Shown piece by piece: positions 1 to 64,000 of a stretch of DNA of 64,000 bases (positions within the stretch are counted from its first letter, which is position 1; each line of letters begins with the position of its first letter). The position numbers were made by a program, and so were the translations under genes. Below the pieces are notes generated by a model. It saw nothing but the letters and a program-made list of their open reading frames with translations, was not told where the DNA came from and did not search any database. The stretch comes from Iphione sp. A-MEVVRFRX5 (lineage: Eukaryota), in NCBI GenBank assembly GCA_976226885.1, contig OZ320313.1:77190001-77254000 (forward strand), read 5' to 3'.

Positions 1-249
1 GCAGACTTGGGGAGAGGAATGCATTCCAGCCCAATGGACTCAGTTGGAATGTATCACTGGACACCGACCGGTCAACACCTTACACTGTGTATGAACATAA
101 TGTGTCTGAAGATTATGTGACCAGCATTATTGGTGGAAGTTACACATGAATTGCATATGAGTTATACCACCAAACCAAACCAAATTATGCCTGACTTGTT
201 AGGGAAATATAATGTTTTGCTGCAGCCTCAGCTGCAAGTTTATCACTTG

Positions 250-1050
250 CCCTACATCATGTACGCCGGATCCCTACACCCAGTACAAAGAGATTTGATC
301 TCCTCCTTAGTAGCAACTAGCCTTTGAAGGAGTGTGGCACCTCCATGACAGAAGCTGTGCAATGGGTATTGGGTATGATTGACGCCTATATCTCCTAGTT
401 TTGTATTGAACATCTTAAGAATCCCCTCTACTCTTAAAGGGGTGAACGTAATATGGTTACAAAACAAAGCTTGACTATCATAGTATTTGGGGACATACTT
501 ATACCAGGTACATTCTTTTCAAGGCTAACACCGGACACAATAGTGTATCTTCAAGTCATGGAGTGAATATGAATCTTTGGGCATTTTTTGCGATTGTCTT
601 TGATCGACGGATTTCAGTTGAGGTACCATCATCGACAAATTGAACATCACCTCTGGTGAGCTGCTTATCCGGCAGATAATGGTCTTTTCTGAAGAGTTCA
701 TTTGATTGTCTCACACGGGAGAAAAACATGAAACGAAATAGTGTGGCAATTACCCATACCTTAGAGATATTGAATCAAGACCCGCAACATTTTAATGGTG
801 ATAGGATCTTTCCTGTCTATTTCGTGACTACTCTTCTTCTCCACTGCCCGTAGTACTGTTATGACCTTTATATAATCATATGCACATCTGGCTAGACCTG
901 ACGCGTCCATCATTACCCTGACTGCTGTAATGTTTTGAGACACGACCCTTGGTGTGAAAAAGCGGTTGAGGTATCCAATATACACAAGTATATCATCAAC
1001 AGTCATTGCTTACCAGTCATACCCGAATACCATGGCCTATCCGAGGAGAA
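250..1050 (-). pseudogene. Tyrosine recombinase remnant of the DIRS/Ngaro element
   Basis: ORFs 761-1006 (N-terminal core-binding-like part) and 252-467 (YPLHSFCHGGAT, a degenerate HSFRRGGAT box), with an intervening R..K catalytic segment. Confidence 0.8.
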
Positions 1051-1193
1051 GCTTGGTCATTCGTGTACGAGCCTGAATAGTAACAGGGGTGACTGACTGT
1101 AGTTGCCGTTTGGCTGCTGTGATGGCGAGTCCCTCTAGTCTGTAGATTAAAATTGACTATTATTCAACATCATCTGTTTCATAGGGTATAACT

Positions 1194-2470
1194 TTACCAT
1201 GCATGGGTTTCATGTAAGAATCTATAAACAATAGCCTTGTACTTCTTGGCACTGTCAAAACGTGGCATCACATCCACTAGCATCGTCTCCTTGCCTGGTA
1301 CATGGGGAAAATGAATTTGCAATTGTCTGGTAGCTTGTCGATACCATACTGCCTTCGCAGCAGAGAGGATGTGCTGATCTCTCCCTTTACCTGTTTTGAC
1401 CACGTGTACAGATACCATGTTATCACAAAAGACATCAATACAATGATCAACAGTATTGTTGATGGCAAACATATGTACAGCCAGTGCCACATTGAAGGCT
1501 TCAATGTATGCAATATTACAACCTTTCAAAAACTGTGGGCATGGGACACGATAATAGTATTCTCTTGAATATGCACCCATAACCTGTGGAAACGTATCGC
1601 AAAACAAATAGTTGATACAATATGAGGGAGCATTGAGACGCCATTATATTTTTGAAGGAACCTTACAAACCACGTGAGGTCCGCTTTTACATTATTGTCT
1701 ACCTTGATATACCTACTGCCTATTTGAAATGGTTTCACGATATTGGCATAATATTCTGCCGACGAATAGTCTTGCAGGGAGGACACATTTTTGAAATGTA
1801 ATTCAATAAACCAAGTAATTTTTGACGTGTTTTTAAGGTGAATATCTTCTTGTCGGCCAGTTGATGACACCATGTCTGCTTCTTTTACCTTCTCTTGCGG
1901 TATAGAAACGGTGCTAGAGGCCAGTTCAAAGTTGATTCCTAACCACTTAATGCTAGTAGAGGGTGTGTAGCATTTGCGATATGAAACTGGCAAACCGAGA
2001 TCCTCTACGACGTGAAGTATTGCATTGTAGTGTGTAGTTGCCTTATCTACTGGACTGACAAATACATAATCAACCAAATAAAACAGACCTTTCAAGTCTG
2101 GCAAGTTTGAAATAAGCGTCTGGACAATTTTTGGTAATCTAGTGTCGAAAAAGAACTGATTCTGAAATTGTATACCAAGCAATTGCCACTCCAATGGATC
2201 TATAGGGAAACTTCGATATGCCCTCTTAATATCAATGGACCAGAGTAGACAGTCATTCGGGGTATGGGTAATTAATTGAATAAGATTACTGGTTGTTGGT
2301 AGGTGCAGCTTTATATCCTACATCGAAAAATAGATGCTCAGGAATGAAGTCATTTACACACGAGTATGCCAAGTCGACAATTACTCTATGGGACTCTTCA
2401 GAGGACTTTGGTCTGCTTGTGATGGCATTAATTACACACTCAGTGTATGGGGCATGAGTATACCCCATGG
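1194..2470 (-). pseudogene. RT/RNase H remnant of the DIRS/Ngaro element
   Basis: ORFs 2286-2570, 1526-2194 and 1194-1607 join by frameshifts into a DIRS-type pol (LPT..LI..TPNDCLLWSIDIKRAYR). Confidence 0.85.
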
Positions 2471-2649
2471 AGCAAGACCCCATAAAATTGCTAAGGGAAC
2501 AATATGCTAGACCAAAGAATATGGATAACATGCAGGTGCAGAAGCTTAATCCATCAGTCTGGCTACACACGCAACCCGCGGTATGTATGCATGTACCAGG
2601 GATAAGGCGCCCCTAAAGCTGATGCACAGTAGCACAGCAGTGCTGACGG

Positions 2650-3218
2650 CACTAATCCACTTGTCTTCTCCCTGTTGATTCTTTCAGATAGACCATTTTT
2701 TCGTCACTTTGTGAAGATTCTTCAGAAGAAGAGGCCCCAGCCTGCTCATTGAGCATTCTGTATGCATCTAATGCGAGTTCATCTTCCCAATCTGATTCCA
2801 AGTCTAAGAAATCATCATTAGATTCCATCGTGCATTCTTCCACGACGAAATGCCATCTGCTCTGTATTTGTTGTCGGGCATCAATGTGAGCAGTGCCCAC
2901 CCATAGGGCGCAAAAACGCCCAGGCGTATAAATATATGGCATTATGGCAGTAAAACTCAGTTATTTGACAATTTTTCACATAAAATTAATTTAATTTATA
3001 TTTATCTGTATTATTTCCGAATTTGAAGAAAATCGGCCCATTATTTCCATAACGGATATCAACGCGAAAAGAAATCGTACAATATCTGCTTGGAGGCATT
3101 GGCTGTCTTTCACACGGGAGTGCTTTGATGCATTCACAGTCGCTCACACAGGAATGCCTCTCGGCATTGGCTGTCGCTCACACGGGGATGCCTTTTGCCA
3201 TTGGCCGTCGTTAAAGGG
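2650..3218 (-). mobile_element. piggyBac-like 5' end with acidic transposase N-terminal remnant
   Basis: Minus strand begins TTAA|CCCTTTAACG (TTAA at 3219-3222). Three subterminal direct repeats (CCCGTGTGAGCGACAGCCAATGC-like) at about 3095-3200. Acidic ORF 2652-2942 (ESNDDFLDLESDWEDE...). No catalytic domain is retained. Confidence 0.5.
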
Positions 3219-4139
3219 TTAATTCCTTTTTCTCAAGGAGAATCATGACACTTGGCTGAGACAGGTGTTGAAGATCGTATAGGACCTGTCCAACTTGGAG
3301 GTAGGGACTCCCTCCGAGGTTATGAGGACACTTGGAAATCAAGCTAAGCCTCGCTGACATATACAAGCGCTCGGTTGAAGAGGCAGTGCCATCAAATTAA
3401 TATCTATTTGGTCATGACTTTCATCAAAAGTGCATAGAACTGGAGGGGGAGAAGTGCTTTTCCAAACGGTTTGATAAGGGTATCTCTAGGCAACCCACAC
3501 ACAGAATAAACGAGAAAATACAATAAACATTTCTTTTGGCAGATAAATGGACCGTAATACAACCATTTCTTAGGGAAGGGGTGCTATACCTCTCACCTGA
3601 GCCTACACCTAGGCAATGAATTACAACTGTATGCAGCTGATTGATGATTTGTTACAATAACTATGTCAAGCCAGCTACTTTTTACGCCATCCCTAATCCT
3701 TCCCTGCTGCTCCTTAAGAGTCACCATTGCTCCTGGCATCATCACCTAGCTGCTAGACTACTGCTTTAAACGGTTACCAAATTGACTTCCACCAGGCGGT
3801 GGGATATATATCTCCCTTGCTCCCACTCCATTCCTAGGCCAGAACTAATCACAGTTTACCTTCAACTTACCCAGGTAGGTCTAGTCAAACTGTATGATTA
3901 AATCAAATGTTGGTCCACCTCCCTCCAGGTGGGCAGAACGAAGAGCTATCTGTCAACATCAGCTTGTGTCATGCTGTTTTGTTGTATATTTTCCAAACTA
4001 CGGGACTTTAAAGTTGGGTCTGTTAAGCTCACACAACTAGCAGCTCTGTTTTGATATTGATTGTCACATTGGTGGGTGTGGACTTGGTCTAAAAATCAAT
4101 GAATTCATTAAATGAGTATGTGACCTACTTTAAGTTGAT

Positions 4140-4600
4140 TTCAAGGTTTCAAGGTTTTATTCAACTCTCTATAGATTGGTTACCGAGGTATTAGTGTTGA
4201 ATATTCATAATATACAGAGGAAATGAAGGAACACTTCAGTAAGCATGACGGACATATGGCAGCTGGCTGTTATATGGTTTAAGGGTTATCACATAATCAG
4301 GACAAGAGTTACAGATACAGTATGTAGAGAGCGCCCCCTTAAACCTACCAAACTTGCCAGGAATTATCTTGAATGTGTCTTCTGTACCTCTAATTATTAT
4401 CACATGATGTCATACTTATGATACTGCTAGCATATCTTGTGTTGAAATTGGTTGCCATGATAAAATATTAGAGCTTGAACCATGAAAACTCCAGTTACGG
4501 TAGGACATGTTTTAATGCAAACCATTGATTATGCACTGAACTGTTAACAATCCATTAAAAAAACAGTTTCCCCATAGCCAAACCAGATAAGTTTTGTTTG
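4140..4600 (-). mobile_element. Possible 3' remnant of a CR1/L2-like LINE
   Basis: Minus strand ends AATAAAACCTTGAAACCTTGAAATC (short-repeat tail); degenerate TNFNTRYASS resembles L2/CR1 ORF2 C-termini. Confidence 0.3.
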
Positions 4601-6372
4601 TTTTCTGTTCCAATCCCTGCCATATTTGAAGCTGATCTCTCAATGGCCGGTGTAAATTTTACACAGGACTACACTTTAGTAATGAATTACCAGTATCCCA
4701 ACAAGCAGTACATGACATTGCAACAGCCTGAATGTTGTGATTTGGTCATTATGTTAGAGGGATGATGTGGCATCATCATGAGATTTGCTCTTATAATTAC
4801 ATAGGATAGTCCAAATCTGAACACTTGAAAACCAAATTTTCCAAAATCTGAACGATATTTCTGGGAACCAAATCTATATAGATATTCATATAACTGAAAT
4901 ATTCACTTTCTGAATCTGAACGCTGTCATTTTGTTAAAATACATTGAAATTATATTAAAAAACTGAATGCTCCATGGCAAGCTGATGGTGAGCCCCAGTC
5001 ACTCTCCCCCAAGTTCACTACCGTTTAATGAGATTGCACCTTGGTGAGCTGTCGTTCTCCCCCAAGTTTGTTATGAATCAAAGGTTATGCTACTCATTGA
5101 AGAGCCCGCACCTCAGCTAAATGTTGGCTTGCCCCAGTTGCTCTCCCCTAAGTTTATCATAAATGAAAGGGAACACTTCTCTTTGACCGGCTGGCACCTT
5201 GGCAAGCTGGCAGCGAGCCCCAGATGCTCTCCCACAAATTTGGCTTAGTTTTGCTGACTTTTGGTTGAATTTTTCCAGAGTTTTGCTGATTTTCAGACAA
5301 GTTTGCCTGAATTTTGCTGTTTAGCGGATAAATTTGCCTTAGTTTTGCCAGTTTTCGGACTAATAGTTCACATTAATTACCTGATTTATTTCATTTTTGT
5401 AGGTATGGAAAAGTTTGAGGTAGGGCCCCGTTTCAGGTAGGGCCCCACTTAACTGATTGAAAGTGACAGTGGCCTCAGGCCATTATTCAAAATCAGAATT
5501 TTCTGAAATCTGAAAGATTTCGATGGAAACCGCGATCGTTCAGATTTTGAATATACTCTACACATTCAATTTTCTTGCAGTGTTGTGATAGGGCATGGAA
5601 TTTGTAATAACATTACATTTATGTCAACACACAACAGTTTGTGCAACTTCAACATTTTTATATGTACTTAGCTTATCTCATGCCATGGACTTTTTGTCTT
5701 GAGTATGTTGTTTTTTTCTTACTTCCTGTCTTGATTAAAATGCAGGATGACTGAGATACGTAATATTCAAGAAATAAACTGGCCAAGGTATGAATATGCA
5801 ATAAGCAAAGTGGCATAGAGGTAAAATATTGGTAATGCAAATGATGTACATTCAAAACTGTTCAAGAAAGCCTCTTATGACAACAAAAAGTATAAAACAT
5901 TACATTACAGTATAAAACATTACATTGGGCTGCTAAAAGTAGACAGGTGAATATGGGTCTCCTGACAGCAGTACAGTTTAACAATGGCATGCGCATGTGA
6001 GCATCATACTGGAGGGGTATATATAAAAGAAACTTACAACATGGATGAAACCTCCATATTCTATCAAGATTTCACTGATTCTTAATTAGGCCTCCCTCTC
6101 CCCCCAAACAAATGTAGGACCAGTGGGTCAGTAAATTTTCTTTTTTGTACACACAAATGTCAGTGTAAACAAGCTAGTCAGCGTTTGTCAAGCCTGTTAC
6201 TGTAACTTCTTCTGCTTGGAATTTGATAATTGTACAAAAGCTAATGGTTTGAGGAAGAGAATGGTGTATAGTACAGGCCCGTAGCCAGGATTTATTTTTA
6301 TGGCCAGTATCTGAAATTAGTGAAGTGGAACTCCTGGTTAGAGATGTAGAATTCCTAGGAAGCAATGAACAT

Positions 6373-8248
6373 GAGACCTGTTCTGGCAACATGAGTCAGA
6401 AGTTGGAAATTTTGGTTATGAACTTTATCAAAATTTGCTATTTCATAGCTTTCTTATGAGGTATAGCATGTCTTTCTACTATAATTAGGCAAAATATGGT
6501 AATGCAAAAAAGTTATCAAGTATTGCATCTAACCACAAATGAAAAACTGAGATATTTGCCTTTAAAGTTTTTGTAGGCAGTCTTCTAGAATAACCTTAAC
6601 AATGGATATTTCTTTTTTCTCAATTTTTCTGAAACTTAAATAGTCCATCTACACTGTCTAAGCTACAAAATACAAGAGAATCATGTATTTTGAGGCATAA
6701 TATTTTATTTATGCTGGCCTTTGAAAATGTGACCAAATCTCGTTCTGGAAAGGAAACTTAATCTACAAAGGCAAGCACATAGTATTACAGTACCTTCATC
6801 TAGAAGTGGTTAAAGGTCAATGCTGGGAACTGGGAACTGTAATACAAATGCTATCGAAAATTGGGGGGGGCATATGATTAATACTCGTGGTTAATGTCTC
6901 CTTCATTAACCAATACCTGCAGAATCCCCATCCTATAGAATGATCCATATTATTGTCTATTATCATGAACATATCCCAGAGCAGCCTGTCTGCTCGGATA
7001 GATGTAGCTTAGGTGTTGTGTCAGGTGTTGTCCAAGGTGTTAACATGGTGCACTGTCGACTGCACTGAGGGTGTTCTCACAGTCTTAGGAACTTCTCTGG
7101 CTGGGTACTGTGTCATATGGTGCGTGTCTTTTCCCTCATCATGGATTTGTATCTCCTCCATCTATCGTGGAGATTCTGGCATTGGCTGTTAGTCCTCCTC
7201 ATCTGACGACAAGGGCAGGTCGTCAGTCAAGATCAAGGTGTTGCCTACATCATTGGGGATGGCTGGTGTTGTACTGGGGTCTGGATCAGGATGGATGATA
7301 GTGCAACTGAGTTTCTTGATTGGTGGTGTTGGTGGCAGGTGTTTCAATACCCTCTTCTTGGCTGCCCCTTGTGCTATCTGTACCAGTGGATGTACATGGC
7401 ATCCTTTTTTACGAAAGGTGGGGCCATCCCTGGGATGGTCAAGCATGATGGTGCATTTCCCGTTGTGTTGCTTGTTGATGTTGTGGGAGGGGGGCCTGCT
7501 TTGTAAGTGTATATGACAGTGACACCGTCTTGGCTCTCAGGTTGGTATTCTGGGGCCCTGTACAACCACCTCCAAGAGAATCCCCTGCAAATCACATCGG
7601 TATTATAAATAATCCTTAATTTGAAGTTGTCTGGTATTGATAATTTGGTGTTGGACCTGCCCATAAATATTCTAACCAAAACAGGTCGGTTTGCCTCAAT
7701 TCTTGTCTGATGTTTATCTTGTTGGTGGTTTTACATATAGTCAGGGGTGGTGTAAGTGTTATGACAAAGTTGGCAATGGTACTTAACAACTTGCTTTACG
7801 TAGTCAGTTTTCATAGAGTGAACCCATTGTAAATGAGCTTTCAAGGCTCGTTGCATGTCATTGAGCCATTTGTTGCATGGTTGGCATCTTGTAAGCCTTT
7901 CACTGTCACATCAGACATTTTGGTGGTGTCAGTACCAGATTACAATGTGGGCGTTGTTGGTCATGAAAGCTCTTTGATGGTTACATTTCATTCGTTTGTA
8001 AACACTCGAGCATTACTATGGTGTTATATTGTTGTCAAGTGATGTAATGGATACGTCCAGTGATTTTTGGGGGGCAATTTTCAGTCAGTATGTGAAAATA
8101 TTGTGTCTGTGAATAAACTTCAGACACAATAGATATGAAAACAATCAAAAACCCCATTTTGCATAAACTGACCAACTTCCAACTTCAGAGGCCCATATCT
8201 CAGTTTTAGCCCCTGCAACTTCTGACTCATTTTGATAGAATGGGTCAC
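6373..8248. mobile_element. Non-autonomous Sola1-type element carrying a C2H2 zinc-finger ORF remnant
   Basis: TIRs GAGACCTGTTCTGGCAACATGAGTCAGAAGTTG and (reverse complement) GTGACCCATTCTATCAAAATGAGTCAGAAGTTG; flanks ACAT/ATAT; subterminal ~450 bp similar to the 26970-31584 copy. Confidence 0.75.
7000..8050 (-). pseudogene. Disrupted C2H2 zinc-finger / proline- and acid-rich ORF inside the Sola1 derivative
   Basis: Minus-strand translation CQPCNKWLNDMQRALKAHLQWVH...YHCQLCHNTYTTPDYM*NHQQDKH, followed by Pro-rich and SSDEED segments; contains stops and frameshifts. Confidence 0.6.
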
Positions 8249-8719
8249 ATATTTCAATACATTTCCTCACTTCTGTTCACCAGTGTAGCTGTTTTCAGCA
8301 AAATTTACATAAATTTCACCATTTTGTGCTTACATTTGCACGAATTTTGCCATTTTCAATCGAATTTACTAAATTTCATTGTTTACATTTCACTGATATT
8401 ACGCTAACTTTATGAAAATTTTACCTTTCTCGGCTTAATTTACAGGAGTTTCGCCATTTGTGTCTGAATTTACATGAACATTTCTCTGGTTGGAACTTGT
8501 GAGTCTTTTGGGTGGTATTGGATGATACCCCCGAGACCCCCTTACCTACGGGCCTGTCGTATAACCTTTTAGCTTCATCCATTATCAAGATATTTGCAAA
8601 AGAATTTTTAAGAACTATTCCAAGAGGTCACAATTCAGGGTCGGTCAGGTTACCAGAAATACTAACATTTTAAGTAGGCTTTAGCTTTGATAAGAACCAA
8701 TGTAACTGATGGGAAGCAA

Positions 8720-8950
8720 GGAAAGTTTGGCAGTCGCTTTCTGCTGCAATTTGGCTTGTGATCTCGACCACGTCCCCATGACAGAAGCGCAACAGGAAAG
8801 CATGGATGACCAGCAGCATTTCAGAGGAATGGGTGGCCTCCTTTGACAAGGAGATTGGTTTTTAAAGGAGAAAGATCATCCTCCGTTGAGATAATGCTCC
8901 TTCATATCCCAAATCTCTGAGACGCAAAACTTTCATTCCTACCAATTCAA
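8720..8950 (+). pseudogene. pogo/Tigger DDE_1 transposase fragment
   Basis: Reads RKAWMTSSISEEWVASFDKEIGF*RRKIILR*DNAPSYP, matching the KAWMT...DNAPxHP motifs of pogo-type transposases. Confidence 0.8.
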
Positions 8951-9419
8951 TGATGTGTCTGTGTGATCCCAATCCATTAATAAGGCGTAAACAATAGCTG
9001 TGTTTCCAGTAACATGGTGAAAACTCTGAAACCAGGATGCATATGGTAAAGTCACTTTTAGCTGCTTAGATCATAATGGAACTTAAATCAAATGAAAGCT
9101 AGCAACCACAGGAACACAGAAGTGTATAGCAAAAGTTTCTAGTCACTATGCTTTCTGAAGATATTCACAAACAAGACAAAAATAAAAAATTACAACTTCC
9201 CATAATGTAGGGTCAGTTGGGTTACCAGAAGCACTGATATCTTTGCCACTAGGCCTAAATAGGTAGAAACCTCTTGACAACACGAAATAAAAATATAATT
9301 ATATCACAGGTGATCACCCTGGCAGATACTAATCCGACCTATACTGTCATTAACCTTTGTTAATTGAACAAATCACAAAGATTAACTGTAACCAAAGGCG
9401 CCTTGCAAATGTGGATGGC

Positions 9420-11020
9420 ATAAATGTTTAAAGACAGACCAGGCATACAAACACTATAGAATTATCCCACGACCAAAATCAGAGGATCACGTTCCGAGCT
9501 CTGCGGGAGGAGCGATCGAGATGTTACGTTGACAGCTTCCAACATCCAGCCATTACGTGTGTACTCTGCGTCACCAAGCGTTAGTAATGTCTCGTTTCCC
9601 ATGGACAGCGCCTTCTGGTGCTGTAACGGGCGGTTTCAACTGAAGGTGTGACAGCCTCAACGAGAAAAAATTCATCACATGGGCATCATCCACTTACAAA
9701 TCACCCGTTACTTTTAACAGCTTATCGCGGATTCCCTAATGTTTTATTCACCACTAAACACTAACAATGGTGGTTCAGCTTCTAAGAACTGTATCCTTTT
9801 ATCACTTTTGCTGTGTTTAAGTTTGCATGGACTGGACATGCTTTGGCACATCTTTACCCTGATAATTTGCTAGGTGATAGTTTACCAGGCCGATGGTTTA
9901 GCTGTGTTGTATAGACCTTAGACTCTACTTTTCTTATTGCCGTTTTCCCTATGTATATGTGCATGCATTCATGTGTTGCCTTCCGTTCATCTGATTACAT
10001 TTAATGGCTTTTTGCGGACATTCCTTCAAATACAGCAAATACAGCAAGTCTCCAAAATATCTCGAACTCGGTAGTCACCCTGAATGTCATGGGCATAAGA
10101 GAGTCCATTGAACGTAAACTGTTTGTCTAGTAGTGCTTCCGATGATGTTTACACATAACACCCATCCGATGTTATGATATGGTCCTCTCAATGGACCGGC
10201 TCTTGGTATTTTCCCATGGTACCCCCACTAGGGCAAGTACCTCGGTACTTATAAAACAATCTGACCACTTTCATGTATCGTCTTGCTATGCTGACTCAGA
10301 TAGACGTTCATACATCTTGACGTGAACATTAATGATGATCACTACCACCTGATGTCCGTATATCTTCCTGCTGCTTCTTCATAGAGCAGCCAAACAGCTA
10401 TTATAATTGACATCCGTGGATATCTCCTCCAAAAAAACCCGTTACCTTGGATAATAATGGGCGATTTTAACATTATCTTGATACCCTATGCTTGGTCGCT
10501 TTCTTTCAGGTTCTAGACAACCCAAAATGAATAGCCCCTGGTGCCATGCAGGCCCATAGCTAAGGGGGTATCGGGGTACCCCCCCCCCCCCAAAAAAAAG
10601 AGAAAACATTAATGCCAACAGTCTTTCATAGAGATGAAAACAAATAATTCCATCTGTGGGGTATTCCGATACCCCTCTCCCCCCACCCAGAAAACTTCCT
10701 GGGTACGGGCCTGCCATGAGACTCTATTTACTGAATCAATGGGCGGACCTGACCGATTTATGGAGACTCCACCATCCTGCGCCTCAAGGGTTTACTTGGT
10801 ATAACAGTCTCTATACAAAAAACATTCAGAATCGATCGTGTTTATATGTCTCATGTTTTAGCTAGGTACACCTCACATATTAGCTTAGGGAAATCCTTGC
10901 ATACTGATCATATGGGTGTTTTGTGTACATTGCATTTGCCAATACTCCCTAGGGGGAGAGACCTTTGGAAACTCAATGTTCAGATCCTTCAAGACCCCCA
11001 TTACTGTACTCAGAAAACGA
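9420..11020 (+). mobile_element. L1/Tx1-like LINE fragment (possible ORF1 tail plus decayed APE endonuclease)
   Basis: From about 10070: VVTLNVMGIRE...SHGTPTRASTSVLIK...WIIMGDFNIILD...LWRLHHP..GFTWY..RIDRVY..TDH..RGRDLWKLNVQILQD. Interrupted by a MITE at 10549-10713. The upstream ORF1 assignment is weak. Confidence 0.75.
10549..10713. mobile_element. CAGGCCC-TIR MITE with perfect 5-bp TSD
   Basis: CCATG|CAGGCCCATAGC...GGGTACGGGCCTG|CCATG, inserted in the L1/Tx1 endonuclease sequence. Confidence 0.85.
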
Positions 11021-11079
11021 CTAGAATTCCACTTTGTTATCAAGAAGCTAGGAAGCTGGGACTATTAAATTTCAAATCA

Positions 11080-12507
11080 AAAAATCAAATCAAAAAATCA
11101 AATCTGAGTTATTCCTTTAATCAAAAAATGCTGTTTCTTACCTTTCTAACAAGGTATAGCATGTCTTCCTACCATACTTAGGCAAAATATAGTGATGCGA
11201 CAAATTTATGTAGTGATGCGGTAAACCGTAAATGAGAAACTGAGATATTGGCCTTTGAAGTCTTGGTTGGCACACTCTACATAGTGTATCTACCCTATCT
11301 AAGCTACAAAATACCACAGAATCATGCAGTTTGAGCTTAAAAAGGGTTGTAGGTTGACCTTGGTGTTGAAAAATAGTCTGTGTAAGTGTTCATGGTTGTC
11401 TTGGGTTGATTAAAAGCATAGTCTTGGAGGTTTTAATAAATAATAATTATTAAAATGAACTGTCTTGCACAAAGCCTTTGTACAAATTATTAGTAAGCAT
11501 CCACTTGTGGTTTTTGATTCTAGTCAAGTAGACAATCAGACATTTAAACACAAACAGTACAACAAGAAGTTCATCTGGTCTTTTTGGTTCAAAAAACTCA
11601 TCTGAAGTTTTCACAGCATGTCCACTCATCTTTCAGGATCTCTTTTGCAGGATCAGTGACTACCAGTGGATCATCAACCTCTACTAAGGGTTCCTCCTCT
11701 TCCTCAGACTGTTCTTCCACCTCCTTGACATCATCCTCCTCCTTCAAGCCCTCCTCCACCTCATCCTCATAGAGAAAGTACTCATCAATGAGATTCTGCC
11801 ATCTTGTCTCTGCAGCCATGCCATGTAAATTGGCCTGACTGATGTTGTTTAAAGTGTCCACCAAGGCTTGAGCCCGATCCATGGCCATGCCTGGTTATTA
11901 GCAGACACTTCGCCATCTAAATGCTATGTAATTCCCATCTCTATCAATTATTATCCTCTGCTAGAGCCGAGACCCACACGCACTCACCATGAAGCCAGAC
12001 ATTTAAACTGACCCAAACAAATGCATGCGGGAGGCTCTCAACCAATCAGCACACTGCATTCACTACATGTGACCCCAATGGCAATAATTGTTTACATCAT
12101 GGCTTTCTTTAAAATGCCTGGTCATTGGTCCAAAACAATGCACTTTCAAAATCTGAAGGCTTCATTGGCTAGGGAAATTTATGCGCTTTCAGCAGGTACC
12201 CCGGAAGTAGGCCTAGGATGATGGGAGGACCGGAAAGCAAGCTGCTGAAGTTTGGAAAAATAGTCCTGAGCAAGGGTTCTTTTGTCTTTGTACATTCAAG
12301 TGTCTACTACCTTCAGAGCTATATTGCAGGCACTTATTGTCATTGTAGGAGTCTAATATTTTCACAGAATAAACTTCAGCCATGATAGATATGAAAACAA
12401 TCAAAACCCCATTTTTGATAATTTGACCGACATCCGCCTTTGGAGGCCCATAATTATCTCTGTTTTAGTCCCTGCGACTTCCGACTCATTTTGCTAGAAT
12501 GGGTCAC
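11080..12507 (-). mobile_element. Internally deleted Sola1-type copy retaining the acidic transposase N-terminus
   Basis: Right TIR GCTAGAATGGGTCAC|ATAT at 12507. ORF 11598-11888 is clearly homologous to 30669-30959, and both flanks match the 26970-31584 element. Left TIR not found. Confidence 0.8.
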
Positions 12508-13464
12508 ATATACTAGAATTAAAGGCAGATTTTAAGTTGGATTATTTGAATAATTTATTTCACATTCCATGATTCTGCATGTCTCAGTGAAACACTTAGG
12601 CTCAATTTCCATGTACACGTTTTCACAGCTGTGGCACTGTGTTTTCAGCATATTCTTGGAGGCTATGTGTACATGGAAACATGAGAGTTTCCATGTACAC
12701 ATGCAGCATGCAGCATGACACCATTTATCAGACTCGAACATGTCCCCTGTGACTATACTCTATACAGATTTGTTGTGGCAAAGAAATAGTTCTTTTGAAT
12801 AAAACGCTGGCCCTTTAAAAACTGAAAATGAATGAATTTTTGTCCACTTTGCATAGTATTATTTTTAAAGGTCAATATGTCCTTTCCTCTCTCCTCCCCT
12901 CTCTTTCCCATTCTTCTTCCTTCCGTTTGCACTCTGCTCCCTAAAACTAATCGTAATTCTAGATTCCTCCGCTTTTACTTCTGTCAGTCTCTCAGCTTGG
13001 CCCTCCGTTTCTTTCTCTTTCTGAAAAGTGTAAATGGCAATCGGCGGTAGTGTTTCACTTCTGAGATACATGTTTATTTAAACAAGATAGAAATCTATCC
13101 AAACAGCTTCTAAGAAACGTTATCGTCAGCTTACCACAATTTATAACCACATCTGCATCCACATGGAACCTTACGTCTGTCACACCTGAGAGGTTGCTGG
13201 GCATAAGTGAAGCTTTTTTTCAAAAACCTAGGTTGAAGACAGATAGGCTCTTTTGTAATCAAAATGGACGTAGATTATCTGTCCCTAAACACACGCAAAG
13301 TGCAGTAACTAAATCCAGGATATAGTGATTTCCAAGACTCCATGATCAAGAAGTATTGCCCCAGCCTCGATAGGTCCAAATCTACCAGTAATCAGAAATC
13401 AGTTTTAAGTGATGTAGTTTTTCAGTGAAAGATAATACTTCCCCTCTTATTTACAGAGTCATAC

Positions 13465-25487: not shown

Positions 25488-26069
25488 CAGGAGAACCTTA
25501 CTTTGCGACCTCATCACTTTACAACCAAATGGACTATTGCAACCATTTTGGGTCAGAACGAAATTAATTTCAGTACATTTCTTATATGATTAACTCTTAC
25601 TTTGCGACCATATTGCTTTACGACCAAATTCACCATATGACCACTCATCTTAGGGTCATTTTCGGTATATTTTACTATCACTTTGCGACCGGCGACCTCT
25701 CTGATGTTCCTCACACCTTGGAGAGGGTGGCGGGAGTGGTCGCAGGCGTCAATTGCAGACCTCTCTGATGTTCTTCACACCTTGGAGAGGGTGGCGAGAT
25801 TGGTCATGGGCGTCAACTGCGACCTCTCTGATGTTCTCTCACCCTGGAGAGTGGACTTTTTGGAGTTTTAGTCATCAAATTCAGCACTTTTTGGACTCTA
25901 AGTCATCAAATTCTGCACTTTTTGGACATTTAATCATCAAATTCAACACTTTTTGGACTTGAAGTCATCAAATTCAGCACTTTTTGGAAATTATTGCTTT
26001 GCGACCATATTCAAAATTATGACCATTTTGGGCCGACCCAAGTGGTGGTCGCAAAGTAAGGTTCCCCTG
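25488..26069. mobile_element. Tc1/mariner-type (TA TSD) MITE with internal tandem repeats
   Basis: TA|CAGGAGAACCTTACTTTGCGACC ... GGTCGCAAAGTAAGGTTCCCCTG|TA; internal 60-70-bp repeats (GCGACCTCTCTGATGTTC...) and ~28-bp repeats (TTTTGGAC...TCATCAAATTC..CACT). Confidence 0.85.
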
Positions 26070-26969
26070 TATAAGGTGTTTCACCTGTTTTATATACAAT
26101 CCATATAATCCACATACATGGAGATAACCACCTGCCACCTGTTACTTCTGGGTGAAGACCTCCTGGAGTCCAGCCCCGGATGCACATTTTAACCCATGTA
26201 CAGGTATGTTGTGTATGGGTTGCATTTGCATAGTCAGTTTTCGGACATTGCGCATTACTTTCACACAAACATTTACAAATTCACCAGTGTGGTATAGAAG
26301 TGTTGGTCATCCTCAAGCTTAGGCCCAGGCCCAGGCAAGAGAAACATGTAAAATATGTATCTGATTTGTACATTATTAGCATAAAGAATGCACGATTTCC
26401 ACAGATTTGCCTCATATCAAATACTTTCAACCAAAAACACTGTTTCTACACGTTTTCTGTCAAGAAAGGTGGGAGAGGGAGGGAGATGGCTGGAAAATAG
26501 CACATAAGGACACTCATTTGCATTCCTATTCATCGTCAGTCAATGTTTACACAGTGCAACACAAATGTAATGCAAAAGTATGGAAACCAGCCCCGGAGCC
26601 ATTTTGCACATAAGCTTGTTTGGGCTGGGTAGAAAGAGTCATCAAAATGGGGTGAGCAAAAATGTCACACATAGCTGCGAACACCCATTAATTTTTGGCC
26701 TAATAAACAACCCATTTTGAAACGAAAGATGCATGTTGGAAGAACTTTGGGGGGTGTCCCCTTTCTAAGCTTTGCTTAATTATTAAAATTAAGAACCTCA
26801 AGTAAAATAGTAAAAACAAAGGGAACATACATGTGCTCCCACAAAAAGTCCAATTGTTGCCCCCCCCCCCGCCTTCTCATTACTAGATTATACATAGCAA
26901 ATCTATATATAAATGCCAATAAAGACCCATTATTCACGCTCATAATCCTTGTTGAGAGTATGCATATAT

Positions 26970-29900
26970 GTGACCCGTTCTGGCGTAATGAGTCTGCATT
27001 CACAAAAAATCAAATTTGAGTTATCCATTCCATAAAAAAATGCTGTTTTTAATGAGGTATAGCATGTTTTTCTACCATAATTGAGCAAAATATAGTAATG
27101 CAACAAAGTTATGTAGTGATGCCATAAACAATAAATGAGAACCTGAGATATTGGCCTTTGAAGTTTTGGTTGGCACACTCTACCGCAGTCTTCCTAGCAA
27201 CAGCTATTTCTTATTCCTCAATCTTTCTGAAACTCAAGATAGTCCATCAACCCTATCTAAGCTACAAAATACCAAAGAATCATGCATTTTAAGACATAAT
27301 ATTTTATTCATGCCAGACTCTGAGAATGTAACAAAATCTCACTCTGGAATGGAAACTTTACCTAGAAAGGCTAGCATAAAGTATCACAGTTCCTCCATCT
27401 AGAAGCTTAAAAAGGGCTGTAGATTGACACTGGTCTTGAAAAATAGTCTGTGTAAGAGTTCATGGTTGTCTTGGGCTGATTAAAAGCATAGTCTTGGAGG
27501 TTTTAATAAAATAACAATTATAAAAAATGAACTGTCTTGAACAAAGTCTTTGTACAAATTATTAGTAAGCATCCACTTCTGCTTTTTTATTCTAGTCAAG
27601 TAGACAATTAGACATTCAAATGCAAACAGTAGAACAAGAAGTTTATCTGGTCTTTTTGGGTCGACCATGCTTAGCACACTTAGGTTGTGGCTGTGGCTGT
27701 GACTCTGGCTCAAAGTCAGAGTCCTGGTCTGAGCTGGCGCTTTCCATTTGTCTGAACATCTCCTCCTCCTCCCCTGAAGTGTGGTCTGGACATGTCCATG
27801 GAAGCTACCTCTACCTCTGCCCCTGCCCCTGTCTCTGCCTCTGCCCCGGCCTCTGCCTCATGCAGGGCCTTCCTCAGGAGGTCCTGGAGATGGGCCTGGA
27901 GCTGGTCCTGCTTCTATATCTGACTCTGCTTCTGTCACAGTGGGCTCAGGAACAGAGGGCTTGGGGCACATGATGCCTTTGGTCTCCTTTGTGCAGAAGT
28001 CTCTGATGTTCTTGAACAGATACCACTGTCTCTTGGTAGACAAACCAGGGGAGGGAACAGGTGGAGTACGGTCTCTGGGGACAGTTTTAAGGTTAACACT
28101 TAACATCTTGAAAGTGTTTGGCTGGCTGTCTACATACTGATGGAAGGACATAACCCTGGTGTTTTGGTTTGAGAACTCAAAATGGTGAAGTTACTTAATA
28201 CATTGCAAATGTCAAACAAAAGGTGAGAGGAAAGCTTGCCAGTCATAGGATGGCACATGAAGATTCCCACACTCATCACCAACAAGTTAGGGAACATTAA
28301 CCTGATCTTGGGTACTCTTAAGTACTGTCTGAGACAACTGGGATAGGCTAGAGACAGATTAATGCTGAAACTTCTGTTTCAGCAAACCAAAGCACCAGTC
28401 TGGGGCAAACTTTGTGTGGCCAGTAATAAGAAAGTTAAGAGTAATTGTTTGGTGCCAACCAGTCAGGACCCTCCACATGAGATATGCTAGCACCCAATTG
28501 TTCTTGCTCTGGCCACTGCAATTGTCACAATGCAGATCAACAGAGCATGACCCCAGATCAAACATCTCAAAATAGTGATGCAAATATGAGATTACAACAT
28601 TGGCTGCCATACTCACACAGTGCCCCTCATCTATAAGATAGTTGACCTGCTTGGGAATAGCCTCATTACACACCCCAAAGATGTCCACCTTCCATGGGAC
28701 TAGAAAATAAAGAGGCCCAGGCTGCATGGGGGAGGAGGGGAGGTGGAACTGCTGGGCTTAGTCAAAACTGACGTGAGTAGCTATGTTAACAGATCAGGAT
28801 GGGTGTGGACCAAGGGCTGGGACATTGGCTTCCCGATATGCAGCCTTGGCATTCTTCATCATATTCTGATAAAATGTCTTTTCTGCTGTTAATACATCCA
28901 GATGTTTCTGCTGCTTCTTAAGTTTTGCTGCCTTGACTATCATGGGCAGATTACTAGATGAGGAAATGTCCCTGTAGTTACGTTGACATTCCCAACATAG
29001 GTCAGTTCTGGGGCAGGAACAAACTATACGGTGAAAAAATTGCAGCCACAGATTCCAGAATATAGAGTCTGTTATACACTTATACTGAGACTCCTCTATA
29101 GCTTGATGATACAGTTTGTAGATGTCTGCCTTAGTGGCAGATGAGGGGAGGAAGAGGATATCATTGCACTTGTGGATAGCTACCTGGCCAGGTAGGACAA
29201 GGGCATTGGTCTCTGCATATGAGGTGATGAACCCTGCAGCTCTCTGGATGTCAGTGAGATGGAGGAACCAGCCCACCAGCCCTCTTGGCATGGAGGACAA
29301 TGCCAGTGTCCTTATACCATTGAATGATGTTGGTGAGTTTCTTTTGGCTGATGCTGGAAGGTAAAGTGAACACCCTTAATATCTAAACAAAACAGAAGGA
29401 CATCAATGCAAGTGGTTTGTACCATCTAATTAGTGAGTGGTAACATACTTCAAATCCATGACTCTCTGACACATTTATCTATTAATTAGAAATACTACTA
29501 TTACCACTATAAATACATGGAAATTACATTTTATCATTATGGTACCTGAGAGGAAATAAGTTCAAAGATGAGGGATACTCAAATATACATAAACTTAAAG
29601 ATGTCCCTGGAAATGACCTTGGAACTAATCATGTAGTGGCTGTGTGGAGTATGTCTCTCATGCTTCCCCTTTTCCCCTTCTTCCACTTTGATGTCATGGC
29701 ACTTATGTCTGTACTCGTGCTTATTATGCTTTGGAGGAGCATGTCCTTTTCCCTTAGAAGAGATGGGTATACATAACATCTCATTAAGATAGATAGGATT
29801 AACATGAGATTTTTCTGGTTAGGGTGAAACTGATAAGTTAATAATAATAATAATAATTTTAGCAAATTTCATATAGAAGTGATCTTTGGAAAATGGTCAC

Positions 29901-31584
29901 TGATAGTCTCAACAAATTTTACAACAAATTTGGAAAACAATAAATACCTGAGGACAGCTGGAAAACTTCTTGTTGTCTGTCTGCCAACTCGGTTGCTGTG
30001 AACTGTTTGCTACAGTTGTGATCATTATAGTGTTTGCAAGAACACCTATAGGAAATGTTCACAGTTACATGGTCAGTTTCCCATAGTTTAAAAAAAATTA
30101 GAATGACCCTAAATACAACAGTAAAAACCTATTCTAACAAGTTCACAAAATACTTCAGAATCTGCAAGGGGATTTACACTATAGAGATGTAATAAGTCGG
30201 AGTTATGAGTAAACTAGAATGGGCATTAAGAGTGTTTCCTCCGAAAGGGTTTCAGAGGATAATCCTCCGAAAAATGCCACCGGTGGTCTGGGGTAGGTAG
30301 AACTTTTCAGAAACTCCTCTAAGTCAGAGGAGGTGTGTATTAAAGCGTACTTAAGAAGGATCTAGAAGCATCCCTTTAGAATGATCTCTGGAGGGAGGGT
30401 ATCATGATGCTATTTTTAAGGCTTACTGTGGCTAACTTTAGAGCCAGTCCCTGTGTAAAAGGGCCCAAATTTTCTGAATAAAGACAGTTCTTATCCCAAC
30501 TTGGAAATGAGCACAACCAACGCATATAGTCTGTGTGGACATTCTTTATTTCACGAAGCCATCCATTCCGAAGACAAGAGACATGTTACAGAGATATTGT
30601 TTTAATAGGTTTTTTTCTTAGATTGTTGCGAGCAACTGCAAGTCACCATGATGATTGGTTAAAAGAAATCACCTGAAGCTTTCGCAGTGTGCCCACTTGT
30701 CTTTCAGGATCTCCTCTGCAGGATCGGCGACTACCAGTGGATCATCAACCTCCACTAAGGGTTTCTCCTCTTCCTCAGATTTTTCTTCCACCTCCTTGAT
30801 AGCCTCCTCCTCCTCCAAGCCCTCCTCCACCTCCTCCTCAAAGAAAAAGTACTTATCAATGAGATTCTGCCGTTGTGCCTCTGCAGCCACAACATGTAAG
30901 TTGGCCCAACTGATGTAGTTTAAAGTGTCTGCCAAGGCTTGAGCCCAATCTGTGGCCATGCCTGGTTGTTGGCAGACACTTCGGCATCTAAATGCTATGT
31001 AATGCCCAACTCTATCAATTATTATCCTCCGCTACAACAGAGACCCATGCCCACTTACTGCGAACTCACCATGAAGCCAGACATTTAAACTGACCCAAAC
31101 AAATGCAGGTGGGAGGCTCTTGACCAATCAGCACTCTGCATTCTCTACACGTGACTCCCATGGCAATGATTGTTTACATCACAGCTCTCTTTAAAATGCC
31201 TGGCTTTTGGTCTGAAAGAATACACTTTCAAAATCTGAAGATGTCATTAGCTAGAGAACTTCACCCCCTTTCAGCTGGTACCTGGGAAGTGGGCCTAGGA
31301 TGATGAGAGGACCACAAGGCAAACTGCTGAAGTTGGGAAAAATAGCCCTGAGCAAGGGTTCTTTTGTCTTTGTGGACTCAAGCATCTACCAACTTACGAG
31401 CTATATTGCAGGTACTTATATTCATTGTAGGAGTCCAATATTTACACAGAATAAACTTCAAACACAATACAAATGATAACAATCAAAACCCCTTTTTCGA
31501 TAATTTGACTGACCTCTCTCTTTGGAGGCCCATATCTTGGTTTAGGCCCTGTTATTCCCGACTTGTTTTGCCAGAATGGGTCAC
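26970..31584 (-). mobile_element. Full-length but decayed Sola1-type DNA transposon
   Basis: ATAT|GTGACCCGTTCTGGC ... GCCAGAATGGGTCAC|ATAT (4-bp AWWT TSD). Transposase pieces on the minus strand: 30959 acidic N-terminus, PRTDLCWEC, SFD*AQQFHLPSSPMQPGPLYF, CDNCSGQSKNN, GHTKFAPDWCFG, C-terminal RQWYLFKNIRDFC. Confidence 0.85.
27900..30959 (-). pseudogene. Sola1-type DDD transposase, fragmented and probably intron-containing
   Basis: ORFs 30669-30959, 29579-29779, 28794-29300, 28359-28727 and 27858-28151 in colinear order; putative catalytic Asp motifs SFD, DNC and PD. Confidence 0.8.
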
Positions 31585-31595
31585 ATATACACATA

Positions 31596-32670
31596 TATTT
31601 CTTGATATGTCAAAGCATTTGACATGATAAATCATTCATTAGTGATCAGTAAATTTAAAAAAGTATGGGTTTGGTATTGAAATTCAGGAGTGGTTCCAGT
31701 CATATCTGTCAGAGAGGGGTCAAAGGGTTAGATGTAATGGAATGAAATTGGATATGTTATCAGTATCTACAGGGGTACCCCAGGGGTCGGCTCTTGGCCC
31801 GTTATTGTTTATTATTGCAATTAATGACATCTTTGAAATAAGGGGCCCCTGTGACGTAGTGATCTATGCTGATGACATAACAGTTATTGCAGACGCAATG
31901 AGTGCCTGGGCTTTGAGACAAAAATTACAGTATAGTATGTCTAGGATTGAAAAGTGGTGCATGGAAAATGGGTTAATTATTAATAAAGAAAAATCTAAAA
32001 TTATGAGTTTGGGGAAGGCACAGGGATTTAATCTTGATATTAGGCTATCAGGGGTAACGCTGGGCAATGTACATGATTTTAAATTTTTAGGATATAAATT
32101 AGACTCAAGACTCAATTTTAAATCATTCATAGATGGAAAGATTAAAAAGATAAATAGTGTAAGTTATTTGTTAATTAGGTGCAGAGGGATGCTTAACATG
32201 TCATTATGAGAAAAATTCTTTATAGCATTTGTGCAGCCACATGTTGATTTTGGGCTTGGTATTTTGTTCTCAGCAAGGATGCAGAATATATCGAGGTTAC
32301 AACGAGCTTGGTGTCGTGCAGTGAGGATCTGTGTTTTAAATAGATTTTTGACAAATAGGCAGGTTGAAATTTGAGAGAAGAGAGAAGGATATATTCATTA
32401 TATGCTAGAATGGTATATGTGTCGCTGTTAACTATCACTGATCTCTTTAAATTTTCTTTTGGGGAGAGATGATTGAGGACCACAACAAGAGTAGGTACAG
32501 GAATTCAGCTACATGTTCCAAAGCCAAAACTGGAGCAGTACCGAAGAAGTTTCATCTATCGATTGATAATGTATTGGAATTGCTTACCCAGTGATGTAGT
32601 AGTTAAGGAGAGATATCTGATTAAATGTTATAATAGGGATGATATTGTTTGATTAACAGCCGCTGAATAA
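31596..32670 (+). mobile_element. 5'-truncated, decayed CR1/L2-group LINE (RT C-terminal half)
   Basis: FLDMSKAFD, GVPQGSALGPLLF, IYADD, FLGYKLDSRLNF, YWNCLPSDV; AATAAA near 32647. Confidence 0.85.
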
Positions 32671-34049
32671 AGAAAGGAAACTTGCAAATGGCTGAGTACT
32701 GTTCAGTAACAACATGTATACAATATATGACGGATATACTCAATAAAATTTTTCAAATCAAATATATGACCAAGAACGGGTTGACCATCTCTGCATCTTT
32801 ACTTAAAAACACTGATAAGTACCGTAGGTAAACAGCCTGCTCTCTTTACTGACCACACTTCAGATCAAGGCACCAGTCGGGCCCCTTGCCGGCTCAAACA
32901 TCATAATGAAATTTATAACATAAGCAAGAAGATGGTGTATAGTATATGTCTCTGTCATTATGCATTCCAGAGATATTCGCAAAAGAAGAATAAATTGAAA
33001 GTTACCATCGGTTGTAAGGTGGTACTGGGTAGGGTCGGTCAGGTCACCATAAACACAAACTTTTTTTTATTAGGCCTTATAATGAAATAGGCTAGCTACT
33101 GTATGGCAAGGCCTAGCCCAGACAGCAGTTCTAGACACTACTATATAAAGGGGAAAAGGACACAGTCCTACCAAGATAGAAAAGTAGGCCTACATATCTC
33201 ATGACTCTGGGATTTTCTTCAAAAGAAAAAAAGGAAATGGGAAAAGAGGGGAATTCAGGAGATTTAGCATTATATGTTAAAATATTGGAATGGGAACGTA
33301 AACTAGCAGATGGGGTGGGGTCAATAGAGAGAGGAGGTTGGTTACCACGAGTTTTAATGAGAAGGGGGGGATCAAAAGGGACGTCACAATTTTGACAAAT
33401 ATATTTCATCATGCAGGTATCTGTACCGAAGAAAAATAAAATTATGGGGGAGGGGTTTGCCCTTCTCCCAAAGGGAAAAGGGGAGCCCCTTTGTCCTTTG
33501 AAGCGTGCACAGCCGAGGGGTCAGTGGTAAAGTAAGGAAAATCTGTCACCTAAAATTAGGGAAGGACCCTGTTGCCTCGTATAACCAACCTTTTTTTTTT
33601 TAAGGCACCTGCCTTGTATTTATTTCTGAAGAGGTCACAGATGGTTAAATACAGCACCTTGGTTTTTAGGTTTTTTGTTAAAAAGACATAATCATGAGTG
33701 AAATAAACAGTATGTGGACATTAATTCTGTTAAGGGGCGACTCGCAACCTGAGGTATACCTTTAAAATGTTTTCCACCTGAAACATCTGGTAAGACCTGA
33801 ACAAAGGAGGCGCTGCGATCGGCACTATGGCGACAGGCTGAATTTCGGCTCCATCTTTGTAGGTGGTGGGGTTTGGAAAAGCTCTTACGATTCACTAAAC
33901 CTACCATGCCCCCAACAACATTAAACATTCAAGAACAGGAGGAAATAGTTCATCCCAGTGGCCGACTGAAGAAACTTGAGCAATACGACGTCAACGTGAG
34001 CTCAGCTTGACAATCGTACTGCGCAGCCACAGAGCCGGCAAGACTAGTT

Positions 34050-35356
34050 CCTACAAGAGATTACAAACTGGCACCCCATCTCCCTTCTCAACTTAGACTA
34101 CCAAATTTTTGCAACAATTGTTGCCAATAGACTTAGACTCTGTATTGAAGATCTAGTACTACCCCTGCAGACAGGTTACATTAAACACAGATCCATACAG
34201 GACAATCATAGACTCATTGCAGACATTCGATGGCATCTCCTTCAATCTAATATCTCAGGGGCAATCATTGCAATAGACTTCAAAAAAGCATTTGACTCAG
34301 TTAACTGGAATGCCATGATGGCCACTCTCAAAAAGTTTGGCTTCAAGGAAAACTTCTGTCACATCATTAGCCTACTATACCAAGGGGCAGAATCCTGTAT
34401 TTGTGATGGGGGATACACCACACCATTTTTTAAGATGACCAGGGCAGTCAGACAAGGCTGCCTTCTTTCACCACTTCTTTTCATTTTGGTCACAGAAATA
34501 CTTGGCAGATTAATTCAAACAAATCCTGATTTTCATGGCATACAAACCCAAGGAACCCGTTATTGTTATTTCCAATATGCAGATGACATCAGTATTTTTG
34601 CTTCCTCCCCCGCAGATGTAAATGCTATATTCTCCACACTCTCTATCTTCCAACTTGCTACAAGTATCACAGTAAACTATGTTAAGACGCAGGCCATTGC
34701 TTTTGGCAGATTTGATCCTTGTCAAGTTCTTAAAGACATTACATGGTGTACATTTGTAAAAATATTGGGCATATACTATTCCAATGGCAGTGATCCCCAT
34801 TTTGACTACTAGCATAATTTTAAGCCCAGGTTAAAACTATGTCAACAGATAGCCAACAGATGGAAAAATCAAGGGCTCTCTTGAAAAGGAAAAGTTATCA
34901 TCCATAATACGTTGATTTTGCCACTACTACAATTTGCAATATATAATTTGCCCATGCCTCCTAAAGTTATTCTCAAATATAATGCCCTTGTAACTGACTT
35001 TCTTTGGAGTGGTAAGCAAGCAAAAATCTAAAGGGATGTATTATTTCAGCCCACCTCACAGGGTGGACTAAACCTGGCTTCAATCGTTCATCGATTTTAT
35101 GCCAATCGAATAAAGTTGGTGAGCCATATGGCAGAATGCTGTAAGAATTTAACCTGGGGTGAGCTAGCTAAGAAAGCTCTGAAAATGACAAACATCAGTA
35201 AATTTTTCAAAAACAAATCTAGATGTACACTAGCTAGAGTAGCTGACCCCTTACTATAAGGAGCTATGTAAGGTGTGGACCAAATTTTATATCCAGGTCC
35301 CAAGCACAAAACTGGGCTTGTATGCAGACCCTCTATGGGTCAATGACTTCTTAGAT
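34050..35356 (+). mobile_element. L1/Tx1-like LINE ORF2 (RT), 5' segment of the element split by the 35357-43302 insertion
   Basis: NWHPISLLNLDYQI, DFKKAFDS, RQGCLLSPLLF, QYADD, KILGIYY, FLWSGK, GGLNL; ends ...PLWVNDFLD at the TSD. Confidence 0.85.
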
Positions 35357-36520
35357 TGAATTGAATTGAATAAGTTTTTATTAACCAAATTCTCAAGTGG
35401 TAAGCAGAGTTTTCCTGGTTAACAATGTAGTGCAGATGAACACAAACATAGTGACAGTAGATAACAGTGAGTAAATATAGCAAAGCAAGGACGACAAAGG
35501 TTATGAAGTATAAAGTACAGGGCTGAAGACAATTTAAGCCTGGGCTACAGAAGACAGTTCTCTTCAAGTCAGGCAGACGTAGATGCCATGCACCATACGC
35601 GCCAGTATATGAAGGAGCATACAGGAAAGCCGGAGCTTTCTGCTACACTCCCCGTAAATAAGAGAGCAATGAACAGTTACGTCTGGCAATTGCTATCTAA
35701 ACAGGAGTACGCAACGTATAAAGTTACCACGGTCGTGTTGTACTTGAATAGCTATGCTACTGCAAGTCATGTTCGCCTACGACATTAAACCAGAATGTAC
35801 ATATGTCTTGGAGTTCGAGAACAACTGCATCCGAACACGAAACCACTACTCATTGAGTTTTAACTGCTCACTATAGGTATTCACATATCTGATACATGTT
35901 ATTAAACAAGAGTTATAAGATCATGCTATGTCTTTGTCATAATCTACCTAAGGCACATAAGCAATCGCATATAGTCGATGATGCAGTTACATTGGTGGCA
36001 TAGAGGGGGGGGAAGGAGTAAAGCGAGACTGGATCTCAAACGTTGCCAGCCTGCCTTAGCTAGTTAAAGTGGATTACACACTACAGTACTGCCACGATAT
36101 CGAAGGGCTGCGTGGGGGGGGACCTATGAAGACAAGAGGCGTAATGTGGTGGGGGTTGTAGAGTGGACGGGATGGGGGAGGGAGTTGGTGGTGGTAGGTT
36201 GGACGGGAACAGTCTGGATTGTCGAAACAAGGGGGGCGGGGGAGTTTTAAGTACATTTGGTAGTTGCGGGGATTGTCAGAATATTATATTCAAGGCGGAT
36301 GAATTAGTACGGACCAGGTCTTAAATGCATATCGAGTGTGGGAATAATGAAGTGGGGGAAAAGAAGAGGGGTATAAGTGGGTCAGTGTGGGGGGGTGGGG
36401 CTTGGGACGATCATCAATGTGCATTACTATGAATTTTAGTCGTGTCTGACCCGTAGCCGCAGGCCCCCCTAATTTGAAGTCGAGGGGCCAGCCCTGTCCA
36501 GTAATTACTGCCATCAAGGC

Positions 36521-39307
36521 TTATACCCTGTAGGCAGCCGCCTGGAGTTGCCCTTGGCAAACAGCCAGCTTTCTCTTCACCTTCATAGCGTCAGGAAGTC
36601 GATTCCAGGCTCGAACGGCGCGGTATCGCAGACTCGAGGCGTATTTCATTGAGCGGGGCTTGATCATTTTTGCCTGCCATCCTGCACCCCTTCTGGTCGA
36701 GGTTCTCTTGCTGCTTGGTAGTAGACCTAGGTGCATCAGCCTGTGGACGATTTCTACCCCCTTCTTTAAGTTCAGCTCCTCAATGCGGGGGACAGCATAC
36801 AGGTGTTGGAGCCGCATTGCAGACAGGTGCGGGCCGCACTGTATTGCAGCACGCGCACATCTATTTAAGTGCGTCTGTAAACTTACCATTCCGGACGGGC
36901 TCAGTTGGAAGAGGACCACGGCATGGTACTGTACATGAGACTCGACCAACGCCCGGAAAAGTGTAAGTCTTGCTCCTAGGGGAAGGTGACGCTTGCATCT
37001 GCACAACCGTGCAGCTACCGTCCACATCTTTTGCTTCAGGTGGTTGAGATCATGCCGCATGCTTAGGGTGGGGTCCAGTTTGTAACCCAGAACGCAAGCT
37101 GAGGTTGCCAGTTGTAACTCATCGGGGCCAACATTAAGATCCAGTGGGATTCCCGCTGAACGCCCTATTGGCATGTAGCAGCACTTGTTTGCACTTAAAA
37201 GCAGGCCTTCTGTCTGACTCCATTTGTACACTGACGAGATGACGCGTTGCGAATCTGCCCGTAGCCGTAGAAGATCACGCGATGCCACTACCGCGGTTAG
37301 GTCGTCAGCGTACATGATGCCCGTGGCGTTGGACGGCAGGTGTTTGACCACGTTGTTCATCACCAACAAGAAGGCAGCCGGTCCAAAGATGGACCCCTGC
37401 GGGACTCCTTGGTTGATCCGTCGGTTAGTAGACTCAGATCCTAGGCAACGAACGTACTGGGATCTCTCGGCGAGATACCCACCCACTAAGTTGCAGATTT
37501 TGTTGCTCGCACCATGTGTCCGTAGTAGGCGGACGATGCTGTCGTGGGGCACAAGATCAAACGCCTTTTTTAGGTCGAACATTATCAGGTTGCAGTACAT
37601 GCCTAAGTTCAATTGGTCATGGGCCGTGCAGATCAGGTCGGCGATGGCGGTTTCTGTGCCTCGTCCCCTTCTGAAGCCGTGTTGGTGGATGTCAAACACA
37701 CCCTTGGCTTCGAGTCTACTCATCAACTGCGGTACAAACCAAGCTTCGCAAACCTTTCCAGGGAGTGGTAATATAGAGACCGGGCGGTAGTTTCCTGGGC
37801 TTTGCTGATCTCCTTTCTTGTAGACGGGCGTGACTCTCGCCCTCTTCCAGGGGGATGGATACTTGCCCGTCTCGTAAATTCGCCCGAAAATCCATGATAA
37901 GAAATCCGGTAGTAGTAGCAGCAGTGGCTTTAGGACGCATGTCGGTACTCCGACAACTCCTGAAGACTTTTTCAGGCGCTGCTTCTGGACGAGTTTCACT
38001 ACCTCCAGGGGTGTCGGCGGGTGAAGTTCAATCTCGTTGGCATCGTATCTGACCGCCAGTGCTGGTTGCGTCGGGTTCCTTACAGGCACCAGCCTAGTAA
38101 CCTCGTCGACAAAGTAGTCGTTAAACGCCTGTGCCACTGATTCGGTCGCCACTCCTGCTTGATTAAGTAGCTCTAGAGTCGGCAGTACTTCTCGGCGCTT
38201 TGACTGGCCCATTGCTTCCCGCAGTGTGTCCCACATCTTGCCAGCGTCCCGTCCGGCCTCCTGTAGCTTCTCCGTCCAATATCTCTTGCGTTCTCTCTGC
38301 AGCGCATAGCGGACTTTTTTATTTAGGAACTTGAAGATTCGGTGATCATCCTCATTCCGGTAGCTCTTCCAACGCTTGAAGAAGAAGTCCCTGTCCTTGA
38401 TCAAGGACAGGGTACTCACACTGATAGTCGGTCCTTCATTGACTCCCCGATAGCGCACACTCTTCTCTGGACAGGTCCTGTCGAGTTCGTTCCGTAGGCC
38501 GTCCTCAAATCTTTTCCATGCTTCTTCGTGACATCCTTCCATATTGACGAATTCTTCTCTCATACGGTCATGTAGCAGGGGGATGTCCACCTTATGCCAC
38601 TGTCGTGTTACCTTCAACGATGTCTTTAGCTTTGGCGCCCCCTTTTTCAAATCAATGCTGATTGGGAGGTGGTCACTCAGAAAGTGCTGCAGGATTCTGG
38701 CGGGTCTCCTGGCAGGGAAGCTTAGCCAGAGATGGTCCAAGCAGCTATCACTGTCCACCATGGTGCCATCCATAATCAGTTGAGAGAGACCTCTACCCGC
38801 CAGCGCGTTGATGATTCCGGAGCCAGCACCACCAGCTTTGGAGTAGTTGTAATTGAAGTCGCCAGTGATACAGCAGTCATGTCGTCGTCTATCGAGAAAA
38901 TCGTCACAGGCTGCAGATATGGCTTTGATGGAGTGAGCCATCTTATCATGCGGGGGTCTGTAGACCAAGATGATGTCCAACGGTCGTCGTTTGCCCCCCT
39001 TGATAGTTATCGCTAGCAGTTCACAGCATGACCCCTCTTGTTCAGGCAGTGCTGTACGCAAGATGTCAATGCCATCCTTCACAAAGATGACAACACCCCC
39101 TCCACGTTGGCGTTGTAATTCCGTTCTGTCCCGTCGTATCATTTCATATCCTGGGAGAAGAATTTCATCATCCTTCACAGCCGGCGTCAGCCAGGTTTCC
39201 GTAATGCATAGCACATCCACATTTTCGTTCTTCACGAGGTCGCATATGTCTGGCATTTTCCTCCTGATGCTCCGGATATTGTAGACCACCATGCGTAGTT
39301 TGCCCAT
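36521..39307 (-). CDS. LINE ORF2: APE endonuclease plus reverse transcriptase (CR1/L2/Crack/Daphne type)
   Basis: VVYNIRS, LCITETWL, RRDR..GGGV, VYRPP, ITGDFN, CLDH, SDH; YRPVSILP, QHGFR, DLKKAFD, GVPQGSIFGP, YADD. No stops; first ATG 39307 (the ORF track starts at GTG 39337). Confidence 0.95.
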   Translation of the reverse strand: MGKLRMVVYNIRSIRRKMPDICDLVKNENVDVLCITETWLTPAVKDDEILLPGYEMIRRDRTELQRQRGGGVVIFVKDGIDILRTALPEQEGSCCELLAITIKGGKRRPLDIILVYRPPHDKMAHSIKAISAACDDFLDRRRHDCCITGDFNYNYSKAGGAGSGIINALAGRGLSQLIMDGTMVDSDSCLDHLWLSFPARRPARILQHFLSDHLPISIDLKKGAPKLKTSLKVTRQWHKVDIPLLHDRMREEFVNMEGCHEEAWKRFEDGLRNELDRTCPEKSVRYRGVNEGPTISVSTLSLIKDRDFFFKRWKSYRNEDDHRIFKFLNKKVRYALQRERKRYWTEKLQEAGRDAGKMWDTLREAMGQSKRREVLPTLELLNQAGVATESVAQAFNDYFVDEVTRLVPVRNPTQPALAVRYDANEIELHPPTPLEVVKLVQKQRLKKSSGVVGVPTCVLKPLLLLLPDFLSWIFGRIYETGKYPSPWKRARVTPVYKKGDQQSPGNYRPVSILPLPGKVCEAWFVPQLMSRLEAKGVFDIHQHGFRRGRGTETAIADLICTAHDQLNLGMYCNLIMFDLKKAFDLVPHDSIVRLLRTHGASNKICNLVGGYLAERSQYVRCLGSESTNRRINQGVPQGSIFGPAAFLLVMNNVVKHLPSNATGIMYADDLTAVVASRDLLRLRADSQRVISSVYKWSQTEGLLLSANKCCYMPIGRSAGIPLDLNVGPDELQLATSACVLGYKLDPTLSMRHDLNHLKQKMWTVAARLCRCKRHLPLGARLTLFRALVESHVQYHAVVLFQLSPSGMVSLQTHLNRCARAAIQCGPHLSAMRLQHLYAVPRIEELNLKKGVEIVHRLMHLGLLPSSKRTSTRRGAGWQAKMIKPRSMKYASSLRYRAVRAWNRLPDAMKVKRKLAVCQGQLQAAAYRV

Positions 39308-40848
39308 CACTAGGCCGCAGTAAGGGGGGAGTGCCACCTCTGCCAGCTATTTAGGTGGCCCGCAGCCACGGGTCACACAAGCGAGGGTGGTATAATATGG
39401 AGTAGGGTCGATATCCAATATACCTGGGGTAATAGGGGGCGGGGCGGTTAGTTACTGGTATAAATTAGAAAGAAATTGATGGAGAGGGGAAATAAGTAAA
39501 TAAGCAGGGGGAAAAGATGGAGTAAGGGGTCGAGCTAGGGAGGGACGCAGAGACAATGTGACAATGAGAGTCAGGCATGGGGCAGGGTCATTGGCGTAGA
39601 TGTTAGCGAGGCAGGTCAGGATGGGAAGAGAGAGCACAGAAAACGTTTAGGACTGAGTCATCCTCAAGAGTTGTCTTACTAGAAAGAATTCACAAGATAA
39701 CACATAGCGGCAACAGTCATAATGTAACTACAGCAGCGCATCCAGTGTGCGTGATAAAATTTCACGGAGCCGGTTGAAATGGCAGGAAAGGATTCATTAG
39801 CTAACACACAGCATCATCACTCATGGTCGGAGCACAGTCGCACATTTGGTACCCGTACTAAAGATCCACAGAGTCGTTATCAGAGTTGGTAACAGGATAA
39901 TTAAAAATCATTTTGTAAACAAAAACAAGATTGTACTACTGAAGTTGCTTTTCATAGATTGTGTAACCGCATGGCCAAGATGAATAGCTTGACGTCAAGG
40001 CCTGGCTCGAAAATGATTATCAGTAGCGCATACCTCGTCACTGCCAGTCGCCAGTATATGCAATAAATGCAGTGATGTACCTGTCCATGGCGAGTAAACA
40101 GATGGCAAGGAATAATGGGGTAGTATCAGTATATTTTGGCCGTCACAGCCGTTCGCTAGTATAGGTAGTATAAGCAGTAATATAGCTGCCCATGGTGGAG
40201 AGGAAAAGAGGGGTTGACGAGAAGTTATGTGAGGAAGTTAACAGAAGTTATGCAAATATAACCCGACGCATGATCCTATAGAAAGCCAGCTCCGTAGTAC
40301 AGTGCTCTGCGGTCACGCCGTATTATGCTAGACACCAGATGGACACTTGCGAGTAAAACGGGACAGACTAGATTAACTGTTCATGCGGTATACCAGAACT
40401 CCCTACAAAACAAAATACCTGAGATGTATGATTTAACTATGTTTGTGCAATATAGCAAGGTCTCTCTTCAGTTCTAATACCTGAACTATCACAATATAGT
40501 GTCAACAAGAGGCGTAAGTCATGACAACATTCACAAAAACACTCTCTGCAGCATGTCTTGTCCATAATCTGTTGTTAAAACATAGTCTAAGTAAAGAATA
40601 ATAAGAACAAGCACATTGAGAGACGCTGGGATAAGACAAACGTTCGCAAATCGCTACACGGTTAGACAGTTATAAACACCCTGATAGAAAGAGTCTATGG
40701 TAAATTTGTGATTAACTTTAGAGTCACTGTAGCGAGATATAGTCAATGTTCGTATGTCGTTAGATAATTAGACGGTTGTAAACTCTCTGGTAAAGGCGTT
40801 GACAGTAAATATCGTATTTAACCTTAGAGTCACTGCAGCACGACATAG

Positions 40849-41490
40849 TCAGTGTGGATTAACGGTTGGTCCAAACAGGGCACTGAAGGCCCATATGAAC
40901 TTCGACAGTTTTTTAGCCCAGTAATTGGTTACATACTCACGTGGCGTTATGCCATCGTCTTCCAAAGCACCGCATTCCCGGAACAATAGCCCCTCCATCC
41001 TCTCGGCAGGGGGCATGTCCAGGGTTGGGCAGATAAGGCCAAGCCCAAGTCCAATCTCATGCGCGAGTCTGTTATGCACAGCAATCAGCGCGTCAAGTCG
41101 TACTTGCTCCGCAGGGTCCTCGATGTCAGGTTCCAACTTCATGAGATCGACACTTGGTACCGCTCCTAGGATCAGTCGGGGGCCGGTTGCCTCTGGCCCG
41201 GAAACGCGATCTGTCAGCTCTCCGATTATTCCCGTAAGGACCTCTCGATACCTGCCTGGGTCACGCATGACGGCGGACCATTGCCCATCCACACGCGCCA
41301 GGCAGTCAAATGTGCCAGTTATCATCAGCACAACATGGAAGGTCGAGGTGTCCACACCAATACCCCTTCGCAACATGTACCAGTAGCTTCGCCGTTTCGT
41401 GGAGACTATATGGATCTCCACAGGCGGCATCGCCAAGCCGCGGAGTTTGGTGCAAGCGGGCGAGGTCCTGCTGTCACACAGTATCATCAC
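40849..41490 (-). CDS. SGNH/GDSL hydrolase-like ORF of the LINE, catalytic motifs altered
   Basis: Block I ILCDSR (GDS-like), block III ITGTFD (GxND-like), block V DDGITP (DGxHP-like, His absent); 213 codons open. Confidence 0.75.
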   Translation of the reverse strand: MMILCDSRTSPACTKLRGLAMPPVEIHIVSTKRRSYWYMLRRGIGVDTSTFHVVLMITGTFDCLARVDGQWSAVMRDPGRYREVLTGIIGELTDRVSGPEATGPRLILGAVPSVDLMKLEPDIEDPAEQVRLDALIAVHNRLAHEIGLGLGLICPTLDMPPAERMEGLLFRECGALEDDGITPREYVTNYWAKKLSKFIWAFSALFGPTVNPH

Positions 41491-41727
41491 CCGAAGTCGG
41501 TCCCTACCGGGGACTCCCTGATGGTTCTTTATAATAACATCTGTCAGATGAAGGAGGGAAACAGTACCAGGACAGCATCAGAGATAATATACAACATCAA
41601 GTACCACACAACAGATCAGACTACAGATCACAGTTAAACATGATTTAAAAGCTTAGTGACTATTTTTGAGTAGAGCCAGGCCTAGTAGCCGGCAGTTATC
41701 ATCGTTGACTCAGTTACACTGGCGAAA

Positions 41728-43233
41728 TTACCTCTTTGTAGAGTTACGAATTATGTCACGGACTCGCATGAGCGCACGTCCTAAAATATTTTGACCAGAT
41801 CGGTTCGCTGATTCATCGTCCATTTTACCAAATGGGACGCCACTACCAAGTTCCTCGTCGGCATCGGCATACACCAATTCCCTGTCGCCAGACGACAACA
41901 GAGAAAAACTCATCATACGATTTAGCCTATATTTGCTTAGGAGTAACTTATCCAAAAGTACCTCTCGATTTTCCTGCCATGATTCGCTAGGATCCTTTTC
42001 TAGGCTCACTTTCCTGGAATCAAATCCGCAGCTTGCACGCTCGATTTTTCTCAGAGCCTCGATATCGCCTGAATCGCGCGCTTTTAGACTACGGTACGCG
42101 CTTTCGAGATTGTCGTAAACTTTATGCTCATAAGAGATGATCGCAGGTTCCACCGGTGACAGCGATGGGGAATCATTTGAGAATATCACCTGTTCGTCAC
42201 TGACGTGGGCAAACAGGTTGGAAGGCGATATTTCTTTGGGCAGCTTGTGTGTTTCATTCGGCCCAAAACGCTCTCCTTCGACCACGATGTCTACCCCCTT
42301 CGCAGTCGCGCGGATACCCTGTTTTCTGATCACTGATGCAAGCCGGGACTGCTTCTTGTTTACTTCCGCCGCCCTTTGCGGGATGTCCTCCTTAATAAAC
42401 ACATTTTTTAGGGTCCCTTTTTTCATAAGAGAGGCTTTATTTTTCAGCACCTTATTTCTCGCGTCCACGGAGTAGAGATCCACAAGGATACGGCTGTTGT
42501 TGTTGTCCCCGCCTAACCATCGGGCGCTCATAATCTCATCCCGATGTAAACCGGCAGCTGTCTGAAGGACAGATTGTGCAGTACGTAGTGCACTTTTTTC
42601 CTTTCGTGCTCCTTCGATAATTAGCTTATGTGAACGCTCTCTTATCTCAGCTCTGGAGATGTCAAGATCTAACTTGTCACAGCGGTTCGTAACGCTGGAA
42701 AGCACTGCTTCGACATTCTCCAACCTGCCTAGAATATTTAACTGTGCCGGTGGCTCCTTGTCAACCTCCGGCCTTCCAGCCTTGACTGTGTCTGCCAGTT
42801 CCTTGACCTTAGCATCAAACTGGCTCTTCAGATCGTTGAGACTATTGTATACCTCGGCCCAACGTTTCTTGCAGGTGTTGCAGCAGTCACAGTTATCCTT
42901 GCTTTCATCGTTCATATCTTTGACGCCATCTGGCACTCCGCCTGGTCCCGTAGGGCCCTCACGATCGCCGGTGTTGACAGTGTCAACCCGGCTAGGGTTT
43001 GGCATAGGCATTGGTGCCGGTGTCGATACCAGTGTCGGTGTCGGTGTCAACCCTCCTCGATCGCCGGCTCTCCCGGTATCGCCATTCTTGCTCCCATTAT
43101 CGCTCGTCAACGGACCCGTTTGCTCAATCTGGTCGTTACTCACTGAGTCCTTATCTTTCTTTCGTTGCTTCGACATGGACCTCAGCGTCGGGGTATTCCC
43201 CGGCGGCTCTTTGAACCCAGATCGTCTGCTCAT
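41728..43233 (-). CDS. LINE ORF1: disordered N-terminus, Cys cluster, coiled coil, RRM-like domain, C-terminal NADAR/YbiA-like domain
   Basis: KLIIEG...ARWLG...RILVDL...VFIKEDIP (ORF1 RRM-like). C-terminal ~160 aa: YDNLESAYRSLKA, WQENREVLLDKLLLSKY, LLSSGDRELVYADADEELGSG, GQNILGRALMRVRD (NADAR pattern). Confidence 0.88.
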   Translation of the reverse strand: MSRRSGFKEPPGNTPTLRSMSKQRKKDKDSVSNDQIEQTGPLTSDNGSKNGDTGRAGDRGGLTPTPTLVSTPAPMPMPNPSRVDTVNTGDREGPTGPGGVPDGVKDMNDESKDNCDCCNTCKKRWAEVYNSLNDLKSQFDAKVKELADTVKAGRPEVDKEPPAQLNILGRLENVEAVLSSVTNRCDKLDLDISRAEIRERSHKLIIEGARKEKSALRTAQSVLQTAAGLHRDEIMSARWLGGDNNNSRILVDLYSVDARNKVLKNKASLMKKGTLKNVFIKEDIPQRAAEVNKKQSRLASVIRKQGIRATAKGVDIVVEGERFGPNETHKLPKEISPSNLFAHVSDEQVIFSNDSPSLSPVEPAIISYEHKVYDNLESAYRSLKARDSGDIEALRKIERASCGFDSRKVSLEKDPSESWQENREVLLDKLLLSKYRLNRMMSFSLLSSGDRELVYADADEELGSGVPFGKMDDESANRSGQNILGRALMRVRDIIRNSTKR

Positions 43234-43302
43234 CGTCTCTGTGTCGCTCCGTATTTCTGGACCCTCTTACATGCACGTCCTACTCGGTCGGCGCCATTGA
43301 TC

Positions 43303-44336
43303 TAGATCAAGCACGATTATGTAAAATAAGACACAAGCTAGAACCAGCTGGTTGCCTGTATATAGGACATTTGTTAACCAATAATATTACATTATGGTCC
43401 ATTGAAGAATTGAAACTCAAGTACTCTGTAACCATTACCACCTCAGAACATGCTATATTGTCCAGAGGTATGCCCAATTATTACAAGGTTCAATTTCAAG
43501 AAGAAGCCATCAATACAGATGACCTAAGTAGGCTAATCATCGAAAACCTAGAACAAGCAAAAATTTTATCTCTTCTATCAGCCAAACAAATATATGATCT
43601 CACATTGGAATTAGAGGCAGAAGATATCCCATGTAAAAGAAGATTAACAACCCAGATTTCAGGGTTAATAACAGAAGAGTTCACATGGCAAGGTATTTTC
43701 CTGAATGCTTTTCAATGCTGTTTGTCCACAAAATTTCAAAGCTTCATGTATAAGGTTATTTTCATGCTTATACCCTGTAAGTCATATCTACAAAAAATCT
43801 GTGTAGTAGAATCCAGTGAATGTCCATTCTGTTCCAACAAAGATGATATCATCCACTTTTTCTTTACTTGTCCAACAACTGAACAATTTTGGTGTACATT
43901 ATTTCAATGGTACAAATTTACATTTGGTATTAAAATCCACACCCTTGTAACAAAGGAACTCTTATTGGGTGTTCAAGATCAATTTCCAAATAGAAGTATT
44001 CTCAATTATGTACTTGTTGTTGCCAAATTCTTTATATACAAGAGGAAACTATTTCATAATGGCAATTTAAACTTTAAAGTTTTTCTGTCTGAATTGTTGC
44101 AGTTAATAAGCCTAAGATGTATGGCTCATATATATAGAGGTTCACACAATAGTCATAAAAAATGGAGGGATTTAAAAGACATGCTACAATTAATGCAGAC
44201 ATCATAAATCCCTGTTATGTTTTCCTGTTAAGGTTACTCGTTTTCTCTTTATTGTTATGTAAAACAAAAGAGTCGACGCATCATCCTGTATCCTTCCTCA
44301 GAAATAAATGGTGAGACGCCAATTTAAAAAAAAAAA
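43303..44336 (+). mobile_element. L1/Tx1-like LINE 3' segment (zf-RVT region and poly-A tail), continuation of 34050-35356
   Basis: Resumes DQARLCKIRHKLEPAG...; FQSFMYK...CPFC..DDIIHFFFTC..FW; AATAAA near 44303 and A-tail at about 44325-44336. Confidence 0.85.
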
Positions 44337-44689
44337 GACCTGAACAAAGAACAAAGTGATGTTGACCTTAAAATTATTCTTAGTGTCAATATTTCTCCTG
44401 AAGGTACATCCTTGTACTATGAATAGTCCTGGGTCAGGATTACTATATGTCAGGTTTGACAATAGTGAGTGTTCTCGTACATAGTGAGTAAAGATTGATC
44501 CAGAGGACTGACTTTCAAGTTTTCAGAAGAGGTTGGAGTTTCATTATGACAAATTATAGGCAATCAGCTGTTGCAACGTTGTCTTTTTAGTTTTGCCTAC
44601 CACATATGTCTGAAACCTGAGGGTTTGCATTACCTTTTATATCCAGAAGTCTAGGGGATATGTACCGTACCTTGATGAAAACTATTCCG

Positions 44690-45040
44690 TTTCATTATGA
44701 AGAATTTTGTAACAACAATAATGATACCGTATTTAAGAGCCAACCATTTGGGGTGGGGTGATAAATACCAAACAGTAGTTCCTCTGGTGATGGGTTAGGC
44801 ACATCTCCCATCCACCTTTTCCACCAATTTAAAACATCATGCCATAGGTTTTCTACCTTGTGACATTGAATATAATAGTGAAGGATTGTATCATCAGCAC
44901 CACGGTAAGGACATTGTGGGGTGTCATAAATTTTGAGTCTGGCCATAAATGTCCTACATGGGGTGACTCGGTGTAGGAGTTTGTATTGAAAGGAGTAGAG
45001 TTTGCTAGGGAGTTGTATCTTCGTATAACCAACCTTAAAA
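44690..45040 (-). pseudogene. zf-RVT fragment of another L1/Tx1-like LINE
   Basis: LYSFQYKLLHR...PQCPY..DDTILHYYIQC..LW...ELLFG. Confidence 0.8.
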
Positions 45041-45069
45041 TTAGGGAAGGTCAGCACAAGGGTAGCATT

Positions 45070-45264
45070 CACTACCGCCATCTGGTGCAAAACGATGTCA
45101 CAAATGTGTCGTAAAAGGCAGACGAACTGATTGGTGTAAAGTTGAGGTGGTTTGTTTTGGTAGTGCGTGGCACGCTGTCATTTGCCATTCAGTGCATACA
45201 GTGCCTATTAAGCGGCTTCTAAAGCTGGACGCCTCCAAAATGTTATGACAGCGACTTAGAGCAG
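45070..45264 (+). promoter_or_regulatory. Putative promoter and non-coding first exon of the YccV-domain gene
   Basis: CTCF-like motif CCGCCATCTGGTG (45075-45087), inverted CCAAT (ATTGG 45130-45134), strong donor GCAG|GTAAGA after 45264. The link to the 48267 acceptor is inferred. Confidence 0.45.
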
Positions 45265-57935: not shown

Positions 57936-60900
57936 GTCTCGATGCACCTTGTATGTACATGTGTACATGTAACTTCACATGCTGTAGGTTGAGTGGTTCC
58001 TTTTATTAGTTTTCAATATTACCTCACGCTTTTGATACACTATCCAAACTAAAGAATCCGCTCTACAGATGAAAGCTGATAGCCACTTGATCCGAGAGCG
58101 TGTGAAAAGCGCAATCTTTGAGAAATCCGGGCCACCTTCACACCATTTTTCTTACCTCTTTGCGCACCTGTGTGTGAGCTGCCACTAACACCTACATGTT
58201 TGATCTCGGGATTCTTTGGGACCAAGAGATCGAGCCTGGCAAGCGTCATGAGCAGCGGGCGCGATAGAGGCAGCCAGTAATGACGCCTATACGCCGAATT
58301 CTTGATGAAAACTGCTATCTTGGCGTCTCTGGGCTCCACGGGGGTATATGGTTCAGAAGAATTAACCAGTCCCACCGGCCGAGTGTGTTACGATCCAACG
58401 CGGCTGTGTGGGCATCGTGTTTAAAGGGCAAACATAGCACTCTTTCTGTAACCGATTCGGAAGTACATGGGTGAATTGACCATTGTCCCGGCCCGCCGTC
58501 TTTGTCGTTTGCTGTAGGCTTGTGTGAAAACAAGTACCCAGCTCTTCAGATACTCTAGACCTGGTAAAGGTATTTGTGCTCACTGCAGGCATATTATAGA
58601 GACCACAAAGGAGGCAGAACTTGATTCGTCTCTTGCCCAATTTGATAAGCTAATTAATAAATATAGTAAAATAACAGGTCTCCAGACATAGGGGAAAAAA
58701 GAGCAAGACCACTTGATGCAGTTTCAAAGTTGTTTTGAATAGAAAGATTAGTTCTATGATTCAAAAGCATATATTTCAAACCCTTTTCTTCTGATGTGAA
58801 AGAGTAATTGATTACCAACGAATTAATATCTTACTGGACAAAATATTTTCACAGAATGGCCAGTAGCGTGCATGGATATGGCTTGTCCGGCCCACGTTTG
58901 TTTGACTCAATCAGCAAGGTGTTAACCCCAACCAACCACTCAGGTCCTGGTGTGAATGGTACCACCCACCCCACACCTAGCTATCCCATTTCTTTCCTCC
59001 ACCCAATCACTCTCATCAGGGGCCTGGTCAGCTTTATATATTTTGTTCCAAACGGTCATATAGTTACAACGTGCACTCTACCCAATATGCTACGGTGGCG
59101 ATGACGTGCCACGCCACTCTACCTTGGACTGAGATATACTCGTAATCATCGCAAGAACTTCATCAGTAAGAGATAAATTTTGACTTAAATTTCTGCTGGT
59201 CCTTGTTTTAACAATGTGCATAAGATTATCGTACTTTAGAAGTGTAATTTTTTTCAGTTTAATAATCTTACCGGTTACGTCGATGACATATTTTCCATAT
59301 TTGGAATGTTTTTCTTTAAATCCAGGGAGGGAATTTTCTTTAAATCCAGGGAGCACGTATATTATGGTTTCTTTTCACATGCCAACGTTATATCTCCACA
59401 CTATATGTACTTTCTTTCTTTAGCTAGAAAATCACCTATCTTCGTAAAATTTCGCACATTTATCAAAATGTGCAGCATTTGGTCACTGATGGCGATTTCA
59501 TAATTACTTAAAACGACATTTTAACGTAGTCGATAGTCAGGTCCTTTTTCAAGATGAAGTATTCTTAAAACATTTATTCCCACATTGTGGGTATTTTGGA
59601 TTTTCTGAATATTAGCATTGTCCACTACGGACTTCAGCCGTAACCCAGTGGCCTTGAATTGAGTTAAAAGGACTCTTGAAAGCGATTCGTATCAACAAAA
59701 GAGGAAACACTCTCCGTAGTTTACATTTCGTATGACTTAACTCTCGTCCTCTACCTGGCGATAAGCCCCCGATTTCAGTATTCGTCATTCGTCTGTCCAC
59801 AAAGCATTGCACAAATATATTTCACGGTCAGTTACTGACATGAGAGTGCGTCAACGTTCGAACACCTCAAATCTGTTCAAGTATACTTGCTATAGTCCTT
59901 TTCTTGTGTGTAAATTTATTTAAGCATTAACATGGCCTGCAGACCGACCGTCCTCTGAGAAGCAATGAAGTTTCAGGAAAAAGAAAACTTCCAGTAATCC
60001 TGACAGCGATATCATTCTTATTCAACTACTACTTATATTAGTGCAATTTTCAAAATGTCAAATTTAATTGTTAGCAAATCAAAAATCATAGAGTCGCAAT
60101 GCATTATATAGCTAATTTGTAGTCCTACATTAAGATATGTAAACCATTTATAGGAACTCAATCTTTTGGTGGTACATGTACATGTTCTTGTGAAGTAATT
60201 ATACATATTATGTTAGATCCTAGTCCAAGTTGGTCTTTTTCACAAATTGCTAGTACATGTACCTTCCCCAGTTTATAAAATTTTGTAGTTAGGTCAAGCA
60301 TTTATAAATTGTCTAACTAATGACAAAGTTAGTGATTTGGGATGAAGAATTATACAGATTTTCCAGGTTACTATATTTCCCTTATGGCCCTCATTGCTTT
60401 GTTTCCTCCAAGACATATTGCTAAAGGTAAATAGTGATACCAGTTCAAGTCTAGCGTTAAAAATCTCTATTTCTTTGTTTTACAAGGTATCCTTTCGAAT
60501 AATTAACCTTTTGCATCTTTATTTTCATACAAGTCCCACTCTTTAAGTTCAGTTCTGATATCACATTGACTTAAATATCGTCCATCTTTATATCAAGTAG
60601 TCAGAGCAGTTAAAGCAGTTGTAATCATATACCTGATCTCCTCAGTGCGTACCTACCGTAGTTACTTTCCCTAATTTTCCTAGATTGTTCGGGTTTGGGT
60701 CAAGCATTGGTAAATTGTACAACTACTGATAAAATCACTAATGCTGCTGCGTGATTTGGGAATTTCTCAGATTCAGACTAGGTGCCTAACATATAAATAT
60801 CTCTATTACTCCTAAAAAATGTAAATGCTTCCAACATACTTATTACATATAGGGTATTATGAATGGTCGCATGGTAAGGGCCGTGTACATGGTTATATCT

Positions 60901-61178
60901 GTGTATACTTGTAAAACCCAATTTAACAGTTAGGCCCAATATCAAGCTGGGCCTTTTTGGTTGGAAGTTCCACATTATAGGCTTTATCTCACTGGGTAAA
61001 TCTTCTCTAATACCCAACATAAGAGTAAAGTTTTAGTAATTCTTATTTTATGATTTCTGTGCAAGTAGGCGGATTACCCTTACATGGGAATGCAGCATTA
61101 TTTCTTTTTTAGGGTCCAGATGAAAGAAGCAAAGAATAAAGGGCTAGTGCGATTATTCAGTGTAAATAAATCGTGACA

Positions 61179-62141
61179 ATGTTTGCCCCAAACTCTCCTA
61201 TGGAGAGGGTCAAGATGCTGAATATGCGGGAAGAGACAATGCTACGACGCCACCTGGAGGCGATTGGCACGTTGGAGAAGAAGCAGTTACATTCCATTAA
61301 CAAGGACACTATAGGCCTGCGTATGGAGTTACGGGCACATCGCTTCCGGGCGATGAAAACCTCCGTACGCCAAAAGGGGGCTCTGCAAGAGTTCGATGAA
61401 CAGTGGCGCGCCCGGAAAGAGCAGTTAGCACGGGCCCAGCTGAAACAACTCGCTCTCGGCGGCGCACAGGAGGAGGGAGAGGGTGTCCAGAGGAGGAGGA
61501 CCAGATCTGTCCACGAGCGGCTCTACCAGTCCGCTGGGGGTAGCCTCGAGATGGCGCCACCACAGTTGCTAATTGCTCAACGTGTACGCACAACCGAAAT
61601 CACAGAACAGGGAGCAAGGGCGAGCGACTCATCTGGCAAAGGCATCACTCCCAGGACTTCCGCTGTCACTCCCAAAACCCCCACCGTAAACGGCCGGACA
61701 TCGGCAAAATCGCTGTCTAGTGCCAAGTCGCGTGAGGGAGCCACCAGCCAGGTGCGCGGGAGCCCAGTGTGCCGTAGCAGCTCCTCTAAGTCCAGAGGGC
61801 CGCCTTCATCTCCAGGTTTACGTAGACAAAACAGTACACCCCGGCCCCCAGAGGGTCCTCCCCCAGCGCATCGGAGGGCGTCTACACACTCCTCCAGGCG
61901 CGCTAGCGTCCAAGTCTCATCCAGGGGTTCCGAGAGAAAAGGCGCCTCCCAGGACTACATGGAACGGACGTTGCAGGCCATCGCCGGTGGGCCCAACGGC
62001 ACTAAGGTGGCTGCCGAGAGGGGCGGAAACAACCCAGAGGCTCTGCTAGCCAAGCTGGGAACGATGCGCTTTGACGAGTACACGGACGGCACACTAGCCA
62101 TGGAGATTCGCAAGTATGTATCCCGTCAAATGCCACCCTAA
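61179..62141 (+). CDS. Single-coding-exon protein (320 aa): N-terminal coiled coil and Ser/Arg/Pro-rich disordered region; weakly CCDC190-like
   Basis: GC-rich long ORF in AT-rich context; acceptor TTTCTTTTTTAG| before 61113; NMREETMLRRHLEAIGTLEKKQLHSI-type helix; AATAAA near 62216. The family assignment is tentative. Confidence 0.7.
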   Translation: MFAPNSPMERVKMLNMREETMLRRHLEAIGTLEKKQLHSINKDTIGLRMELRAHRFRAMKTSVRQKGALQEFDEQWRARKEQLARAQLKQLALGGAQEEGEGVQRRRTRSVHERLYQSAGGSLEMAPPQLLIAQRVRTTEITEQGARASDSSGKGITPRTSAVTPKTPTVNGRTSAKSLSSAKSREGATSQVRGSPVCRSSSSKSRGPPSSPGLRRQNSTPRPPEGPPPAHRRASTHSSRRASVQVSSRGSERKGASQDYMERTLQAIAGGPNGTKVAAERGGNNPEALLAKLGTMRFDEYTDGTLAMEIRKYVSRQMPP

Positions 62142-62664
62142 GGACACACCACAATGCGAACCTGTCCAGCTAATTGACAGGTTTCACTTCAGAACCAATT
62201 AAAATCACCTTACATAATAAACTAACAGATCATAAAGCGGGCGCGACCACATTGTGGACAGTTCCAGCAGTCCCTACACCTGTCGGGAATGTGGCGTTCC
62301 ACTGTTTTTGTATTTGTAATAATTGGGGGGGGGCGCAATGTCATAGATGCATAGAGGGAAACTTGTGCAGTCGTTGATTATCAACAGACAACTACGTTGA
62401 TTGATGGTCATTAGGTGCTGGCATATGCAACATTAAATAACACATGATCCGGTGCATTTTTTTACTCTTCTTCTTTAATGCTGCTCCGTTTAAATTCGCT
62501 TTTATTAGTAACAGCTCTATACACTTTATATTCATAGCAGTGGAAGCAGTCCGCCTTTCTGGTCCGCTATCATTCCTTCTTGCCCTCTCACTTTTTTTTA
62601 AACGAAAAGCTCCGAACCAATTCGAGTAACAGATTTGTTTCATATTATTAGACTAAAACAGAAG

Positions 62665-62985
62665 ATGTCCGGGAATCAGGCAGTTCTTTACGTCCCTGCT
62701 ACGAACCCCAACGATGCCCTCTTACCTCCAAGTCAGCGCGGTCGACCGCCAGGGGGCGGGCGGAAGCCGCCGCACACCGCTCCGCCGGCGGGTCGACGAC
62801 ACCACAAACAGGCCGGGTCTCTGCCATCGCCGTCACGCCTTGCATTCCCTGTGCATGTTCCGACGGTGGCGCGGCGCCGTGCTTACGACTCGGAGAAGGC
62901 CATGGCTCAGGAGAACGAAGGCCTGTTGAGGCTTCACCGTGAGGGTCAGCGGCAAGAGTATGAGCAGGTCCTGCGTCGGGTGAAA
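62665..62985 (+). CDS. Coding exon of an unidentified gene (Pro/Arg-rich, then coiled-coil-like)
   Basis: Acceptor AAAACAG| before 62662, ATG 62665, open to donor AAA|GTAAGC after 62985 (phase 0); ends EGLLRLHREGQRQEYEQVLRRVK. Confidence 0.55.
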
Positions 62986-64000
62986 GTAAGCAATTAAGTC
63001 TGTCTCGCCTAGAACAAGTTCGTAATTAGCCAGGTTCGAAGGTCAGGACGAACACCGCCGCTCGAGTCACTGATTAAATTGAATCGAATTGATTAATAGG
63101 TTGTTGGGTATCCATGTCTTACAATCATGTTAGCTTTCAGCGGGTCCTCAAGACGACGAGCAAAATATAACCAGAAATATAGATGTAGAAATAAGACGTA
63201 TTAATCACAATATCAAAAGATCGTTCCTATATACTTTTCTAACCACGTTATCGATAGGTTATAATGAACAGGCAATACTGAAGACGTAATGCCACTATGC
63301 TAGGGATCTTCAAACCACTTGATATATATATATATATGCTTGCATAACAATAAGCGAAGAAAAATTGGGGTGATTATAGGGACACAGAGAAAAACGGATG
63401 GCAGGGGTGGTGTAAGATTGATCTAGTGACTCCCTATAGGGAATAGACGAGAGAAAATAATTCGAGGCAAAGGTTATCCAAACTAACAGTATACCAACAA
63501 ACTACAGTGATGGTGATACTCACCCCCGGAAAAGATTTTCACATGACATTAGATCATGTTCAACCACACTAAATAATGGTATGACATTTTAATGTTTCAG
63601 AAGCCGTATGAGGAAATTAACGGACATAATTTACTTTTTAGCCTCAATTTCATCATGATCAATTTGAGGAAACCAATTCCACAGGCCAGTAGCTGTGAAT
63701 TGGAAGAATTTTGAAAACAAATCTGAATTTGGTCTATCGGGTTTTAGGGAAAAAAAGGTTTTAAAAATAGTGGAAAGACTGTGACAACTCTTACTTATCT
63801 TAGACTCTATACAGAGGCAAAGCCTCCACAAAATAACGAATAAAAATCAGCACATATAATATGACTGTCTTTAGGAGAGGCTACGATAGCGATTGTTCCT
63901 CCAGAAAGCTTGACGTTGTAGAGCTTGCAATCGCATTCCAGGGTGTCCGAAATGTCATGCTGCTGCCTTCTCCATTGCTGTTAAAAACTATTAACAAAGC

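What the first reader, a model, noticed from the sequence alone, without database searches (positions are those of the whole stretch)
35357..43302. Intact 7.95-kb CR1/L2-group LINE with three ORFs: ORF1-NADAR, stand-alone SGNH-like ORF, EN-RT
Seen: both ends, a 5-bp TSD (TAGAT), a 5' ATGGCGCC motif, an (ATTCA)n tail and three stop-free ORFs (501, 213 and about 928 aa), so this is probably a young copy. Established: CR1/L2 LINEs usually have two ORFs, and some carry an SGNH esterase within ORF1. Inference: this family has a tricistronic layout with two accessory enzyme-like modules, a NADAR domain and an unfused SGNH domain. I do not know of a description of this combination, but could not search for one.
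Basis: partly seen in the sequence, partly recalled or inferred. Interest (0 to 1): 0.92.

Follow-up and report, generated by a model that had tools for sequence, protein, structure and literature searches.

The report
Young three-ORF LINE carrying NADAR
This is a recently inserted, apparently intact 7.95-kb LINE retrotransposon whose first protein ends in a NADAR domain (an enzyme type that removes ADP-ribose from DNA/RNA bases) and which carries an extra conserved gene before its endonuclease-reverse transcriptase gene; that extra gene could not be confirmed as an SGNH esterase.

Summary
On the minus strand of 35357-43302 lie a 501-aa ORF, a 212/213-aa ORF and a 928/938-aa ORF. The block ends in (ATTCA)3 and is flanked by TAGAT on both sides. 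CpG observed/expected is 0.64-1.2 across the whole block, spacer and 3'UTR included, against 0.06-0.26 in the flanks. The flanks are also the two halves of an older plus-strand L1-like LINE.

ORF1's C-terminus is a YbiA-type NADAR domain (Pfam 1.5e-15, PHROG 3.8e-17, TIGR02464 1.2e-12). ORF3 is an APE endonuclease plus RT without RNase H. ORF2 is a real conserved coding sequence: a metagenome homologue shares 49% identity, with pN 0.37 against pS 0.81.

The SGNH label for ORF2 is not established. Pfam and PDB gave nothing, a 13-sequence SGNH HMM and hhalign gave no signal, and AlphaFold2 failed twice. The only support is a weak BLASTP match to E. coli TesA (E 0.009). The block III Asn and block V His positions read Phe and Thr.

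CR1/L2 membership is consistent but unproven. No second copy could be found, so the three-ORF layout as a family trait is untested. NADAR in LINE ORF1 has already been noted for oyster Tx1 elements. I rate this a new variant of a known kind, of moderate interest.

The parts
35357..43302 (-). Whole element, 7946 bp: 5'UTR, ORF1, ORF2, spacer, ORF3, 3'UTR, tail.
   Evidence: The CpG o/e step at both ends. The flanks are two halves of an older plus-strand LINE. No internal tail was found.
35352..35356 (.). Left copy of the putative 5-bp target-site duplication, TAGAT.
   Evidence: Sequence read. Weak on its own.
43303..43307 (.). Right copy of the putative TSD, TAGAT. It lies inside the 14-bp palindrome at 43297-43310.
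   Evidence: Sequence read.
43234..43302 (-). Short 5'UTR of 69 nt. It begins GATCAATGGCGCC and holds a 5-codon upstream ORF.
41731..43233 (-). ORF1, 501 aa. It has a low-complexity basic/Pro-Thr-rich N-terminus, a helical coiled-coil-like middle, and a C-terminal NADAR domain.
41746..42213 (-). NADAR (YbiA-type) domain, ORF1 residues 341-496.
   Evidence: Pfam PF08719 at 1.5e-15 and 58.3 bits, above the 35.1-bit cut-off. TIGR02464 at 1.2e-12. PHROG 1017 at 3.8e-17. The top PDB hit is NADAR 8bau. In the alignment to E. coli YbiA the E-x7-K and GxNxLG..LM..R motifs are kept and the 'LVE' Glu is not.
41488..41730 (-). ORF1-ORF2 interval of 243 nt including the ORF1 stop. ORF2 is in the same frame as ORF1, with three further stops and 5 ATGs in between.
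40852..41487 (-). ORF2, 212 aa, a conserved protein of unassigned fold. It shows an SGNH-like motif order only: MILCDS, ITGTFDC, DDGITP.
   Evidence: Its codon-usage score resembles ORF1 and ORF3.
40864..41181 (-). Part of ORF2 (residues 103-208) that is conserved with metagenome protein P0001 / locus L001.
   Evidence: phmmer 1.3e-17. tblastn 5e-30 at 49% identity. pN 0.37 against pS 0.81.
39308..40848 (-). Non-coding spacer of 1541 nt between the ORF2 stop and the ORF3 ATG. GC is 0.43 and CpG o/e 0.78. It holds 26 ATGs, and its 3' part is pyrimidine/C-rich.
36524..39307 (-). ORF3, 928 aa: endonuclease plus reverse transcriptase, no RNase H and no zinc knuckle.
38669..39283 (-). APE-type endonuclease domain.
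   Evidence: PF03372 at 5.2e-11 and PF14529 at 4.3e-07. xth-like TIGR00633.
37172..37819 (-). Reverse transcriptase domain.
   Evidence: PF00078 at 9.5e-28. PDB: R2Bm 7e-15 and human L1 ORF2p 1.4e-06.
35372..36520 (-). 3'UTR of about 1.15 kb. A C-rich tract covers roughly 36000-36450. An 11-bp hairpin and an AATAAA lie just before the tail.
   Evidence: The hairpin is not significant against shuffles.
35357..35371 (-). 3' microsatellite tail, (ATTCA)3.
   Evidence: It is the only such run inside the element.

Best explanation
The block is one young, structurally intact APE-type non-LTR retrotransposon. It resembles CR1/L2 elements in having no RNase H, no L1-type zinc knuckle and a short microsatellite tail. 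It inserted by target-primed reverse transcription, antisense, into an older L1-like LINE.

Shown:
- It carries three intact cistrons.
- ORF1p ends in a YbiA-type NADAR domain that keeps the Glu/Lys pair conserved across the NADAR superfamily.
- ORF2 encodes a protein under purifying selection whose fold is unassigned.
- ORF3 encodes EN-RT.

Inferred:
- ORF1p is the RNA-binding or multimerising particle protein. Its NADAR domain would remove ADP-ribose, or a related N-glycosidic adduct, from bases of the element's RNA, its cDNA or the target DNA. That would protect retrotransposition from nucleic-acid ADP-ribosylation.
- ORF2p, if it is SGNH-derived at all, is a non-catalytic derivative acting as a binding module, not an esterase.
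- ORF3 lies 1.5 kb and 26 AUGs downstream of ORF2. It must therefore be reached by internal initiation, a subgenomic or spliced RNA, or not at all in this copy.
For: One insertion:
- CpG o/e is uniformly 0.64-1.2 from about 35300 to about 43300, against 0.06-0.26 outside.
- The flanks are RVT_1 and zf-RVT parts of one older plus-strand LINE.
- There is no internal tail or microsatellite.
- TAGAT lies on both sides.

Intactness: three stop-free ORFs.

NADAR:
- Three independent profile libraries match it.
- The E-x7-K motif is aligned to YbiA.
- These are the two residues reported as conserved across the superfamily (PMC11543638).
- NADARs hydrolyse guanine-ADP-ribose on DNA, and phages use orphan NADARs as counter-defence.

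ORF2 is coding:
- A homologue matches at 49% identity.
- pN 0.37 is far below pS 0.81.
- The codon score of frame 1 is +0.07, like ORF1 and ORF3 cross-validated, and the other frames are negative.

EN-RT class:
- Pfam domains.
- No RNase H.
- Bombyx R2 scores better than human L1 ORF2p in the PDB.
- ORF3 groups within an 85-sequence RNase-H-less set that holds all four PHD-fused RTs, separated from the RNase-H-bearing set.

Precedent: NADAR in the ORF1 of oyster Tx1 LINEs.
Against: - Only one copy is available, so the three-ORF layout and the spacer may be peculiar to this copy.
- A 1.5-kb spacer with 26 ATGs (21.7 expected) argues against ordinary reinitiation.
- The spacer and UTRs have lower GC than the ORFs.
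- The only ORF2 homologue (L001) looks more like a terminal exon than a LINE fragment. It has an acceptor-like signal upstream, and 1.1 kb of CpG-poor sequence with no RT downstream.
- NADAR lacks the charged residue (Glu/Asp/His) of the last strand at the aligned position, where it has Tyr. Its activity is therefore uncertain.
- The middle of ORF1 matches no known ORF1p domain.
- The best RT relatives share only about 26% identity, and ORF3 sits on a long branch.
- The TSD is only 5 bp.
Confidence: 0.6

Rival explanations
1. One-off chimera. The family is normally bicistronic (ORF1-NADAR plus EN-RT). This copy picked up ORF2 and the spacer from a host transcript or another element by template switching or recombination. 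It is then a dead-on-arrival or dead-end copy that has not yet decayed.
For: - The L001 homologue of ORF2 looks like a cellular terminal exon. It has a pyrimidine tract plus CAG upstream and a stop, then AT-rich, CpG-poor sequence without RT downstream.
- The spacer is non-coding, has lower GC, and holds 26 ATGs that would block access to ORF3.
- No database protein of similar length resembles ORF2.
Against: - CpG o/e of ORF2 (0.84) and the spacer (0.78) is as high as in the rest of the element and unlike host DNA at 0.33-0.38.
- ORF2 codon usage matches ORF1 and ORF3.
- ORF2 is intact and begins with its own ATG.
- A captured spliced mRNA piece would not bring 1.5 kb of extra non-coding sequence that is CpG-normal.
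Confidence: 0.25
2. Two separate elements lie side by side: an ORF1+ORF2 unit, and an ORF1-less EN-RT LINE with a long 5'UTR.
For: - ORF1-less CR1-group elements exist (PMC13343379).
- The spacer could be read as a 1.5-kb 5'UTR.
- The window is a dense field of TE fragments.
Against: - Copies made by target-primed reverse transcription are complete at the 3' end, so an upstream unit would need its own tail and TSD inside the spacer. None is present.
- Neither unit continues beyond 35357 or 43302, where CpG-poor halves of one older LINE begin.
- NADAR-bearing ORF1 proteins are documented as LINE ORF1s, and ORF3 is the only RT in the right orientation.
Confidence: 0.07
3. One reading: ORF2 is an SGNH esterase module like the esterase of CR1/L2/RTEX ORF1 proteins, here encoded separately.
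For: - The order and spacing of motifs resemble SGNH blocks I, III and V.
- BLASTP to E. coli TesA gives E 0.009 and aligns DDGITP with the catalytic DDGIHP.
- The Smith-Waterman score is reached by 16 of 2000 shuffles.
- The helices in the low-confidence AF2 models fall where SGNH helices are expected.
Against: - No Pfam hit at E<=10, no PDB hit, and none in NCBIfam or PHROGs.
- In the 13-sequence SGNH HMM search, 334 of 3000 shuffles score as high.
- hhalign gives probability 0.3% and E 0.19.
- The N-terminal half, which would hold blocks I-III, shows no similarity.
- The Asn and His positions read Phe and Thr, and Thr is also present in the homologue.
- LINE esterases keep all catalytic residues (PMC3905857).
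Confidence: 0.3

Closest known systems
CR1/L2-group LINEs with an esterase-type ORF1 (for example ZfL2-1; Kapitonov & Jurka 2003; Schneider et al. 2013, PMC3905857)
   Same: - APE endonuclease plus RT in one ORF, without RNase H.
- A short microsatellite 3' tail, with a hairpin candidate just before it.
- An accessory enzyme-type module encoded upstream of EN-RT.
   Different: - Those elements have two ORFs, and the esterase is fused to a coiled coil inside ORF1p with Ser, Gly, Asn, Asp and His all kept.
- Here ORF1p carries NADAR instead.
- The candidate SGNH-like protein is a separate cistron without Asn or His and without profile support.
- A 1.5-kb spacer precedes EN-RT.
- RT identity to anything in the databases is about 26%.
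Tx1 LINEs of Crassostrea gigas with NADAR in ORF1 (Repbase families, noted in PMC12477816)
   Same: A YbiA-family NADAR domain lies within a LINE ORF1 protein.
   Different: Tx1 belongs to the L1 group. ORF3 here matches Bombyx R2 (7e-15) better than human L1 ORF2p (1.4e-06) and has no zf-RVT or zinc knuckle. The NADAR is therefore in a different LINE lineage. I could not compare the sequences directly.
Ectocarpus Gypsy LTR retrotransposons with an N-terminal NADAR in Pol (PMC12477816)
   Same: A retroelement has captured a YbiA-type NADAR domain.
   Different: A different retroelement class, and a different position (Pol N-terminus rather than ORF1p C-terminus).
Bdelloid rotifer Vesta LTR and Athena elements with stand-alone GDSL/SGNH ORF3, some without catalytic residues (PMC5408684)
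   Same: An extra, separately encoded (pseudo)esterase-like ORF in a retroelement.
   Different: Different element classes. Those ORFs were recognisable by HHpred, whereas this ORF2 is not recognisable with the profiles available here.
Phage orphan NADARs and DarT1-NADAR or YarT-YbiA toxin-antitoxin pairs (PMC11543638, PMC11125620, PMC11257639)
   Same: A mobile genetic element carries a NADAR hydrolase. The Glu/Lys catalytic pair is kept.
   Different: Those are free-standing prokaryotic or phage proteins with a defined ADP-ribosyltransferase opponent. Here the domain is fused to a eukaryotic LINE ORF1p, no opponent is known, and the third charged catalytic residue is not at the aligned position.

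Membership tests
Non-LTR retrotransposon (LINE), APE type | One ORF with an N-terminal AP-endonuclease-like domain followed by a reverse transcriptase domain. | tested here: met
   PF03372 at 5.2e-11, PF14529 at 4.3e-07 and PF00078 at 9.5e-28, in that order in ORF3.
Non-LTR retrotransposon (LINE), APE type | Insertion signature: a defined 3' tail, target-site duplication, and interruption of pre-existing sequence. | tested here: met
   An (ATTCA)3 tail. A 5-bp TAGAT on both sides, which is weak. The block interrupts an older LINE, and there is a CpG step at both ends.
CR1/L2 group of LINEs | RT-domain phylogeny places the element among labelled CR1/L2 references (RTclass1, Repbase or Dfam). 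| not testable with these tools
   No labelled references were available. In an unlabelled tree ORF3 lies within the RNase-H-less set that contains all PHD-fused RTs. It sits on a long branch with a best identity of 26%.
CR1/L2 group of LINEs | No RNase H domain and no L1-type C-terminal zinc knuckle; not a member of the L1/Tx1 group. | tested here: met
   Only EN and RT are found. R2Bm at 7e-15 scores better than human L1 ORF2p at 1.4e-06.
CR1/L2 group of LINEs | A 3' end made of a short microsatellite instead of poly(A), preceded by a stem-loop. | tested here: inconclusive
   The microsatellite tail is present. An 11-bp hairpin lies directly upstream, but its folding energy is no better than shuffles, z = -0.58. 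No other copies were available to test conservation.
CR1/L2 group of LINEs | ORF1 of a described type (esterase, PHD, Tnp22-like CC-RRM-CTD, RRM+CCHC). | tested here: not met
   ORF1 has only NADAR plus weak coiled-coil-type hits. It matches no esterase, PHD, Tnp22 or CCHC model.
NADAR superfamily (PF08719; YbiA family) | A profile match above the curated threshold over the whole domain. | tested here: met
   PF08719 at 58.3 bits against a cut-off of 35.1, covering profile positions 2-163 of 163. PHROG 1017 at 3.8e-17. TIGR02464 at 1.2e-12, which is below its equivalog cut-off.
NADAR superfamily (PF08719; YbiA family) | The catalytic Glu and Lys conserved across the superfamily (E88 and K95 of E. 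coli C7 NADAR). | tested here: met
   LESAYRSLKA aligns with SEHYFQAQKF of E. coli YbiA, with the same E-x7-K spacing. The residue roles come from PMC11543638. This rests on a two-sequence alignment.
NADAR superfamily (PF08719; YbiA family) | [quoted passage not shown] | tested here: not met
   YbiA's LVEH aligns with LV-Y. Acidic residues lie two positions to either side. The criterion comes from PMC11125620. The alignment is uncertain.
SGNH/GDSL hydrolase superfamily | A significant sequence-profile or fold match. | tested here: not met
   - No Pfam hit at E<=10.
- No PDB hit.
- The 13-sequence HMM gave no signal.
- hhalign probability was 0.3%.
- AF2 pLDDT was 36 and 40, so no fold search was possible.
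- The only support is pairwise TesA, E 0.009.
SGNH/GDSL hydrolase superfamily | The block I nucleophile Ser in a GDS-type motif near the N-terminus. | tested here: inconclusive
   MILCDS at residues 1-6 has the Ser, but Cys stands where Gly is expected. This half gives no significant alignment.
SGNH/GDSL hydrolase superfamily | The block III Asn (GxND) and the block V Asp-x-x-His. | tested here: not met
   ITGTFDC has Phe at the Asn position. DDGITP has Thr at the His position when aligned to TesA's DDGIHP. Thr is also present in the homologue, DGRT.

The most novel reading that the evidence does not exclude
This is a deep-branching CR1/L2-like LINE lineage that is truly tricistronic. Its ORF1p carries an active NADAR that strips ADP-ribose from bases of the element's RNA or cDNA, or of the target DNA. 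That would be a counter-defence against host or microbial nucleic-acid ADP-ribosyltransferases, analogous to phage orphan NADARs. A separately encoded non-catalytic SGNH-derived protein serves as an RNA- or membrane-binding cofactor. EN-RT is expressed from the 1.5-kb spacer by an IRES or an internal or spliced transcript. This would be the first sign that nucleic-acid ADP-ribosylation restricts retrotransposons in animals.
Probability: 0.12. Interest if true: 0.85.

Novelty: new variant of a known kind. Interest (0 to 1): 0.55.

Why it matters
LINE ORF1 proteins are the least understood part of these elements, and accessory enzyme domains in them are rare. Since 2023 NADAR has been known to reverse ADP-ribosylation of DNA and RNA bases, and phages use it to escape DarT-type defence.

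A NADAR domain fused to an intact, young LINE ORF1p outside the Tx1 lineage suggests repeated capture by retroelements. It also gives a concrete, testable idea: base ADP-ribosylation may affect retrotransposition in animals.

An extra conserved cistron and a 1.5-kb spacer before EN-RT would, if they are a family trait, raise the question of how a LINE translates a third ORF. If this copy is a one-off chimera, the finding reduces to one more NADAR-ORF1 LINE.

Tried and rejected
Searches for homologues and other copies:
- Similar-length homologue searches for ORF2 and ORF1 found nothing.
- The ORF3 search found only relatives at about 26% identity, so no family members were available for comparing architecture.
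- The upstream regions of three of those relatives carry no NADAR or ORF2-like sequence.
- The all-representatives phmmer search for ORF2 found one true homologue, P0001, 111 aa. It is the only member of its cluster.
- Metagenome scans (ORF2 alignment, ORF3) and a viral scan (NADAR part) found nothing.

Fold and family of ORF2:
- AlphaFold2 failed on ORF2 alone and with the two-row alignment, pLDDT 36 and 40. I ran no fold search, because it would be meaningless at that confidence.
- PDB phmmer and hmmsearch for ORF2 gave nothing relevant.
- I built my own SGNH profile. E. coli TesA relatives from genome contigs were too similar to be useful, at 88% identity or more. I therefore fetched 12 diverse arylesterase/GDSL genes from plasmids. 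Neither the resulting HMM nor hhalign supported an SGNH assignment.

Other checks:
- The middle of ORF1 against PDB and Pfam gave only coiled-coil-type noise and no L1-type ORF1p match.
- Rfam and tRNA scans of the element and of the whole window found nothing.
- The spacer's small ORFs have no Pfam match.
- Folding of the 3' end and of the region before ORF3 was not better than shuffles.
- A tail-like 17-mer near 63075 is not a related copy.

Rejected: Tx1/L1 membership, and the two-juxtaposed-elements model, because there is no internal tail.

The host organism could not be identified.

Full report
OBSERVATION

The element lies on the minus strand. Listing and translating ORFs gives three stop-free frames in the same orientation:
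- ORF1: 41731-43233, 501 aa, ATG start.
- ORF2: 40852-41487, 212 aa from ATG, 213 from the GTG one codon upstream.
- ORF3: 36524-39307, 928 aa from the first ATG, 938 from the GTG at 39337.

The 3' end is (TGAAT)x3 on the plus strand at 35357-35371, which is (ATTCA)3 in the sense orientation. TRF reports 3.4 copies at 100%. An AATAAA lies just upstream. TAGAT occurs at 35352-35356 and at 43303-43307. The sense strand starts GATCAATGGCGCC.

The 5-bp duplication is weak by itself. The 5' junction also lies within a 14-bp palindrome, TTGATCTAGATCAA, at 43297-43310.

INDEPENDENT SUPPORT FOR THE ENDS AND FOR ONE INSERTION

The host DNA is CpG-depleted, with o/e 0.33-0.38 in the 5-kb flanks. In 600-nt windows, CpG o/e is 0.17-0.26 at 34100-35000. 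It jumps to 0.64-0.73 at 35300 and stays at 0.66-1.23 through ORF3, the spacer, ORF2 and ORF1. It then falls to 0.06-0.20 from 43400. The spacer (0.78) and the 3'UTR (0.66) share the 'young' state of the ORFs.

The flanks themselves are two consecutive parts of one older plus-strand LINE. RVT_1 lies at 34315-34809 and a zf-RVT-bearing ORF at 43371-44204. The joined flanks read as RT, thumb, then zinc-binding region. The 7.95-kb block is thus a recent insertion into an old L1-like element.

Copies made by target-primed reverse transcription are complete at the 3' end. A model with two juxtaposed elements therefore needs a tail or TSD inside the block. None is present.

ORF1

The C-terminal 156 residues (341-496; window 41746-42213) are a NADAR domain:
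- Pfam PF08719: 1.5e-15, 58.3 bits against a cut-off of 35.1, full profile coverage.
- PHROG 1017: 3.8e-17.
- NCBIfam TIGR02464, the YbiA-type riboflavin-intermediate N-glycosidase: 1.2e-12, below its equivalog cut-off.
- The only PDB sequence hit of the isolated domain is a NADAR protein, 8bau, at E 0.3.

Alignment to E. coli YbiA (fetched) gives these correspondences:
- LESAYRSLKA falls opposite SEHYFQAQKF.
- GQNILGRALMRVR falls opposite GKNRLGYLLMELR.
- The D..G.G motif is kept.

The Glu and Lys with seven-residue spacing correspond to the two residues reported as conserved across the superfamily and needed for guanine-ADP-ribose hydrolysis (PMC11543638).

The charged residue of the last strand distinguishes the subfamilies: Glu in YbiA, Asp in BC4488, His in phage NADARs (PMC11125620). 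It is not at the aligned position here, where LVE reads LV-Y. Activity is therefore plausible but not assured.

The rest of ORF1 is a low-complexity basic and Pro/Thr-rich N-terminus followed by a helical region. That region gives only weak hits to coiled-coil families. No esterase, PHD, Tnp22 or zinc-knuckle domain was detected, and there was no PDB match.

ORF2

It is a real gene:
- An exhaustive phmmer search of 1.84 billion representatives found one true homologue, P0001, 111 aa, at 1.3e-17.
- By tblastn it matches ORF2 residues 103-208 at 49% identity, E 5e-30.
- Across 110 aligned codons, synonymous sites are saturated (pS 0.81) while pN is 0.37. That is purifying selection on the protein.
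- A codon-usage model trained on ORF1+ORF3 scores ORF2 frame 1 at +0.07. ORF1 and ORF3 score similarly when cross-validated, and all other frames are negative.

What ORF2 is remains open. By eye the sequence has the order of SGNH blocks: MILCDS at the N-terminus, ITGTFDC, DDGITP near the C-terminus, and helices between them. A single a-priori comparison with the archetypal SGNH enzyme E. coli TesA gave a colinear BLASTP alignment with E 0.009. That alignment puts DDGITP on the catalytic DDGIHP. A Smith-Waterman shuffle test gave 16 of 2000, all from the C-terminal half.

Everything else was negative:
- Pfam gave nothing at E<=10.
- NCBIfam and PHROGs gave nothing.
- PDB phmmer and profile searches gave nothing.
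- For an HMM built from 13 diverse TesA/arylesterase/GDSL proteins, 334 of 3000 shuffles scored as high as ORF2.
- hhalign gave probability 0.3%.
- Two AlphaFold2 runs were unusable, pLDDT 36 and 40.

At the positions of the oxyanion Asn and the catalytic His the protein has Phe and Thr, and the homologue also has Thr. LINE esterases keep the complete catalytic set (PMC3905857).

My reading is as follows. ORF2p is a conserved protein of unassigned fold. I put descent from an SGNH fold at about 0.3. An active canonical esterase is unlikely. If it is SGNH-derived, it would resemble non-catalytic relatives such as the Oskar OSK domain cited in PMC3905857.

ORF2 is in the same frame as ORF1, 80 codons downstream, with three additional stops between them.

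The homologue locus L001 is a 1590-bp ENA metagenome contig. Homology begins abruptly after a pyrimidine tract plus CAG and ends at a stop. The stop is followed by 1.1 kb of AT-rich, CpG-poor sequence (o/e 0.35) with no RT. That looks more like a terminal exon of a cellular gene than a 5'-truncated LINE. It leaves open capture of ORF2 from a host gene, or domestication in the other direction.

SPACER AND UNTRANSLATED REGIONS

Between the ORF2 stop and the ORF3 ATG lie 1541 nt with these properties:
- No ORF is longer than 61 aa and there are no Pfam matches.
- GC is 0.43.
- There are 26 ATGs against 21.7 expected.
- A diverged 106-nt tandem duplication overlaps the ORF2 stop.
- There is a pyrimidine/C-rich 3' part. 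It ends in an ACTAAC, Y-tract, CAG|G signal about 115 nt before the ORF3 ATG.

The 3'UTR is 1.15 kb and also has a long C-rich tract. Spacer and 3'UTR have the same skewed base composition on the sense strand (C 0.25-0.28, G 0.17-0.18). Ordinary termination-reinitiation cannot plausibly reach ORF3. An IRES, an internal promoter, splicing, or non-expression in this copy are the options. All of these are inference.

ORF3 AND CLASS

- Domains: an APE-type endonuclease (PF03372, PF14529) then RT (PF00078), with no RNase H and no zinc knuckle.
- PDB: Bombyx R2 scores best at 7e-15, and human L1 ORF2p only 1.4e-06. This argues against the L1/Tx1 group.
- Database relatives: the best are only about 26% identical.
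- Tree: in a FastTree of 107 sequences, ORF3 lies on a long branch inside the RNase-H-less set. That set contains all four PHD-fused RT proteins and is separated from the twelve RNase-H-bearing ones.
- Literature: PHD and esterase ORF1 types are features of the CR1 and L2 lineages (PMC4120745; PMC13343379).

Together with the microsatellite tail, this is consistent with the CR1/L2 group. It is not a membership test, because no labelled references were available.

COMPARISON WITH WHAT IS KNOWN

- CR1/L2 elements are described with one or two ORFs, and their esterase is part of ORF1p.
- Stand-alone GDSL ORFs, some without catalytic residues, are known from bdelloid LTR and Athena elements.
- NADAR in a LINE ORF1 has been mentioned once in the literature available here, for Tx1 families of Crassostrea gigas. 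The same paper reports NADAR in Ectocarpus Gypsy Pol (PMC12477816).
- I found no description of NADAR in a CR1/L2-like element, of NADAR together with a second accessory cistron, or of a 1.5-kb spacer before EN-RT. Repbase and Dfam could not be searched.

MECHANISM

Shown: an intact EN-RT LINE with a NADAR-bearing ORF1p and a conserved extra protein.

Inferred:
- Retrotransposition is by target-primed reverse transcription.
- ORF1p acts as the particle protein.
- NADAR removes ADP-ribose or a similar adduct from nucleic-acid bases on the LINE RNA, cDNA or target. This follows the analogy with DarT1-NADAR and YarT-YbiA pairs and with phage orphan NADARs. RNA processing is an alternative role (C. 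elegans SNA-3).
- NADARs are reported as absent from chordates, which hints at a non-chordate host. The host was not identified.

VERDICT

- LINE: yes.
- NADAR: yes.
- Intact and young: yes.
- Single insertion: well supported.
- SGNH: not shown.
- CR1/L2: consistent only.
- Tricistronic family: untested.

This is a new variant of a known kind, with interest about 0.55.

Noticed in passing
window 33900-35356 and 43303-44207 (+): An older, CpG-depleted plus-strand L1-like LINE (RVT_1 at 34315-34809; zf-RVT ORF at 43371-44204) is split by the young element. It could serve as an internal 'empty site' if a second copy of that older family were available.
   Followed up: partly
window 31655-32622 (+): A third, different RT fragment (RVT_1 C-terminal half). 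It is 29-39% identical to ORF3 residues 595-916. The region is a dense field of LINE fragments.
   Followed up: partly
window 43297-43310: A perfect 14-bp palindrome, TTGATCTAGATCAA, straddles the 5' junction and includes the right TSD copy. It may reflect microhomology at the 5' join, or chance.
   Followed up: no
window about 39345-39370 and about 36443-36468 (-): A 26-nt segment just upstream of the ORF3 start is 81% reverse-complementary to a segment 53-78 nt after the ORF3 stop (E 0.06). This could be a long-range RNA pairing that brackets ORF3, or chance.
   Followed up: no
window 39424-39545 and 36000-36450 (-): Pyrimidine/C-rich tracts flank ORF3 on the sense strand. The upstream tract ends in ACTAAC, a Y-tract, then CAG|G, which resembles a branch point plus 3' splice site about 115 nt before the ORF3 ATG. 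Only mediocre donor-like sites were found (40418, 40080).
   Followed up: partly
window 40639-40749 / 40745-40855 (-): A diverged tandem duplication of about 106 nt (72% over 112 nt; a 38-nt core at 84%) overlaps the stop codon of ORF2.
   Followed up: no
window 42659-43300 (+): A 213-aa ATG-started ORF lies antisense to the low-complexity 5' part of ORF1 and ends at the element's 5' edge. It is probably a by-product of the GC-rich repetitive coding sequence opposite.
   Followed up: no
L001:84-470 (ENA ERZ4874705, 1590-bp contig): The only homologue of ORF2 is a 370-nt GC-rich, CpG-normal island. It is preceded by a pyrimidine tract plus CAG and followed by 1.1 kb of AT-rich, CpG-poor sequence without RT. 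This is exon-like rather than LINE-like, and suggests the ORF2 family also exists as a cellular gene or a domesticated one.
   Followed up: partly
window 63075-63089 (-): A tail-like 17-mer matches the element's 3' end at 15 of 17 positions. The adjacent sequence shows no similarity to the element's 3'UTR, and 33 of 300 shuffles score as high.
   Followed up: yes
   Followed up: no

Follow-up and report, generated by a model that had tools for sequence, protein, structure and literature searches.

The window, that is, the whole 64,000-nucleotide stretch of Iphione sp. contig OZ320313.1 that was analysed, carries on its minus strand a LINE that is likely a new variant of LINE organisation, with three genes of which the middle one appears to be spliced. 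This middle gene codes for a protein with the SGNH fold, and there is a good probability that it is made as a separate protein from a spliced RNA, starting at an ATG hidden within ORF1 and running through six codons across the junction 41962/41961 to 41541/41540. The conservation of the signals makes the splice itself very probable, and nearly the same confidence attaches to the hidden ATG at 41980 as the start codon. The predicted product consists of 7 + 229 residues, about 236 amino acids, and has no peptide in common with ORF1p.

Organisation of the element

The ends of the element were placed by blastn against five sister copies and by the 3' tail, and further fetched loci are laid out alike. 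ORF1, with a NADAR domain at its end, is followed by the SGNH-fold ORF and then by ORF2; the minus strand carries all the features named in the original prediction.

35355..43297, minus strand: full-length three-gene LINE, about 7.9 kb
43234..43297, minus strand: short 5' UTR beginning with ATGGCG, the motif that opens most families with an intact 5' end
41728..43233, minus strand: ORF1, 501 aa, with a disordered N-terminus, a likely coiled coil, an L1-type RRM-CTD and NADAR (Pfam and structure model)
41746..42213, minus strand: NADAR domain of ORF1 (Pfam), which also bears the hidden signals
40849..41540, minus strand: exon 2 of the middle gene, 229 codons, for an SGNH-fold, probably non-catalytic protein (fold model and purifying selection)
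39308..40848, minus strand: non-coding spacer of 1541 nt, with 26 ATGs
36521..39307, minus strand: ORF2, with APE endonuclease and reverse transcriptase and its own ATG
35355..35382, minus strand: AATAAA and then the (ATTCA)n tail, common to L013, L015 and L016

Pfam recognises the NADAR domain with an E of 1.6e-15, and a model of the C-terminal 309 aa of ORF1 matches NADAR (8bau), YbiA (2b3w) and L1 ORF1p (2yko); with an RRM-CTD and then NADAR, ORF1 is a type II (L1-like) ORF1p extended by this domain. ORF2 contains APE and RT and no C-terminal zf-RVT, as in the CR1 group (CR1/L2/Crack/Daphne/Kiri); a short tandem-repeat 3' tail is a further mark of this group, represented here by (ATTCA)n. 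No conserved poly(A) signal was found 3' of exon 2, A[AT]TAAA being present in 8 of 24 spacers at scattered positions. The micro-exon described below was also considered as a shared start for ORF2 and rejected: near copies lack the in-frame acceptor near 39423, and ORF2 can start from an ATG of its own.

Copies and relatives analysed

The genome searched comprises 1.18 Gb; in the protein search 150 of 2339 candidates were scored, all 150 with E <1e-29. Seventy loci, hand-picked down the search rankings, were fetched, giving 71 with the window; the beginning of the middle ORF is contained in 69, of which 65 also include the NADAR part. The 65 loci fall into 40 clusters below 75% identity, which do not represent 40 independent events, because they go back to one origin and because a few families were split by clustering without gaps. 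Residues of the middle ORF were aligned for 34 members, six of the 40 clusters having been left out because of a broken frame. The families with conserved splice signals reach down to 32-37% protein identity.

Word-index protein searches returned no relative of the middle ORF and none of ORF1 residues 170-501; PDB sequence searches were blank, and Pfam gave nothing relevant for any of the 34 middle-ORF members. A profile search produced 16 matches: a single close fragment (P0001), remote proteins of GDSL-like type, and noise from repeat proteins.

A probable conserved intron and coding micro-exon

The signals on which the spliced reading rests are the following.

41962..41980, minus strand: coding micro-exon, with the hidden ATG at 41980-41978, six codons and one base, in a frame different from that of ORF1
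41956..41964, minus strand: conserved splice donor GAG/GTACTT, intron from 41961; AG/GTA in 65 of 65 loci
41541..41961, minus strand: predicted 421-nt intron enclosing the 3' end of ORF1, its stop and a spacer; 256-1030 nt across the 40 clusters
41541..41563, minus strand: conserved polypyrimidine tract and CAG acceptor, phase 1, with a T-rich logo; YAG in 67 of 69 loci

At the acceptor 41541/41540, one of the two remaining loci has the site shifted by 3 nt in frame and the other has lost it. The original prediction had already noticed this pyrimidine-rich acceptor and remarked that it would need a phase-1 donor; this proved right, since the site is phase 1 for the middle ORF. A scan of 15 ORF1s for invariant GT left a single column with donor context, AG/GTA at 41962/41961, while no phase-1 donor in the ORF1 frame is conserved (the best is found in 11 of 15, in a poor context). 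The donor is phase 0 for ORF1 and phase 1 for the frame opened by the ATG 19 nt upstream, which accompanies AG/GTA in 65 of 65 loci; because the conserved donor is phase 1 for the hidden-ATG frame, the product would be a stand-alone protein and not ORF1p joined to the esterase.

A null model of synonymous codons, in which the amino acids are kept fixed, was applied to the 40 clusters. All 40 clusters have the A before TGG, the AG of the donor and GTA, for which 15.4, 21.2 and 9.7 clusters respectively were expected, and a stop interrupts the micro-exon in 1 against 19.8. A third-position T that would create a stop in the micro-exon frame is found once against 23.8 expected (68 sites), whereas harmless third-position T is as frequent as predicted (14 against 13.8), so that T is avoided only where a stop would arise. 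The avoidance ends at the ATG, with 24 against 24.4 just upstream and a weaker depletion, 44 against 71, farther upstream. By these codon counts, the micro-exon frame is under selection against stops. The donor is weak at +5, where G is present in 1 of 40 clusters, and the branch-point motif YTRAY is not enriched, being present in 20 of 40 clusters as compared with 17 of 40 for a control window. Entry into the micro-exon frame by frameshifting out of ORF1 is disfavoured, because in 15 of 40 clusters that frame is closed no more than two codons ahead of the ATG.

Genomic copies retain the apparent intron. Two micro-exon patterns gave 38 and 11 matches, of which 48 continue with GTA and are thus unspliced, the 49th having no element homology; of two junction patterns used to find spliced copies, one gave 0 matches and the other 11, none with element homology. 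A 551-aa frame in L053, considered as a spliced copy, is instead a foreign endonuclease whose frame continues into an acceptor tract that was retained. Since all 48 element matches are unspliced, the copies come from unspliced RNA; they equally fit splicing never occurring. In LINEs, ORF2p acts with cis preference. Copies from unspliced RNA are expected if ORF2p copies its own RNA, the RNA that made it according to the available text of PMC10760644, and if a donor without +5G is weak. In the mechanism that we propose, the full-length RNA would mostly stay unspliced behind the weak donor, keep ORF1 intact and act as the copying template. The persistence of an apparent intron in the copies checked is unexpected for elements copied through RNA.

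The SGNH-fold protein

The middle ORF is genuine, and structure modelling confirms its SGNH fold: the model of the exon-2 protein has an alpha/beta fold with a pLDDT of 88.6, its top Foldseek match is 1yzf (E 1e-6), and its top VIA-align matches are GDSL/SGNH proteins (Z 13.5, rmsd 3.5, 170 aligned). The open frame, 41577-40849, contains the CDS, GTFD and DGITP stretches on which an SGNH-like ORF had been proposed, and the model bears out that assignment. Compared with L013, exon 2 has 47 synonymous and 5 non-synonymous codon differences over 195 codons; judged from them, the middle ORF is under purifying selection. The first 13 residues of exon 2 are conserved and confidently folded in the model, and 26 of 40 clusters have no Met ahead of the block I Cys.

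The catalytic residues are mostly lost. The block I Ser, originally described as kept, is indeed present in the window copy, but among the family it is found in 10 of 34 members only. The block II Gly is present in 1-2 of 34, the aligned stretch reading R-[A/S/I/V]-[T/S]-Y, and the block III Asn of GxND is missing from the window copy, which has GTFD. At block V, Asp-x-x-His, the window copy has Thr and 5 of 34 members have His. Ser and His occur together in 1 of 34 members, and the protein is probably inactive, as originally proposed. GTFD, which had been read as a mark of inactivation, is not diagnostic, because sister esterases with intact Ser and His have GICD or GVCD at this place (22 of 22).

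Conservation without the catalytic pair points to a binding function. We consider it an even chance that the SGNH-fold protein binds without catalysing, its most likely target being lipid or membrane as for the ZfL2-1 esterase, and that it would be supplied in trans to the RNP of the element; by analogy, RNA binding as in Oskar would be the second choice. The family shows no gain in basic charge that would hint at RNA binding, being no more basic than the active-type sisters (median net charge +7 vs +16; window copy 0). A complex prediction for the ORF1 C-part with the SGNH-fold protein gave a median of 0.42, and one control 0.55.

Sister LINEs and a possible origin of the hidden ATG

As controls, 150 of 4416 candidates were scored in a Pfam NADAR search and 30 loci were read, one of them put aside as a likely host gene. 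The 29 other NADAR-LINE copies have the Trp in 29 cases, the ATG in 5 and AG/GT in none; 28 copies carry an esterase ORF that brings its own Met, and Ser and His are present in 12 of these. A tree of the ORF1 C-part was built with 44 tips, namely 21 intact spliced-type representatives, the 22 of the 29 others that are long enough and the gene that is probably the host's. A branch (100/99) separates the 21 spliced-type ORF1s from the remaining tips; L149 adjoins them, and the root is placed at the midpoint only.

The L149 lineage is the nearest sister. In its 30 loci the block I Ser is always present, and the esterase has its own Met in 28. Among the 23 loci with the NADAR part, the AG/GT donor is found in none, the micro-frame is open in 11 and the ATG is present in 22; the Trp is retained in the lineage, and in L149 the Glu-Val pair too, yet there is no donor. 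The ATG count alone does not show initiation in the spliced families, because this sister lineage, too, has the A before TGG fixed (22 of 23) and does not use it as a start. There the ATG lies mostly (19 of 22) within CCAATGG, which we take to be a CCAAT box, and a second fixed motif follows 21 nt on in 20 of 22. The comparison suggests that the hidden ATG derived from a CCAAT-box stretch that was already a promoter beforehand. A rise in pyrimidines ahead of the L149-lineage esterase start, 0.63-0.64 vs 0.44 in other own-ATG elements, may be the trace of an older 5'-UTR intron.

A candidate internal promoter

Scanning from the 5' end to the hidden ATG is unlikely, because 4-20 ATGs per frame lie upstream in the two main frames of ORF1. 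It is rather likely that the ATG would be reached by a short subgenomic RNA, transcribed from an internal promoter in the 3' half of ORF1. The candidate promoter sites are:

43096..43103, minus strand: conserved DNA motif GCGATAAT in ORF1, candidate 5'-promoter element (z 4.4-5.7, 19 sequences)
42307..42312, minus strand: CGCGCG box, candidate internal-promoter site (z 9.6 and 6.8; CGC in 19 of 21 vs 3.2 expected)
42172..42177, minus strand: AATGAT/TGA-type motif, another candidate internal-promoter site (T at the third position in 21 of 21 vs 10.1 expected)
42076..42081, minus strand: GCGCGC box, some 100 nt ahead of the hidden ATG, likewise a candidate internal-promoter site (z 8.6 and 5.0)

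Among 473 ORF1 columns (21 sequences), the strongest peaks of synonymous-site conservation are the two CG boxes, which precede the donor by about 350 and 120 nt; their z values of 9.6 and 8.6 compare with a best value of 4.7 in exon 2 and 3.4 in ORF2. CpG o/e in the 100-350 nt stretch before the hidden ATG is 1.22 vs 0.41 in the window flank. Out-of-frame ATGs number 4 vs 11.3 expected in the last 45 nt before the hidden start, which is one bin of 17 (z -3.0). The logo contains no conserved upstream acceptor ahead of the hidden ATG, and pairing between the two CG boxes, judged by eye, is not consistent.

Alternative readings

The splice originally proposed would use two other sites:

41726..41734, minus strand: donor over the ORF1 stop, not conserved
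41504..41511, minus strand: CCGGTAG acceptor, not conserved, without a pyrimidine tract

According to this proposal, AAGAG/GTAATT (intron start 41731) would be joined to CCGGTAG/G (intron end 41504), giving an ORF1p-esterase fusion as an alternative isoform. Both sites exist, the 228-nt join is in frame, 7 of 7 near copies share the pair, and esterases inside ORF1p have a precedent in the available text of PMC3905857. However, the pair is common only to these 7 copies, whose DNA is 84-87% identical, and, in contrast to the ORF and the 41541 acceptor, neither site is conserved beyond chance: G/T occurs at the stop in 17 of 40 clusters and the acceptor AG at the homologous place in 3 of 40, being already missing from the next lineages L019, L020, L054 and L055. 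The acceptor is preceded by four earlier AGs and has 45% pyrimidine upstream, vs 80% at the conserved one, and with it some 12 residues would be lost from the conserved N-terminus of exon 2; the stop-overlapping donor is out of frame with the conserved acceptor, and joining them adds merely a 12-residue tail before a stop. In 40 of 40 clusters a stop and a spacer separate ORF1 from the esterase, and the conserved donor lies 230 nt upstream of the ORF1 stop, in another frame, so that the conserved splice does not fuse the two proteins. The fusion is therefore very improbable, and a minor isoform limited to the 7-copy subfamily is possible. It is just as improbable that no splicing occurs, the ORF being read from the ATG at 41487 or from a non-AUG codon and the signals being by-products of protein or promoter constraint. 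The lack of spliced copies among the 48 genomic matches fits such a case, as does the ATG that pre-exists in the sister lineage within a CCAAT-like box. On the other side, 8 of 40 clusters share Met 41487, which sits within the first core strand, in accordance with the original view that the ORF needs splicing; the codon-level constraint on donor, acceptor and micro-exon frame far exceeds the needs of the protein, and the donor is absent both from the nearest sister, which has the Trp, and from L149 with its identical Glu-Val pair.

A different possibility, which we regard as unlikely, keeps the same splice and hidden start and places them on the full-length RNA, with stop-restart after a truncated ORF1 or with internal entry; splicing would then switch the RNA from full ORF1p to a NADAR-less ORF1p plus the SGNH-fold protein. 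The spliced ORF1 frame does stop 3-71 codons (median about 15) past the junction, near the ATG, the CG boxes could be RNA elements, and no second start site was observed in the data at hand. But the distance to the stop varies and does not fall below that in the third frame; and if full-length RNA were spliced, occasional genomic copies of it would be expected, whereas 0 of 48 matches are spliced. Moreover, the sister motif at the same place, presumably a CCAAT box, fits a promoter.

Relation to known systems and meaning

LINEs are regarded as two-gene elements without introns, since an intron would be expected to vanish from the copies once the RNA is spliced. In the openly accessible main texts covered, outside Repbase, no LINE with a conserved spliced internal third gene was found; each ingredient has a precedent, in LINE ORF1 esterases, oyster Tx1 NADAR, gypsy and rotifer spliced ORF3 and L1 ORF0. 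The chances are evenly balanced that this LINE clade has a retrovirus-like expression, in which an internal promoter in the NADAR code would give a subgenomic RNA, the former CCAAT-box ATG would be the start, a regulated intron would lead to the pseudo-esterase and the unspliced RNA would be the genome. If so, one stretch would be protein code, promoter, start and splice donor at once, and a selected sense-strand intron in families only a third identical would mean that LINEs split genomic and accessory RNAs like gypsy and retroviruses. Since the ancestral state, with own ATG, active esterase and CCAAT box, is still in the genome, the steps towards a new coding exon and intron would be readable. 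The natural series within one genome, from an active esterase with its own start to a dead one with a spliced hidden start, could probe the role of retroelement esterases, an open question since the ZfL2-1 structure. The reading predicts one exact junction, 41962-41540. ORF-based annotation misses the middle gene, which has no Pfam match and usually no Met, and also misses its start.

An SGNH-fold protein carried by a LINE is known from the esterase ORF1p of type IV in ZfL2-1, CR1 and RTEX, with lipid binding shown for ZfL2-1 (available text of PMC3905857, PMC4120745 and PMC13343379). There, however, the active esterase is a domain of ORF1p that replaces the RRM (PMC3905857, in part), whereas the element of the window keeps an L1-type ORF1p and its esterase is a separate gene, not part of ORF1p, with Ser and His mostly lost; 'splic' has 0 occurrences in the available text of PMC4120745 and PMC13343379. 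The OSK domain of Oskar is likewise an SGNH fold without catalytic residues and binds RNA, as far as the accessible part of PMC5785220 describes it; the exon-2 model matches 5a4a with Z 11.1 and rmsd 3.5 over 160 aligned residues, while the window family differs in having no raised basic charge.

Closer in expression are gypsy env and the LTR ORF3s, such as the GDSL ORF3 of bdelloid Vesta, where the start of a third gene comes from ORF1 by splicing; in Drosophila gypsy, env has the spliced start ATGT and the unspliced RNA is the genome (available sections of PMC8096092 and PMC5408684). In the same sections, gypsy and Vesta are LTR elements, which take the start from the beginning of gag and have ORF3 after pol. 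Differently, in the LINE of the window the ATG lies deep in ORF1, about 1250 nt into it, in another frame, the gene stands between ORF1 and ORF2, and the ends are non-LTR. The middle gene thus works like a gypsy-type spliced ORF3, without being a member of that class.

Primate L1 has a third ORF as well, ORF0, which possesses splice donors and a promoter of its own; it is antisense, however, lies within the 5' UTR and is spliced to exons of the host (PMC10760644, as far as available), whereas here donor, acceptor and both exons are sense, internal and kept across deep lineages. In foamy viruses, accessory proteins, tas/bet, are made from an internal promoter with splicing (available text of PMC13220597); these are retroviruses with unrelated proteins, while the promoter of the window element is a candidate only. 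Finally, Tx1 LINEs of Crassostrea gigas have NADAR in ORF1 as well; in the available main text of PMC12477816, supplements apart, neither an esterase gene ('esterase' has 0 occurrences) nor splicing is reported for them. The window element differs from them also by its ORF2 without zf-RVT and by its tandem-repeat tail.

Esterase catalytic residues and translation start

In the copies of the spliced type, where a donor in the NADAR code is predicted to join exon 2, the catalytic Ser and His are both present in only one of 34 members (L091). A second group of esterases, encoded at 15 other NADAR-LINE loci (L132, L134, L136, L139, L141-L145, L147, L148, L150, L153, L155 and L158), carries SDGR or TDGR without His, and its members, which have their own ATG, are probably inactive to judge from these residues. 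Loss of catalysis is thus not tied to splicing. In the nearest sister lineage (30 loci, L160-L189), the esterase retains Ser and His and has its own ATG, directly preceded by pyrimidine-rich YAG sites; two motifs are fixed within the NADAR code, GTCATGC and a GACCAATGG box, and 184 nt past the Trp codon lies a candidate donor whose GT is present in 16 of 22 cases. These signals may represent an ancestral internal promoter and a 5'-UTR intron.

Other regions of the element

The NADAR domain (window 41746-42213) reads approximately LVYAD..D.ELG in the spliced clade, whereas other copies have LIEAS.D.YWG, and from these motifs its apparent degeneration coincides with the spliced clade. The N-terminus of ORF1 is otherwise variable, with GCGATAAT fixed at the DNA level at window 43096-43103. 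The spacer upstream of ORF2 (window 39308-40848 and homologous spacers) measures 490-1541 nt and contains 7-34 ATGs; neither a long ORF nor a conserved acceptor was found in these spacers.

No target-site duplication is evident around the LINE in the window, which is flanked by RT-like and zf-RVT fragments at these positions:
34048-34812, + strand, on one side of the LINE
43215-44207, + strand, on the other side
The insertion site of the LINE therefore probably lay within an older element of the L1/Tx1 type.

Abundance, relatives and unusual loci

NADAR-bearing LINEs are highly abundant, since a whole-genome NADAR search of G000, the genome of this species, gave 4416 first-look candidates; the L130 locus looks like a host NADAR gene. 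Two large proteins encoded on a single contig, P0002 and P0010, have an RRM-like start followed by tandem esterase repeats akin to the SGNH middle-ORF family, and are possibly domesticated copies. At one locus (L069:6867-7598) a second SGNH ORF is found where ORF2 would stand, and at another (L053:2481-4133) a foreign endonuclease frame continues into exon 2.
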